NCBI GenBank assembly: GCA_017548525.1
Contig: JAFYZV010000230.1
Span: 2,981-66,980, forward strand
Origin: Prevotella sp.
GTDB taxonomy: Bacteria; Bacteroidota; Bacteroidia; Bacteroidales; Bacteroidaceae
Length of the DNA: 64,000 nt
Direction: 5' to 3'
In this document: one piece after another, positions 1 to 64,000 of the stretch
Layout of the letters: each line of letters begins with the position of its first letter
How positions within the stretch are numbered: the first letter of the stretch is position 1
Position numbers and translations under genes: made by a program
The notes under the pieces: generated by a model
Told to the model about the DNA's origin: nothing
Databases searched by the model: none
Seen by the model: only the letters and a program-made list of their open reading frames with translations

Positions 1-66
1 ACAGATATTATCCAGTTTCCCAAAAAAATGTCATTTTAGTATATGTGTGGACGGGTTCGTGTTGAA

Positions 67-696
67 ATGATGTATATATTTGCAAAGGTAGGAACTGCAT
101 TGCTCATTGGGAGTTCCTTGTTGAATATTGGCTGTGGTGACAGTACCAAACATGGAAATCATTGCATCTTACCAGATGGCATCGTGTTGCGAGAAGGTGA
201 TGTGGTGTTTAGGATGGGGAGCGGGATTGAGAGTCATGCCGTGCGACTAATGGATACAGACGGTAATTATTCGCATATTGGCATCGTTGTTGATACGATG
301 GGACGCAAGATGGTGGTTCATGCCGTTCCTGGCGAGCCAGACTTCAAGGACGATGTGGACAGGGTAAAACTGGATGAGGTGCAGACGTTCTTTTCAGTTG
401 TCTATGCTGGAAAGGGAGAGATAACACGGATAGATGATGAGTTGACTGCAAGATATGCGGCACGAGCGGCTTTAGATGTGTTCCGTCGTGGTGTGCTATT
501 TGACCATGACTACGATTCGAATGACACGACACGGATGTATTGTACTGAATTGGTGATGTATGCATATAAATGTGCTGGGGTGCGGTTAGTGATGTCAGAA
601 CCACATGAGGTAGAATTGCCGATGTTACATGCAGCGGTGTATTACCCGTCGGATGTATATCATTCGACGCATTTGAGGCCCGTTGTAAAATTTTGA
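67..696 (+). CDS. Permuted papain-like NlpC/P60 (YiiX/YebB-like) cysteine hydrolase, probable lipoprotein
   Basis: GDVVFR...YSHIGIV (His) precedes YCTELV (Cys), the permuted order. Lipobox-like LNIGC. Start at 67/70 preferred over 43. Confidence 0.75.
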   Translation: MMYIFAKVGTALLIGSSLLNIGCGDSTKHGNHCILPDGIVLREGDVVFRMGSGIESHAVRLMDTDGNYSHIGIVVDTMGRKMVVHAVPGEPDFKDDVDRVKLDEVQTFFSVVYAGKGEITRIDDELTARYAARAALDVFRRGVLFDHDYDSNDTTRMYCTELVMYAYKCAGVRLVMSEPHEVELPMLHAAVYYPSDVYHSTHLRPVVKF

Positions 697-743
697 AGAA
701 GTGTATCAATAAGTATTTTATAAACAATTAAAACAAAAACGGT

Positions 744-1169
744 ATGAAGAAATTTTTATTTTTTGTAGTGGCTATTGTTGCCGTAGTATTAGTCGCCTTG
801 GCTGTTTTGGGAAGCTGTGGAAGCAGCAACTCGCCGAAAGGAGTGGCAAAGCAATCAATGGAATGCTTGAAGAACAAGGACTTCAAAGGTTACACAGATC
901 TGATGTATTTCAGTAAGAAAGACTTGGAAACTCCCGAAAAAGTACAGTCAGAGAAAGAATCTTATCAAGAACTCTTGCAAAAGGCATTCGCACAGAGGAC
1001 AGAAGACAAGGGCGACATCAAGGATTACAATGTTGTGGAACAGCTGGTTGAGGATAGTGCTGCCGTAGTGAAGATGGCTGTTGTTTCGACTACTGACAAA
1101 AAAGACACCATAGACATCAAGTTGCGTAAGGATGACCATGGTGACTGGAAAATTGACACAAAGAAGTAG
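744..1169 (+). CDS. DUF4878-like (NTF2-fold) lipoprotein
   Basis: Signal peptide ending LGSC, then SPKGVAK and C-terminal LRKDDHGDWKI typical of this family. Confidence 0.65.
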   Translation: MKKFLFFVVAIVAVVLVALAVLGSCGSSNSPKGVAKQSMECLKNKDFKGYTDLMYFSKKDLETPEKVQSEKESYQELLQKAFAQRTEDKGDIKDYNVVEQLVEDSAAVVKMAVVSTTDKKDTIDIKLRKDDHGDWKIDTKK

Positions 1170-1185
1170 TGTCTGACATAATAAA

Positions 1186-1233
1186 CATGAAGAAGTGGGC
1201 ATCCCCGATTTGGGAAATGCCCACTTCTTTATG
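1186..1233. terminator. Bidirectional intrinsic terminator between convergent genes
   Basis: catgaagaagtgggcat ... atgcccacttctttatg, a 17-bp stem with one mismatch. Confidence 0.8.
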
Positions 1234-1252
1234 AAAAAACTACGATATAGCC

Positions 1253-2569
1253 TTATTTCGAATATAATGCCACGATGGTCTCATAGAGTTCTTGCTTGCC
1301 GCTGATTTGCTTGGGCTCGCCATTCTTCTTGGCGTAAGCCACAAGGTCTTCCAATGTCAGCTTGCCTTCCTCGAAAGCCTTGCCCTCACCAGCGTCGAAG
1401 CTTGCATAACGCTCCTTGAACATCTTTGGCAACTCGCTCTCTTCCAAGATGGCTGCGGCGTTCTCTAAGGCACGAGCCATGGCATCCATACCGCTGATGT
1501 GTGCGATGAAGATGTCCTCGGGGTCTGTGGAGTTACGACGCAACTTGGCATCGAAGTTGGAACCGCCATTGCCCAGACCGCCATTGCGAATGACCTGCAT
1601 CATGGCCTGTGTCAGTTCGAAGTTGTCGATGGGGAACTGGTCGGTGTCCCATCCATTCTGTGCATCACCACGGTTGGCATCGATAGATCCCAACATGCCA
1701 TTGTCAACAGCTACTGCCAGTTCATGCTCGAAGGTATGTCCAGCGAGTGTGGCGTGGTTCACCTCGATGTTCACCTTGAAGTCCTTATCCAATCCATGTG
1801 CCTTCAGGAAGCCGATGACCGTCTCTGTGTCAACGTCATATTGGTGCTTGGAGGGTTCCATGGGTTTCGGCTCGATGAGGAATGTTCCCGTGAAGCCATT
1901 CTTGCGAGCATAGTCACGAGCGGCTTTCAGCATCTGGGCCAAGTGTTCCTTCTCACGTTTCTGGTCGGTGTTCAATAGGCTCATGTAACCTTCGCGTCCT
2001 CCCCAGAACACATAGTTGGTACCACCGAGCTTGATGGTAGCATCAATGGCGTTCTTAATTTGTACGGCAGCGCGAGCAACAACATCGAAGTTGGGGTTCG
2101 TTGCAGCACCGTTCATGTAACGTTTGTTACCGAACACGTTGGCTGTACCCCAAAGCAGTTTGATGTTTGTGCCAGCCATCTTCTCCTTGGCATAGTCGGT
2201 GATGGCTTTCATGCGAGCCTCATATTCCTCGATGGTGTCTGCCTCGTCTACGAGGTCGATGTCATGGAAGCAGAAATACTCGATGCCTAACTTTTCCATG
2301 ATCTCAAAGCCAGCGTCCATCTTGTCCTTGGCGCGTTGCACGGCATCCTCTGCCTTGTCCCACTTGTAGGAACGTGTCTGTCCGCCAAATTGGTCTCCGC
2401 TTGCGCCGCCCAGTGTGTGCCACCAAGCCATAGCGAACTTCAACCAGTCTTTCATCTTCTTTCCAGCTACAACTTTCTCAGGGTCATAGTAGTGGAAAGC
2501 CATAGGGTTCTTACTCTCTGTTCCCTCGAAGGGGATTTTTCCAATCTGTGGAAAATACTCTTTTGCCAT
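1253..2569 (-). CDS. xylA: Xylose isomerase (class II)
   Basis: [35 protein letters not shown] and GWDTDQF motifs. Confidence 0.98.
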
Positions 2570-2603
2570 AATGTTTTAAGTTTATAAAAGATAAATTTGT
2601 TTG

Positions 2604-4097
2604 TTAAATATATGCTTCCAATTGCTCTTTCCAACGAGCGTATGCACTGAGGTATTCGTTGCGCTTGCTTTCGTCTGGCTCGATGACGGCGAGTTTCTTC
2701 AATGTGGCAAATGCCTCATCATGGTCACGGTAAAGACCACAACCCATGCCAGCACCCTTGGCTGCACCTACGCTACCGTCGGTCTCATAGAGTTCGATAG
2801 TGGCACCACTCACGCCAGCCAACGTGTTGCGGAATATCTCGCTGAGGAACATGTTGGCACGTCCCGCATGGATCTTGCGGATGTCCATGCCCATCTGTTG
2901 CATGATTTCCATTCCATAGCAGAAACTGAAGACGATTCCCTCTTGGGCTGCCCTCATGATGTGTGCCTTGCCATGTTTATTGAAGTTGATACCATGAATG
3001 CTACAACCAATCTCCCGATTCTCCAACACTCGCTCTGCTCCATTTCCGAATGGTATGATGGCCACGCCCTCGCTACCGATAGGTACATTCTCCATCATTA
3101 CGTTCATGTCTGCGTATGAGATTCCCTCTGGTGCGACGTTACGGCGAACCCACGCATTGAGGATGCCCGTGCCATTGATGCAGAGCAATACGCCGAGGCG
3201 GTCTAAGTCTTTCGTGTAGTTGACATGGGCAAACGTGTTCACGCGACTCTTCTTGTCATAGTTTACTTCACCCAACACACCATATACAACGCCCGATGTA
3301 CCTGCCGTGGAAGCAATCTCACCAGGATTAAATACGTTGAGACTCAACGCATTGTTGGGTTGGTCGCCAGCGCGGTAGCTGATGGGTGTTCCTTCTTTCA
3401 AGCCCAACTCCTCGGCTGCCGCTTTCGATACCGTTGCCTGTACACTGAACGTCGGTACGATGTCGGCAATCAATTCCTTGGAGAATCCAAATTCATTTAA
3501 TAGGAACTTGGCAGGTTCTTTATCCTTGAAATCCCAGAACATTCCCTCTGAGAGTCCACTGATGGTAGTGTTGATGTCGCCACTCAAACGCATGGCGATG
3601 TAATCGCCTGGCAACATCACCTTATATATTTTTTCATAAAGGGCTGGTTCATTCTCCTTGACCCAAGCCAACTTGGCAGCGGTGAAGTTGCCTGGGGAGT
3701 TGAGTAGATGTCCCAGACATTTGTCTGCCCCAAGGTTATTGAAAGCACGTTCACCGTAAGGCACGGCTCGTGAGTCACACCAGATGATGGCATCTCGCAA
3801 CACCTCTTGGTTTTTATCCACACAGACAAGCCCGTGCATTTGGTAACTGATGCCAATGGCTTTCACCTGCTCACCCTTGGCTCCTGCCTCTGCCATGATT
3901 TTCTTCAACGACAACTTGGCATTGTCCCACCACATCTGTGGGTCTTGCTCTGCCCATCCTGCCTTGACGGCCTTGATGGGAGCTTCATGCTCGGGGTAAA
4001 AAGCAGTAGCGGCACATTGACCTGACTCAATGTCCACGAGAGATGCTTTGACAGACGAACTGCCTACGTCAAATCCCAATAAATATTGTTTTTCCAT
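2604..4097 (-). CDS. xylB: Xylulokinase (FGGY family)
   Basis: DVGSSSVKA, QMHGLV, IWCDSR and AGDQPNNA motifs; adjacent to xylA. Confidence 0.95.
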   Translation of the reverse strand: MEKQYLLGFDVGSSSVKASLVDIESGQCAATAFYPEHEAPIKAVKAGWAEQDPQMWWDNAKLSLKKIMAEAGAKGEQVKAIGISYQMHGLVCVDKNQEVLRDAIIWCDSRAVPYGERAFNNLGADKCLGHLLNSPGNFTAAKLAWVKENEPALYEKIYKVMLPGDYIAMRLSGDINTTISGLSEGMFWDFKDKEPAKFLLNEFGFSKELIADIVPTFSVQATVSKAAAEELGLKEGTPISYRAGDQPNNALSLNVFNPGEIASTAGTSGVVYGVLGEVNYDKKSRVNTFAHVNYTKDLDRLGVLLCINGTGILNAWVRRNVAPEGISYADMNVMMENVPIGSEGVAIIPFGNGAERVLENREIGCSIHGINFNKHGKAHIMRAAQEGIVFSFCYGMEIMQQMGMDIRKIHAGRANMFLSEIFRNTLAGVSGATIELYETDGSVGAAKGAGMGCGLYRDHDEAFATLKKLAVIEPDESKRNEYLSAYARWKEQLEAYI

Positions 4098-4160
4098 GTT
4101 TTTTGTTATGTTTGTATGAGTAACGTCGTTAGGTAAGATTCATGATATGATTGACAACTG

Positions 4161-4168
4161 CAAAGGTA
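4161..4168 (-). promoter_or_regulatory. Bacteroidetes -7 promoter element for xylBA
   Basis: TACCTTTG on the minus strand ~65 bp upstream of xylB. Confidence 0.55.
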
Positions 4169-4265
4169 AGAAAAAAGGGATAAAGGCAGAAGGTTATGAA
4201 GTAAAAATGACGGACAACATGCCTTGTTTTTCGACTTTTTAACTTTTCGGCAAATGACATTATGG

Positions 4266-5540
4266 TTAAACCACGTTGCCATTCAAAACCACCATGCGGA
4301 TGAGGGGGGTGGTGTAGGCGTAAGGGATAAAGTCGATAGAGGGAATCCGCTCGGTCACGATAAGGTTTGCCCGTTTCCCTTTTGAGATGCTGCCACATTC
4401 ACTTGCCAAACCCATCGCGGCGGCACTATTGAGCGTGGCGGCATTGATAGCTTCCTCGGGTGTTAGGCGCATCTTGATGCAAGCTAATGACACGACAAAC
4501 TTCATATCGCCCGATGGCGTGGAGCCTGGATTGTAGTCGCTGGCAATTGCCAAAGGCAATCCTTCGTCAATTATCCGTCGCCCTGGAGCATACGGCATGT
4601 TCAGGAAAAAGGACGTACCAGGCAGGGCTGTGGGAATCAATGGTTTCCATTGCTTATCCCTATGGTTTTCTTGATTAAAATCATAGTTTTGGATGAGTTG
4701 AATGTCACGTTCAGTCATGCTCTCCAAATGATCTACCGACAGGGCATGGTGGCGCACGGCAACCTCTACGCCGCCTGAGTCTGCTAATTCCTGCCCGTGG
4801 ATTTTTGGGCGCAACCCCCATTTATCGCCCGCCTCCAAAATACGATCAGTCTCATCGGGTGTGAAAAATCCCTTGTCACAAAACACGTCGATATAATCTG
4901 CCAATTGTTGTCGCCCTACCTCGGGAATCATCTCCTTGATGATGAGGTTGACGTATTCGTCTTGTCTCTCCATATATTCACGACCCACCGCATGTGCGCC
5001 AAGGAATGTGCTGACCACCGTTAGAGGACAGGTTTCCTTGATGCGGCGTATCACGCGAAGCATCTTCAGCTCATCCTTGGTGTTGAGTCCATAGCCGCTT
5101 TTGATTTCCACGGCACCCGTTCCTTTTCGCATGATTTCATGCACCCGCCTCATTGCTTGTTGGTAGAGTTCTTCCTCGCTCATCTCATGGAGATGGTCGG
5201 CGGAGTTCAATATGCCGCCTCCGCGTTGTGCGATTTCTTCATAGCTCATTCCATGAATCTTATCGACAAACTCTTGTTCCCTGCTCCTCGCATAGACAAG
5301 GTGAGTGTGGCTATCGCAAAAAGTGGGTAGCACCATGCCTCCTTGTGTGTCAATGAGACAGTCTGCATGAGGTAATATACCATTATCCTCTCCCCAGTCG
5401 TAGATGATTCCGTCTTTTATAAGTAGCCAAGCATGAGCGAGGGAGGGGAGTGTTGCCATCTCCTTCCCCGAAAGACAAGTTTCGTTTTGCTCACGAATGC
5501 CCACCAACAGGTCGATGTTGTAAATTAGTGTATTCATCAT
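4266..5540 (-). CDS. hutI: Imidazolonepropionase
   Basis: DSHTHLV, EIKSGYGL, DVFCD, SVDHLE and SDYNPGS motifs. Confidence 0.96.
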   Translation of the reverse strand: MMNTLIYNIDLLVGIREQNETCLSGKEMATLPSLAHAWLLIKDGIIYDWGEDNGILPHADCLIDTQGGMVLPTFCDSHTHLVYARSREQEFVDKIHGMSYEEIAQRGGGILNSADHLHEMSEEELYQQAMRRVHEIMRKGTGAVEIKSGYGLNTKDELKMLRVIRRIKETCPLTVVSTFLGAHAVGREYMERQDEYVNLIIKEMIPEVGRQQLADYIDVFCDKGFFTPDETDRILEAGDKWGLRPKIHGQELADSGGVEVAVRHHALSVDHLESMTERDIQLIQNYDFNQENHRDKQWKPLIPTALPGTSFFLNMPYAPGRRIIDEGLPLAIASDYNPGSTPSGDMKFVVSLACIKMRLTPEEAINAATLNSAAAMGLASECGSISKGKRANLIVTERIPSIDFIPYAYTTPLIRMVVLNGNVV

Positions 5541-5543
5541 ACA

Positions 5544-7034
5544 TTAGATGTCAAAATTCTCTTTGCGCAAGAAATCCACCGTCTTGGCGATGTATGGGTA
5601 CATCACCTCGTCACTCTTGATGAATGGGACGATTCGGCGATATGCTGCATGGATTCTCTCTATCTTGGAGGAAGAATGCAAAGGCCTTCTAAAGTCCAAT
5701 GCTTGGGCGGCATTGAACAATTCTATCGCCAATACCCGCTCGGTGTTACGGATGACTTGGTAGAGTTTCGTTCCAGCGTTTGCCCCCATTGATACATGGT
5801 CTTCCTGTCCTTGCGAGGTGGGGATGGAGTCTGCGGATGAGGGCATACATAACGTCTTGTTTTGGCTCACGATGGATGCGGCGGTATATTGGGGAATCAT
5901 AAAACCGCTGTTCAGTCCTGGCTCTGCCACAAGGAAGCTGGGCAAACCGCGTGTCCCCGATACCAGTTGGTATGTCCGACGTTCAGAGATACTGCTCAAT
6001 TCGCTCATGGCAATGGCAAGGAAGTCCATCGGTAGGGCTATAGGTTCGCCATGAAAATTACCTGCCGATATGATGAGGTCTTCATCGGGACACACCGTCG
6101 GGTTGTCAGTAGTGGCGTTGATTTCGATGTCAATGACCGTTTTCACGTATGACAATGTGTCTTTACATGCACCATGCACTTGGGGAATGCAACGGAAGGA
6201 GTAGGGATCTTGTACATGTTCCTTGGGTTGTGCTGATAACTCACTTCCCTTTAGCAGGTCGAGCATGTGAGCGGCTGTGGCAATCTGTCCTTGGTGAGGC
6301 CTCACTAAATGGACGGCGAGGTTGAATGGGTCTTTTGTTCCATCGAAAGCATCTAATGACATGGCGGCAATCACATCGGCGGTGTAAGATAGGCGTTTGG
6401 CATGGATAGCCGCCCACACGGCGAAAGCACTCATGTTTTGTGTGCCATTTAAAAGGGCGAGACCTTCTTTGGAGCCAAGGTGTATAGGTGTCCATCCCAT
6501 ACGTTGGTGTATTTCAGCCCCTGTGAGCTTTTGCCCTTGGTATTCAACCTCTCCCAAGCCCACCAATGGCAAGCACAGATGAGCTAATGGCACGAGGTCG
6601 CCCGATGCCCCCACCGACCCTTGCATATACACCACGGGATAGATGTCGTGGTTGAAGAAGTCGATAAGCCGTTCCACGGTGTCGAGCTTGCATCCGCTAT
6701 ATCCGTAGCTCAATGATTGCACTTTTAGTAAGAGCATGATTTTCACGATGGAATTGGGAACACGGTCTCCCACGCCACAGGCATGTGACTTCATGAGGTT
6801 GACTTGCAATTGCGACAATTGCTCTTCATCAATGGAAATCTTGCACAACGACCCAAACCCCGTTGTCACGCCATAGATAGGTTTGGTGCTATGAGCGACC
6901 TTCTCTTCTAAGTATTGTCGGCAATGAATGATGCGCTCACGAGTCTCCTCGCTCAATGCCAATTGGTAGCCATTGAGGATAATCTCCTCAATTTTGTCTT
7001 GGGTCAGATGCCCAGCACTGATGTAATGTGTCAT
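5544..7034 (-). CDS. hutH: Histidine ammonia-lyase
   Basis: YGVTTGFG, GSVGASGDL (MIO-forming ASG), QDPYSFRC and QEDHVSMG. Confidence 0.97.
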   Translation of the reverse strand: MTHYISAGHLTQDKIEEIILNGYQLALSEETRERIIHCRQYLEEKVAHSTKPIYGVTTGFGSLCKISIDEEQLSQLQVNLMKSHACGVGDRVPNSIVKIMLLLKVQSLSYGYSGCKLDTVERLIDFFNHDIYPVVYMQGSVGASGDLVPLAHLCLPLVGLGEVEYQGQKLTGAEIHQRMGWTPIHLGSKEGLALLNGTQNMSAFAVWAAIHAKRLSYTADVIAAMSLDAFDGTKDPFNLAVHLVRPHQGQIATAAHMLDLLKGSELSAQPKEHVQDPYSFRCIPQVHGACKDTLSYVKTVIDIEINATTDNPTVCPDEDLIISAGNFHGEPIALPMDFLAIAMSELSSISERRTYQLVSGTRGLPSFLVAEPGLNSGFMIPQYTAASIVSQNKTLCMPSSADSIPTSQGQEDHVSMGANAGTKLYQVIRNTERVLAIELFNAAQALDFRRPLHSSSKIERIHAAYRRIVPFIKSDEVMYPYIAKTVDFLRKENFDI

Positions 7035-7039
7035 GTCGT

Positions 7040-9034
7040 TTAGTCTATTTGGTTGATGAGGGAGTCGCTGACAATGTTAGGCAAAGTTACTTGTAGCTCG
7101 GGTGTGCGTTGCATCTCACGGCGAATGGCATCAATGCTACCTTGGTTTCTCGCCCAAGAACGACGGGCAATACCATTGTTCACATCCCAGAACAGCATCT
7201 CGCGAATCCTTTGGTCACACTCCTCGCTACCGTCTATCACCATGCCAAAGCCGCCATTGATGACTTCGCCCCATCCTACGCCTCCTCCGTTGTGCAAACT
7301 TACCCACGTGGCTCCACGGAAAGCGTCGCCGATAACATTTTGCACCGCCATGTCGGCACAGAATTGCGACCCGTCGTAGATGTTGGAAGTCTCGCGGAAC
7401 GGCGAATCCGTACCACTCACATCATGATGGTCACGTCCCAAGACGATGGGGGCACAGATGTCGCCACGACGAATGGCATCATTGAATGCCAAGGCTATCT
7501 TTGTGCGACCCTCGGCATCGGCATAGAGGATGCGGGCCTGTGACCCCACAACGAGGTGGTTCTTGCCTGCCTCGCGAATCCAATGCAGGTTGTCTTCCAC
7601 CTGTCCGCGTATGTCCTCTGTCACATGGCTACACATTTCGTCTAATACCTCGGCGGCAAGTCGGTCGGTAGTTGCCAAATCTTGTGGGTTGCACGAGGTG
7701 CAAACCCAACGAAAGGGACCAAAGCCGTAGTCGAAGAACAGCGGTCCCATGATGTCTTGTACGTAGGAGGGATAACGGAAAGTGCCGTCTTCACGGAGAA
7801 TGTCTGCCTTGGCACGGCTGGCTTGCAACAGGAAAGCGTTGCCGTAGTCGAAGAAATACATCCCACGGTCGGCGAGCTTGTTGATGGCTGATACATGTCG
7901 GCGCAACGATGCCTCTACCTTTTCCTTGAAGAGAGTGGGATTATCTGCCATCATTTGTTTGCTTTCTTCCAATGACTGACCAACTGGATAATAACCACCC
8001 GCCCAAGGGTTGTGGAGCGAAGTCTGGTCGCTACCCAAGTCTACTTGGATATCTTCTGTCACAAGACGTTCCCATAAGTCTACTATATTGCCCACATACG
8101 CCATACTTACCACGTGTCGCTCTGCCACGGCGTGGCGGATGGCGGGGATGAGTTCGTCAAGGTTTGTGTACATTTCATCCACCCATCCTTGTTCGTATCG
8201 TTTAGTGGCGGCAAGCGGATTGATTTCCGCCGTCACGCTCACCACGCCCGCGATGTTGCCTGCCTTGGGTTGCGCCCCACTCATGCCTCCCAAACCAGCG
8301 GTGACAAATAGGGGTATCTTGTCTGTCTTCACCCGTCGGGCTGCATTCAGTACGGTAATGGTAGTGCCGTGAACGATGCCTTGTGGTCCGATATACATGT
8401 ACGAGCCAGCTGTCATCTGTCCATATTGGCTTACGCCGAGGGCATTCATCCGTTCATAGTCGTCTGGCTTGGAGTAGTTGGGGATGACCATGCCGTTGGT
8501 CACGACCACCCTTGGCGCACCTTTATGTGAGGGGAAAAGTCCAAGGGGATGGCCGCTATACATCACGAGGGTCTGCTCGTCGGTCATCTCCGACAGGTAT
8601 TTCATCACCAACCGATATTGCGCCCAGTTCTGGAAAATGGCTCCGTTACCACCATAGATAATCAACTCATGTGGATGTTGTGCCACGCGAGGGTCGAGAT
8701 TGTTTTGGATCATCAGCATGATGGCGGCAGCTTGTCGACTTCGGTGTGGGTATTCGTCGATGGGTCGCGCCTTCATCTCGTAGGAAGGGCGGTAACGATA
8801 CATATAAATACGTCCGTAGCGGTCAAGTTCATCCACAAACTCGGGTGCCAATTGGGCGTGAAGATGTTCGGGGAAGTAACGTAGCGCATTGCGCAGGGCG
8901 AGTTTTCGCTCTTCCTTTGTCAGGATTTCCTTGCGCTTAGGAGCATGGTTAATCGTGGGGTCGTATGGTTGGAGCGAGGGCAATGTGTTGGGTATACCCT
9001 CGCGGATGGCTTGTTGGAATAATTTTTTATCCAT
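7040..9034 (-). CDS. hutU: Urocanate hydratase (long form)
   Basis: GQMTAGSYMYIGPQGIVHGT, GLGGMSGAQP, DQTSLHN and GRDHHD. Confidence 0.97.
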   Translation of the reverse strand: MDKKLFQQAIREGIPNTLPSLQPYDPTINHAPKRKEILTKEERKLALRNALRYFPEHLHAQLAPEFVDELDRYGRIYMYRYRPSYEMKARPIDEYPHRSRQAAAIMLMIQNNLDPRVAQHPHELIIYGGNGAIFQNWAQYRLVMKYLSEMTDEQTLVMYSGHPLGLFPSHKGAPRVVVTNGMVIPNYSKPDDYERMNALGVSQYGQMTAGSYMYIGPQGIVHGTTITVLNAARRVKTDKIPLFVTAGLGGMSGAQPKAGNIAGVVSVTAEINPLAATKRYEQGWVDEMYTNLDELIPAIRHAVAERHVVSMAYVGNIVDLWERLVTEDIQVDLGSDQTSLHNPWAGGYYPVGQSLEESKQMMADNPTLFKEKVEASLRRHVSAINKLADRGMYFFDYGNAFLLQASRAKADILREDGTFRYPSYVQDIMGPLFFDYGFGPFRWVCTSCNPQDLATTDRLAAEVLDEMCSHVTEDIRGQVEDNLHWIREAGKNHLVVGSQARILYADAEGRTKIALAFNDAIRRGDICAPIVLGRDHHDVSGTDSPFRETSNIYDGSQFCADMAVQNVIGDAFRGATWVSLHNGGGVGWGEVINGGFGMVIDGSEECDQRIREMLFWDVNNGIARRSWARNQGSIDAIRREMQRTPELQVTLPNIVSDSLINQID

Positions 9035-9059
9035 GGTATGATGATTTTGATGAAGGTCT

Positions 9060-10778
9060 TTAGATTTCTATTTTCTTTTCCACAATGTCCAAGATGTCAC
9101 ACTCGGCTTGGCGGGCTAATGCGGCTAACTCTTCTGCTTTCATGGTCAATGTCTTGGCAATGGCTCGGTCTTTCAACTGTGAGGCATTGATTTTTACGTT
9201 GAGGCATGCACCCAAAACTGCCGTACGGGCTGCCAAGGCTCCTACGCCCGCATCGCTCACACTGGCGGGATTGCCCTCCTGTGCCATGGCACGGCATAGT
9301 TCAAATGTCCGCATGGAGGATTCCATCGTGCGCAAGGGTACCTCTGCGGCATAGCGTGTAGCTCGTTCTATGGCATCAGCACGGACGGCGCGTTCCTCCT
9401 CCGTTCCTTTCGGCAACCCGAAGGCGGCCATGATGGTATTGAAGGCGGCGGTGTCCTCATCCACCAATTGTAACAATTCGGTCATCAATTGTTGTCCTTT
9501 GTCTGCCCATTGGGAGAACTCATGCCAACGGTCGTCCCATCCCCGCTTATGCGAGGAGAGGTTGGCGACCATCGTTCCTAATGCTGCCGCCAATGCGCCC
9601 ATGTAAGCCGCAATGGTGCCTCCGCCTGGTGCGGGACTCTCGCGGGAAGTCTCTTCGGCAAATCCCTTGACGGAGAGGTCTACCAATTTCTTGCTTTGGC
9701 TTTCCTTGTCGGCATCTTCCATGAGATACTCAATTACTTTCTCTCGGGGATTAAAGGGTTTGAGGTCGTCCAGTCCCATCGACTTGATGGCAATATGGAT
9801 GATGTCCGCCTCGGGGATGCCCGTTGAGCGGTGTTGTTTCTCCAAGTAGTACTTGCCTGCATCGATGAGTGTCTGTTTGGGAATCAACCCCACAATCTCC
9901 GTTCCCGTTACCCGTACGCCACGAGCGGCAGCACAGCGGCATACCTCGTCAAAGGCAATGTGGAGTGGCGTGACATGTAGGTTGGTCATGTTCATCGACA
10001 CTTGAGCAATACCGTATTCATCAATAAACCACCCAATGGCTTTCGTGCATTTCAACGTGCCAGGTTGCATGAGGGGCTTTCCGTCAGCATCCTTCAATAT
10101 CTTCCCCGTCAACGAGCCTCCCTCGCGTTTCGGTCGCCCTTTCTCCCTGACATCAAAGGCAATGGCGTTGGCACGGCGGGTGCTGGTGGTGTTGAGATTG
10201 AAGTTCACGGCGATGAGGAAGTCACGCGCCCCTACCACCGTACATCCCGTCCGTTTGATGCGGTCGTCAAAGGGGCGTGAACCAAAGTCGGGTTGTCTCA
10301 CGGGATCCAACAGTTTCTCGGGCAATGCCTCGTATTCGCCAGCGCGGCACACGGCGAGGTTCCTATGTTCGGGCTTCAGGGCCGATGCCTCATAGCAATA
10401 GCACGGGATGGCAAGTTCATCTGCGATGCGTTGAGCAAGTTGCCGTGCCAGTTCGGCACATTCCTCGATGGTGATGCCCGATACAGGAATCAACGGCAAC
10501 ACGTCGGTGGCACCCATTCGGGGATGAGCTCCATGGTGTTTGCTCATGTCAATCAACTCACCAGCCTTGCGCACGGCATCGAAAGCCGCATCTACTATGC
10601 CTTGGGGGCTTCCCACGAAGGTTACCACCGTGCGATTGGTCGCCTCGCCAGGGTCTACGTTAAGCAATTTCACGTCTTTGTGCTTCTCGATTTCGTTGGT
10701 GATTTGTCGGATGATTCCCATGTCCCTTCCCTCGCTGAAGTTGGGTACACATTCCACAATGGGTTGGTTTGTTTTCAT
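9060..10778 (-). CDS. ftcd: Bifunctional glutamate formimidoyltransferase / formiminotetrahydrofolate cyclodeaminase
   Basis: N-terminal ECVPNFSEGR and HPRMGATD (FT domain) fused to SPAPGGG...NVKIN (cyclodeaminase). Confidence 0.93.
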   Translation of the reverse strand: MKTNQPIVECVPNFSEGRDMGIIRQITNEIEKHKDVKLLNVDPGEATNRTVVTFVGSPQGIVDAAFDAVRKAGELIDMSKHHGAHPRMGATDVLPLIPVSGITIEECAELARQLAQRIADELAIPCYCYEASALKPEHRNLAVCRAGEYEALPEKLLDPVRQPDFGSRPFDDRIKRTGCTVVGARDFLIAVNFNLNTTSTRRANAIAFDVREKGRPKREGGSLTGKILKDADGKPLMQPGTLKCTKAIGWFIDEYGIAQVSMNMTNLHVTPLHIAFDEVCRCAAARGVRVTGTEIVGLIPKQTLIDAGKYYLEKQHRSTGIPEADIIHIAIKSMGLDDLKPFNPREKVIEYLMEDADKESQSKKLVDLSVKGFAEETSRESPAPGGGTIAAYMGALAAALGTMVANLSSHKRGWDDRWHEFSQWADKGQQLMTELLQLVDEDTAAFNTIMAAFGLPKGTEEERAVRADAIERATRYAAEVPLRTMESSMRTFELCRAMAQEGNPASVSDAGVGALAARTAVLGACLNVKINASQLKDRAIAKTLTMKAEELAALARQAECDILDIVEKKIEI

Positions 10779-10814
10779 GTTATTTTGCGTTTAAGTCCTT
10801 CATCTATTAAACGC

Positions 10815-10854
10815 AAAAAAACGCATTTTCTTACAATAAATGCAAGAAAATGCG
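10815..10854 (-). terminator. Hairpin with U-tract after the 10888-11493 gene; may also act as an operator for the hut operon
   Basis: Perfect 11-bp arms cgcattttctt / aagaaaatgcg followed by T7 on the minus strand. Confidence 0.55.
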
Positions 10855-10887
10855 ATAAAATTCCATTTTCCATCTATAAAAGAAGCA

Positions 10888-11493
10888 TCATGCTTCTTCT
10901 TCATCATCCTCGTCTGCCGCAGCCATGAGTTGAGTTATTTGGTCGGGAGTGAAGTATTCGCCGAGTTGCTCCTCGATGAATCCTGCACGCTGGGCAGCGG
11001 CAGAACCTTTCATCATCTTGATGACTTGGATAATGATTTGCAAGATGCTACCCATACCGCCAGAACTTGAGCCCGAATTGCCAAGGCCAAGACCAAGCTT
11101 GCCGAGGATGTCGCCGATGTCGATGGTCTGTGTGGTAGGTGCTTGTGTCTCAACTTCTTCTTCCTCTTTTTTGGTTGGAATAGCGCCTCCGCCTACAATA
11201 ATCTTCTTAAAGATTTCGCCTAAGTCAATGCCTCCCATGGAAGGGATGCCAGTCTCTACCTCTTCCTCTTCGGTGTAGGATTTAGTGGTTCCTTTGTTGC
11301 GACCGCTGGCGATATCGTCAAGGTCGTCTCCAATGTCAAATGGATTATTACTGTTGCCAGCCTTGGGAATATTGATTTCGTTTCCCATGGTTTCTTCTTG
11401 TTGGTTGGCATCTGCCTGTTCTGCTGGATTGCCAAAGATGGAGCCGTTTCCTCCTAATACTCCTTTGAGGATTTCTTCAAATAGATTACCCAT
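10888..11493 (-). CDS. Hypothetical acidic, Gly-rich low-complexity protein
   Basis: 201-aa ORF with ATG in an A-rich context and upstream TATATTTG; repeated EEEEVET and DLGEIF/DIGDIL segments. Confidence 0.7.
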   Translation of the reverse strand: MGNLFEEILKGVLGGNGSIFGNPAEQADANQQEETMGNEINIPKAGNSNNPFDIGDDLDDIASGRNKGTTKSYTEEEEVETGIPSMGGIDLGEIFKKIIVGGGAIPTKKEEEEVETQAPTTQTIDIGDILGKLGLGLGNSGSSSGGMGSILQIIIQVIKMMKGSAAAQRAGFIEEQLGEYFTPDQITQLMAAADEDDEEEA

Positions 11494-11654
11494 ATTGTTC
11501 GTTTTTAGTTAATAGATGATATTTGGTTACAAATATAAAACATATTTTTCATTATTCATGGTTTCAAGCCAAAAAAATGTCGAAATCATTATAAAGGTTT
11601 GTGTTTTTGCGAAAAAGTGATTAACTTTGTGCGTTTTTTGTGACAAGGCAATTG

Positions 11655-12128
11655 ATGATGGAAAAGCGGGTGAGGGATGAAGTAAAACAGATTCTTATGT
11701 CATATCTTGAGACGAACAAACGTCGCAAGACCCCTGAACGCTTTGCCATCCTCGATGCCATTTACAGTATGCGCGGCCATTTCACGATTGAGCAGTTGAG
11801 TGATTACCTTGACGGGCATCATTTCCATGTGAGCAGGGCAACCTTGTACAATTCCATCAAGCTTTTCTATGAGTTGCGCCTCGTCATTCCCCATCATCTG
11901 CAAGAGGGGACGATGTATGAGGCTTGCTATGTCAATGGTGACCATATCCACCAGATTTGTACGGTGTGTGGCAAGGTGACGGAGGTGAAATCGCCCACAT
12001 TGATGGCTGCCATTGAGGAGACTAAGCTGAAGCGTTTTCGCAAGAATGCCTATTCGCTAAATATTTATGGGATATGCAGTACATGCCAAGCGAAGATTAC
12101 CCGCATGAAGGGCAAGGCGCACAAATAA
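11655..12128 (+). CDS. fur: Fur-family transcriptional regulator
   Basis: RKTPERFAIL, HFT, VSRATLYN, HIHQICTVCG and GICSTC; conserved fur-purA-hisS order; promoter TTTG-N20-TAACTTTG ends at 11629. Confidence 0.85.
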   Translation: MMEKRVRDEVKQILMSYLETNKRRKTPERFAILDAIYSMRGHFTIEQLSDYLDGHHFHVSRATLYNSIKLFYELRLVIPHHLQEGTMYEACYVNGDHIHQICTVCGKVTEVKSPTLMAAIEETKLKRFRKNAYSLNIYGICSTCQAKITRMKGKAHK

Positions 12129-12152
12129 CAGAAACGATTAAATCAAGATAGA

Positions 12153-13427
12153 ATGAAAACAGGTAAAGTGGATGTCTTGCTGGGATTACAGTGGGGCGAT
12201 GAAGGTAAGGGAAAGGTTGTTGATGTGTTGACACCTCATTACGATGTGGTGGCTCGATTCCAAGGCGGTCCCAATGCTGGGCATACGTTGGAGTTTGAAG
12301 GTCAGAAATATGTACTCAGGAGCATTCCTTCGGGCATCTTCCAGGGAGGCAAGGTGAATATTATCGGCAATGGCGTGGTGTTGGCACCAGACTTGTTCAT
12401 GTCGGAGGCTCGCGACTTGGAGAGGAGCGGCCACGACTTGCATTCACGTTTGCACATATCGAAGAAAGCCCATTTGATTATGCCTACCCATCGTGTACTC
12501 GATGCGGCGTTGGAAGCGGCGAAAGGAAAGAGCAAGGTGGGTACCACAGGCAAGGGCATTGGTCCTACCTATACAGACAAGATTAGTCGAAATGGATTGA
12601 GGGTGGGGGATATTCTCGAAAACTTCGAGGAGAAATACGCTGCCCACAAGGCTCGCCATCTTGCTATGTTAAAGTCGATGAACTACACCGACTTTGACAT
12701 TGACGATGTGGAAAAGACTTGGATGGAAGGTATTGAATACATGAAACAGTTCCCTATCGTGGATAGTGAGCATGAGGTGAATGGCTTTTTGCGTGAAGGA
12801 AAGAGTATTCTTTGCGAGGGCGCACAAGGCACGATGTTGGATATTGACTTTGGTAGTTATCCCTTTGTCACCTCTTCCAATACCATCTGTGCAGGGGCTT
12901 GCACGGGATTGGGCATTGGTCCGAATCGTATCGGAGAAGTCTTTGGTATCATGAAAGCCTATTGTACACGTGTAGGAGCAGGACCATTCCCCACAGAACT
13001 GTTTGATGAGACAGGCAAGCGCATCCGCGACCTTGGTCATGAATATGGTGCTGTGACAGGGCGTGAACGTCGTTGTGGATGGATTGACCTTGTGGCGTTG
13101 CGCTATTCTATTATGGTGAACGGTGTTACCCAACTCATTATGATGAAGAGCGACGTTTTGGATGGTTTCGACATCATCAAGGCTTGTGTGGCATACGAGC
13201 ATCAAGGAAAGCAAATCGACTATTTCCCCTATAACATCGAGAACGACATCAAGCCCGTTTATGTGGAATTGCCTGGATGGAAGACCGATATGACGAAGAT
13301 GACGAGTGAGGATGAATTCCCCCAGGCATTCAATGAATACGTGAAATTCCTTGAGGCGCAATTGGAGACACCCATCAAGATTATCTCCATCGGTCCTGAC
13401 CGCGAACAAACGATTATTAGAAAATAA
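12153..13427 (+). CDS. purA: Adenylosuccinate synthetase
   Basis: QWGDEGKGK, QGGPNAGHT, GTTGKGIGPTY, EGAQG and TGRERRCGW. Confidence 0.99.
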   Translation: MKTGKVDVLLGLQWGDEGKGKVVDVLTPHYDVVARFQGGPNAGHTLEFEGQKYVLRSIPSGIFQGGKVNIIGNGVVLAPDLFMSEARDLERSGHDLHSRLHISKKAHLIMPTHRVLDAALEAAKGKSKVGTTGKGIGPTYTDKISRNGLRVGDILENFEEKYAAHKARHLAMLKSMNYTDFDIDDVEKTWMEGIEYMKQFPIVDSEHEVNGFLREGKSILCEGAQGTMLDIDFGSYPFVTSSNTICAGACTGLGIGPNRIGEVFGIMKAYCTRVGAGPFPTELFDETGKRIRDLGHEYGAVTGRERRCGWIDLVALRYSIMVNGVTQLIMMKSDVLDGFDIIKACVAYEHQGKQIDYFPYNIENDIKPVYVELPGWKTDMTKMTSEDEFPQAFNEYVKFLEAQLETPIKIISIGPDREQTIIRK

Positions 13428-13470
13428 GATAATCTGACTATCCCGATTATTCCGAAAACAATAAAAGCAA

Positions 13471-14835
13471 ATGGCAAACAAACCAAGCATCCCAAAAGGA
13501 ACAAGAGACTTTTCGCCGATAGAGATGGCGAAACGCAATTATATATTCGACACCATCAAAGAAGTTTATGCTCTCTATGGCTTTGAGCAAATAGAAACTC
13601 CTGCCATGGAAACCTTGCATACGTTGATGGGTAAATATGGGGAGGAAGGCGACAAACTCCTTTTCAAGGTTCTCAATTCTGGCGATTACATGAGCAAGGT
13701 AACCGATGGTGAATGGCAAGAACGCAACCCGTTGAAACTCGCAACCAAATTATGCGAGAAAGGCTTGCGCTATGATCTTACCGTACCTTTTGCCCGTTAC
13801 GTGGTGATGCACCGCGAAGAATTGCAATTGCCTTTCAAGCGTTACCAAATACAACCTGTTTGGAGAGCCGACCGCCCACAGAAGGGTCGTTATCGTGAAT
13901 TCTATCAATGTGATGCAGATGTGGTGGGTAGTGACTCATTGCTCAACGAAGTGGAGTTGATGCAAATTATCGATACGGTGTTCACCAAGTTTGGCATTCG
14001 CGTACAAATCAAGATTAACAATCGCAAGATTCTTACAGGTATAGCAGAGGTGATTGGCGAAGCAGATAAAATTGTGGACATCACCGTCGCCATTGACAAG
14101 TTGGATAAGATTGGTATTGACAACGTGAATGCGGAATTGAGCGCCAATGGAATCAGGGAGGAGGCAATTGCCAAGTTGCAACCTATCATTTCATTGAGTG
14201 GAACCAACGAACAAAAGTTAGATACTATCGCTGAAGTGTTGGCTTCGTCTGAGATTGGATTGAAGGGCGTGGAGGAAACGCGATTCATCCTCCAGACATT
14301 GGAAAAGGCGGGCTTGAACAATGAGATGCAATTAGACTTGACTTTGGCTCGTGGATTGAATTATTACACGGGTGCGATTTTCGAGGTGAAAGCACTTGAT
14401 ACGCCGATGGGAAGTATCACGGGTGGTGGTCGCTACGACAACCTGACGGGTATCTTCGGAATGCCGGGGTTGAGTGGGGTAGGTATTAGTTTCGGTGCCG
14501 ACCGTATTTATGACGTTCTCAACACGTTGGATTTGTACCCGAAAGAGGCTGTTCATGCCACACAGGTGTTGTTTATCAATTTCGGAGAGAAGGAGACGGC
14601 ATTCTGCATCCCCTTGGTTGCCCAATTGCGTAAGGCTGGAATCCGCACGGAAATCTATCCCGATGCCGTGAAGATGAAGAAACAAATGAGCTACGCCAAT
14701 GCCAAGGAGATTCCTTTTGTGGCATTGGTGGGCGAGAACGAGATGGCTGCTGGCAAGGTGACATTGAAGAATATGGTCACGGGTGAACAATCGCAAGTGG
14801 ATGTGAATGAATTGATAGAAAAGGTAAGTCAATGA
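13471..14835 (+). CDS. hisS: Histidine--tRNA ligase
   Basis: [33 protein letters not shown] and GGGRYD. Confidence 0.99.
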
Positions 14836-15833
14836 TGGTTGACGTTAAAAAGTATCTTTTTTTCCTTTGTGTGATGATTTTGAGCTTATTGGTGACTTCT
14901 TCCAATAAGCAAATCACGATATTCATCATTGGTGATTCTACCGCTGCCAACAAGTCGGCTTACAAGACCAATCCCGAAAGAGGGTGGGGCATGGTGTTGC
15001 AAGGATGTTTCGATTCGAAAATACTTGTTGATAACCATGCGCAAAATGGTCGCTCTTCCAAGAGTTTCATAGACGAGGGGCGATGGGATAAGGTGATGGA
15101 AAAGCTGAAACCTGGCGATTATGTCATCATCCAGTTTGGCCATAACGATGAGAAACCCAATCCACAACGTCATACAGACCCAGGCTCGACGTTTGACGAC
15201 AACCTGCGTAAGTTCTGTAAGGAGACGATGGCAAAGGGAGGACATCCCATTCTCATGAATGCCGTTGTGCGTAGAAACTTTTTGCGGAAAGTGGATAATA
15301 CCGTGGAAGATGAGTCGTTGCGTAGCGTCAAATATGGCGATGAGGAGGTCAATAGCGACACGTTGATTGACACACATGGGGCTTATCTTTTCCCTCCGAA
15401 GTATGTGGCAGAGGAATTAGGTGTGCCTTTCGTTGATGCCAACCGTATCACACACGACATCGAGCAAGGCATGGGCATTGAGGGATCACGCAAACTTCAC
15501 ATGTGGCTCAAGCCGGGCGAGGTGGCAAGCATTCCCGATGGGAGGAAAGACAACACACATTATAATATATATGGGGCGCATGTAGTGGCAAATGCCTTGG
15601 CAGACGAGATAGCCAAGCAAGTGCCAGCCCTGCGCAAGTATGTCATTCATTATGATTATGTAGTGTCAAAACTCGGCAGGGGAAATTACATGACCTTGCA
15701 AGAGGCGGTGGATGCCGCGTCCGTAGGGAAGAAAACCAAAATCTTGGTGCTTGACGGCGAGTGGGACAAGCCCACGGTTCCGAAAGGGAAGAAGGTCAGT
15801 TTCAAGACCTTCCCCAATGCCACCGTGAAGTGA
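14832..15833 (+). CDS. Rhamnogalacturonan/pectin acetylesterase (CE12, SGNH) with a short pectinesterase-like C-terminal remnant
   Basis: [22 protein letters not shown] and DNTH SGNH blocks; C-terminal [21 protein letters not shown]. Confidence 0.85.
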
Positions 15834-15879
15834 TGAATCATCTGTTTATTGACAAATATCTTTCTTTGGTTGTTTAACG

Positions 15880-16023
15880 ACATCATATCGTGTACCTAAC
15901 GGCACACATCCCCCTCCATCATTATCCTCCCAGCCATTTCGAAACACCTATCGGCGTTTCTGTATGGCTGGTCATGACGTGGTGTGGGTGGAGAGCCTGC
16001 CTTTAGGTAGGCGACATGGTATG
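15880..16023. repeat. Long imperfect palindrome (~140 bp)
   Basis: Symmetric pairs gaaacacc/ggcgtttc, ccagccat/atggctgg, tacctaacggca/tgcctttaggta and catatcg/cgacatg about a centre at ~15950. Confidence 0.7.
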
Positions 16024-16140
16024 TTATATGTGCGGAGGTATGGTTTCATGTGTACGGAGGCATGGTTTCGCGGGCGTAGATGTGGTGTTTGTCGGGAACA
16101 GATATGGTATTCGTCGGGAACGGATGCGTCCTTTGTAGCC

Positions 16141-16246
16141 TTGCGGCTATAGCCAAAAAGGTTTGCGCCTATAGTCAAAAAGGTTTGCGGCTATAGTCAA
16201 AAAGGTTTGCGGCTATAGCCGAAAGGGTTTGCGCCTATAGCCAAAA
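16141..16246. repeat. 22-bp tandem repeat, ~4.8 copies
   Basis: Unit ttgcgsctatagycaaaaaggt at 16141, 16163, 16185, 16207 and 16229, with core palindrome ggctatagcc. Confidence 0.95.
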
Positions 16247-16409
16247 TAAAACAGGAAAAACCAATGCCCTATCGCAGATGTGGGCAAGAAGAACCGTTAA
16301 TATATGGGTTATTGGGTTAATAAATATTAAAATGGGGGGTAATTTTGCCAATTGTTATAATATGTGTAAATTTCGGCATTAATACAATAACCTAACAAAT
16401 ATTGAGCTT

Positions 16410-17678
16410 ATGAAAAGAATAGTTTTATTTTTCGCGACCCTGTGGCTGGGAGTCATGGGCGCGAGTGCGCAAGGCTATCGCTATGACGTGAACAACGACG
16501 GCAGCGTGAACATCTCTGATGCCATCGCGGTGGTAAACAAGATTCTCGGCAAAGACAACCCGGGCGACGTGGGGGGAGGCGGCGAGGCTGTCGATCTCGG
16601 CTTGCCCAGCGGCACTTTATGGGCAAGCTGCAACATCGGTGCGAGCAAGCCCGAGGATGCTGGAGGTTATTATGCCTGGGGAGAGACGGCGGAGAAGGAC
16701 ACATACCTTTCAGCAACCTACCAGTATTACCAGAACGGCAGCTATGTGGCTATCGGCACCGACATCAGCGGCACGGAGTACGACGTGGCGACCGCCCTGT
16801 GGGGCAGCGACTGGTGTATGCCCACCGAGGAGCAGATGCAGGAACTGATAGACGGGTGTAACTCTGAATGGACATCCCTCAACGGCGTGAACGGCAGGAA
16901 ATTCACCAGCAAAAAGAACGGCAACAGCATCTTCCTGCCCGCTGCGGGCAACAAGGTGTCCTCCGTCCTCGCCAATGTCGGCAATTATGGCTATTACCAT
17001 ACTGCCACGTTGTCCTCATCGAACCAATCGTGGAACAGGAATTTGCAAATCTCCTCCAGTACTGCCAAGATGGATAACACTTCCCGTTACGGTGGTAAGC
17101 CCGTCCGCGCCGTCCGCGCATCCCATAAGCCGAAGGCGATAGACCTTGGCTTGCCGAGCGGCACGAAGTGGGCGAGCTGTAACGTAGGAGCCTCCAAGCC
17201 TGAGGAATACGGCGAGTATTTCGCTTGGGGAGAGCTTGGGGAGAAGCAGGAATACACCACCCTGGAAAATTACCAGTTCTACGTGAATGGTTCGCATATG
17301 GATTTGGGAGCTGACATCAGCGGCACGAAATACGATGTTGCCCGCCAGAGGTGGGGCGGCAACTGGCGGATGCCGACGAAAGACGAAATCCAGGAGTTAA
17401 AAGAAAACTGCACCTACGAGTGGACCACCTACCAAGGGGTACAGGGGGGGAAGTTTACCAGCAAGAAGAACGGCAACAGCGTCTTCCTCCCCGCTGCGGG
17501 CATCGGCTGGAACAGCGAACTCCTCGGTGCTGGTGGCTGCGGTGGCTACTGGACGTCTACGCTGGACCCGTCGGACTGGAGCGGTGCCTACGGCCTGTAC
17601 TTCGACTCGGACACCGCCTACTGGAGCGACTATGGTCGCCGTGACGGTCGAAGCGTTCGCCCCGTCATCGGAAATTAG
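16410..17678 (+). CDS. Secreted protein: dockerin-like repeat plus two DLGLPSG (DUF1566/FISUMP-like, C-type-lectin-fold) domains; probable DGR target
   Basis: Signal peptide; DVNNDGSVNISD Ca-binding loop; two copies of (V/I)DLGLPSGTxWASCN(I/V)GA...FLPAAG...VRxV; visibly more GC-rich than its flanks. Confidence 0.85.
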   Translation: MKRIVLFFATLWLGVMGASAQGYRYDVNNDGSVNISDAIAVVNKILGKDNPGDVGGGGEAVDLGLPSGTLWASCNIGASKPEDAGGYYAWGETAEKDTYLSATYQYYQNGSYVAIGTDISGTEYDVATALWGSDWCMPTEEQMQELIDGCNSEWTSLNGVNGRKFTSKKNGNSIFLPAAGNKVSSVLANVGNYGYYHTATLSSSNQSWNRNLQISSSTAKMDNTSRYGGKPVRAVRASHKPKAIDLGLPSGTKWASCNVGASKPEEYGEYFAWGELGEKQEYTTLENYQFYVNGSHMDLGADISGTKYDVARQRWGGNWRMPTKDEIQELKENCTYEWTTYQGVQGGKFTSKKNGNSVFLPAAGIGWNSELLGAGGCGGYWTSTLDPSDWSGAYGLYFDSDTAYWSDYGRRDGRSVRPVIGN

Positions 17679-17726
17679 TGCATCCTTGAAATCCGAAAAA
17701 TTTCGATTTGATGGATTTCACATATT

Positions 17727-17758
17727 GCGTTGCGGCATCAAGAGCCGCAACGCTTTTT
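17727..17758 (+). terminator. GC-rich hairpin with T5 (terminator and/or DGR cis-acting stem-loop)
   Basis: gcgttgcggc-atcaaga-gccgcaacgc-ttttt. Confidence 0.75.
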
Positions 17759-17799
17759 GTCGGATAGATGATTGGTCGTGTTTTGAAGGTGCAGGCATT

Positions 17800-20304
17800 C
17801 TATTTCACCACCATTTTCTTGCCAGCAACGATGTAAATGCCTGGGTGCAATCCCGTGCGTAGGTCGAACACATTGACTTGCCTCTTCACACAACGGCCAT
17901 TCAAGTCGAAGACATCCACGAGGGTGGTCTTCTCCGCAGGGTCGGTATATGCCATCTCAATGCCATCGGGATGGTCGTCGTCAAAGTGCATGTCGTCTTC
18001 GTCATCCGTAGGAGTGCTGATAGGATATGCTTTTAGATTACTATAAATGAATTGTGCGCGTTCCAACAGCCACTTTTTCGCATGATTGGTAGAAGTTGCA
18101 TAGTCTTTTCCGTCTCCCCACATCGTAGCATTATTCAAGAATGACGGGTTTGCGTATGTATAGTATGCATCGCAATAGTCGATGAGTTCGTCCAAATGGT
18201 TATTCATGAAGTCTGTCCATACACGGTAATAGGTGCGGTCAAGGGTTCGGCTGACATACCGCAGGTCGTAGATGAACTGCTTTCCCGCCATGTTGAAGAT
18301 GCTGTTGTAATAGTCGGCGGTGGCATCGGCGGTGCAATATTGCCTGTTCGTTTCATATCCATACGCCCAATCCAAATCCCAGACGGGACCAAAGATGAAC
18401 TTACTGTTTGTTGACCCTACAACTTCCTTATAGAGGAACGTGCTCTTGGGATGTTGGAGTTCATAATTAACAATCAACTCGTTGACGAGTAGGTAACGCG
18501 CCAACATGTCAATATCCACAAACGTATAGAAGTCAAAACCGTTCTTCAGCCTTCGCATGAAGGTGTTGAAGTCTTTCTCTATCATCTCCTGGGTGATGCC
18601 CGTGGGGTCTTCGGCGAAGTTGGGGAACTTGATATTGACTGGCAAACTGTAATCGGAGGAACGAAACTTATATGTTTCATCAAAGTAAGTGTCAAGTTCA
18701 AGCAACGCCGTGCTGTCTTCATTGGCTACGTCAATGCTGTTGTTGGAGATGCCAATCTTCTCGGTGAAGTTGTAACTACCTCGATAATTACCGTTGATAT
18801 ATAGTTCCACAGGCACGATATGGTTGGCTCCAGCGGCTTCCACAAGGCAAGCCGCTTTCATGCCGATGGCGTTGCTGAGCATGGAGCCACCCTGCTTGTT
18901 TGCCAACAACACCCAGCTCTTCCCGTTGGTAAGTCCAAATGGCTTCTGTTTAGATGCAAACTTCAATCGATAAGGATTCTTATCCCATGGTTGGTTGCTC
19001 CAACTGCTGTTGCCACGCCCCTTGATTTGTACGGGAGTAGAAGGCATGTCGGGATAGACACCACCGCCGTCAATAGTGATGGTTGCATCTAAATAGTAAT
19101 CCTTACTTGATATCATTTCACCCGTATTGGTGTAAATTTCCACACGTGGAACTCTACTCGTCTCCAAGTCGGTGAGCCAATCTACATGGACACGATAGTG
19201 ACTACCATAAGGTTGCATTCCGTAACTATACTCGGCGGGCTCAATGATTTCAGGTCCATGATAGTCAGGATTCTCATCGGTACGCCATAATTGGAACTCG
19301 GCAAACACGAGATAGAGACGATGAGCAGATGCTTGTAGAAGAATGCGCAAATGACTATATTCCTGTCCTAAATCAATCACAGGACTTTTATAAGTAGCTC
19401 CCGCGTATGTGGGCAAATCGTCTGCTTCCGTAAACTCGCGAATCTGAGTCCATTGTTGTCCGTCATTAGAAGCAAAGAGCGTGAATTTCAAGGGCCAATA
19501 AGACCCTGTTGTACGTGTGACATAACTGAAACTGACACGCCGCAGACTCTCTTTCAGGGCAATGTCGAGATATGGCTCCGTGGCATAAATGATTGGTTTC
19601 TGGTCTGAGGGAACATCCCACGTACTATGATAAATCGTCGATGTGTTTCCATCAAGCATTTGTTCAAAACCTTCACCATCCTTTCCTGGCAGATTAGATG
19701 AGAATTGGTCGGCGGTAAGTGCCACCTCTGTCGTAGAGAACTGATCCACGGCATCGCTCCACACAGCCTCTTTCACCAATGTCTTCTTGAACTCTCGCCA
19801 GCCATAACGACCTACGGTGTAAATCAAATCCTTATCGAATTGATGACGATTCACCTTACTCTGTTGCCGTTGTCCATTCATATAGACACGGTCAGTCTCC
19901 TTATTGAGTTGGAATGAAGGTGTGAGCCATTTGCCAATAGCACCCACGCGAGCCGTGATAAGTGAATCACCAATGATGTCTGCCTCTACATCCGTAAATA
20001 CTTGATCATTGTATTTGTTATTAAACTTGAACGATGAGAACGACGGCATGTTTTGCGGACGATGATAGCAAATAGAATCTATACGGTCGAGATCATAACA
20101 ATAGGTTGTGTCATTGATGACGGTAATGCGCAATTGATTGTTCGCTTCCACCTGACTTTCAATATACGAAGAAGGAAACACATCAAGTCGATAGCCATTG
20201 AAATAGACATAAAGCGAGTCTCCTTCTGCTGCCATTGACAACATGGGCAACATCATTAAAATTGCCGCGAGTTGCTTTCTTATGTATAAATATATCGTTT
20301 TCAT
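17800..20304 (-). CDS. CotH kinase family protein with a discoidin/F5-8-like domain and T9SS C-terminal domain
   Basis: KGRGNSS, KNPYRLK, YRGSYNFTEKI and GPVWDLDWAYG; tail VFDLNGR...PGIYIVAGKKMVVK; start at MKTIYL with signal peptide. Confidence 0.85.
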   Translation of the reverse strand: MKTIYLYIRKQLAAILMMLPMLSMAAEGDSLYVYFNGYRLDVFPSSYIESQVEANNQLRITVINDTTYCYDLDRIDSICYHRPQNMPSFSSFKFNNKYNDQVFTDVEADIIGDSLITARVGAIGKWLTPSFQLNKETDRVYMNGQRQQSKVNRHQFDKDLIYTVGRYGWREFKKTLVKEAVWSDAVDQFSTTEVALTADQFSSNLPGKDGEGFEQMLDGNTSTIYHSTWDVPSDQKPIIYATEPYLDIALKESLRRVSFSYVTRTTGSYWPLKFTLFASNDGQQWTQIREFTEADDLPTYAGATYKSPVIDLGQEYSHLRILLQASAHRLYLVFAEFQLWRTDENPDYHGPEIIEPAEYSYGMQPYGSHYRVHVDWLTDLETSRVPRVEIYTNTGEMISSKDYYLDATITIDGGGVYPDMPSTPVQIKGRGNSSWSNQPWDKNPYRLKFASKQKPFGLTNGKSWVLLANKQGGSMLSNAIGMKAACLVEAAGANHIVPVELYINGNYRGSYNFTEKIGISNNSIDVANEDSTALLELDTYFDETYKFRSSDYSLPVNIKFPNFAEDPTGITQEMIEKDFNTFMRRLKNGFDFYTFVDIDMLARYLLVNELIVNYELQHPKSTFLYKEVVGSTNSKFIFGPVWDLDWAYGYETNRQYCTADATADYYNSIFNMAGKQFIYDLRYVSRTLDRTYYRVWTDFMNNHLDELIDYCDAYYTYANPSFLNNATMWGDGKDYATSTNHAKKWLLERAQFIYSNLKAYPISTPTDDEDDMHFDDDHPDGIEMAYTDPAEKTTLVDVFDLNGRCVKRQVNVFDLRTGLHPGIYIVAGKKMVVK

Positions 20305-20392
20305 CTTGTAAATACCATGTTTATGAACCGTAAACCATATATTTAGAATCAACAAACACCCTATTTATCTGCATCACCACTTAACTCCCTAA

Positions 20393-22201
20393 CTACCATT
20401 TACTTACATTCTGAATAACAGAAGGTATCTTGGTGAAGATAGCTCGTAAGCGTTCAGCATCAAATTTGGGTTTTCTATCATAACGATAGATTCCGTTTTT
20501 CTCCTGTTCCACATCCGTTATTTGCGTATAGCAGAATCCCGTAATACGTGGGCATGCAATGATAGCATCTATCTCACGTTCCAGAATCCCATAAAAATCC
20601 TCCATCGAATCAATATTGCTTCCATATCCCCATGATGTTGCACGTTCCTCTTCAGGAATCCACGGTAATCCGCCAAACTCATCCAACATATAGGGTTGTC
20701 CCTCATATACCGCTAAGAATTTCTTATCAGGTTGGTTGCGATAGACGGGCATTCCATCTACGAATGTATGGTTCTTCACCAATTTATCAGGGTTACGTTC
20801 GTAGTCGTGAACACTCCAAATATCCGTCTTCACATGCGCATCACCACTTGCATCGTTGATAGGACGAGTGGGGTCGATGGCTTTCGTCACATCATATACA
20901 TCACGCATCATCCGTTGATAGACACCTTCCCGACAATTCCATGTCTCGTTGAATGGTGTCCAAGTAACAATGCTGGGATGATTACGGTCACGAACAAGCA
21001 ACTCAACCCATTCCGAGATGAAATTCCGAGCGGCCACATCGTTGTTGACATCAAGTCCCCAACTGGCTTGTTCGCCCCATGTAAGATAGCCCAAACGGTC
21101 TGCCCAATAGTAGTAACGCTCTTCAAATGCCTTCTGATGCAGACGGGCACCATTGAAACCCACGGCCTTACTCAATTCAATATCACGTCGTAAAGACTCG
21201 TCAGAAGGTGCTGTCCATATTCCATCTGGATAGAAACCTTGGTCGAGAACCAACCGTTGGAAATAGGGTTGGTTGTTCAAGTAGAAATAACCATTCTGTG
21301 TATGAACCTTACGCATTCCTACATACGATCGCACTTGATCAATCACTTTCCCGTTCTTGTCTCTAACCGTATAAGAAAGGTCATAGAGGAAAGGATTATC
21401 AGGACTCCACAACTTCTGTTTCTTCACGGGAAGCACCACGTTGCTACCATTGCAAGCGGGAACGGAAGATTTAGCCACCAAACGCTTGCCATCAAACAAC
21501 TCCACGGTGAGGGTTCCTTCATGATTCTCATGATAGAACTCTGGACGAATAACAAGTTGCCATTGGTCAATGTCAGGAATGGCGAAGACCGTCTTTAATG
21601 CTTGGGGAGATACAGGTTCCATCCAAACCGTTTGCCAAATACCCGTCGTGCGAGTGTACATACATCCATAGGATTGTAATCGTTCACTCTGTTTTCCTCC
21701 TGGTTGACGACCAGAACGGAGATCATCACGCACGCGCAAAACCAAGTTAACCGTTGTTCCAGGACGGGCAAAAGAAGTAATGTCTATCTCAAACGAAGAA
21801 CCCGTTCCAAAATGAGTTTGTACGAATCGACCATCAATATAGACGCTTGCTTCATAATCCACCGCACCAAAATGGAGCAATATACGTTGTCCTTGCCATT
21901 CGGCGGGAATAGCTACTTGGCGTTGATACCAGATGCAAGGAATGAAATCCGTGAATCCAACACCAGACAAAGAACTTTCAGGGCAGAAAGGGACGAGTAT
22001 CTTCCCGTCAAATCCTTGAGCGTTTGTCCATCCTTTCTGTTCACCAGTATTGGAGAAATCAAAAGAATAGTTCCATGTACCATTCAGGTTCACCCACTCT
22101 GAACGTTCAAATTGTGGACGGGGATATTCTGGGCGCGGCATTGTTTCGGCGTAAGTCAAGGAAACAATTGCCAGTAATAGACAAATCGCAATTCCCCTCA
22201 T
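20393..22201 (-). CDS. Glycoside hydrolase family 2 (beta-galactosidase/glucuronidase-like)
   Basis: PRPEYPRPQF, LHFGAVDY, TGIWQTVW, RDRNHPSI..W..FNE and DEFGG; signal peptide from MRGIAI. Confidence 0.9.
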   Translation of the reverse strand: MRGIAICLLLAIVSLTYAETMPRPEYPRPQFERSEWVNLNGTWNYSFDFSNTGEQKGWTNAQGFDGKILVPFCPESSLSGVGFTDFIPCIWYQRQVAIPAEWQGQRILLHFGAVDYEASVYIDGRFVQTHFGTGSSFEIDITSFARPGTTVNLVLRVRDDLRSGRQPGGKQSERLQSYGCMYTRTTGIWQTVWMEPVSPQALKTVFAIPDIDQWQLVIRPEFYHENHEGTLTVELFDGKRLVAKSSVPACNGSNVVLPVKKQKLWSPDNPFLYDLSYTVRDKNGKVIDQVRSYVGMRKVHTQNGYFYLNNQPYFQRLVLDQGFYPDGIWTAPSDESLRRDIELSKAVGFNGARLHQKAFEERYYYWADRLGYLTWGEQASWGLDVNNDVAARNFISEWVELLVRDRNHPSIVTWTPFNETWNCREGVYQRMMRDVYDVTKAIDPTRPINDASGDAHVKTDIWSVHDYERNPDKLVKNHTFVDGMPVYRNQPDKKFLAVYEGQPYMLDEFGGLPWIPEEERATSWGYGSNIDSMEDFYGILEREIDAIIACPRITGFCYTQITDVEQEKNGIYRYDRKPKFDAERLRAIFTKIPSVIQNVSKW

Positions 22202-22505
22202 GCCAAAAATGGATAGTTGTCCAACACTTTCTCTATCTATAAAACGCAAACTTTGCATCAACAAAATGGTATTATTGTAAAGGTAAATAATTATCGAGTT
22301 TAATAGTTATGGGTCAGTTTATAATAGGATATGAATGAACAGGACAAAAATAACAACAAATCGCTATCCATCCAAATTTTACAAGAAAAAAATGACATTT
22401 TACGATTTTGTTGATTGTTATTTGTGATGAAACATATCCTGACAATCATTTTGTCAACATTTTTCATGCCAATTATGGTTGGCAATTGGGTAAATGCCAA
22501 TATGT

Positions 22506-24551
22506 TTATCCTTTTTTGTCCAAAATGTCTTGCAATCGGATGATTTCATCGCGATATTGCGCAGCTTGCAGAAAATCGAGTTGCTTGGCGGCTTCCTTCA
22601 TGGATTGTGTCAACATATTGATTCGCTTGCGTAGTTGTTCTATGCTCATACGCTCCTCGATGGCATCGGCAGCAAAGGCGATGTCGTCCTGGTTGGGTAG
22701 GTAAGGACCATACGAGCGTTTCAGTTCCTTCTGGTCGGGTGATAGTTGGTCTTTTGATGACTTCAACGTATTGTTGATTGCCTTGACGATTTGCTTGGGC
22801 GTGATGTGATGTTCCTCATTGTATTTCAGTTGGATGGAACGTCGGCGGTTGGTCTCGTCGATGGTTTTCTGCATACTTTCCGTGATGGTGTCGGCATACA
22901 TGATGACCTTGCCATTAACGTTTCGGGCAGCCCTTCCTGCCGTTTGGGTTAGGCTACGGTGGCTTCGGAGAAAGCCCTCCTTGTCGGCATCGAGGATTGC
23001 CACGAGAGAAACCTCTGGTAGGTCGAGGCCTTCACGGAGGAGATTGACACCCACTAAGACATCAAACTCTCCTATCCTCAACCCACTCATGATCTTCACG
23101 CGGTCGAGTGTTGCCACATCGCTATGGATGTAGTTGGCGCGTATGTCGTGATTGAGGAGATATTCGGTCAACTCCTCTGCCATGCGTTTGGTGAGTGTTG
23201 TCACCAACACTCGCTCGTCGTGTTCGCAACGGAGGATGATTTCTTCCATCAAGTCGTCTATCTGGTTCTCACTCGGACGTATAACGATTTCGGGGTCTAA
23301 TAACCCTGTGGGGCGAATCAATTGTTCCACCACCACGCCCTCGGCTTCCATCAACTCAAAGTCGGCTGGTGTGGCAGACACGTAAATCACTTGGTGAATC
23401 ATTTCGTGGAACTCCTCGAAACGCAAGGGGCGGTTGTCGAAGGCTGCGGGGAGACGGAATCCATATTCCACGAGGTTTTGTTTCCTTGCCCTATCGCCGC
23501 CGAACATCGCATTGATTTGGGGTACACTCACGTGGCTCTCGTCGATAACCATGAGATAGTCATCGGGGAAGAAGTCAAGAAGGCAATACGGTCGTTCGCC
23601 TGGTTCCCTGCCGTCGAAATAGCGCGAATAGTTCTCTATGCCCGAGCAATGTCCCAATTCCTTGATCATCTCCATATCGTATTCCACACGTTCCTTGATG
23701 CGCTGTGCCTTGATGGGGTCGCCAATTTCGTTGAAGAAGTCGATTTGTGCCACTAAGTCGTCTTATATCTTGCGGATGGCGGCATGTGTCTGCTCCTGTG
23801 TGGTGATGAAGAGGTTGGCGGGATATATTTGGTATTCACCGAAAGAGAGAAGATGGTGGTTGTCTATGGGGTCGATTTCCTCTATCTCATCTATCTCGTC
23901 ATCCCACCAGGTGATGCGCAGGGCATGTTCGCTATATGCCATGAAAACATCAACATGGTCGCCCTTAACACGGAAGTTGCCTCGTTGCATGTCTATGTCG
24001 TTGCGAACATATTGCGACTCGACGAGGCGGCGCAAGAATACATTTCGGTCAATGCGCTGCCCTTTCTTAATGGAAATGATGCTGCTCTCCATCGCCGCCG
24101 GTCCTCCCATGCCGTAGATACACGACACGGAGGAGACCACCACCACGTCTTTCCTTCCCGACAACAGTGAAGAGACAGCTGAGAGCCGTAGGCGGTCAAT
24201 GTCGTCATTGATGGCGAGATCTTTCTCAATGTAAGTATCAGTGGTGGGGATATATGCTTCTGGCTGGTAATAGTCATAGTAAGAGACATAGTATTCAATG
24301 GCATTGTTGGGGAAGAACCCCTTCATCTCCTCATACAACTGGGCGGCGAGCGTCTTGTTGTGGCTGAGAATGAGCGTGGGCTTGTTGACTTGGGCGATGA
24401 CATTGGCAATGGTGAAGGTCTTTCCTGACCCTGTAACGCCCAAGAGAACTTGTGCCTTGTCGCCTCGCAACAGTCCTGTGGTGAGTTGTCGGATGGCTTC
24501 GGGTTGGTCTCCCGTAGGCTTGAAATCGGAGGAAATCTTGAAATCAGTCAT
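22506..24551 (-). pseudogene. uvrB: Excinuclease ABC subunit B, interrupted by one in-frame TAA at 23763-23765
   Basis: [44 protein letters not shown] and C-terminal UVR domain. The reading ...[16 protein letters not shown]... stays in the same frame. Confidence 0.9.
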
Positions 24552-24646
24552 TCTGCAAAGTTAAGCATTTTGTAGATAATAACCGTTTCTTTCGTGAAAT
24601 AAACGTTATAATTTGTCCGTTATTTACCTAAAATCCTTAAAATGCC

Positions 24647-24677
24647 TTGCAAAAGAGCGGAATAATGTGTACCTTTG
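24647..24677 (+). promoter_or_regulatory. Bacteroidetes sigma-A promoter for the bamD operon
   Basis: TTG-N20-TACCTTTG; the divergent TAACTTTG at 24556-24563 serves uvrB. Confidence 0.7.
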
Positions 24678-24703
24678 CAGGGTTTTTTGTATATGGTTCA
24701 TTG

Positions 24704-25540
24704 ATGATGAAGAAAGTCTTTTCCATTGCTATATTATTTGCCTTGTTGTTTTCGAGTTGCGCCCATGAGTTCAACCAAGTTTACAAGTCAGGCGATTACT
24801 CTTACAAATATGAATATGCCAAGGAATGTTACGCACGGGGCAAATATATACGTTGCACCTCCCTTTTGCAGGAGTTGGTGACGATGATGAAGGGAACGGA
24901 CAATGGCGAGGAGTGCCTCTTCATGCTTGCCATGGCGGAATACAAGGCAAAGGACTATGAGACGGCAGCTGAGTATTTCAAGAAGTATAGCACGTCATAC
25001 CCCCGTGGCGAATATGGTGAGTTGGCAAAATTCTATGTAGGCGAAAGCCTGTACATGGGTACACCAGAACCCCGCTTGGACCAAACCCCCACGGTGTCGG
25101 CCATCACTGCCTATCAGGCATTTCTTGATATGTTTCCTGATTCGGAGCTAAAGCCCTTGGCGCAAGAACATTTGTTTGAGTTGCAAGATAAACTGGTGCA
25201 GAAAGAATTGCTCTCCGCACAGCTCTATTACAATTTAGGGACCTATTTCGGCAACTGCAACGACAATGGCGAGAGCAACTTCCTGTCGTGTATCATTACG
25301 GCTCAAAATGCGTTGAAGGACTATCCCTATTCCTCCATGCGTGAGAGTTTCGCCCTCTTGGTGATGAAAAGCAAGTATGAGTTGGCACAGAACAGCGTGG
25401 AGGCGAAACGTTTGGAACGTTACCAGGATGCTGAAGATGAGTGTTATGGATTCATCAATGAATATCCTGACTCCAAGTATGTGGCGATGGCGGAGAAATA
25501 TATCACACGTTGTAAGCAATTCACGAAAGAAGAACAATAA
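24704..25540 (+). CDS. bamD: Outer membrane protein assembly factor BamD
   Basis: Lipobox FSSC, TPR-like repeats and RLDQTPT motif; precedes rpoZ as in other Bacteroidales. Confidence 0.9.
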   Translation: MMKKVFSIAILFALLFSSCAHEFNQVYKSGDYSYKYEYAKECYARGKYIRCTSLLQELVTMMKGTDNGEECLFMLAMAEYKAKDYETAAEYFKKYSTSYPRGEYGELAKFYVGESLYMGTPEPRLDQTPTVSAITAYQAFLDMFPDSELKPLAQEHLFELQDKLVQKELLSAQLYYNLGTYFGNCNDNGESNFLSCIITAQNALKDYPYSSMRESFALLVMKSKYELAQNSVEAKRLERYQDAEDECYGFINEYPDSKYVAMAEKYITRCKQFTKEEQ

Positions 25541-25564
25541 TGACATGAATTAAATTAATATGAT

Positions 25565-25906
25565 ATGGATTACAAGAAATCGAAAGCTTCAGTAAACACG
25601 GTGACGCGCAATGTCATGGACTTGTGCGAGGAGACGGGCAACATCTATGAGACTGTTGCCATCATTGGTAAGCGAGCCAACCAAATATCCATGGAGATTA
25701 AACAGGACTTGACGAAGAAACTTGCCGAGTTTGCCTCATACAACGATTCTTTGGAGGAGGTGTATGAAAACCGCGAACAAATCGAGATCTCACGTTATTA
25801 CGAAAAATTGCCCAAACCCACGCTGATGGCAACAGAGGAGTTTATATTGGGCAACATCTATTACCGTGATCCCTCAAAGGATCCGAAGGACCCGATAGAT
25901 TTATAA
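25565..25906 (+). CDS. rpoZ: RNA polymerase omega subunit
   Basis: TGNIYETVAIIGKRANQI and NREQIEISRYYEKLPKPTL (Bacteroidetes omega). Confidence 0.9.
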   Translation: MDYKKSKASVNTVTRNVMDLCEETGNIYETVAIIGKRANQISMEIKQDLTKKLAEFASYNDSLEEVYENREQIEISRYYEKLPKPTLMATEEFILGNIYYRDPSKDPKDPIDL

Positions 25907-25908
25907 TC

Positions 25909-26364
25909 ATGTGGCAACGTAAACAAACAGTATTCCTCGTCTGTGCGCTTGTCTTTACGGCAGTGTGCTTGAGTTTACCCTTGCTTGACGTGGAACCCAA
26001 GGAGATGGGGGTAAATGCAGTATTGTATAACCTCGTTTATATCGATGGTGATGGTATGGTACATTATGGGAAAGCGTTGCTCTTCGCCTTTCTCTTGGTC
26101 ACTTGCCCGTTGAACCTCTTTGCCATCTTTATGTTCAAGAACCGCAAGTTACAGGCAAGTCTCTGCACTTGGTGCATGATTTTAAACCTTGCTTGGTATG
26201 TTTATCTTGCATTTTGCGTCATCAATGAGTTTATGTTGGCAGGAACACCCCATTTCCGTTTTGCCGTATGTTTCCCCTTGATAGCCATCGTCTTTTATTT
26301 TATGGCAAGACGAGGAATCATGGCAGATGAGAAGTTGGTGCGGTCGATGGATCGGATTAGATGA
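25909..26364 (+). CDS. DUF4293 family membrane protein
   Basis: MWQRKQT N-terminus, IFMFKNRKLQ, four hydrophobic segments and DEKLVRSMDRIR C-terminus. Confidence 0.85.
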   Translation: MWQRKQTVFLVCALVFTAVCLSLPLLDVEPKEMGVNAVLYNLVYIDGDGMVHYGKALLFAFLLVTCPLNLFAIFMFKNRKLQASLCTWCMILNLAWYVYLAFCVINEFMLAGTPHFRFAVCFPLIAIVFYFMARRGIMADEKLVRSMDRIR

Positions 26365-26384
26365 ATTTATTAGGATTGCATAAT

Positions 26385-26421
26385 GAAAAAGGCTGATTGG
26401 ATTTTCCAAACAGCCTTTTTC
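26385..26421. terminator. Bidirectional terminator
   Basis: gaaaaaggctg...cagcctttttc between convergent genes. Confidence 0.8.
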
Positions 26422-26445
26422 TATGGAATAAGTAATAGTTTCAAA

Positions 26446-27108
26446 TTAGAGACCTAAGCCCTTCTTGACAGCGTCAGCACCTTTGTCAACAGCATCGGCA
26501 GCTTTGTCCTTGGCATCCTGAACAGCGTCAGCAGCCTTTTCTTTCACATCCTGAACAGCGTCAGCGGCAGCGTCTTTCACAGCATCAGCAGCGTCGCCAA
26601 CAGCTTCCTTAGCATTGTCGATGGCACCCTCAACGGCACTTTCTGCTGCGTTGGTCACCAAACTCTTGGTGTCAATGCCCAATGCGCCGAGAGCCTCAGA
26701 TGCGCCTAAAAGTGTCTGTACAGACTCTGTTGGAATGTTGGTGATGTTGGAAACCAGTCCGCTAATGACGGCATTGGAACCTACAACAGCCTTGATAGTC
26801 TCAGCATTGTCCTTCAAGAAAGACTGCACCTTGGTCAGGTAGCCTAATGCCACTTCAGGATTCTTGCCAATGAAATCGGCAATCTTATCCTTTACAGTCT
26901 CCAACAAACCTTGGATGGAGGGCAGGTCTTTCGACTCCAAGAGACCAGCGAAGTTGCTTGTGAACTCCTCTGCTGCGGTGTTTGCTTCCTCTGTGAGGAC
27001 AGCCAATGTGTCAATAGCCTCCTCTACGGGGGCAGCGTTCTTGTTACCAGTGCAGCTCGTGATGGTGATGGCGGCTGCGGCAATTGCCATCATAAAGATT
27101 TTCTTCAT
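26446..27108 (-). CDS. Lipoprotein with C-terminal 11-residue Ala/Asp/Lys repeats
   Basis: MKKIFMMAIAAAAITITSC lipobox; KDAAADAVQDV/KEKAADAVQDA/KDKAADAVDKG repeats. Confidence 0.8.
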   Translation of the reverse strand: MKKIFMMAIAAAAITITSCTGNKNAAPVEEAIDTLAVLTEEANTAAEEFTSNFAGLLESKDLPSIQGLLETVKDKIADFIGKNPEVALGYLTKVQSFLKDNAETIKAVVGSNAVISGLVSNITNIPTESVQTLLGASEALGALGIDTKSLVTNAAESAVEGAIDNAKEAVGDAADAVKDAAADAVQDVKEKAADAVQDAKDKAADAVDKGADAVKKGLGL

Positions 27109-27224
27109 ACTTTCTTTTTGTTTTAAGTTAATGAATAAATTAGTAACCATTTGTTTTGTAAAACACCGCAAATATAGTTTAAATTAAATATACTTGTTAC
27201 ATTTGTTTGCAACATTTAACTAAA

Positions 27225-27989
27225 TCATGATAAATCAATGATTTTATTAAACAAATTCTTGCGGAAAGTCTTTCCAACCCTCACATCTTTAATGAGATTG
27301 AAAGGAGGGAGAAAATGACATACATTGTCTACGACTTTCATCAAGTAGTCAATGTTGATAATATAACTCTGGTGAACCTGTACGAAATCTTTTGACAATG
27401 AGAGAATGTCCTTGTTATACACGCTGCGCTTCAACTTGATAGGTTTTGAAATCCCGGCAACGTTCATCATCCAGACCTTTTGCTTACTGTCATATTCAAA
27501 TAAGCCGATGTCTTTGAGCTTGACCACCAAGAAGTCCACCTGGTTGATGTAGGTCATCAAATGTCTTTCGGCATTGGCAATGGCACCGATGCTGGCTTTC
27601 CTTGTTGGGTTCCAAGATGTCTCCAACCGTCGGATGATGGTATCGAGGTTTTCGCGGTTGATGGGTTTCTGCAAGAAGTCGAAGGCGTGGTTGCGGAAAG
27701 ACTTCAGCATGTAGTCCACGTATGAGGTGTATGCCACGATGCGGCATTTCTCAAACACTTTCTCATCTAAGCTCTCAAGGAACTCGATTCCCGACATGTC
27801 GGGTAGTTCGATGTCGAGAAAGAGCAGGTCGGGATTGTGAATCATGATGGCCGCCATCCCTTCTCTTCCATCCCCGCATGTGCAGACGACATCAATGTGG
27901 TTATAGTGTGCGAGGCATTGCTTGAGGATTTTGATGTCCTCTGGGTTATCGTCCACGATGACGGTCTTTAATATTTCTTTCTTTGTCAT
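27225..27989 (-). CDS. LytTR-family response regulator
   Basis: Receiver domain (IVDD, FLDIELPDMSG, FLQKP) plus FVQVHQSYIINI LytTR motif. Confidence 0.92.
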   Translation of the reverse strand: MTKKEILKTVIVDDNPEDIKILKQCLAHYNHIDVVCTCGDGREGMAAIMIHNPDLLFLDIELPDMSGIEFLESLDEKVFEKCRIVAYTSYVDYMLKSFRNHAFDFLQKPINRENLDTIIRRLETSWNPTRKASIGAIANAERHLMTYINQVDFLVVKLKDIGLFEYDSKQKVWMMNVAGISKPIKLKRSVYNKDILSLSKDFVQVHQSYIINIDYLMKVVDNVCHFLPPFNLIKDVRVGKTFRKNLFNKIIDLS

Positions 27990-28052
27990 GATGGTATATG
28001 TTATGATAGTTGATGTCTATAGGTGGCGGCGTATCTTTTAGTTCCTCATCCT

Positions 28053-30062
28053 TCATTTTCCAAATGAGGCGGGAATGACGAGTGTAGACTTGCACCCGAT
28101 GATGTTTCCTTTCTCGTCCTCGATATTCTCGATGTCGTAGTTGATTTTCTCATGATGTACCTTGTTGTGTAACGCCATGGTGTTTCGAATCACGCGCAGT
28201 CCCGTCCCCGTACTATTGTCTTTGGAGCGGTTGCGGATGTCGAAGCCTTTGCCATTGTCTATCACATGGATAGTGGTGGCGTCGTCGGTGAATGCCACTT
28301 CTATTGTAAGCTCCTTGGGGCGGTCCAGTTCCCGAAGACCATGCTTGATGGCGTTCTCCGCGAGGATTTGGATGAATGTGGAGGGTATGCGACGGCTTTC
28401 TTGCAACTCACCCTCGGGTATATGGATGTGATAAGTAAAGCTATCACCCATTGTAGCAGTTGCCACCTCGATATATTGTCTTGTAAATTTCAGTTCCTCT
28501 TGCAGGGTAGTATATTTCTGCTTGGAGGCATTTATCCCGTCATGCATCAGCTTGATGACGCTGTTGATGGTCTTCTGCGAGTCTTGAGGTATGCCTGACA
28601 GGGCGTGTTGCAGCACATTGAACGTGAAATGAGGTGAAATGATGTTCCGCGTATTGTCAATCTTCAGGTTAGCTATTTCTATCTCGCTCTCCTTTCTTTT
28701 CTTGTTTTGGTATAGGTATAATGCCAATAACACCAATGCCACCAAGAGGATGCCGCCCACAATGAGGACGAACAGGAGGCGGTTGTGTTCCATCTCGGCA
28801 TCCTTCTCCTTCATCCGCAGTTGGTTGTGGAGGGCAAGGGTGTCCATGGCGAGGCGCATCATGATGTCGGACGAGCGCATATACTCACGGCTCTTGTCGA
28901 TGCTGTCCTTGCGGGTGAGGGTCAATTGCTCATAATAGTCAGCACGTTGTTTGTTGCCCACGCTGGCATAATAGTCATGGAGGTAACGGTTGCGAATGTC
29001 AATCATGTTCTCGTCTTGGGTCAATCCTTCAGGCTCTTGGGCGAGGATGCTGCTGATTTGGCTTACGTTGCCCGTCTTCAGGATGTTGCCGATGCGGATG
29101 GTGTTGGCATAATAGATGCAGTCGCCCACATTATATTTGCGGAAGAAATTATCGGCGGACTCAAGGCATTTCATGGACTCCTTGTTTTTACCGAGATTTA
29201 AATATACGTCGGCCATGTTCAAGCGACAGAGATAATCTTCAAATCCACCTTCCAACCTGTATGATTTAATAAGGCTGTCGAGACATAGGAACACGGAGAG
29301 TGCTTTGTCAAAATCTCTTTTATAGTATTGTAGGTTGCCATAGTTGTTGAGGTAAGTCAACTTCATGTTGGCTTGCATGTCGTTGAATCCTTCCTTAGCC
29401 TTGGCATAATAATTTTCAGAAAGATCAAAGTCTTCTAATTGGCAATAGATTCCTCCTAAGCCCATGTAGAAGGAATAATTCTCTTCCTTGGGTAGGTTTA
29501 GCGAATCGCTGATGACCAAGGCGCGACGATACCATGCTGCAGCTTCGGGCAAAAGGCTCTTTTGGATGTACATGTCGCCGATGTTGGCACAGATGCTCGG
29601 CACATTGTGGGACATGTCACTCTCCGCGAACAGTTGATATGCTGCACGGTTGGCTTCCAATGCCTTGTCATGGTTGGTGTGGTAGAGATGAAAATAGTTT
29701 GCACGAAGGTTATAAGCTTCAGCCAACAAACCCTTTGTGCGAGGCGTGGAGGGTTGGCTTTTACCGAAATGAATAAGGCGGTCGCTCACATTGAGAACAG
29801 AGTCGGGTTGTTCCAAAATATAGAGATGACCCAATTCTATCAAATAATCATAATAGGTAAGACTATCCTTGGCGTTTACCAAGGCTGAATCAACCATCGC
29901 ACGAGCGTGGGGAGACTGTGCGTCAACGGAGTCGCTGACGGTCTTTAGGCGTACAACCTCCGCTTCCGACCGCTCGTTGCCCAATGATGTTCCCTTGTGG
30001 CATGATGCCAATAGGGAGGTCAATGCCATCAAGATGAGTGTTAGCTTTGTTAAATGTCTCAT
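28053..30062 (-). CDS. LytS/YehU-type sensor histidine kinase with an extracytoplasmic TPR region
   Basis: TPR helices, one TM segment, SPHFTFNVL H-box, ENAIKHG, DNGKG and GTGL. Confidence 0.92.
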   Translation of the reverse strand: MRHLTKLTLILMALTSLLASCHKGTSLGNERSEAEVVRLKTVSDSVDAQSPHARAMVDSALVNAKDSLTYYDYLIELGHLYILEQPDSVLNVSDRLIHFGKSQPSTPRTKGLLAEAYNLRANYFHLYHTNHDKALEANRAAYQLFAESDMSHNVPSICANIGDMYIQKSLLPEAAAWYRRALVISDSLNLPKEENYSFYMGLGGIYCQLEDFDLSENYYAKAKEGFNDMQANMKLTYLNNYGNLQYYKRDFDKALSVFLCLDSLIKSYRLEGGFEDYLCRLNMADVYLNLGKNKESMKCLESADNFFRKYNVGDCIYYANTIRIGNILKTGNVSQISSILAQEPEGLTQDENMIDIRNRYLHDYYASVGNKQRADYYEQLTLTRKDSIDKSREYMRSSDIMMRLAMDTLALHNQLRMKEKDAEMEHNRLLFVLIVGGILLVALVLLALYLYQNKKRKESEIEIANLKIDNTRNIISPHFTFNVLQHALSGIPQDSQKTINSVIKLMHDGINASKQKYTTLQEELKFTRQYIEVATATMGDSFTYHIHIPEGELQESRRIPSTFIQILAENAIKHGLRELDRPKELTIEVAFTDDATTIHVIDNGKGFDIRNRSKDNSTGTGLRVIRNTMALHNKVHHEKINYDIENIEDEKGNIIGCKSTLVIPASFGK

Positions 30063-30140
30063 ATTCCGTTACTTCTTTACGTGATGCAAGTGTCTTTCCA
30101 CCATGCCATCCACCATTTCAGCAATTGTTGATTCGCTCTG

Positions 30141-30242
30141 CAAAGATAAGCGAAAAGTGGCTTATTTGCAAATGGCATTACCCCATTATGAGGGCAAATG
30201 GCTTGTGTCTGTGGTTATTTGATGAATATTCGTGTTCGTTTG
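30141..30242 (-). promoter_or_regulatory. Promoter of the two-component operon with three upstream direct-repeat boxes
   Basis: TTTG-N20-TATCTTTG; boxes (plus-strand text) gagggcaaatg 30190, gtggttatttg 30211 and gtgttcgtttg 30232. Confidence 0.7.
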
Positions 30243-30479
30243 GTCGAAAATTTTACTATCGGTTATGAGTTGAAATAGATTATTGTTCGTTAGAGAGGCA
30301 TCTTTTATAGCCTATTTTCAATTATCATTGAAGTTATATTTCTGTCAACAAAGATACACATTTTTTATATATAAGAGTAGGGTTGGCGAAAAATTCTTTC
30401 CGACAACCCCGATTTTCTTTCTTCACTCGATGAAAACACATGCTCGTTTCTTGGGGGAAAGGTATCTTGTAACATACAG

Positions 30480-30516
30480 AAAAGCAATCGACCAAATTAT
30501 TAGGTCGATTGCTTTT
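30480..30516 (-). terminator. Terminator of the 30553-35511 operon
   Basis: Perfect arms aaaagcaatcgacc / ggtcgattgctttt. Confidence 0.85.
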
Positions 30517-30552
30517 GTTGTTATTGTTATTGAAAACTATCACCAAGGTTTG

Positions 30553-30930
30553 TTAGTAAGAATAACCACCCCTACCATTGCAACCAACACAAATTGCATT
30601 GCCGTGGCAAATGCCACATGGTCTCTTGAGTTTCTTGTTTACACCAGTACCTTCGCAATATTTACATCTGCCGCTGCCATTGCATGAGTGACAGTTCTTC
30701 CATTTCTTTTGCTGGGTGGTAGACGTGGTGCTGCTTGAAGTGGCAGTAGTGTAAACGGCAGCATTGGAGATATCTACTCCTGAATTTGCCGTATTGTAAC
30801 TGCTTGAGGTGTCATAGAGACCGCCGTAACTGGCAGTGGCTACATTCTGCATCGCTTGTAGCACGGTATCACATGATGACAAAGAAAGACATGAGATGAT
30901 GGCCAAAAGGAAATAGATAAACCTTTTCAT
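30553..30930 (-). CDS. Small lipoprotein with Ser/Thr linker and C-terminal DnaJ-type CxxCxGxG zinc finger
   Basis: MKRFIYFLLAIISCLSLSSC; CHSCNGSGRCKYCEGTG...CGICHGNAICVGCNGRG. Confidence 0.75.
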   Translation of the reverse strand: MKRFIYFLLAIISCLSLSSCDTVLQAMQNVATASYGGLYDTSSSYNTANSGVDISNAAVYTTATSSSTTSTTQQKKWKNCHSCNGSGRCKYCEGTGVNKKLKRPCGICHGNAICVGCNGRGGYSY

Positions 30931-30940
30931 GAGCAGGTTT

Positions 30941-31621
30941 CTATTTATAAGATGTGAGTGTTCCCAATCCTCCACAGTTGTGGCAGGTGTAATTGCCAAT
31001 TCTACCAGCCCCGTTGCAGTTCGGGCAGAGGATGGTATAGATGCGAGGACCTTCGTTCTCCTTGTATGTGCCTGCTCCACCCGAACCAAAGAACTGGTGA
31101 TGGGGTACACCTATATATAATGTTTTCGCATACCAGTTTTCGCCCTTGTGCTTGGGGTCGGACACTTCGATGGATGCAACTACCTCCCCGTTGCTATACT
31201 GTACGTCATAGTACTTTCCACCTTCATACATCGACGCAGACCCGTTGAGTGTGCCATGATCGAAGTTTGCCACCACCCACGATTTATTGTTTACGTAAGA
31301 AATCTCTATCTTACCATTCAACTGGCCGTTATCGTCAAAATAGCCGGCATACTCATCCCCATTGGACATGACAAGCCTTCCATTATAACGCTTGCCATTC
31401 TTGGTCGTGCCATAGAACGTGCCGTCGCTGTAGTGAACCACTTGGTCGCCTTTCATCCCACCGCTCAGGTCTATTGGCTTGGAGGGAGCAGCATAGGGGT
31501 TGCCCCTTTTAATGACACCCGTGGAGTTCAACAAGCTCCCACTCCTGCCAAATGGCCATTGTGCCAATACCAATGAGCATGGCAAAAAGGATAGTGCGAT
31601 TGAAATGATAATCTTTTTCAT
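30941..31621 (-). CDS. Secreted protein with MORN-like repeats and a C-terminal CxxCxGxG zinc finger
   Basis: Signal peptide; FYGTTKNGKRYNG and YAGYFDDNGQLNG repeats; CPNCNGAG...CHNCGGLG. Confidence 0.7.
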   Translation of the reverse strand: MKKIIISIALSFLPCSLVLAQWPFGRSGSLLNSTGVIKRGNPYAAPSKPIDLSGGMKGDQVVHYSDGTFYGTTKNGKRYNGRLVMSNGDEYAGYFDDNGQLNGKIEISYVNNKSWVVANFDHGTLNGSASMYEGGKYYDVQYSNGEVVASIEVSDPKHKGENWYAKTLYIGVPHHQFFGSGGAGTYKENEGPRIYTILCPNCNGAGRIGNYTCHNCGGLGTLTSYK

Positions 31622-31725
31622 GTGATGAGTTTGTTTAATTGCTTATTATTCTTTGTAGTGCATAAATAGGTATTAATATGATACCGAATTATGTGTTATA
31701 TCTGATATGACCATCTTCTTGGAGA

Positions 31726-32379
31726 TCAAAACATATAATGTAAAGTTAGTATACCACCATACATAATTGGTGAATTACCTTTGTCGTTTGAATAAGTTGC
31801 TCCCATTTTACCGAAAGGTCCGACAGAAAACCCTAAATGGTTTGAAGAATATCCTATTCCACCTTCTATCCCAAGCGTACACCCAAACTCATCAGATAGA
31901 TTTTTATATTTTCTATTAACATCAGAAGTTTCGTTTACAGGAAATATTGCAATTGGACAAACCGAAAGACCAGGATAGACATACCATTTTCCACGAGTGC
32001 TTAAAGGATTAAGAGTATAACGAAGACGAATAGTGACATTGGGAATTTCAAAAAGTTTTGAGTCATGATTTGAACGAGACGACTTTTCCCATTCAGCACT
32101 ATTCTTACAATAGGTAATTCCTATTCCCATTTCCCCTAACCAACGTGATTCGGGATTGTTGTTTAAAGGCATTGTTGCAACATAATTGACACTTCCCAGG
32201 ATTCCATTTTTTATGGAATACTGGGTGGCTGAATAACCCATAGTTCCAATTCCTAAGCTTAACCCCATTTTTAATTTTTTCTCCTTCTTCACTTTTCCAC
32301 CTCCAATAAGATCGTTTTGTGCTGACAGAGAGGCAAAATTGGTTGCGGCGATAAGCAACATAATAATCATTTTTTTCAT
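31726..32379 (-). CDS. Putative outer-membrane beta-barrel protein
   Basis: Signal peptide, alternating beta-strand pattern and terminal aromatic motif LTLHYMF. Confidence 0.65.
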   Translation of the reverse strand: MKKMIIMLLIAATNFASLSAQNDLIGGGKVKKEKKLKMGLSLGIGTMGYSATQYSIKNGILGSVNYVATMPLNNNPESRWLGEMGIGITYCKNSAEWEKSSRSNHDSKLFEIPNVTIRLRYTLNPLSTRGKWYVYPGLSVCPIAIFPVNETSDVNRKYKNLSDEFGCTLGIEGGIGYSSNHLGFSVGPFGKMGATYSNDKGNSPIMYGGILTLHYMF

Positions 32380-32399
32380 TGTAATTAAGTTTTAATTGA

Positions 32400-33611
32400 T
32401 TAATAGATATAGTTATATGATACATTTTCTGTTACTCCACCCTTGGTGTATTTCTGTTTGCCGATTTGCATCATAACCGTTGTCGGAATGATTTGGCTGG
32501 CATAAAAACTTTGTCCGGGACGAAAATAGCAAGAGTTCTCCGTGTTGTCTGCGTATTTTATGTATTTAATGGCATCGCCAACTTTACAGCCCATTTGCTC
32601 GGCTTTACTTCCAGAAACTATATCGGAAATGGTTGTATCTTGCATGAAATTATTGCAAAACACTCCCCATGTACTAACACTTGATGACATGACAGACTCA
32701 TGAAAAGGGTATTCTAATGCCCATGAGCCTATCCATCTCTTTACCATTTCCAATAAACGAATCTCATTCGTACAATGTTCGCTATATGTCAGTTGCCAAA
32801 TGACAGGGGCATTCTCATTGTTTAATTTCCGAGAGTCAAGGATTGAAAACTCCAAATAAGCATCTGCTTGAACATTAGTACGCATATAACCAACATCTTG
32901 AGTGACAGTTGTAGCATTGCCACTGCTGCCACCAACACTAAGTCCCCTTACTCCAAGGAAATTACCCATGCCAACACTTGTGCCATCTGACTCTGTAGTA
33001 GTTTTATATTGCGGAACATACATGGATTCAATTTTCTGATTGACATCTTTAGTGATATAAAGATAAATATCAGGATTATCAGTTGTTCGTTTCAGGCCTT
33101 TAGATTGAAGTCGGTCTGCGAAGACTTCCATTAGAGTTTTATCCATTAGTTGATCATCGCCGGCTAATCTGTAGTCGAAAGTATTGATGGCGAAGAAATC
33201 CACATCCATATCAGACAGCAGAGAAATCGTTGCAGGCATTTCTGTAGGAGGAGCCTTCGTTACAAGTAATTTCCCTTTGCGTTTTGTAAAATGTTTGGTA
33301 AATTGCTTGTTTTGCCCATTCGTTTTTGTCTGATAGGATAGTTCGAAAGAATTGTTGTTATCAAGAATGTTATAGAACTCAGCCTCATCCATGTCTTTTG
33401 TACTTTCGCCATTGATGGCCGTAATTACGGAGAGATACTTGAGAGTTGGAGCCTCTGGCTCAATACACATGTTGTTCCAGTTATTAGTAACTGTAAGATA
33501 GTCGGGTGCCCAGTTTGTTAAACGTTTAACTTCTAAAGCATGGTCAGCTTGAAACTGTGCTTTAATAGTCATTGAAAACAGAGCAACAATAAATAAATAT
33601 AAAATTCTCAT
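32400..33611 (-). CDS. Secreted DUF4136-like protein with PDZ-like segments
   Basis: Signal peptide; DVDF..INTFDY...LQSKGLKR..NPDIYL...VIWQ; VSGSKAEQMGCKVGDAI. Confidence 0.55.
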   Translation of the reverse strand: MRILYLFIVALFSMTIKAQFQADHALEVKRLTNWAPDYLTVTNNWNNMCIEPEAPTLKYLSVITAINGESTKDMDEAEFYNILDNNNSFELSYQTKTNGQNKQFTKHFTKRKGKLLVTKAPPTEMPATISLLSDMDVDFFAINTFDYRLAGDDQLMDKTLMEVFADRLQSKGLKRTTDNPDIYLYITKDVNQKIESMYVPQYKTTTESDGTSVGMGNFLGVRGLSVGGSSGNATTVTQDVGYMRTNVQADAYLEFSILDSRKLNNENAPVIWQLTYSEHCTNEIRLLEMVKRWIGSWALEYPFHESVMSSSVSTWGVFCNNFMQDTTISDIVSGSKAEQMGCKVGDAIKYIKYADNTENSCYFRPGQSFYASQIIPTTVMMQIGKQKYTKGGVTENVSYNYIY

Positions 33612-33641
33612 TTCTTCTATTTGTTGAAAAATTAAATAAAA

Positions 33642-33827
33642 TTATTCATCCCAAATACTGTTTTTCCAATTTGGGGCTTGGTCGTAGCCTTCTTCTTCGT
33701 ATTCAAACACATTATTACTTTTACCAAGAACCATTGATGTTGTGCCATCGCCTATTCCTATCATGACATGGTTACCAATGTATTCTGCATATTTGATGAT
33801 AGGCTTTATATATAATTTTTTAGTCAT
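33642..33827 (-). CDS. Small peptide (61 aa) with N-terminal KKxYxKP motif
   Basis: MTKKLYIKPIIK...SIWDE; starts 10 bp after the upstream gene's stop and lies within the operon. Confidence 0.65.
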   Translation of the reverse strand: MTKKLYIKPIIKYAEYIGNHVMIGIGDGTTSMVLGKSNNVFEYEEEGYDQAPNWKNSIWDE

Positions 33828-33837
33828 AAGTAAACAA

Positions 33838-35511
33838 TTATTTAATGATAACTTTTTTTCCGTTGTTGATATAGATTCCTTGGGAAGAAGGGATGCCGTT
33901 GATTTTTGTTCCTTGTATAGTGTACCACGATTCCATTTTTTCTTTTTCAGAGACACCCTTAACGCAAGTGGGATCCATTCCCAAATTAAGGTTTAATGCC
34001 TTGGCGTTATTAGCTGGATTTTCATATACGATGTAGGCTCTGTTTGCTGGGATGGTCGTGCCAGTAAACTCGTAGAATCCTATATATCCATTCGATCCAA
34101 GACCAAGGGTCATGATGATACCAGATTGCTGGGCATTGCCAAGAGCCTCAGTGACAGTTGTTTTCTTGGTTGTTCCACTTAACCAGTTGTTGTATTGTAG
34201 CGGGCTTTCTTGTGAGATGGTTTTGGGGAAACGGTATGTTCCAGAGTTACCTTGTACGATGACACCTGTATATGCCGGAATATAGTTTTTCAATCTTGCC
34301 AACTTAACTTCGTTGTCAACGATGTCGTATGCGTAATAAACCCCCAATAAGTCGGGTTCGTATGTGTTGTATGGGATCTCAACGGGGAAGTCGAGATAGA
34401 GTGTACTCACTCCATATTTGGAAATGGTAATGTCAAAATAATTGGGTTTTCCATCATCATACCATTTGAAGTAAGGATAGGATTCCCCCTCGTCAATGCT
34501 CCATATATTAGTAAAGTCCCATCCGAGGGCTGTGTAAGTGGACGATTGGAATAGGCTTGCTGTTTCTACTCCTATCCCATTATCTGTACCATTAGAACTG
34601 TTGCATCCATCATAAACATTGTCTCGTGGCGTGGTGCTGCCTTGGAAGTATATTTCCATAGAAGCATTTGCCCTACTTGTTGTTGAGACATAACGGTTGT
34701 TATCGTATTGGCCTATGATGCGGCCAGTCCAATTCGACCCCCATAGTTTGGTGTTTGCGGCTACACAATAACTTACATACCCAGGACTTGTTCCTCCCGT
34801 GTTGCTAAAATATCCCAGTATACCACCGACGTTGTATGAACTAAATACGGTACCTGCTGCGTAGCATTTAGTGATACCACCGAAACGATTATACCCGACG
34901 AGGCCGCCTGCGCTACATTGGCCGTTAGCATTACCTATTACACTACCATTAAAAAAGCAATTTGTGATAAATGAATGTGAGCTGCTGATTCCATCTATTG
35001 AACCGATTAAACCACCAACTGCATATTGACCTGTAATAATACCTGTAACTCCACATTCACTAATGGTGGTGCTGTAGTCAATTCTACCAGAAAGACCTCC
35101 GATGGCCGTGTTACCCGTAATATTACAGTCAGTTATCATGAGGCGATTGATGGTCGCATTTTTTATGAACCCAAATAATCCAATATAGTCAATATTTGGT
35201 CGATTGATGGTCAATCCCCCTATGTTTTTGCAATTCCCATCAAATACCCCTTGAAATGAGTTGCTTGATGTTCCAATGGGTTGCCAGCCCTCTGTAGGGC
35301 TGTTTTGTGCGATGAAAGAAGTCAGGTCGATGGAGTTCATCAACTTGAAATACACGCCTGCAGTGTTGAGGAAATTACGCACTTGGTTCAGTTCCTCGGC
35401 AGTTGTGATTTGGTATGGGTCTGATTGTGTTCCTGAACCATTGCCACTAAATTGGGCAAATGTTAAAAGTGAGCATAGTAACAATGCTACGGTTAATAAT
35501 TTTCTTTTCAT
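33838..35511 (-). CDS. GLUG-repeat beta-helix protein with T9SS C-terminal domain
   Basis: FSGNGSGTQSDPYQI, GWQPIG, FQGVFDG, repeated GGLxG motifs, WDFTNIW; tail WYTIQG...GIYINNGKKVIIK. Confidence 0.85.
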   Translation of the reverse strand: MKRKLLTVALLLCSLLTFAQFSGNGSGTQSDPYQITTAEELNQVRNFLNTAGVYFKLMNSIDLTSFIAQNSPTEGWQPIGTSSNSFQGVFDGNCKNIGGLTINRPNIDYIGLFGFIKNATINRLMITDCNITGNTAIGGLSGRIDYSTTISECGVTGIITGQYAVGGLIGSIDGISSSHSFITNCFFNGSVIGNANGQCSAGGLVGYNRFGGITKCYAAGTVFSSYNVGGILGYFSNTGGTSPGYVSYCVAANTKLWGSNWTGRIIGQYDNNRYVSTTSRANASMEIYFQGSTTPRDNVYDGCNSSNGTDNGIGVETASLFQSSTYTALGWDFTNIWSIDEGESYPYFKWYDDGKPNYFDITISKYGVSTLYLDFPVEIPYNTYEPDLLGVYYAYDIVDNEVKLARLKNYIPAYTGVIVQGNSGTYRFPKTISQESPLQYNNWLSGTTKKTTVTEALGNAQQSGIIMTLGLGSNGYIGFYEFTGTTIPANRAYIVYENPANNAKALNLNLGMDPTCVKGVSEKEKMESWYTIQGTKINGIPSSQGIYINNGKKVIIK

Positions 35512-35564
35512 ATTGTCTCTGTTTTTTAAGTTGAAAAACGAATTTATAATTGATTTTGTGTGGG

Positions 35565-35667
35565 CAAAGTTAGGTAAAAGAATATTCCCGTGCAAGTGGG
35601 TTTTTGCGCGTTTGTGGTCGTTTGCCCGTTCTGGCGTGGTCATTTGGTTAATTTTCGTGGTCGTTTA
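35565..35667 (-). promoter_or_regulatory. Promoter of the GLUG operon with three direct-repeat boxes
   Basis: TTG-N20-TAACTTTG; boxes gtggtcgtttg 35614, gtggtcatttg 35636 and gtggtcgttta 35657. Confidence 0.75.
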
Positions 35668-35780
35668 GTTGATAATAATTTTCTCCTATTGTTCCTGAAA
35701 GACAATTGGGCTTATCAAACTGTCATCTTTTTCTATTATTTGATAAAAATCAGATGTTGGGATGTATAATGATGGGCATA

Positions 35781-35821
35781 ATAAAAGAGGGAATGCCCAA
35801 CGATGGCATTCCCTCTTTTAT
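35781..35821 (-). terminator. Intrinsic terminator
   Basis: Perfect 17-bp stem ataaaagagggaatgcc / ggcattccctcttttat. Confidence 0.9.
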
Positions 35822-35845
35822 GATTATGATAGGAATAAGATTCGC

Positions 35846-38182
35846 TTATTTCACGACGATCTTCTTACCGTTCTTGATGACGATGCCCTTGGTGGTGTTG
35901 GTCACCTTCATGCCCATGAGGTTATAGATAGCGTTGTCGCTACCGTCTTCATTGTTGACGGAGGTGATGCCAAGGTCAATCTTGGAGGCACTAATCAAGA
36001 CGTTGCCACAATACTCATACATAACAGCACTCTCGGTGTCAATCTCGCCAGCGGCTGAGTTAGTCACAAACTTATCCTCGGCATTGACATCGCCGATGAT
36101 GCGGACATAGACGGTCTCTTGGTTGTTAGCCTCTGCGGGCAGTGTGCCAACGAGTTCGTTCCAACCATAGAGTTGTCCTGCTGTGCCACTGAAGTCAGCA
36201 TCGCGCTTCTCCAACTCTACGCTTGCGAAGTTGGTCCATGTGTTGCCGTCGAGCGAGTAGTCAGCCAGTTGCTTCTTATAGCCGAAGTTGTCTGTTCCCA
36301 CGAATGCGGAGAAGGTGACATCTTGCAACTCCTTGGTGGAGACGGTGAAGATGAAGAAGTCGGGCTTGCCAGCAGCACGTGCTGCAGCAGAGCTCTTGCG
36401 TGAGATGACAGCCATGTGTGTGTCAGCAGGATCCTCGCCAAACTTAGTGGGGCGATAGTTGAAACGGTTTTCCGTTCCGTCAACAGCTTGGTAAGCGTCG
36501 CCAATGCCAATCACGTTACCCTCCTCGTCGGTCACATTGGGAACAATCATCTGTGAGACAGAAGCCTGATAGCCCTCTGCGAAGATGTCAGCATCGTATG
36601 ATACGAGCTTGTTCTGTCCTGCGCTGGGAACGGTTGGGAAGGTGAAAGCGGAAACGAGACCCGAGGTGGCGTCCTCGTAGGTTGCGGTCAACTCGACTGC
36701 TCCGTCCAATGTCACGACACGTGGGTTGTCCATGTTGCCGTCGTTCCATCCCTTAAAGGTGTTGAATGTGCGATACTTGGAGTTGTGGTCGTTGATGGTG
36801 ATGGTCACCACGTCGCCCACCTCATAGTTCTCCTTATTTGGTGAAAGGGTGTAGTCGATATAAGATGGTCCTTCCACGCTGACGCTCAAGGAAGCCTTTA
36901 CTGGGAACTTGTCAACGTACATGATGCTCGGGCCGATGTTCTGTGCAAAGAGTGCATGGCTCTTCTCCAAACGGAAGTCAGCAGATTGTGCATCGTAGAA
37001 GTCTGTCCAAGCCAAGCCAGCGGTAGCCATGTCTATGCGACCCTCGCCACCATCTTCTGCTTGTGCCTCAGAACCCACGGGACCGATAATCCATGTGCGG
37101 TTTCCTTCCTCATCCTTATTATTACCTGCAGACCAAGCGGCATAGCCTTCAATCACGTTGTTGGCAGCAGAAACCAAGCCACCCGTACAACCGAGAATCT
37201 TTGACTCTTGAGCCTCAACAAGGCGGATAGTACCCTTCTGTGATACATTTCCCCAAGCTGTATAGTCAACGCCCACCTCTGGGGTGAGGATGATGTTGTT
37301 GTTGATTTGATAGTCAGCCATTACGCCAAGATAGCCACCCACGTCAATCATGGTGAAATTACCCTGTGCCTCATTGCCGTCGAAGCCAGCCCATGTACCC
37401 TTTGAGGCAACGACAAGGTTGTTCTCGAAGGCGATGTGGCAGTTGGCTCCCGTAGCATCACAATAGTTCCAAGTGAGGATTTGCTTGGCGTAGGGAATGT
37501 TGTAGAACATATTGTTCCGGATAATGATTTCGTCAGTTTGCGTGGCGAAATAGATGAGAGGCCAAGCATTGCCAGAGATGAGATCCATATTGTGAACCTT
37601 ACATCCTTCCATCACAAACCTTCCAAGGGTGTTGTCAGAATTGTATACTCCGTCAGTCTGAGGGGGAACGGTACGGATGATGGAACGAGGAACGTTGGTC
37701 AGTTGGCAGTTGCGGAAGATGATGGAGTCTGCATGGCAGTCCTTCTTGTTCCAATAAACTATCTGACCAGAGCTTGCCAAGTTACCCGCACGGTACTCAA
37801 ACGACACGTTCTCAATCACCAATGAGAAGTGGCTACCGGTAGCCTGAGAGTCCATATTGATGCCAATGGGCACGTGTGGCAGGTTGTCGATGTCCGTCTG
37901 GTTACTGGTGATGATGATGGTACCATCGGCACAAGCGGTAGCTTCCGGTGTGAAGTTGCCGACGTTGAGTGTGAATTCGCTGGTGGCTTGGGCGTATGTG
38001 CCGTCGTCGTTCTTGCCAGCTGCAATGATGATCTTCGTCACGCTACCCGGTGTTCCGGGGTGTGCGTTGAAAGCAGTCGTAAACTCAGCCTTCGTTGTCA
38101 CGTAGACCTCTGTTTCTTGGGCACTCATGTTGAGGGCGAACAACATGGATGCCACTACAAAAAGCGTAAATCTTTTCTTCAT
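35846..38182 (-). CDS. Secreted right-handed beta-helix protein (DUF4957/DUF5123-like, pectin-lyase fold) with InlB-B-like repeat and T9SS tail
   Basis: Signal peptide; IIFRNCQL, FVMEGCKV and IIIRNNMFYN rungs; FKGWNDG..NPRVVT; tail IYNLMG...NGKKIVVK. Confidence 0.65.
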   Translation of the reverse strand: MKKRFTLFVVASMLFALNMSAQETEVYVTTKAEFTTAFNAHPGTPGSVTKIIIAAGKNDDGTYAQATSEFTLNVGNFTPEATACADGTIIITSNQTDIDNLPHVPIGINMDSQATGSHFSLVIENVSFEYRAGNLASSGQIVYWNKKDCHADSIIFRNCQLTNVPRSIIRTVPPQTDGVYNSDNTLGRFVMEGCKVHNMDLISGNAWPLIYFATQTDEIIIRNNMFYNIPYAKQILTWNYCDATGANCHIAFENNLVVASKGTWAGFDGNEAQGNFTMIDVGGYLGVMADYQINNNIILTPEVGVDYTAWGNVSQKGTIRLVEAQESKILGCTGGLVSAANNVIEGYAAWSAGNNKDEEGNRTWIIGPVGSEAQAEDGGEGRIDMATAGLAWTDFYDAQSADFRLEKSHALFAQNIGPSIMYVDKFPVKASLSVSVEGPSYIDYTLSPNKENYEVGDVVTITINDHNSKYRTFNTFKGWNDGNMDNPRVVTLDGAVELTATYEDATSGLVSAFTFPTVPSAGQNKLVSYDADIFAEGYQASVSQMIVPNVTDEEGNVIGIGDAYQAVDGTENRFNYRPTKFGEDPADTHMAVISRKSSAAARAAGKPDFFIFTVSTKELQDVTFSAFVGTDNFGYKKQLADYSLDGNTWTNFASVELEKRDADFSGTAGQLYGWNELVGTLPAEANNQETVYVRIIGDVNAEDKFVTNSAAGEIDTESAVMYEYCGNVLISASKIDLGITSVNNEDGSDNAIYNLMGMKVTNTTKGIVIKNGKKIVVK

Positions 38183-38358
38183 ACGTAGTTTGTTTAAATT
38201 AATAAAATGAATAATGGTTATAATATGGTGCAAAGTTACTAATTTATCGGTTATTATCGAAACGTTTTGGGAGAAAAATATCTTTGTCCTATTAAAATAA
38301 TTGCATGATGAAATGGAAAGGTAGAATATGTTAAAAGTTGGTGAATCGATAACTGGTA

Positions 38359-38419
38359 GTTTCATGTACTGAAACTGTGTGTTTCATATAGTGAAACGGA
38401 GTGTTTCACATGCTGAAAC
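38359..38419. repeat. 22-bp-period palindromic repeat, 3 copies
   Basis: GTTTCA-N5-TGAAAC at 38359, 38381 and 38403. Confidence 0.9.
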
Positions 38420-38479
38420 TGAAATCGAGGTTATTATCTATTTTGGCTATATGTTACCCTGCTATCAAACAAAGATAAA

Positions 38480-38531
38480 GAATGGAGATGAAGGGCTGTG
38501 AAACTCACAGGCATTTCCTTCATCTCCATTC
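38480..38531 (-). terminator. Terminator of the SusCD cassette
   Basis: gaatggagatgaagg / ccttcatctccattc stem followed by T-rich sequence on the minus strand. Confidence 0.75.
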
Positions 38532-38556
38532 TCAAAAAAGAGCTACATTCAATCGC

Positions 38557-40356
38557 TTAGTCTTTCAAGTCCCACTGGATGAAATACCCACTGCCGCTGA
38601 TGCTGCCACGCACTTTCTGCTGGGCGGCGGGAGATGTGTACTTGGGTATGATACGCTTGATGACGCTGTCACGGGCTGCCGTCTGGTCGCCACGTCCGCC
38701 ATTGGAATAACGTTCCGCCATCTTGCAGAGGTAGCTGTACGACTTTCCCTCTGCCACATACTCCTTCAAATGCTCGTCGGCAATTGCCCAGTCGTAGATT
38801 TGCTTGCGCTCAGCTTCCGTGAGGGAATAGTTGGGGTCGGTGGGTTTGGGTAGTTTGTGAACCTTGCCTGCCGCTGCACCCACGATGCCCGCATTGCCAT
38901 AGCCTCCGCGTGGTGCAAACCAACTGGCATAGTATGGACACCACGTGCTGTCGCTGAGGGTGTTAGACGGGAAGCGGCTGGTGATACCCTGGTTGAGGAT
39001 GGTCTCTGCCTGGTCCCAATTGCCCAAATGGTTCTCCGCCTCTGCCAGCAGGAAGTGGAAGTCATGCCCACGGAAGGTGATGATGCTTGGCTGTATCTCG
39101 AAGATGTTGGAACGCAGATACTGATAGTTTCGTGTCGTCCCATCGTAATACATATAGTATTTCGTCATGCACGGCTGGCCGTTAATCCTGTCCATCACCA
39201 TGCGCTGGGTGATGCCGCGAATATCCTCCTCGTTGTATAGGTCTTGCCCATATTGCGACGGACGGAGGTAGAAAGCGTCGTTGCCAGGATATGCGGGGCA
39301 AAGATATTGCACGAGGCGGTTGCGCTGGTGGTTGGTATAATCATAGAGAATGGCACTGACTACTTGTGACTTGTTGCCAATCTCCTCTGACGAGAAGAGC
39401 GTGGTGTACGAGTGGGCAAGGTCAAAGCGCAGCCACAGGTTGGTCTGGAAGATCATGGCAAGCTCGCCCTGTTCGTCCGTTGTGTTGTAGTTGGGGATGG
39501 GTAGTTCCGTCCCTGCCTCAGCCATGTGGATGTCATAGAGGAACTTCATCAGGTTATCGCGAATCCACAACCAGTCGGCTTGTGCCGCTTCCTCACCCTC
39601 ATAGTTGCACCTCCACGACACCAATTCGGCTCGCAGAAGGAGGGCTGGCGGCACAAGGTATTCCCATTGCACGTATGCACTGGCATCCTCCGTCTCGGGG
39701 TTGAGCCACGATGCCCAGTTGACTTTCAGGTCAGAGGGGATGGCGAGACCGTCGATGGTCATGCCTCGGTCTAACAGGTTGATGCACTTCTCGACAAGCT
39801 GTTGCATGTCACAGAGAGTGAACACGCTCGCATCGGACAGTTCTTTCATGTCGGTAAGAGGGTCGTCAAACCAATATGCCTTTCCATAGATGCGTCCCAA
39901 CGTCCAATACGCCCACACCTTGAAACGAATGGCTGATGAGAGGAGAGCCTTAAAGTTGTTCTCGGTTGCCTCACTCATGCCCCCCACAGTCTTATGGTAT
40001 TCTTCCATCTTGTGGAAGAAGTCGTTACAGGCAATGATGATGGCATAATAACAGGTGGGGTCTGCATACTCGTTGCCATTGGTGGGGTCAAAATTATAGA
40101 TGGCCTTCAAGGCATCGGGGGCGTTGTCGGTTGTTTCCAACACGCTGGCGCGTGTGTCTGTGAGCCATATCGCCTGGTCGCCAGCCTCTTGCATACGGTT
40201 CATGATGCCCAGCATTCCCTTGTAAATCTCGTCTTCCTTGTCGATGTATTCATCGTCGTTGATGATATTGTCTGGGTTGGTGTCAAGCAGGTCGCTGCAA
40301 GCAGTGAACCCATAGACGAGGCAACATGCACAAATGAATTGATATATTCTTTTCAT
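38557..40356 (-). CDS. SusD/RagB-like lipoprotein (divergent)
   Basis: Lipobox FTAC, YYAIIIACN, LLAEAENHLG and EYVAEGK; follows a SusC. Confidence 0.85.
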   Translation of the reverse strand: MKRIYQFICACCLVYGFTACSDLLDTNPDNIINDDEYIDKEDEIYKGMLGIMNRMQEAGDQAIWLTDTRASVLETTDNAPDALKAIYNFDPTNGNEYADPTCYYAIIIACNDFFHKMEEYHKTVGGMSEATENNFKALLSSAIRFKVWAYWTLGRIYGKAYWFDDPLTDMKELSDASVFTLCDMQQLVEKCINLLDRGMTIDGLAIPSDLKVNWASWLNPETEDASAYVQWEYLVPPALLLRAELVSWRCNYEGEEAAQADWLWIRDNLMKFLYDIHMAEAGTELPIPNYNTTDEQGELAMIFQTNLWLRFDLAHSYTTLFSSEEIGNKSQVVSAILYDYTNHQRNRLVQYLCPAYPGNDAFYLRPSQYGQDLYNEEDIRGITQRMVMDRINGQPCMTKYYMYYDGTTRNYQYLRSNIFEIQPSIITFRGHDFHFLLAEAENHLGNWDQAETILNQGITSRFPSNTLSDSTWCPYYASWFAPRGGYGNAGIVGAAAGKVHKLPKPTDPNYSLTEAERKQIYDWAIADEHLKEYVAEGKSYSYLCKMAERYSNGGRGDQTAARDSVIKRIIPKYTSPAAQQKVRGSISGSGYFIQWDLKD

Positions 40357-40384
40357 AATTGATAGTTCTCGTTCCTGTTTTGAA

Positions 40385-43300
40385 TTAGAAGTTCAGGTTG
40401 AATCCCAGTTTGACGGTAACGGGCAAGCCCACTTTGGCGTAGTCAAACCCACGCATCCTCTCGTCGTAAGAATAGGCAAATTCGGGATCACTACCCAAGT
40501 AGTTGGTGAGAGAGAAGAGGTTCTCGGCAGCGATAAACACATTGCCCGAGCGTACAAACGACCACAGCTTGTTGAAGTTGTAGGTCAACCGCAAGGAGCG
40601 GAGTTTCAAGAAATCGCCATCTTCTATCCATCGGTCGCTGAAATCGTTGTTGCGCAGAGGGTCGCCATAGTTGGCACGGGGCAAGGAAGCGACCTGCCCC
40701 TCCACCTGCCAGCGGTCAAGGACAGCCGTCGACTGGTTGTAGAACGACGACATGGACTCCACTTGCCTACGTGTGGCATTATAGACTTGCGCCCCAAGGG
40801 TATAGCCAAAGTTGGCATCGAGGGTGAAACTCTTGTAACGGAGCATGAGGTTGATGCCTCCGAAGGCGGATGGCAACGAACAACCTAACGTCGTCTTGTC
40901 GTACTCGTTGATGACACCATCGGGAGTGCCATTGGGACCGCTGATGTCTACAAACCTGACATCACCCGCTTGGAAAGCGTCACCGTTGCTGTTGACCAAG
41001 CCATCGGCTTTCGCCTCTGCGGTGGTGGCATAGATGCCATTGGTCTTGTACCCATAGAATTGGTAGGGCTTCTGGTCCACTGCCATCAACATCTGCGCAT
41101 CATCATCATTGTAGCCCGTGTAGCTGATGACGCTCTGCTGGTCGCCACCGAGCGACTTGATGGTACTCTTCAAGGTGCTGATGTTGGCAGCCACAACCAA
41201 GTCAAAGTCCTTGGTGTGGATTGGGTTGGCACGGAATGCTACCTCCAAGCCGCGCCCAGAGATCTTGCCTGTATTGTCATAGAACACTTTGGAGCCATAG
41301 ACGGCAGAGATGTCGCGACTGAGCAAGAGGTCATAAGACTCGTTCAGGTAAGCATTGACGCTGAGGTTGATCCTATTGTGCAGCAAGGCGGTTTCCACGC
41401 CGAAGTCCAATTGGCGTTTCTTCTCCCATGTCAGTTTCCTGTTAGGAACATTCGAGCGGATGATAGAGCCGATGTTGAAGAAATTGCCACTCATGTAATA
41501 GCTCTTACCATAGTTGCTGGAGAAACGGCTGTTGCCAGAGAGGCTTCCCTCAACGGTGAAGTTCAACTTGTCAATGGCATTGGGAAGGATGCCCATATTC
41601 GCCATCATGAACGTGGCACCAACGGACGGGAAGAAACCCATGCGTGTGGCATCTGCCCCCGTGACACTGCTACCGTCTACCACCAAGTTGGCAGTACCTT
41701 TGAGAATCTTGTTCCAAGTGTAATCGCCATGGAGGGTGAAACCAAAGTGTTTCCAATCCACATTGTCGCCCGTAGTCAGTTTCTCGCTATTGGTGTTGCC
41801 CAACGTCTTGTAATAGTCATTCGGCGTGTTGAAGCCCTCAGACATGTCATATTCCAAGCTACGGGTAATGTAGCGGGCTTGTGCCAAGCCGTTGACCTCA
41901 TGAATCTTGTTGAACGTGCGATTGTAATTGGCACTAAGTTGGTAGGTATTCAAATGCTGGCGGATAACGCCTTCCGCTACCTTGTTCTCGCCAATGCCAT
42001 ACACTTGTGGCATGATGGCATGGCTGGTAACACCAGGGATGAACATCGTCTCCTCCGTATAGTTATAATAGAGGTTGACGAGGGCGGAGAGCTTGAGGTA
42101 GTCGTTCCATTTGTAGTTGAGTCCCAATCCCGCATTGGCATCATAAATCTTGTCGCCCGCCTCAACCGTCTCCACGATTGCCATGGGGTTGCTCACGTTA
42201 TCGTAAGGGATGGTGGGAATGTCATTGGTGTTCCAAGCATAGTAGCGAGCCCAGTTGGGAAGCAGGGAGCCATCATCTTGTTTGGCGTGGGCATTGATGA
42301 GCGGCATGGAATGGTATGCGGCAAGGATGGGGTTGGTCTCCATCTGCATACCCGTGTTTTGTAGGTCGCTCGTGATATATGCCAAACCAACGTTAGCTGT
42401 GATGTCCACCTTGCGGCTCACCATCACGTCGGAGCTGATGAGCGTGTGGTAACGGTTGGTTCCCGTTCCCCTCAAAGTTCCTGTATTGTTGGTATAGCCA
42501 AAGGAAATGTTGTATTTCGCGATAGCGTCGCCTCCCTCCACACGGAAGATGTTTTCGGTCATGAATCCCTTACGCTGGATATCCTTCATCCAGTTGGTGT
42601 TCTCATTAAAGAGATAGGAATAGATGTTAGGGCTATTCTGCAAGAAGGGATAGTCCTCGGTAAGGGCAGCCATGGAGGGATATGCTGTCATGCCCAAATC
42701 CATAAGATAGCCACGGTATTCTGTAGAGTTCATCATGGGAATGGATGAGTTCTTGAAATTGATACCATATTGGCCGCTAAATGAGATGCGGGTATCGAGG
42801 TTATCACTCGTCGCCTGCTGCGTCTCAATCAATATGACCCCATTGCTGCCTAACGAGCCGTACATGGCGGCATCGGCACCTTTCAGGACGGTAACGCTGC
42901 GGATGTCCTTGGGGGAATAGGCAAAGAGGAGATCGCGACTGTAACCGTTGATGACATCAGAGATGCCTTGGTTGCCAAAGTAAGGAACGCCATTGATGAC
43001 AATAAGCGGATTGTTCTCGGCAACGAAAGTATGGATTCCACGGAGGTTCATGTATGTCCCCTCGCCAGGCATTCCGCTCTTCTCTACCACTTGAAGCCCG
43101 GCGATACCATCGCGTGTGGCAGCCCCGAGGGAGAGTTTATCGCTGAAGTCCTTGTTCTCGATGCCCGTGGTGACCCCAGACTTCACGTCGTCTGCCAACG
43201 TCGCATAGCCTGTGACTGCTTTCCCGTTATACAGGGTCTCATTCTCGGGAGTCAGCGTGATGACGAAACCAGCGACACCTTGTTTCTTGGAAAGAAGCCT

Positions 43301-43549
43301 CAATGGCAGGGAACGCTCATAATATCCCTCTGCCTTGATGGTGACAAGGGCCTCGTGGTCATTGGCATTCAACACGAAGAATCCATCATTGTCAGACAAT
43401 GTAGAGATGCTGTCGCCGATGATGGAAATGATGGCACCCTTGATGGGTTCGCCATTCGTACCCTTGACCTGCGACTTGACCTTGGTGGCCTGTGCCATGA
43501 CAGATGCAGCGATGCTACATGCTGCAAGGAAAAAATATAGTCGTTTCAT
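40385..43549 (-). CDS. SusC/RagA TonB-dependent transporter
   Basis: SGMPG, PLIVING, DIRSVTVLKGA..YG..NGVILI plug, LTWEK and C-terminal LNF. Confidence 0.95.
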   Translation of the reverse strand: MKRLYFFLAACSIAASVMAQATKVKSQVKGTNGEPIKGAIISIIGDSISTLSDNDGFFVLNANDHEALVTIKAEGYYERSLPLRLLSKKQGVAGFVITLTPENETLYNGKAVTGYATLADDVKSGVTTGIENKDFSDKLSLGAATRDGIAGLQVVEKSGMPGEGTYMNLRGIHTFVAENNPLIVINGVPYFGNQGISDVINGYSRDLLFAYSPKDIRSVTVLKGADAAMYGSLGSNGVILIETQQATSDNLDTRISFSGQYGINFKNSSIPMMNSTEYRGYLMDLGMTAYPSMAALTEDYPFLQNSPNIYSYLFNENTNWMKDIQRKGFMTENIFRVEGGDAIAKYNISFGYTNNTGTLRGTGTNRYHTLISSDVMVSRKVDITANVGLAYITSDLQNTGMQMETNPILAAYHSMPLINAHAKQDDGSLLPNWARYYAWNTNDIPTIPYDNVSNPMAIVETVEAGDKIYDANAGLGLNYKWNDYLKLSALVNLYYNYTEETMFIPGVTSHAIMPQVYGIGENKVAEGVIRQHLNTYQLSANYNRTFNKIHEVNGLAQARYITRSLEYDMSEGFNTPNDYYKTLGNTNSEKLTTGDNVDWKHFGFTLHGDYTWNKILKGTANLVVDGSSVTGADATRMGFFPSVGATFMMANMGILPNAIDKLNFTVEGSLSGNSRFSSNYGKSYYMSGNFFNIGSIIRSNVPNRKLTWEKKRQLDFGVETALLHNRINLSVNAYLNESYDLLLSRDISAVYGSKVFYDNTGKISGRGLEVAFRANPIHTKDFDLVVAANISTLKSTIKSLGGDQQSVISYTGYNDDDAQMLMAVDQKPYQFYGYKTNGIYATTAEAKADGLVNSNGDAFQAGDVRFVDISGPNGTPDGVINEYDKTTLGCSLPSAFGGINLMLRYKSFTLDANFGYTLGAQVYNATRRQVESMSSFYNQSTAVLDRWQVEGQVASLPRANYGDPLRNNDFSDRWIEDGDFLKLRSLRLTYNFNKLWSFVRSGNVFIAAENLFSLTNYLGSDPEFAYSYDERMRGFDYAKVGLPVTVKLGFNLNF

Positions 43550-43563
43550 TGTTCGCACGTGTA

Positions 43564-45366
43564 TTAATAGTTATTGTGAGTGGGACGCAGACACCAATGG
43601 TACATCATGAGCTGGGTCACGTTATTCTTGTTGCGGCCAGCCGAAGCATTGTAGAGATAGCTGTTGTCGTATGAATCCACCGTGATGGTGAAGTTTCCAC
43701 TCTGTTTGAGGTTGACAACACCGACGGTGTATCCATCCGTGTCGTATGCGATAGCTTTAGGGTCTAACTCAATCCAGTCGTCAGGGTCGAATCCTTCGCC
43801 ATAGGCAATGCCATCCTGGCCATAGTGTGGCACCTCGCTGGCTGCTCCACGGTCAAAGTGGAAATTAGAACCTTGGGCGTAAAGCACCATGTCCTTCACC
43901 AACAAGGAGTCGTTGAAGAAGATGCTGACCGAATAGGTAAGACTATGCTTGAAGCCCATGCGCAGATAATATTCACCAGCGGGCATGTAAGCCTTCGACA
44001 CCGTGTTGGTCGCCTCGTCATAGAGCAACGCATCGTAATTGACGCTGCAATGGAGGGAGTCGGCAATGGCCTCCTCGTCGGGTACTGCCGTCAGCACATG
44101 GTAATACATCGTGGGGAGGGTGCTTGACAAGGTGAACTCGCCCTGTGCGTCGTTGATAATCATCTGGTCTGTCCAGTGGTTCCAACGGAAGTAGGTTTCC
44201 TTCTCTGCCTCGGTCATGGCGTTCCACAACTCATAGAAACGAGCCTTGACACGATAGATGACCACATGGTTGGGGATTTTCAGGTTTGTGCAATAATATG
44301 CTACGCCATTACTCAAGTTGACTTTGCTTGACACGTCAACAGTTTGCACCCTGGGTCTCCACCAAGCGGCATCGCCATCCTTGTATTTCGTCACGTCTGC
44401 CTGGGTGTCGATGACCTTCATGTAACCATCCACGCAACGGAAGTCGGGAGCAGATGCACTCACTTCATCCTCGCCCAGTTCGCTATTCACGAAACAAGCC
44501 TTGACAATCCATTTCTCAAACTTCTCCAAGTCGGCATCGGTAGCGGGACGATTCAACCAAACGGGGATGCTATCCATAGCGTTGTTGATGGCATTATCTA
44601 TCTGCTCATTGTTGGGGATAAACATAGTTGTCTTGTAACTCTCCGAGCGCATATCCCAATAATTCACACCCTCGGCAGTATAACGATCCATCAACGTGTT
44701 GCGTACAGTAATGATGGAGTCATATACCGTCATACCTGCATCGTTCACGCCAATGGCGGCACTATGCTCGCGGTCGAAGAAAGGTTCCTCGAACTTGGCG
44801 ACCAACTCACGGAAACGGGAATAGTTCTCGCCCAACGAATTGAGGTATTCATAAACGGAGTTACGGATGGGGAGTACGCCTCTGATGTAATAGACGTAAC
44901 CATTGTTGGTCTTGACGACCTTCTCGATGCCATACTGGTCAAACCGAAAGGCATCGTTGTCGCCATACACCCACACGTTCTTACCCGAGCGGGTCAACAA
45001 GCCATAGCCATCCTTCAACGTGCTGGGTGCCACCGCCATGTCGCAGACGGAGTATTGAGCGAAGGTCTTGCGGTTGGTGATGTTGCCCTCGCCCGTCTTG
45101 AAGATGTCGTTGCTGCATACGATGAATGTATAGTCATTGTCTGCGAAGGTGCTGTCGTAAACACCCGCTTCTTGCAAGAGGTTGGAGAACTGGCTGACAT
45201 CGGCTGTGCCTTTCATGTAACTAACGATGTCCCCATTATATATGCTAACCTTATCGGTGCTGATACCGCTCTCGTCAAAGTGGTCGCTCCATTCCGAACA
45301 AGCAGTCAAGATTGTTGCGGACAAAGCCGTCAGCGCCATGTAATAACTGATTCTTTTCATATTCAT
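43564..45366 (-). CDS. Fasciclin-domain lipoprotein
   Basis: Lipobox LTAC, TNNGYVYYI, TMFIPNN and LSNGVAY fasciclin motifs. Confidence 0.75.
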   Translation of the reverse strand: MNMKRISYYMALTALSATILTACSEWSDHFDESGISTDKVSIYNGDIVSYMKGTADVSQFSNLLQEAGVYDSTFADNDYTFIVCSNDIFKTGEGNITNRKTFAQYSVCDMAVAPSTLKDGYGLLTRSGKNVWVYGDNDAFRFDQYGIEKVVKTNNGYVYYIRGVLPIRNSVYEYLNSLGENYSRFRELVAKFEEPFFDREHSAAIGVNDAGMTVYDSIITVRNTLMDRYTAEGVNYWDMRSESYKTTMFIPNNEQIDNAINNAMDSIPVWLNRPATDADLEKFEKWIVKACFVNSELGEDEVSASAPDFRCVDGYMKVIDTQADVTKYKDGDAAWWRPRVQTVDVSSKVNLSNGVAYYCTNLKIPNHVVIYRVKARFYELWNAMTEAEKETYFRWNHWTDQMIINDAQGEFTLSSTLPTMYYHVLTAVPDEEAIADSLHCSVNYDALLYDEATNTVSKAYMPAGEYYLRMGFKHSLTYSVSIFFNDSLLVKDMVLYAQGSNFHFDRGAASEVPHYGQDGIAYGEGFDPDDWIELDPKAIAYDTDGYTVGVVNLKQSGNFTITVDSYDNSYLYNASAGRNKNNVTQLMMYHWCLRPTHNNY

Positions 45367-45374
45367 GTCTGTTT

Positions 45375-47168
45375 TTAGTCGATGGGAATGAACTCTATGT
45401 AATCGTACATCTGGTGATAAAGGTTGTCAGTCTTCGCATTGATGTCCATCATCGTTACCTTAAAGTTGTGGGGACTGGAGGTGTCGAACTCCATGGTTTC
45501 CCACAAGGTCAGGTCAACGGAACCGTACAACACCCTTGCCCTCGCAGAGATGATATCCCCCAAACCTTTATATATATATAGGTTGGTGGTCTTGTCATCC
45601 ATCTCAAACTTGGTAAGGCTTCCCGATGTGAAGAATTTCATGATTGAAATGTCAGCACAATAATGCAACACCACCTTGTACTTGCCGGCAATGATGGAGG
45701 GTGTGGTGAATTGAATCCAACCCGCATACCCCAAATTGAGCATCAAGTAATTGTTCATGTATGTGCCGTAACGGGGTGTGGTCTTCGCTGATGTCGATGC
45801 CCATTGCTCCTTGATGAATCCCACCACGGGATATTGGGTAGCAGAAGCGCGGCTATCGGTGTTCTTATACGTGAACGATGTCAACGTGCCATAGTCACCA
45901 TTGCGTCGTGCGTCAGAGAGATCCACCTTGCGCTCCGCCGTGGTGAGGTCGGACGTGAAGAGGCTTCCGAATCCATTGTCCGCTCCGTATGCGTTGACGA
46001 AGGAGATGATGTCTGCCGAGTTTAGGAAGTCCCATCTCACGGTGACAGGTGTGGGATGATAGACGGGCATGACATTGTTGACTTTATGGATTAAGCCATT
46101 TCGTGCTTGGATGTCGCTCCGCAAAATTTGGATCGACTTGTTGATGGTGCGTATACCTTCATCCTCATTGGTGATGATGGCTTGCCCTGGCATCTTCGTT
46201 TCGAAAATCAAAGTCTGTCCTTCCGTTTGGAAATTGTAAAGCTCATTGGTATCATATTCCCTCAAGAGGAAATGGTATTGCACGTAATTGACCAAAGCTG
46301 TTTCTCCATTTGTCTCCTCGCCATTGCTATTGTTGACAAGCCATGACTTCAAACTACTCACGTCAGAGATACCAGCCTTCTGGTAGATCTCATCAGGTAC
46401 GGCAAAGCAAGTGTAGTTATAAGTATTGACCACATAGCCACCACCCACGACGTATGTTGTATCGCGCATCTTATTGGCTATCGAGTCGTAGCCCGTATCG
46501 TGGATGGCTTGCGCGAAGATGGAATAGTTGCCTTCCAGTTCCAACTTCTCGATAATGGTCTCTGTCAATGGCGTGATGACCGTCCCCATGCTATAGATGA
46601 CACCATTTGCACAAGTAATGCCCGTGAACTTGTCGAGGCGAGCCTGGTTGTTGATGAAGATGGAGTCGGGGGTGTAGATGGTCTCCGTTCGCTCTGCATC
46701 ATCCACGTCGGTAATGGTGAACCCGTATTTCAAGGTCAGGTAAGAGCCAAAGAGGTTTTGCGTGGGAATGTACGTGGCATTCTCCGCATAGTTGTTTAAC
46801 GTTGTCTCCGTGATGGTGGTGTTGGCAATGATGTGTGCCTGGGCGACAGAACGGGCATACTCCCGTGGTAAGTCCCTGACAGACGACACCCCGCGCTCGG
46901 CAATGAACGCCGTTATCGCCGCATTGTTTGGGCAGAAGATGGTTGCCTCTGACGATGCGTCCTTCAATGCGTTGTAGTAGTCGGCATGTTTCAGGAAGTC
47001 AATCCACATCGAATAGTCTGCATCTCTCTCCAAGACATCAATGATAGACATTTCTGACTCCAAGTCGGAAGGCTTGACAAACATCTCGCCTTCGTTGGGG
47101 TCGTCACAGCCCGTCATCAGCATGGCGAATCCTAATGAGATAAAAAACAATATCTTTTTCATGTCCAT
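45375..47168 (-). CDS. Fasciclin/DUF5108-like lipoprotein
   Basis: Lipobox MTGC, TIFCPNNAA, ANGVIY, YTCFAVPD and ARNGLIHKVN. Confidence 0.8.
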   Translation of the reverse strand: MDMKKILFFISLGFAMLMTGCDDPNEGEMFVKPSDLESEMSIIDVLERDADYSMWIDFLKHADYYNALKDASSEATIFCPNNAAITAFIAERGVSSVRDLPREYARSVAQAHIIANTTITETTLNNYAENATYIPTQNLFGSYLTLKYGFTITDVDDAERTETIYTPDSIFINNQARLDKFTGITCANGVIYSMGTVITPLTETIIEKLELEGNYSIFAQAIHDTGYDSIANKMRDTTYVVGGGYVVNTYNYTCFAVPDEIYQKAGISDVSSLKSWLVNNSNGEETNGETALVNYVQYHFLLREYDTNELYNFQTEGQTLIFETKMPGQAIITNEDEGIRTINKSIQILRSDIQARNGLIHKVNNVMPVYHPTPVTVRWDFLNSADIISFVNAYGADNGFGSLFTSDLTTAERKVDLSDARRNGDYGTLTSFTYKNTDSRASATQYPVVGFIKEQWASTSAKTTPRYGTYMNNYLMLNLGYAGWIQFTTPSIIAGKYKVVLHYCADISIMKFFTSGSLTKFEMDDKTTNLYIYKGLGDIISARARVLYGSVDLTLWETMEFDTSSPHNFKVTMMDINAKTDNLYHQMYDYIEFIPID

Positions 47169-47181
47169 ATTCGTTTTGTGA

Positions 47182-48765
47182 TTATTCGTAATAAGGGTTT
47201 TGTTCCAAAAGCGGATTCACCGTAATCTCATTGTAATAGACGGGAAGATACCAGGCGTTCTCGTCGCTCAACACGGAGGTGATCCATGTCTCACGAGCCT
47301 GTTGGTCATACTTGGTGACATTCTCGATCAAGAAGTCTTTCACAAAGTTGATGGTTCCTGATGGATCCTTATAGCGACCCAAGCGCAACAGGTCATACCA
47401 TGCCTTGCCCTCGCCGACCAATTCCATCAATCGCTCATAAAGCACGTAATCCATCAACGTCTTGAAGTCGATGTCCTCAAAGAACTCCCGTTCCTCAAGG
47501 TTGGAACGCTTGCGCACCTCGTTCACCAATTTCATCGCCTCCTCATTGTCGCTATTATCCGTTCCCAAATGCCGCATGAGCAAAGCCTCGGCCTTGAGGA
47601 GCATGATGTCCGCTACACGATAAAGGATGAAATTGGGGTCGTAATAGGTTGATGTGCGCTTATCAGACAAGGATGTGCCACCGACATACTTCCACACATA
47701 ACCCGCACGGGCTCCAGTATAGGCAGCGGCAGACGCTCCCACGAAATATCCGCCAAACATGGTACGCACCGCCATGTCACCCGCTTCTTCACCATATTCC
47801 AATATGATGTTGCGATATTCGGAATTGAAGTTTTGCAGCATTTGTTGTGATAATTCGTAGACGCGGCTATCGTTGGTGTTGTCGAACAAGATGGGGAGTT
47901 TGTTGGTCTGCAAGGTCGTACCCTCATACTTCTCGTGGCTCCATTGCAGCTCAAAGATAGACTCGTTGCTGTTGCCAGGGTTGAAGATGGTGAACCAACT
48001 GCTATGCGTTGCCGTCTTCATGAAACGCGGGGCATCAGCTGCCGTGGCGTTCAGGATGAGGTTGGCATAATTGATGGCTTGGTCGAAATCGGAGTTCCAC
48101 AAGCATACATCAGTCATCAAGGCATAGATTGCCCAAATGGTAGCCCGTCCCTTGGTCTCCCAAGTGGTGTTGAAACTGGTCTTGGCAGCACCTAACCGAA
48201 TCGCCTCTTCTAAGTCCGCCTTGATTTGCGCGATGATTTCCTTCTCTGAAGACTTACCGACATTGTATGAAACATCGTCTGTCTCGAAAGGCTCCGTGAA
48301 CAAAGGAGCATCGCGCCAATTGCGCACGATATAGAAATAGGCTAAAGCCCTCAGCCAATATGCCTCGCATCGATGGGAGTTCATCTCCTCTTGGGTGTAG
48401 GTGGCATCATTGTTACGAGCCGTCTCTGCATTCTTCAACACCAAGTTGGCAGAATTGATAATCTGGTACATCGGCGACCAAGTGGCGATATTCGTCGTTG
48501 ACTTGATCTGGAAGTTTTGCAAGGGCGACCCATTGCGGTTATAGATACATCCGGCACGGAGTTCTCCCCACGGAATGAGGTATGTCTCCACGGAATTGCG
48601 TAGATACCAATATCCTGCTGTGATTGTCGCTTCCACATCGGCCTTTGATGCCCAATAGAGATCTGTCGGCTCTACGTTTTCCTCGTATACTTCCAAATAA
48701 TCGTTGCATGAAGTGAAGCCCATGAGCAACACTACCGACATGATGATATATTTTATTGTCTTCAT
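47182..48765 (-). CDS. SusD/RagB lipoprotein
   Basis: Lipobox FTSC, EAYWLRALAYF, YRVADIMLLKAEA and ERLMELVGEGKAWYDLLR. Confidence 0.93.
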   Translation of the reverse strand: MKTIKYIIMSVVLLMGFTSCNDYLEVYEENVEPTDLYWASKADVEATITAGYWYLRNSVETYLIPWGELRAGCIYNRNGSPLQNFQIKSTTNIATWSPMYQIINSANLVLKNAETARNNDATYTQEEMNSHRCEAYWLRALAYFYIVRNWRDAPLFTEPFETDDVSYNVGKSSEKEIIAQIKADLEEAIRLGAAKTSFNTTWETKGRATIWAIYALMTDVCLWNSDFDQAINYANLILNATAADAPRFMKTATHSSWFTIFNPGNSNESIFELQWSHEKYEGTTLQTNKLPILFDNTNDSRVYELSQQMLQNFNSEYRNIILEYGEEAGDMAVRTMFGGYFVGASAAAYTGARAGYVWKYVGGTSLSDKRTSTYYDPNFILYRVADIMLLKAEALLMRHLGTDNSDNEEAMKLVNEVRKRSNLEEREFFEDIDFKTLMDYVLYERLMELVGEGKAWYDLLRLGRYKDPSGTINFVKDFLIENVTKYDQQARETWITSVLSDENAWYLPVYYNEITVNPLLEQNPYYE

Positions 48766-48787
48766 ATTCGTTATATCTTTTTGCTCG

Positions 48788-51700
48788 TTAGAAATTCAAA
48801 GTCAAACCAACGGAGAAACGCTTCGAGCGAGGGGTCTGCGAGGAGTCCATAGCCAAGTCGGTAATGCCGCTCGGAAGAGTCACCTCGGGATCCTGACCCG
48901 TGTAGCTGCTAAAGGTAAAGAGGTCATAACCTGTCACAAACATGCTGATGCTGTTCATGCCTACAGCCTTGCACCAAGTCTTGGGGAAGCTATAACTAAG
49001 AGAGAGGGTCTTCAGGCGGACGAAGGAACAGTTTTCCACGAATCGGTCACTACCCAAGTAATTGAATCCCCAACCCCACAGGGCGCGTGGGATGTCCGTG
49101 TCATCACCCTCGTTGCGCCAACGACGCAAGACGGCAGTACTCTGGTTGTCAGAGCCACGCATAGACTCGGCATTCATGCGGGCGGAGTTGATAATCTTCT
49201 GGCCTAAGCGATAGTGCATAAACACCGTCATGGTCAGTTTCTTGTATTTCAGGGTAAAGCCACCACCACCACTAATGATGGGGTTGCTGTTACCTAAATA
49301 AACAATGTCATTCTTGTCAATCTTGCCGTCGTGGTTGATGTCCTCATACTTGGCATCGCCTGGATAGCAAACGTATGTGCCATTGGTCATCACGATGGGC
49401 TTGCCTTGCAAGTCATACATCACACCACCCTCGGCATCTTTGGCGTAGGTGTCCTCAGTGTTTTGGTACACGCCTTTGTATCTGTAACCGAAGAAAGAGC
49501 CAACTGCCGTTCCTGCGATGATGCGCTTGGCATATTCGCCATTGTTGAAGGTGTATTCCTCGGTACTCTGGTTCTCTGGCAACTCGACAATGGTGTTGAT
49601 GTTACGGTTGAAGTTCCAATTGACAGAGAAATCCCAGTCTTTCATTTTCAAGACATTGTAATCAATACGGAACTCCCATCCCTTATTCTCCAAGCGACCT
49701 GAATTGAAATAATTGAGTTTCACCACGCCGCTGGATGGATTGTAACCTGTATAGCTCGGCACGGAATAGTTCCTCTGGAGAAGGTCTTTGGTCTTTTTGT
49801 GGTAGTAGTCGAAAGTAGCCCTCAACTTGCCATCCCACAAAGAAATGTCGGTACCGATGTCAAATTCCGTGGATGTCTCCCATTTGAGCTTGTTCAATTG
49901 CATCTTGTTGGCAGTAATGGCACTGGCATCCATATACGTACCGATGGAGGCATACGTTCCCACATAGGGCGACGTTCCCGATGGCGCATTTCCACTCATA
50001 CCATAGCTGGAGCGAATCTTAAATTCGGATAGCCATTCCTTGCTCCATTTCATGAAAGGCTCATCGGCGAATTGCCAACTCACACCGATAGATGGGAAGA
50101 AACCCCAACGGTTGTCCTTGCCCAATGACGACTTGCCTTCATAGTTGGCTGTACCATTGATGGTGTAACGGTCAAGGAATGTGTAGACGATGGAGGCGAT
50201 ACCCGATAGGGTACGTCCCTCCGATGTGCCAGAGCCTTGTGAGAGCAAGGCACCTCCACCCGAACCTGGGTCAGAAATAGACGATGAAGCCACGTTGTAG
50301 CGGGTAGCAGAATAATTGGAGCTACGGTTTTGCGACGTGCGCCACAATGCTGTTGCCGTCAATTGATGCTTTTTGTCCATCCACTCGTTGGTATACATCA
50401 ACTTGTTCTCCGTCTGGAGGGAGAAGGTGTTGGTATAGGCATCGCTGGCTTGATTGGCGTAGGTGTTGTCGGTTGTCACACCCGTTGCCGACTGCGGAAG
50501 GAATTTGTTGGTCTTGTTCGTTGTGAATCGCATAGAGACATAACCACGATAGGTGAGATGCTCCGTGGCGTAATAGGCGGCACGGACAGTCATCTTCTGC
50601 TCCTTGGAATGCAACTTACTGAAGCTCTCCTCAGCCATGATGATGGGATGGAAATTCTTTGAACCATTGAAAGCACCCTGAAACTCTTCGGAGTTTTGGC
50701 GAGTGAAATAAGTGCTTGTCATTTCTCCCGTAGCGTCATCGATATAATAAGGACTCTTATTAGGCATCTTGCGCATCGCCTCGGCCCGTACCCTGTCTAC
50801 CCATAGGGCATCTTTCTTGGTGTCGGTATACGAATACTCGGCATTCACGCGCAATTTCTCAGAGAACTTATAGCCAATGTCAAGCGAGGTGGTCAGACGC
50901 CCCAAGCCCGTTCCCTTGGTGGTACCGCCCTCATTGGTGTATGCGAGAGAATAACGATAAGTGGCTCGTTCACCACCTCCAGACATCGCAAACGAATTGT
51001 CGGTGGTAAAGGCATTCTTTGTGATATAGTCGAGCCAGTCCACGTTTTGGTTGTACTCGTCAAAATAACGCCACTCTTGGTTGTAATTGATTTCGGGCGT
51101 GTCAAACAGATACTCCAACAAAGCACTCTGCCCTGCCAAACCACGGGCATTAGCGGCATTCCAAATAGCATCTTGGATAAATGCCACATATTCGTTACCA
51201 TTGAGCATCGGCATCGATTTCGGCTCAATCTTCAAGGAATTCTTGGTAGAGAAAGTGAAGTTGGTCTTACCCATCACACCCTTCTTCTTGGTGATGAGCA
51301 ATACGCCATTGGCACCTGCCGTACCATAGACAGCGGTAGAGGCGGCATCCTTTAATACTTCTATCGACTCAATGTCATTGGGGTTCAGATTCAACATCTG
51401 CGCAAAATCTTCTTGTGATGCGGTGTTGAAGTCGAAAGAGTCGTCGATGTCCGTGTTATAAGGCACACCGTCAATAACGATGAGTGGGTCGGCATTGGAG
51501 TTCAACGTGGCAGTACCACGAATGCGAATGCTACTCTTGGCACCAGGGTCGCCAGCGGCGATGATGTCCACACCACCCAATTGACCTTGCAAAGCCTCCT
51601 CAATGGAGGTGACAGGGGTCGTTGCCGTGATGGCGTTCATGTCAATCTTCTGCGTGGCGAAAGCCAACTGGCGCGAAGTGACACCCATGTCGTTGCGGTC

Positions 51701-52060
51701 GCCGCCACGACGGGCTTTCACCTCCACCTCTTGTATTTGTCGGGCATCGTTTTCCATCGTCACGTCGAGCGTGGTTTGCCCTGTATACTTAAATCGCTGG
51801 GTCTTCATACCGATATACGAGAACACCAACTGAAGGTCTTTCTCGCCCTCTGGCACTTTCAATGAGTATTTACCGTTGAAGTCTGTCGTGACACCTGTCA
51901 CAATACGGTTCTGGCTGTTCTGGAAGGTAACATTTACGCCGATACAGGGTTCCTCTGCCCCCGCAAACATCTCGTACACCGTACCCGTCACCGTGTTTTG
52001 CGCCAAGGCAGACAAGGCGAACAGACAGGACATCAGGCTTAAATATATCTTGTGTTTCAT
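48788..52060 (-). CDS. SusC/RagA TonB-dependent transporter
   Basis: CarboxypepD-like N-terminus, PLIVIDG, DIESIEVLKDAASTAVYG, LKWET and C-terminal LNF. Confidence 0.96.
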   Translation of the reverse strand: MKHKIYLSLMSCLFALSALAQNTVTGTVYEMFAGAEEPCIGVNVTFQNSQNRIVTGVTTDFNGKYSLKVPEGEKDLQLVFSYIGMKTQRFKYTGQTTLDVTMENDARQIQEVEVKARRGGDRNDMGVTSRQLAFATQKIDMNAITATTPVTSIEEALQGQLGGVDIIAAGDPGAKSSIRIRGTATLNSNADPLIVIDGVPYNTDIDDSFDFNTASQEDFAQMLNLNPNDIESIEVLKDAASTAVYGTAGANGVLLITKKKGVMGKTNFTFSTKNSLKIEPKSMPMLNGNEYVAFIQDAIWNAANARGLAGQSALLEYLFDTPEINYNQEWRYFDEYNQNVDWLDYITKNAFTTDNSFAMSGGGERATYRYSLAYTNEGGTTKGTGLGRLTTSLDIGYKFSEKLRVNAEYSYTDTKKDALWVDRVRAEAMRKMPNKSPYYIDDATGEMTSTYFTRQNSEEFQGAFNGSKNFHPIIMAEESFSKLHSKEQKMTVRAAYYATEHLTYRGYVSMRFTTNKTNKFLPQSATGVTTDNTYANQASDAYTNTFSLQTENKLMYTNEWMDKKHQLTATALWRTSQNRSSNYSATRYNVASSSISDPGSGGGALLSQGSGTSEGRTLSGIASIVYTFLDRYTINGTANYEGKSSLGKDNRWGFFPSIGVSWQFADEPFMKWSKEWLSEFKIRSSYGMSGNAPSGTSPYVGTYASIGTYMDASAITANKMQLNKLKWETSTEFDIGTDISLWDGKLRATFDYYHKKTKDLLQRNYSVPSYTGYNPSSGVVKLNYFNSGRLENKGWEFRIDYNVLKMKDWDFSVNWNFNRNINTIVELPENQSTEEYTFNNGEYAKRIIAGTAVGSFFGYRYKGVYQNTEDTYAKDAEGGVMYDLQGKPIVMTNGTYVCYPGDAKYEDINHDGKIDKNDIVYLGNSNPIISGGGGFTLKYKKLTMTVFMHYRLGQKIINSARMNAESMRGSDNQSTAVLRRWRNEGDDTDIPRALWGWGFNYLGSDRFVENCSFVRLKTLSLSYSFPKTWCKAVGMNSISMFVTGYDLFTFSSYTGQDPEVTLPSGITDLAMDSSQTPRSKRFSVGLTLNF

Positions 52061-52081
52061 GTCTTTTGAGTTTATGGGGAT

Positions 52082-54454
52082 TTAGAAAATGTCTTCAATA
52101 AAATGGGCTGCCCCATCCTCATAGACGAAGGGGAAATAATCGTAGTCGGCAGTCACGTACACCCGCTTGCTGGTAGTACCCGTCTGGTGGTCTGTAGTAG
52201 AGACGCTCAGGCGTGAACCGTCATCATAGACATTGAGGCGTGACGAGAGAATATTGAAACTCGCGTCTTGCGACTGCTGGTAAGTAATAAGACCTCCCTG
52301 TGTCTCGGTGTTCTCACCCCACCCAACGTATGGATAGTTGGTGATGACAGCCGTTGACAGGGGAACGAAATATTGCGAGAGGTAATATTGCAACTTCTCG
52401 GCATCGGTAACGGTTACATGGTCAAAGAAATCCTCACTCCCCACGGTGGCTCCCTCTGCCATGATGCCAGGGATGCGACCATTGACGATTCCTTGTTCCA
52501 CGGCGTTGGTGACAGGGATAAACATGAGGCTGCTCTCTGCCATGATGCTGATGGTTTGCGAGGCGGTAACAAACATACCCGCCTTATTCAAGAGGTTAAT
52601 CCATCCGTAGAAGTCGGTACTGGTGTCATTGCGCAACCCCCACATCTGGCGTATCAGATAATTGTCGTTGACATTATTGAAATTACCCTCCAAGAGCAAG
52701 TTCTCATAACTATACGCATGACCGTTGCTCCATCCATTCACGTCGCCACGATAATCAAGCGGCGAGAACTTGGCAAACACATCGTCTTCGGTGGTGGTGT
52801 TAGCCGCATATTTCAACAGCTCGTTGTGCTTGATGCAATTGGTGATACGACCATCCTTCACATACCAATACATACTCATGTCAGGAGAGAGGGCGCGGAA
52901 TACCGCCTTGCCGCTCGTGGGCAACACGGTGTTGCCATCGGTGGGTGCCACCACGTGGGTGTAGATATAGCTCTGGGTATTGGATCCCGACATGCCGTTG
53001 GGCTGCGCCATGGAAACGAGACGGCCATTCTCGTTGATGGTGATACCCGCGTTGTTCATCAATTGGTCATTGTCAGGGTACAACATGATGTAACTCACGG
53101 CATCCTGGCACAATGTCGATTGCATTCCCGAATTGGAAAGCATCGTTTGGAACGTGCTATATTTCTTGTATTGGTAGGCTGGTCCCGTCACGGAATTGAA
53201 CATAGCGGGCGGAGTCAGCACGGAACACCCGTACAATACGCCATTGGAACAAATCACACGGTCTTCCTGTGGCACTTCGTTGGTGTTGAATTTTATCGGT
53301 TGCTCTTCGGAATCAAGGATGGTGCCATTCTCTATCTCGTCAGGGAACACGATGCTCTCCCCGTAGATGCAATGGCGGAGCAAGGTGGAAACCAATGTCG
53401 GCGAAACGGAATCCAACACTTCATAGCCACCAACCCTCCAATAATCATTAAAGAAATCTTGCAAGGCATTATCAGTAGGTGCGAAGATGCTATAAGCGTT
53501 ATAAGCCAATTCTGTCACCTGACGATAATTGCTTACTGGCCACTCGCTGGCGATAGGCGGAAGTCTCACACCCGATGACGCATCATTAAACTCCACTTGG
53601 TACAAGTCGGTACCGTTACCATAGTTCAACGTGAGGTCATCATCCTTGGTGTATGTGCGGAAGGAGTCATAGAATGACAGGAAATTCTTGTATTTCCCCG
53701 CACTCTTCATTTCGCTATAAAGGGTCTCCAACGGGCGCAACACGCGATCCACCTTATATATATATCCATTCTTGGCAATCGTCTCATATTCCGTCACCGA
53801 GGCATTGGAGACATTGAAACCGCCATCGCCCTTCCATCCCGTCTCAGGATAGAAGTATTCGTAGTTGCTCTTTGCGTCTATGCCCTTCGTGCGGAACATC
53901 AGATAGGAATACACGGGCAGGTAACGCTCCAAGTGATAGACATTCACCGTGTACGTGGCAGAGTCCGTCACGTTCTCCTCCACGCTGATAGGGTCTTGGC
54001 TCTTCGTGCGGAACTTGTAATACAAGCCAGCATTGACAAGCTTCTCGTCCTCCGTGGCACCATCGCCCTCCTTGGGTCGGAAATTCATCAACTTGTTCTT
54101 GTCAAACGAGTAATAGAGGATGTGGAAGCCGATTAGCTTCTTGACTTCCTCCGTCGAGAGTTCCTCTATAGAGGACTTGCCGTAGGTCTGGCTGATGTAC
54201 GAAGTCATCGCGTCGTCGGTCGGTGCCATGACGGTGAGAATGGACTTGCCGTTCAGGATGGGCTGGAAACCTGCCAAGTCCACACCCTTCAGGAAGATGC
54301 CATAGTTGCCGTCTGCCGCCAACTCCTCATAGATGGAACCCCTGATCCAGTCAGGAGTCTCGAAATACTCGTCCATGTCGGAGCAAGACGACAAGGCAAA
54401 TGAACACGCCAATAGCGCGGCCATGGTCTTTTTTGAAAGTCTTGGTCTTCTCAT
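52082..54454 (-). CDS. Multi-fasciclin-domain lipoprotein
   Basis: Lipobox LSSC, TVMAPTDDA, AKNGYIYKVDRVL, SIFAPTDNA and CSNGVLY. Confidence 0.82.
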   Translation of the reverse strand: MRRPRLSKKTMAALLACSFALSSCSDMDEYFETPDWIRGSIYEELAADGNYGIFLKGVDLAGFQPILNGKSILTVMAPTDDAMTSYISQTYGKSSIEELSTEEVKKLIGFHILYYSFDKNKLMNFRPKEGDGATEDEKLVNAGLYYKFRTKSQDPISVEENVTDSATYTVNVYHLERYLPVYSYLMFRTKGIDAKSNYEYFYPETGWKGDGGFNVSNASVTEYETIAKNGYIYKVDRVLRPLETLYSEMKSAGKYKNFLSFYDSFRTYTKDDDLTLNYGNGTDLYQVEFNDASSGVRLPPIASEWPVSNYRQVTELAYNAYSIFAPTDNALQDFFNDYWRVGGYEVLDSVSPTLVSTLLRHCIYGESIVFPDEIENGTILDSEEQPIKFNTNEVPQEDRVICSNGVLYGCSVLTPPAMFNSVTGPAYQYKKYSTFQTMLSNSGMQSTLCQDAVSYIMLYPDNDQLMNNAGITINENGRLVSMAQPNGMSGSNTQSYIYTHVVAPTDGNTVLPTSGKAVFRALSPDMSMYWYVKDGRITNCIKHNELLKYAANTTTEDDVFAKFSPLDYRGDVNGWSNGHAYSYENLLLEGNFNNVNDNYLIRQMWGLRNDTSTDFYGWINLLNKAGMFVTASQTISIMAESSLMFIPVTNAVEQGIVNGRIPGIMAEGATVGSEDFFDHVTVTDAEKLQYYLSQYFVPLSTAVITNYPYVGWGENTETQGGLITYQQSQDASFNILSSRLNVYDDGSRLSVSTTDHQTGTTSKRVYVTADYDYFPFVYEDGAAHFIEDIF

Positions 54455-54658
54455 ATAATGTTTAAAAATTTGTTGTTTAGTCAACAATTGTAGTAGATAC
54501 GAGATGCTTCTCGCCTTTAAGAGTTTGTAAAATTATGCAAAATTACTAAAATATCACCTACCTATAAATATCTATAGGGAAAAATTATATAATTATAACA
54601 TTTTTAACAGATACCATCCAGAATGTTCCTCCATTTGTCCACCTTCGGACAAAAGAAA

Positions 54659-54689
54659 AAGGGTCGTACCGATGAAAGGCACGACCCTT
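54659..54689 (-). terminator. Terminator downstream of the RM gene
   Basis: aagggtcgt...acgaccctt with an A-run on its left (U-tract on the minus strand). Confidence 0.65.
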
Positions 54690-54811
54690 GTTGCGTTTGT
54701 TTACCCATTCTCCAACTAATGAAACTCAAATTGTGGATGGCATCAGCATGACGGCACCTCATTCTTATTGGCAAATGCAAGCCACTTACGATTCTTTTAC
54801 ATTGTAATATA

Positions 54812-57736
54812 CTATTTAGTCTTCTCCTTATACAACTTGAACAACTCAGCGACGCATTGGCTCTCAGTAAATGAAGACCTGACAGGGAAACCGTATGCTT
54901 GCATCACGGCGCGGTCGTTGTCCTGATGGGCACGGCGCAGTTCTACGGGCATCGTCAGCTCGTCGTAGAGGTCGGCCAATGAGGAGTCGGGATATTTGGC
55001 ACGGGCATCGAGAATGGCCTGAGCCGTTTGCTCAATCTTAGCCTTTTGTTCGTCTGTAGGAGAAGGCCAAGGGAAGTTGTTGTAAACAATATCCTTCGAG
55101 TAACGGTAACGCATTTCAAGCCTACCACATACAGCTCGCATCCAAGCCATGTGAACATTGCTTTCGAGAATGCCAAAGTGATAGAGAGTGGCATCGGGGA
55201 TGATAAGCACAAGGTTTGTGGGAATTGTATCCGATGTCAAAAAGCCCATTGGCACATAACGTCGTCGTTCAGAAGAAACAGACGGAACAACTATATATGT
55301 ATCAGGGTTATTCGTCTCGCGAAATAAATGAGGGAAGTCTGCAAGTCGTCTTGTTGCAGGATCACTACTTGCCTCACGCATCTTACGTACACCTTCCATA
55401 CGTTCCATAACAGCAGGCATTTGTCTCAGTTCGGCTGGTGTTGCATTTTTTAACCATAGGCAATAGCGAGGCTTGTTGTTGATATACTCTTTTGAGCCGA
55501 TAAGCCGTTTGATAAACCTCTCTGCTTTTGGCTCTCGAATTAAAAATGCATTTCGTTCTGCAGCCTCGATAATAAGATTACCGCCATCTGTCGGTTGATT
55601 GCCTTTGCGAATTGCAGGCACATCGCACAAAGGTTTGTTTCGATTCTCAATGAAAACGTTGGGAGCATCCATGAGATATGCGTTAATGTTTGTGGCTTTG
55701 CGCTCTATATCGTTGTCGATAATCTTCTTGGGCAATTTGTTGTCTGCTCGACTAAACCCGACAATGACACAATGAACATGTGCTTTAAGTGAAGCCTCGC
55801 TATCCCAGCGGAATGTACGATGAGCGAAATCAATGTGTATTCCATATTGCTCAAAGAGTGGTTTCCATAGATTAGCCACCTGTTCCCCTTGTGTAATGCT
55901 ATTTGTTGAGACTAGGGCAGCTTTGACATTTGAATTTCTCATTAGAAAAGCAGCCTTTTTATACCAACCCGTCACATAATCCATCTCTCCAATGTTCTTC
56001 CATTTCATGCCAAAGATATACCTAAGGTCTCTTCGTTGTTCATCGCTCATCATGTTTGCTCCCACAAATGGCGGGTTACCAACGATGTAATCGAAATGAA
56101 CTTGGCGGGTCATTGGCTCTTTGGGCTTGGTGCTTGTAACAACCTTGTCAGCATAAAGGTCGATTCTCTCAAAGCTTAACATAGGCTCACTTGCCATCAT
56201 AGACTCTTCTTTCTTTTTGGGATAGACGTATGCCTCCTCTGTTACAATGGTCGGATTATTCTCGTAAACCTCCCATTCGACCCATGACATCCTAAGTGCA
56301 TTACCTTCTTTGATATTAGTGTAACTCTTCAAAGGCAGGAAGTCTATGTCACGATGAATGATCTTTTCAGTCTCGCGGAGCATCTGCGCCTCGGAAATCC
56401 AAAGGGCTGTTGTGGCTACTGTTACGGCGAAATCGTTAATCTCAATACCATAGAACTGCTGGATGCTTACCTTAATTGGATTCAAGAATTCGCCCATCAT
56501 CGTTTGTCCGTGATACATCTCTCGGATAGCTTCGTTTTCCAGTCGGCGCAAGCTCAAATAGGTTTCCGTTAAGAAATTGCCCGAGCCACAAGCAGGGTCA
56601 AGAAAGGTCAGCGAGGATAGTTTCTGTTGATATTCGCCCAGTTTTCGCTTGCGCTGCTTTTCTACCTTTTCTTCCAGAATTTCATCTAACTCATGGCGCA
56701 AATCATTAAGGAACAATGGGTCTATAACCTTATGGATGTTCTCGATGCTGGTATAGTGCATACCGCCACTGCGACGGGTTTCAGGGTTCAGGGTCGATTC
56801 AAAGACAGCTCCGAAGATAGTGGGTGAAATCTCGCTCCAGTCAAAGTCAAGGCTGGCATTCTGCAACAGCGTCTGCTTCAACTCTTCAGTAAACTGCGGG
56901 ATTTCTATCTCCTCTTCGAACAGTCCGCCATTGGTATAAGGGAAGGTCTTCAAATCGTCTTTTAAATAACGGCTACGCTTTTCTGTCGGGGTGTTCAACA
57001 CTTCAAACAAATCACGTAAAGCACGGCGCATGTCTTCTGCTTCGTAACGAACGAGAAAGTCATGGAACTGGTCGTGAGTAAACACGCCAGCATCCTCAGC
57101 ATATAGACAGAATACTAAACGAACGCAAAGGATGTTCAACCAGCGCAGGGCTTCAGGTGAATTGTCATCATATTGTTTCAACAATGCCTCGTAAATCTTA
57201 CCAACAATCTCGCCAGCTTGCATGGATACTTCCATCTCCTTGCTTAGATGTTCGCTCTTTTCATCCACTAAAAACTTCAGACGGTAATACTCTTTGCCCA
57301 GATTCTCCAACAAGATCTGCTCAGGCTCACCGTTGGGCAGCTCCATGTCATAAACCAGAAACTCCGAGAAATTACACGTTACAATCCAGCGCGGATGCTC
57401 GGAGACAGGAAGACTGACCACATATCGACGGGCTTGCTGGAATGGATTCAATAAGGAACCATCACTCTGACGTATGCCTGCCCGCAAATCCTTACCCAAA
57501 GATTTCTGCTCAATCAGGACTTTAGTTGAACGGATGCGCCCATCAATGAAGTTTGAAGCGTCCACCATACGATGGTCTTCAAAGGTGATAAATCCATCCG
57601 ATGGCGTTTCTATACCAAAGACATTGCTCAACAAGTCAATCCAAAAAGGTTGTGATTCACCGCGCTCGTATCCTCTGCCTTTCCATCGCTCTGCGAATTC
57701 CGCTGCGGAGATAGCTATTTGTTTCTCGTTTTTCAT
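54812..57736 (-). CDS. MmeI-family (type IIL/IIG) fused restriction endonuclease / N6-adenine methyltransferase
   Basis: ESQPFW, IDG...LIEQKS and QARRY nuclease motifs; GMHYTS, LDPACGSGNF, GNPPF; target-recognition region SSERRRYVPMGF and C-terminal SLADLYD. Confidence 0.9.
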   Translation of the reverse strand: MKNEKQIAISAAEFAERWKGRGYERGESQPFWIDLLSNVFGIETPSDGFITFEDHRMVDASNFIDGRIRSTKVLIEQKSLGKDLRAGIRQSDGSLLNPFQQARRYVVSLPVSEHPRWIVTCNFSEFLVYDMELPNGEPEQILLENLGKEYYRLKFLVDEKSEHLSKEMEVSMQAGEIVGKIYEALLKQYDDNSPEALRWLNILCVRLVFCLYAEDAGVFTHDQFHDFLVRYEAEDMRRALRDLFEVLNTPTEKRSRYLKDDLKTFPYTNGGLFEEEIEIPQFTEELKQTLLQNASLDFDWSEISPTIFGAVFESTLNPETRRSGGMHYTSIENIHKVIDPLFLNDLRHELDEILEEKVEKQRKRKLGEYQQKLSSLTFLDPACGSGNFLTETYLSLRRLENEAIREMYHGQTMMGEFLNPIKVSIQQFYGIEINDFAVTVATTALWISEAQMLRETEKIIHRDIDFLPLKSYTNIKEGNALRMSWVEWEVYENNPTIVTEEAYVYPKKKEESMMASEPMLSFERIDLYADKVVTSTKPKEPMTRQVHFDYIVGNPPFVGANMMSDEQRRDLRYIFGMKWKNIGEMDYVTGWYKKAAFLMRNSNVKAALVSTNSITQGEQVANLWKPLFEQYGIHIDFAHRTFRWDSEASLKAHVHCVIVGFSRADNKLPKKIIDNDIERKATNINAYLMDAPNVFIENRNKPLCDVPAIRKGNQPTDGGNLIIEAAERNAFLIREPKAERFIKRLIGSKEYINNKPRYCLWLKNATPAELRQMPAVMERMEGVRKMREASSDPATRRLADFPHLFRETNNPDTYIVVPSVSSERRRYVPMGFLTSDTIPTNLVLIIPDATLYHFGILESNVHMAWMRAVCGRLEMRYRYSKDIVYNNFPWPSPTDEQKAKIEQTAQAILDARAKYPDSSLADLYDELTMPVELRRAHQDNDRAVMQAYGFPVRSSFTESQCVAELFKLYKEKTK

Positions 57737-58085
57737 AATGACAATTGTTTCTGCAAAGATAATAAATAGTTTTGATAAACGAACAAAATGATAAGAAACC
57801 ATAACAAATATTGTTTCCAAGTGATTTGCGCCTTCTAATGATTATCGTTTCTTGGTAGCCAACAATATGTTTCATAGTACACATAGATAGTAAGCTGCGC
57901 CAAATATACAAATACTTCTATTTCATACTGAGAATTATAAATTATTGTTGCAACGTTGCCACACCTCTCTTAACTTATTGATAAACAACTCATTGGGCTG
58001 TGGCATTAAGGTGGCATTGGTGGCAACAAATGATGAATTTAACAAAATATTAACACAAAATAGCCACAAAGATGCAACGAAATAG

Positions 58086-58116
58086 TTGCAAATTTGGGTG
58101 ATATTTTGTAACTTTG
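58086..58116 (+). promoter_or_regulatory. Bacteroidetes promoter inside the inverted-repeat element
   Basis: TTG-N20-TAACTTTG pointing into the 22-bp array. Confidence 0.65.
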
Positions 58117-58166
58117 CCATTGTGAACGGTCTACCCAAATGATTAACAAGAGCATATTACCAGAAT

Positions 58167-58320
58167 CGCTACCAGTGCTTGGTAATGCCGTTACCAACGT
58201 GTGGTAGCACCATTACCAGCATGTGGTAACGTCATTACCAGCATGTGGTAACGTCATTACCAGTATGTGGTAACGTCATTACCGCTATATGGTGAATGTA
58301 GTACCATGTTGCGGTAGCTG
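58167..58320. repeat. 22-bp palindromic tandem repeat, 7 copies
   Basis: TACC at 58170, 58192, 58214, 58236, 58258, 58280 and 58302; consensus cattaccagcatgtggtaacgt. Confidence 0.95.
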
Positions 58321-58769
58321 CCCCAAATGACACCTTTTTTCACTCAAAATCGATACGAAAATAGTCGTTTTATTGAGATTGTTGCCACCATGCCACCTTA
58401 ATGCCACACTTTAAAACGTTGTCTTTCAGCAAATTATGTGAGGTGTGGCATTGTTGCAACAATTATTTTATTTTCCAGGGACAAAGGATAACTCATAATA
58501 AAACGTGTAACGATTCCCTTCTTTTAAGTTGTGCCAAGTCGTTTTCAATGGTTCTGTCTGAAATAGTAAATATTTCCGAAGTCTTTTCGACATGTACGGT
58601 TGAAATATTTCTCCTTATGTATGATTTATTTCATGCCTTATTTCATTGTCTTGTATATTATTGTTAGATGTTTGGTGAAATGAACAAAAAAGCCTAATTT
58701 TGCAACCTCAAAGATATTTATTCACGAGATAGGTCTCCGATAGGAGAAAAGGGTAAAAAGGAGCAAATT

Positions 58770-61700
58770 ATGATATGGTCAATACTACAAACCACAATTC
58801 TTATTATCAATGAGTTGATGGCATCCAACGTGGGAACGGCGATGAGTCCTGCGACAAATTTTGATAGTTGGATAGAGATATACAATCCGTCTGAACAACC
58901 TGTAGACTTGTCAGGCTGCTTTTTGAGTGACGATGCCAACAACCTCATGCGTTGGTGTATGCCCAATAACATCGGGAGCGTACCAGCCAAGGGATTCAAG
59001 GTGATTTGGCTTGGCTCCAACGACATCAAGAACAACCAAGCACCTTTCAAACTGGATTGTGACGGGGGAACCATTTACCTCAGCGACAAGGACGGGCAAC
59101 TCATCGTCAAGCAAGATTATCCCGAAGCCATGAGCCGCACGTCGTATGCGCGAAAGACAGATGGCACGGGCGACTGGGGATGGACAGCGGATGCGACACC
59201 TGGAGCCACCAATGCCACCGCCACGTTTGCCGATAAGCGATTAGACCCTCCCGTGGTGGACCAAGACAGTAAGCTTTTTAATGGAATGATGACGGTGAAC
59301 GTCAACATACCCGAGGGAACCACATTGGTTTACACCACCGACGGAAGTGTTCCCCTTGCTCCTCATGGCAGCGTCGTGACCCCTGGATGGCAAGACCTCA
59401 TCGTGAATGGTAATTGTGAAGGCGACAATGTGACTTGCCTTGTGGGGAAAGATGGCGATGGCGGTGGAGAGCTTGTAACCCATATCCTCGAAGGCGTTGG
59501 TTATAATGGCTCGCGTGGCATCAAGGTACATGCCATTGCCAATCCATCCCAAGACTGGGATACGCAGTTCTTCGTCTATACGCCCAATCATGTGTGGAAT
59601 GCAGGCGACAAGTTTCGCTTTACGATGAAAGTTCGTGCCGACAAGAATGCGCACATTTCCGTACAATCCCATGCTGAGCCTTCCAACTACATTCATTGGA
59701 CGATGTTGGATGGCGGGTATAACGTCACGACCACTTGGCAAGAAATCTCCTACGAAGGAAATATCTCTGACCAACAAGCAGGATTCTCGGGAATGCAAAC
59801 CATCGCTTTCAACCTTAACGAGTTGAGAACGTATGATAACAATTTCTATTTCGATGACATTTCATGGGAATGCTATAACTCATCGGATGGAGGAGTGGTA
59901 GGCAATATCAGTGAGACAGGCACTTTTAATATCGTCAATACCACCAATCTCTGTTTCCGTCTGTTCAAGGAGGGATGGTTGCCAAGCGTTCCCGTTACAA
60001 GGTCGTATATCAAGACAACCAACGAATATACCATTCCCGTCATCTCCATTGTTGGAAACAAGAAATACTTCACCGACAATCAATGGGGTATTGACACGAG
60101 AGGAACCAATGGTAAAACAGGAAACGGACAATCCTCGAAATGCAATTGGAATATGCCTTGGGAACGTCCAGTCAACTTCTCGTTCATCACGCCAGAAGGA
60201 GTGATGGCTTACAACCAAGACGTGGAAATCTCCGTATCGGGCGGTTGGACTCGTTCCGCCTCGCCTCGCTCGTTCAAGTTGAAGTCAGGGAAGGAGTTTG
60301 ATGGGAAAAACACCCTCGATTATCCTTTCTTCCCGCAGAAGCCCTATTTAAGGAACAAGACCATCCTGTTGCGCAATGGCGGAAATGACGTTTGGGATCA
60401 CAACGGCAGTAGATTCATGGATCCCGCCTTGCAAACCATTATCCAACGTGCTGACATCAATCTCGACTTGCAGTCATACGTTCCTATTATAGAGTATGTG
60501 AACGGGGAGTTTCGTGGTGTTCTCAACATGCGCGAGCCCAACAACAAGAAATTCGTGGAGGCAAACTTCGGATATGATGACGACAAGATAGACATGTTTG
60601 AGATGAGTGCCGACTCGAATGTAGTATTCATGGTGGGAACAAAAGACGTTTTGGAACGCATCTATGAATTAGGCGAACATGCCACCGATGCTGGCGCATA
60701 CGAGGAACTCAAGCAAATACTCGACATTGATGAGTTTACCAATTACATGGCTGTGGAACTCTATATTGGCTCTACCGACTGGCCACACAACAACATCAAG
60801 GGATTCAGAAGCCAAGAGGATGGTCGCTATCGCTTTGTGACATTCGACCTCGACTTTGCATTCCAAAACAGCAACCCGTTCACGGCATTTGCCAATGACC
60901 AGTGGCATAAGTTCAATCTCATTTATGACACCAACGAGGAAAGATACGAGGAAATCAAGTTGGTGACGTTTTTCCTCAATTTGCTCAGCAACGACGAGTT
61001 CCGAAAGAAGTTCATAGATACATTCTGCCTCATTGGTGGAAGTGTGTTTGAGAAAGAACGTGCTACAGCTATCGTCAACGAATTGGCTGACCGCGTGAGA
61101 CCCATGATGCAATTAGACAATTGGCGGAGTCCCGATACATCAGCCAACCTGATTATCTCGAAGTTGAACACGTTGACGGAATCCATGACCACTTGTATGC
61201 AAAACTTCAAGTACATGAAGCTTTCTGGCGTGAAGAAACAAAGCGTGCAACTAAGCACAGATACGGAAGGTGCAAACCTATACGTGAACGGCATAGAGGT
61301 ACCGTATGCGGACTTCAATGGTTATCTCTTCGCACCTGTTCAATTGGAAGCCAAAGCTCCTGCTGGCTATTCTTTCACGGGATGGAAGAAATCCGTCTCG
61401 GCAACCAATGAACTATTCGGACTGAACAGCACATGGAAATACTATGACAAAGGAGCCATGAGCAGCACCGTATGGCGCACTCCAGGTTACAGCGATACTT
61501 CATGGTCATCGGGAGAAAGCCCCCTCGGCTATAAGACACCTGGCATCAAGACGACGGTTAGCTATGGCTCGAATGCCAATCAAAAGAATCCTACGACCTA
61601 TTTCCGCAAGACGGTCAACCTCAGTAAAGCCCCATCCAACAATGACGTTTTCATTTTGGATTATCAAGTGGATGATGGTTTTGTTCTTTATGTCAACGGA

Positions 61701-62777
61701 ACGGAAGTGGAACGGGTGAATATGCCTTCGGGAACCATCACCTTCAATACCTATTCTTCCACATACGCAGGGGATGACCCCATCACGGGAAGCATCAACA
61801 TCCCTGCAAGGCTTTTCCATCAAGGAGACAACTTGATAGCTGTTGAGGTGCATAACAATAGCGCGACATCAAGCGATTTGTTCTGGGCAGCCCGTCTCAA
61901 CACATCGGTAGGTGCAACTGGCGATGAGTTTGTTTCCACAGAAGCTATCATCGACCTGCCCTCTGACAATTTCGTTAGCTTAACGGCTTGTTTCTCTCCC
62001 ATACCAGAGGAAGAACGATTGGCACAAGGCATTACGCCTGTTCGCATCAACGAGGTGAGTGCCGCCAACAATATTTATGTGAATGAATATTGGAAACGCA
62101 ACGATTGGGTGGAGTTGTACAACACCACCGACCAACCCATTGACGTTGAAGGGATGTATCTCACCACCAATAAAGCCAAGTCATCGGCTACTTACAAAAT
62201 CAGTAAAGATGAGAGTGGGGCAGAAACCATCATCCAACCTCATGGCTACCTTGTTATCTGGTGTGACAAACTGACTCCTGTTAGTCAACTCCATGCCTCT
62301 TTCAAACTCGATGCCGATGGTGCTGATGTGGTTCTTACTTCCGCTGATGGCTCATGGAGTGATCGTTTGGTCTATCCTGAACATCAAGAAGACGAGTCAG
62401 TTGGCCGTTATCCTGATGGCAACAACAATGTGTTTGTCATGAATGTTCCCACCATCGCAAAGGCGAATATCACGACAAGTTACCAAGTGGGAGTGGAGCA
62501 GCCAGACCCAACGGGAATCCGCCAATTGATGGCAGAACAAACAACCCCGCTCACGGTGCGCTATGTATTGGGTAGCTTGGTTGCCAGAGGCAATGCGAAT
62601 GAGAGGATTCACGTGAACATCTACAACTTAGCGGGACAATTCGTCGCACAAAAAGAGGCTCAGATGAATGCTGGCTATGTGGAAGTGCCTGTCGGAGATT
62701 TGTCTACTGGATGTTACCTTGCCCGTATTAGTGGGGTTCATGGAAACCAGACAACCTGCAAGTTTATCCAAAAGTAA
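58770..62777 (+). CDS. CotH kinase family protein with lamin-tail domains, CBM-like module and T9SS tail
   Basis: IINELMASN..DSWIEIYN (LTD), YTTDGSVP, SGGWTR/SFKLK/DWPHNN/FDLDF kinase motifs, second LTD, IYNLAGQ...TCKFIQK; promoter TTTG-N20-TAATTTTG ends at 58702. Confidence 0.85.
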   Translation: MIWSILQTTILIINELMASNVGTAMSPATNFDSWIEIYNPSEQPVDLSGCFLSDDANNLMRWCMPNNIGSVPAKGFKVIWLGSNDIKNNQAPFKLDCDGGTIYLSDKDGQLIVKQDYPEAMSRTSYARKTDGTGDWGWTADATPGATNATATFADKRLDPPVVDQDSKLFNGMMTVNVNIPEGTTLVYTTDGSVPLAPHGSVVTPGWQDLIVNGNCEGDNVTCLVGKDGDGGGELVTHILEGVGYNGSRGIKVHAIANPSQDWDTQFFVYTPNHVWNAGDKFRFTMKVRADKNAHISVQSHAEPSNYIHWTMLDGGYNVTTTWQEISYEGNISDQQAGFSGMQTIAFNLNELRTYDNNFYFDDISWECYNSSDGGVVGNISETGTFNIVNTTNLCFRLFKEGWLPSVPVTRSYIKTTNEYTIPVISIVGNKKYFTDNQWGIDTRGTNGKTGNGQSSKCNWNMPWERPVNFSFITPEGVMAYNQDVEISVSGGWTRSASPRSFKLKSGKEFDGKNTLDYPFFPQKPYLRNKTILLRNGGNDVWDHNGSRFMDPALQTIIQRADINLDLQSYVPIIEYVNGEFRGVLNMREPNNKKFVEANFGYDDDKIDMFEMSADSNVVFMVGTKDVLERIYELGEHATDAGAYEELKQILDIDEFTNYMAVELYIGSTDWPHNNIKGFRSQEDGRYRFVTFDLDFAFQNSNPFTAFANDQWHKFNLIYDTNEERYEEIKLVTFFLNLLSNDEFRKKFIDTFCLIGGSVFEKERATAIVNELADRVRPMMQLDNWRSPDTSANLIISKLNTLTESMTTCMQNFKYMKLSGVKKQSVQLSTDTEGANLYVNGIEVPYADFNGYLFAPVQLEAKAPAGYSFTGWKKSVSATNELFGLNSTWKYYDKGAMSSTVWRTPGYSDTSWSSGESPLGYKTPGIKTTVSYGSNANQKNPTTYFRKTVNLSKAPSNNDVFILDYQVDDGFVLYVNGTEVERVNMPSGTITFNTYSSTYAGDDPITGSINIPARLFHQGDNLIAVEVHNNSATSSDLFWAARLNTSVGATGDEFVSTEAIIDLPSDNFVSLTACFSPIPEEERLAQGITPVRINEVSAANNIYVNEYWKRNDWVELYNTTDQPIDVEGMYLTTNKAKSSATYKISKDESGAETIIQPHGYLVIWCDKLTPVSQLHASFKLDADGADVVLTSADGSWSDRLVYPEHQEDESVGRYPDGNNNVFVMNVPTIAKANITTSYQVGVEQPDPTGIRQLMAEQTTPLTVRYVLGSLVARGNANERIHVNIYNLAGQFVAQKEAQMNAGYVEVPVGDLSTGCYLARISGVHGNQTTCKFIQK

Positions 62778-62780
62778 AGG

Positions 62781-62897
62781 AAAAGAGTAGGTCACGGTAT
62801 GTGCCTACTCCCTCCTTTAGTGGTTAATCTACGTTTGGGACATTTTTTACTCCTATTTTCTTTTCTGAGTTAAATGTAAGTTATGTAGATTTGCATT
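62781..62897 (-). ncRNA. Candidate small RNA (promoter-to-terminator unit without a substantial ORF)
   Basis: Upstream TTTG-N20-TACCTTTG (62902-62933); downstream hairpin 62785-62810 followed by T4 on the minus strand; only 4-8 codon ORFs between them. Confidence 0.45.
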
Positions 62898-62901
62898 GGT
62901 G

Positions 62902-63003
62902 CAAAGGTATGAAAAAGTTTCATATCTTGCAAATGGCAAAATCCACGGAAATGGTCAAATGGCCTGTTTCCGTGGATAAGTGTATGAAAAACGTGGTTAT
63001 TTG
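62902..63003 (-). promoter_or_regulatory. Promoter with three direct-repeat boxes
   Basis: Boxes atggtcaaatg 62951, gtggataagtg 62972 and gtggttatttg 62993, in the same geometry as at 30141 and 35565. Confidence 0.7.
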
Positions 63004-63023
63004 AATTATTTTTTTGAGATTGG

Positions 63024-63875
63024 CTAAAACACCCGACCTACAATTCTGAATGAGATGGCGGGGCAGACGGTTACCTTGCTCATGGCTTTTAAGAACTTGC
63101 CGTCGTCTCCGTCAAAGTCTTGCTCGCTGAGTTTGTGGTCCCGCACATAGACAGAGGGAGTCCCCCAGAATTGCACACCCATGTCGAAACAACAGGCGAA
63201 ACGATGCTTTTCTGGAATGGCTCTTCCGAAGCCGATTCCTAAGTACGGACGGAACTTCTTCACTTGGATGTTGGCGTTCACCTGACCGTTCTGGTCTGGC
63301 TCTAAGAAATAGTCGCCCAGTTCCGCACCAATCTTTTCCCTTCCATCGATGAGGACTCCAACGTTTCCGCCCATGTTATCTGGAAGACCTGTGTATATGC
63401 CTTGTCGCTCGTTGAAGAGGTAGATCTGTTGGAGTATTGCCTTGTTCTCGTCATCCTTGTTGTAGGCTTCCGTGACGATGTCGCTGCCAAAATATCCACC
63501 TGTCGTGAAGTGGAATCCACTGCGTTTGAATGGATAGAGGTCTAAAAGGAAGTGGCCTGTGGATAGGTTGGTTTTTGCTTCCACCTTAATTTTCTCGGGT
63601 AGGTTACTGATGTATGATGCCGCTCCGCTTCTATAATTGATATCCAAGTCTGTGTTGATGGCAATCTTCGGGAAGAAGTTATAGCCGGCACGGATGGCGG
63701 CATAGCGTGTGATGGGTAAGGCAAGTTCGATGGTTCCGCCATTGAGGATGCCTAAACCCACACCGATGGAGGCGTGGTTTACCACTTGGTAAAAGTCTTC
63801 TATTTCTGCTTGACGTTGTGCCTGTGCACCTGTCATGACAAGGAGCAGGAGGCTGGTGATGATGGTTTTTCTCAT
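63024..63875 (-). CDS. Outer-membrane beta-barrel protein
   Basis: Signal peptide, LLDLYPF, RPYLGIGFG, DMGVQFWG and terminal RIVGRVF. Confidence 0.75.
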   Translation of the reverse strand: MRKTIITSLLLLVMTGAQAQRQAEIEDFYQVVNHASIGVGLGILNGGTIELALPITRYAAIRAGYNFFPKIAINTDLDINYRSGAASYISNLPEKIKVEAKTNLSTGHFLLDLYPFKRSGFHFTTGGYFGSDIVTEAYNKDDENKAILQQIYLFNERQGIYTGLPDNMGGNVGVLIDGREKIGAELGDYFLEPDQNGQVNANIQVKKFRPYLGIGFGRAIPEKHRFACCFDMGVQFWGTPSVYVRDHKLSEQDFDGDDGKFLKAMSKVTVCPAISFRIVGRVF

Positions 63876-64000
63876 AATTTTATGGGTTTTAATAGGTTTC
63901 GTAGGTTTATAGGTGTTGTAGGTTTTGCAAATATCAGAAAAATATTTGGATTATGCAAGGAAAACCACCAAAAACTTACGCACACAAACTCCCTATCTGA

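What the first reader, a model, noticed from the sequence alone, without database searches (positions are those of the whole stretch)
17502..17758. Orphan DGR variable region: probable remote target of a diversity-generating retroelement
Seen: the last ~55 codons read IGWNSELLGAGGCGGYWTSTLDPSDWSGAYGLYFDSDTAYWSDYGRRDGRSVRPV. At nearly every non-scaffold position the codon is NNC or NNT (ATC, CTC, GGT, TGC, GGC, GAC, AGC, TAC, ACC, TAT, CGT). Two hairpins follow the stop (17687-17720 and 17727-17753). Established: DGRs mutate template adenines, so AAC/AAT codons become NNC/NNT in a C-terminal CLec-fold segment ending in a GxxVRxV-like motif, often with a downstream stem-loop. Inference: the template would read roughly NNAGxNGNYW..TLNPSNxNNAYNLNFNS.NANWNNNNRNNGQSVRPV. 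No reverse transcriptase, avd or AAC-rich template was found in this window, so the gene would be diversified in trans. That would make it a hypervariable, dockerin-displayed surface binder.
Basis: partly seen in the sequence, partly recalled or inferred. Interest (0 to 1): 0.82.

Follow-up and report, generated by a model that had tools for sequence, protein, structure and literature searches.

The report
Orphaned DGR-diversified lectin gene in Prevotella
The end of this gut-bacterium gene carries the codon pattern and the short DNA tag of a target of a diversity-generating retroelement (a natural hypermutation machine), but no working machine was found in this genome, so it is likely a frozen leftover, one of about a dozen scattered copies, and not a gene that is being mutated today.

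Summary
Window 17502-17666 is the binding end of a predicted C-type-lectin domain. 22 of 23 codons facing template AAC/AAT end in C/T, against 55% background. Real AAC-rich templates of this DGR subfamily exist in relatives; against the nearest, 34 of 52 adenines but only 25 of 128 other bases differ. A tag after the stop, GTGCATCCTT, copies part of the cassette's template-to-RT spacer. But the 87%-complete assembly has no template, RT or avd, only two cassette relics. True partners differ at 0-4 non-adenine bases, not 25. Four near-complete relatives hold 3-39 copies and no RT hit. Best reading: an orphaned, probably frozen DGR product in a dispersed, recombining family, as described in cyanobacteria. 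'Dockerin-displayed' is unsupported: half a dockerin, no cohesin found. The spacer echo is a testable clue to homing. The scan had not reported this on other DNA.

The parts
16410..17678 (+). Gene for a 422-aa protein: signal peptide, half dockerin, two tandem C-type-lectin-fold (Lcl_C/DUF1566-type) domains
16410..16469 (+). Likely Sec signal peptide (hydrophobic helix ending ASA-Q, no lipobox cysteine); read by eye, no predictor run
   Evidence: sequence; helix 2-20
16482..16559 (+). Single dockerin-type calcium loop-helix (half a dockerin, model positions 2-27 of 57)
   Evidence: E 1.7e-4, 22.2 bits, cut-off 22.9
16950..17114 (+). Internal, strongly decayed VR-like segment of domain 1; no tag after it
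   Evidence: 51-62 non-adenine differences from the other VRs
17502..17666 (+). Terminal variable region (VR) of domain 2
17667..17678 (+). IMH-like end, where target and template part in intact cassettes; slightly changed here against paralogues
   Evidence: inference from alignment
17678..17687 (+). Tag GTGCATCCTT, identical to the spacer arm behind the template in intact cassettes; likeness to paralogues ends right after it
17687..17720 (.). AT-rich interrupted hairpin specific to this locus; not the family hairpin
17727..17753 (+). GC-rich hairpin with T run: predicted intrinsic terminator between this gene and the convergent CotH gene
15913..16409 (+). Upstream non-coding stretch with five 22-bp tandem units; 91% identical to the upstream of paralogue G000:C43

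Best explanation
This is the variable region of a predicted exported lectin-fold binding protein whose binding-site codons were likely written by a diversity-generating retroelement in the past and are probably frozen now, because no template, reverse transcriptase or avd was found in the genome. Shown: the fold match, the codon pattern, the tag shared with intact cassettes in relatives, about 15 paralogous domains and two broken cassettes in the same assembly. Inferred: a cassette (partner gene, target, avd, template, RT) once sat in this lineage; target ends were copied, with the tag, onto other genes; the machinery was deleted; copies now drift and swap domains by recombination, leaving a fixed set of binders with different specificities. 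Whether this copy was mutated in place or inherited its VR ready-made is not resolved. Its ligand and location are untested; without lipobox or secretion tail it would default to the periplasm.
For: Fold: Lcl Z 8.6, Mtd 7.3, TvpA 6.7, TaqVP 6.6. Nearest template (G321): 34 of 52 adenines against 25 of 128 other bases differ, 17 of the 25 at third codon positions; four of five cis pairs differ at 0-1 non-adenine bases, the fifth at 4. Tag after 33 of 45 terminal and 0 of 15 internal segments, 3.9% of random windows. No RT, no RT or avd by tblastn, no adenine-only partner: best 13-14 non-adenine mismatches in 75, control 0. Relics: C214 target fused to spacer and the first RT codons (82% over 176 nt to L048); C53 partner gene, target, tag, interrupted hairpin, no avd; G350:C71 with truncated avd. 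G245, G355, G235, G350 (97-99% complete) have 20, 11, 3, 39 domain matches and no RT hit. Window VR is the most drifted of 16 (25-33 non-adenine differences), lacks the family hairpin and is identical in runs X1 and X2.
Against: The assembly is 86.8% complete in 255 contigs, so a cassette may be unbinned. A strain in run X3 is 97% identical downstream but under 80% over the 162 nt of the VR. In 3 of 10 clusters of close homologues the terminal segment is replaced wholesale (distance 0.20-0.33 against 0.006-0.056). The tag stays exact even on drifted copies, which suggests it is still used. X1 and X2 are one study, and contigs drop rare variants.
Confidence: 0.62

Rival explanations
1. Live remote target: an intact DGR elsewhere in this strain, missing from the bin, still rewrites this VR in trans.
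For: Incomplete bin; divergent VR in X3; remote targets are known for non-phage DGRs (PMC5758913, passages); stem sequence of the target hairpin may vary (PMC3240598, abstract).
Against: G000's VRs differ from each other at 9-43 non-adenine sites and the window's at 21 or more from every other, so one template cannot serve them under the near adenine-only rule. Family hairpin absent; neither local hairpin has the GC stem plus 4-nt GRNA loop that BPP-1 needs. In G321 and G149, which have a cassette, the dispersed copies tested were not cognate (24-26 and at least 21 non-adenine differences). Identical in X1 and X2.
Confidence: 0.2
2. Visiting machine: the tag keeps the copies targetable, and a DGR of this subfamily that passes through the lineage from time to time rewrites them in bursts, after which they freeze again.
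For: Alleles come as discrete, wholly different VRs shared among samples; the tag is conserved on copies in RT-negative genomes; the family hairpin shows two-sided changes by eye in C43, G149, G228; Bacteroides DGRs travel on conjugative elements (bioRxiv 2024.11.15.621889, passages).
Against: No mobility genes were seen beside the three cassettes read; no related template in the phage or viral collections; the same VR peptide sits on different genes (P0171 and P0016), so recombination alone can yield such alleles; this copy has lost the hairpin.
Confidence: 0.14
3. Ordinary lectin-like family with a variable binding loop under selection and no DGR history; the codon pattern follows from Tyr/Asp/Ser/Gly content.
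For: Distant paralogues and domain 1 also give 17-18 of 23 pyrimidine-ending codons; adenine bias against a non-cognate template is not independent of where the binding loops lie.
Against: The non-coding tag is shared with the template spacer and cis targets of intact cassettes; cassette relics in the same genome.
Confidence: 0.04

Closest known systems
Dispersed paralogues and remote variable proteins of cyanobacterial DGRs (PMC7517822, passages seen)
   Same: CLec variable domains duplicated across the genome, grafted to other N-termini, with remnant template likeness and no RT nearby; the authors suggest removal of the machinery once a variant is selected.
   Different: Those genomes still hold a DGR; here none was found. 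Bacteroidota host, signal peptide plus half dockerin, tandem CLec domains, and a spacer-derived tag.
Treponema denticola DGR with remote targets, TvpA (PMC5758913, passages; fold 2y3c)
   Same: CLec fold, C-terminal VR, several scattered genes.
   Different: Remote targets there differ from a resident template only at adenines; that test fails here. TvpA is a lipoprotein (recalled); this protein has no lipobox.
Bacteroides DGRs of the human gut (bioRxiv 2024.11.15.621889, passages)
   Same: Same order, C-terminal CLec VR on exported modular proteins.
   Different: Pilin-type lipoprotein targets on conjugative elements or prophages; the main text has 0 hits for 'Prevotella', 'dockerin', 'remote', 'orphan'.
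Bordetella phage BPP-1 DGR (PMC3240598, abstract and section 10; bioRxiv 2023.10.23.563531, parts 1-2 of 5)
   Same: In related cassettes the RNA just after avd pairs with the spacer, like the avd:Sp 'cPRT Stop' duplex, beside a template:spacer duplex (inferred from complementarity).
   Different: The parts read do not describe a copy of the spacer arm behind the VR; BPP-1 relies on IMH plus a GC hairpin with GRNA loop.

Membership tests
DGR target (active, cis or remote) | C-terminal CLec-fold domain bearing the VR | tested here: met
   Pfam Lcl_C E 4.6e-9; model pLDDT 89; Z 8.6 Lcl, 7.3 Mtd; Foldseek gave no match at E 0.001
DGR target (active, cis or remote) | Cognate template in the same genome, differing almost only at adenines | tested here: not met
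   None in the 86.8%-complete assembly; nearest foreign template has 25 of 128 non-adenine differences
DGR target (active, cis or remote) | DGR reverse transcriptase and avd in the genome | tested here: inconclusive
   No hit, only an RT stub on C214; the bin is incomplete
DGR target (active, cis or remote) | IMH and downstream GC-rich hairpin | tested here: inconclusive
   IMH-like end and tag present; family hairpin replaced; local hairpins are AT-rich or terminator-like
DGR target (active, cis or remote) | Adenine-site hypervariation among reads or strains | tested here: inconclusive
   Identical in X1 and X2; divergent in X3 but letters not visible; only contigs available
DGR-derived orphan paralogue | Remnant adenine-biased likeness to a related template at the gene's 3' end, no machinery nearby | tested here: met
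DGR-derived orphan paralogue | Cis signature shared with intact cassettes | tested here: met
   Tag in 3 of 3 cis targets of the 4 cassettes whose spacer has it
Cellulosomal dockerin protein | Complete duplicated dockerin | tested here: not met
   Only positions 2-27 of 57
Cellulosomal dockerin protein | Cohesin partner in the genome | tested here: inconclusive
   0 PF00963 matches beside 43 dockerin matches, incomplete bin

The most novel reading that the evidence does not exclude
In this DGR subfamily the target carries, right after its stop, a copy of the spacer RNA arm that flanks the predicted priming site. The primed RNA-cDNA could grip both DNA strands there (spacer RNA on one, cDNA on the other), making the 10-base tag a portable homing signal. 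Gut Prevotella would then keep a standing library of dozens of tagged lectin genes that a passing DGR refreshes, without keeping the mutator.
Probability: 0.15. Interest if true: 0.75.

Novelty: new member of a known kind. Interest (0 to 1): 0.4.

Why it matters
DGR surveys need an RT and template nearby (PMC8144416, passage), so orphaned targets are not counted. Here they appear far more common than cassettes in one gut genus, which suggests DGRs leave lasting families of binders after they are lost. The spacer-derived tag gives a simple marker for such genes and a cheap mutational test of cDNA homing, a step called poorly understood in the 2024 structure preprint.

Tried and rejected
Cognate template: exact-pattern scans of genome contigs (0; 2, both templates of other organisms), metagenome contigs (0 and 0), viral contigs (0; 2 chance hits inside a phage gene), phage records (0), 401 genus genomes (2, one known, one chance). 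Exact patterns miss a template with one changed base, so these show little. One search gave 18 of 401 genomes, only 5 of them templates. In one search only 2 candidates per genome were scored, so 28 of 401 is a floor. In one search one of three RT queries was out of frame and is not counted. One search crashed at its sixth cluster and was finished; short fragments were left out, three other representatives were added to cluster 1 and one to cluster 5. The protein is a singleton at 90%, so no direct alleles. PDB sequence search and Foldseek found nothing. The spacer echo was not seen in the 13 other cassettes with a visible cis VR (common stretch 4-8 bases). No complex prediction was run.

Full report
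Observation. The segment ends a 422-aa ORF at 16410-17678 (+), between a GDSL-family gene and a convergent CotH gene. Named homologues are Prevotella hypothetical proteins; the runs that hold the stretch are animal-gut metagenomes. Pfam gives Lcl_C at 315-419 and a sub-threshold half dockerin at 25-50. The model (66 sequences, pLDDT 89) has two like domains; both align to C-type-lectin folds, led by Lcl (Z 8.6, rmsd 2.7, 102 aligned) with the DGR proteins Mtd (7.3), TvpA (6.7) and TaqVP (6.6) in the list. These Z values are middling, but nearly all top rows share the fold. The codon claim holds: 22 of 23 against 55%, with the caveat that decayed copies reach 17-18 of 23.

Related cassettes. 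A template-end motif over 401 genus genomes gave 18 hits, 5 of them templates. G321:C125 has the full layout: a small partner gene with a T9SS tail, target, avd-like ORF, AAC-rich template, spacer, RT cut by the contig end. Five cis pairs differ at 0, 0, 1, 1 and 4 non-adenine bases. The window VR against the G321 template differs at 34 of 52 adenines and 25 of 128 other bases (p 7e-9), 17 of these at third positions. It is kin to that template, not its partner.

The tag. Of 26 loci examined, 20 held a template; in 4 the spacer contains TGCATCC, and in those 4 its reverse complement lies just after avd. I infer this is the equivalent of the avd:Sp duplex of BPP-1 (preprint 2023.10.23.563531, parts 1-2 of 5 read). 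In the 3 of these 4 where the cis target is visible, the motif also follows the VR. The 13 other cassettes with a visible VR show no such echo. Behind the tag the G321 target and several paralogues have a GC-rich hairpin; the window has unrelated sequence: an AT-rich hairpin and a terminator-like stem. BPP-1 needs a GC stem with a 4-nt GRNA loop (PMC3240598, abstract and section 10).

Own genome. tblastn finds the domain on 12 contigs; 15 domains were aligned. No PF00078 match, no hit better than E 0.4 for two RT and three avd queries, no adenine-only partner for any of six VRs. C214 has partner gene and target running straight into a spacer and the first RT codons, then nothing RT-like in the remaining contig: avd and template look deleted by target-template recombination (inference). 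C53 has partner gene, target and tag, with the hairpin interrupted and no avd in the last 1 kb. G000's VRs differ among themselves at 9-43 non-adenine sites.

Relatives. Of five genomes picked for having such VRs, one had an RT match (G149, whose template is of another type); G245, G355, G235 and G350 (97-99% complete, G350 10% contaminated) had none but 20, 11, 3 and 39 domain matches. G350:C71 keeps a truncated avd and no template. G245 and G355 carry genes of 606 and 237 aa beside the same two neighbours, with different VRs. So the orphan state recurs and is not only a binning gap.

Variation. X1 and X2 (one study; X1 may be the source) match the VR exactly. An X3 contig matches 17651-18300 with 19 differences and leaves 162 letters over the VR unlaid at 80%; X3 pieces over the rest of domain 2 also differ by about 10% with gaps while a domain 1 piece differs at 7 of 220, so a domain swap fits. 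In 10 clusters of homologues the terminal segment is replaced wholesale in 3, mildly more variable in 4, and no more variable than the rest in 3; one VR peptide occurs on two different genes.

Location. A signal peptide is likely by eye; there is no lipobox cysteine and the C-terminus is the VR, not a secretion tail. The genome has 43 dockerin matches and no cohesin match. Surface display is unshown.

Literature. Dispersed paralogues with remnant template likeness are described in cyanobacteria (PMC7517822, passages) and remote targets in 10 of 372 DGRs (PMC5758913, passages). Six searches (listings and abstracts only, except the papers named) showed no paper on this Prevotella family or on the spacer echo. 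No supplements were opened; DGR tables there may list such targets. Most subscription journals are not searched.

Verdict. A real DGR-derived variable region, most likely orphaned and frozen (0.62); live in trans 0.20; refreshed by a visiting DGR 0.14; no DGR history 0.04. New member of a known kind, interest 0.4, with the spacer echo as the part most worth an experiment.

Noticed in passing
window 16140-16250 and 15836-16409: Five tandem 22-bp units in the upstream non-coding stretch; parts of this stretch match 35 other contigs of the genome, and 529 nt are 91% identical to the upstream and start of paralogue C43.
   Followed up: partly
G000:C214:9489-10812: DGR relic: partner gene, target fused to spacer, RT stub. 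A BlaI-like and a BlaR-like ORF (labels recalled from the sequence, not searched) lie 1.4 kb upstream.
   Followed up: partly
G000:C53:23070-23160, C47, C214, L048: A short palindromic REP-like element sits in the hairpin behind the C53 and C47 targets and in the spacer of C214 and L048; also on C98, C206, C236.
   Followed up: no
L044:4256-4729, L045, L046, G000:C53, C214: A 157-160-aa signal-peptide gene with a T9SS C-terminal match precedes the target in three intact cassettes and both relics; it may be an export partner.
   Followed up: partly
G000 whole assembly: 43 dockerin-like matches and no cohesin match.
   Followed up: no
window 17800-20355 (-): 851-aa CotH kinase-family gene with an F5/8 domain, convergent on the target. 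The Bacteroides DGR preprint lists CotH-like variable proteins; no link shown here.
   Followed up: no
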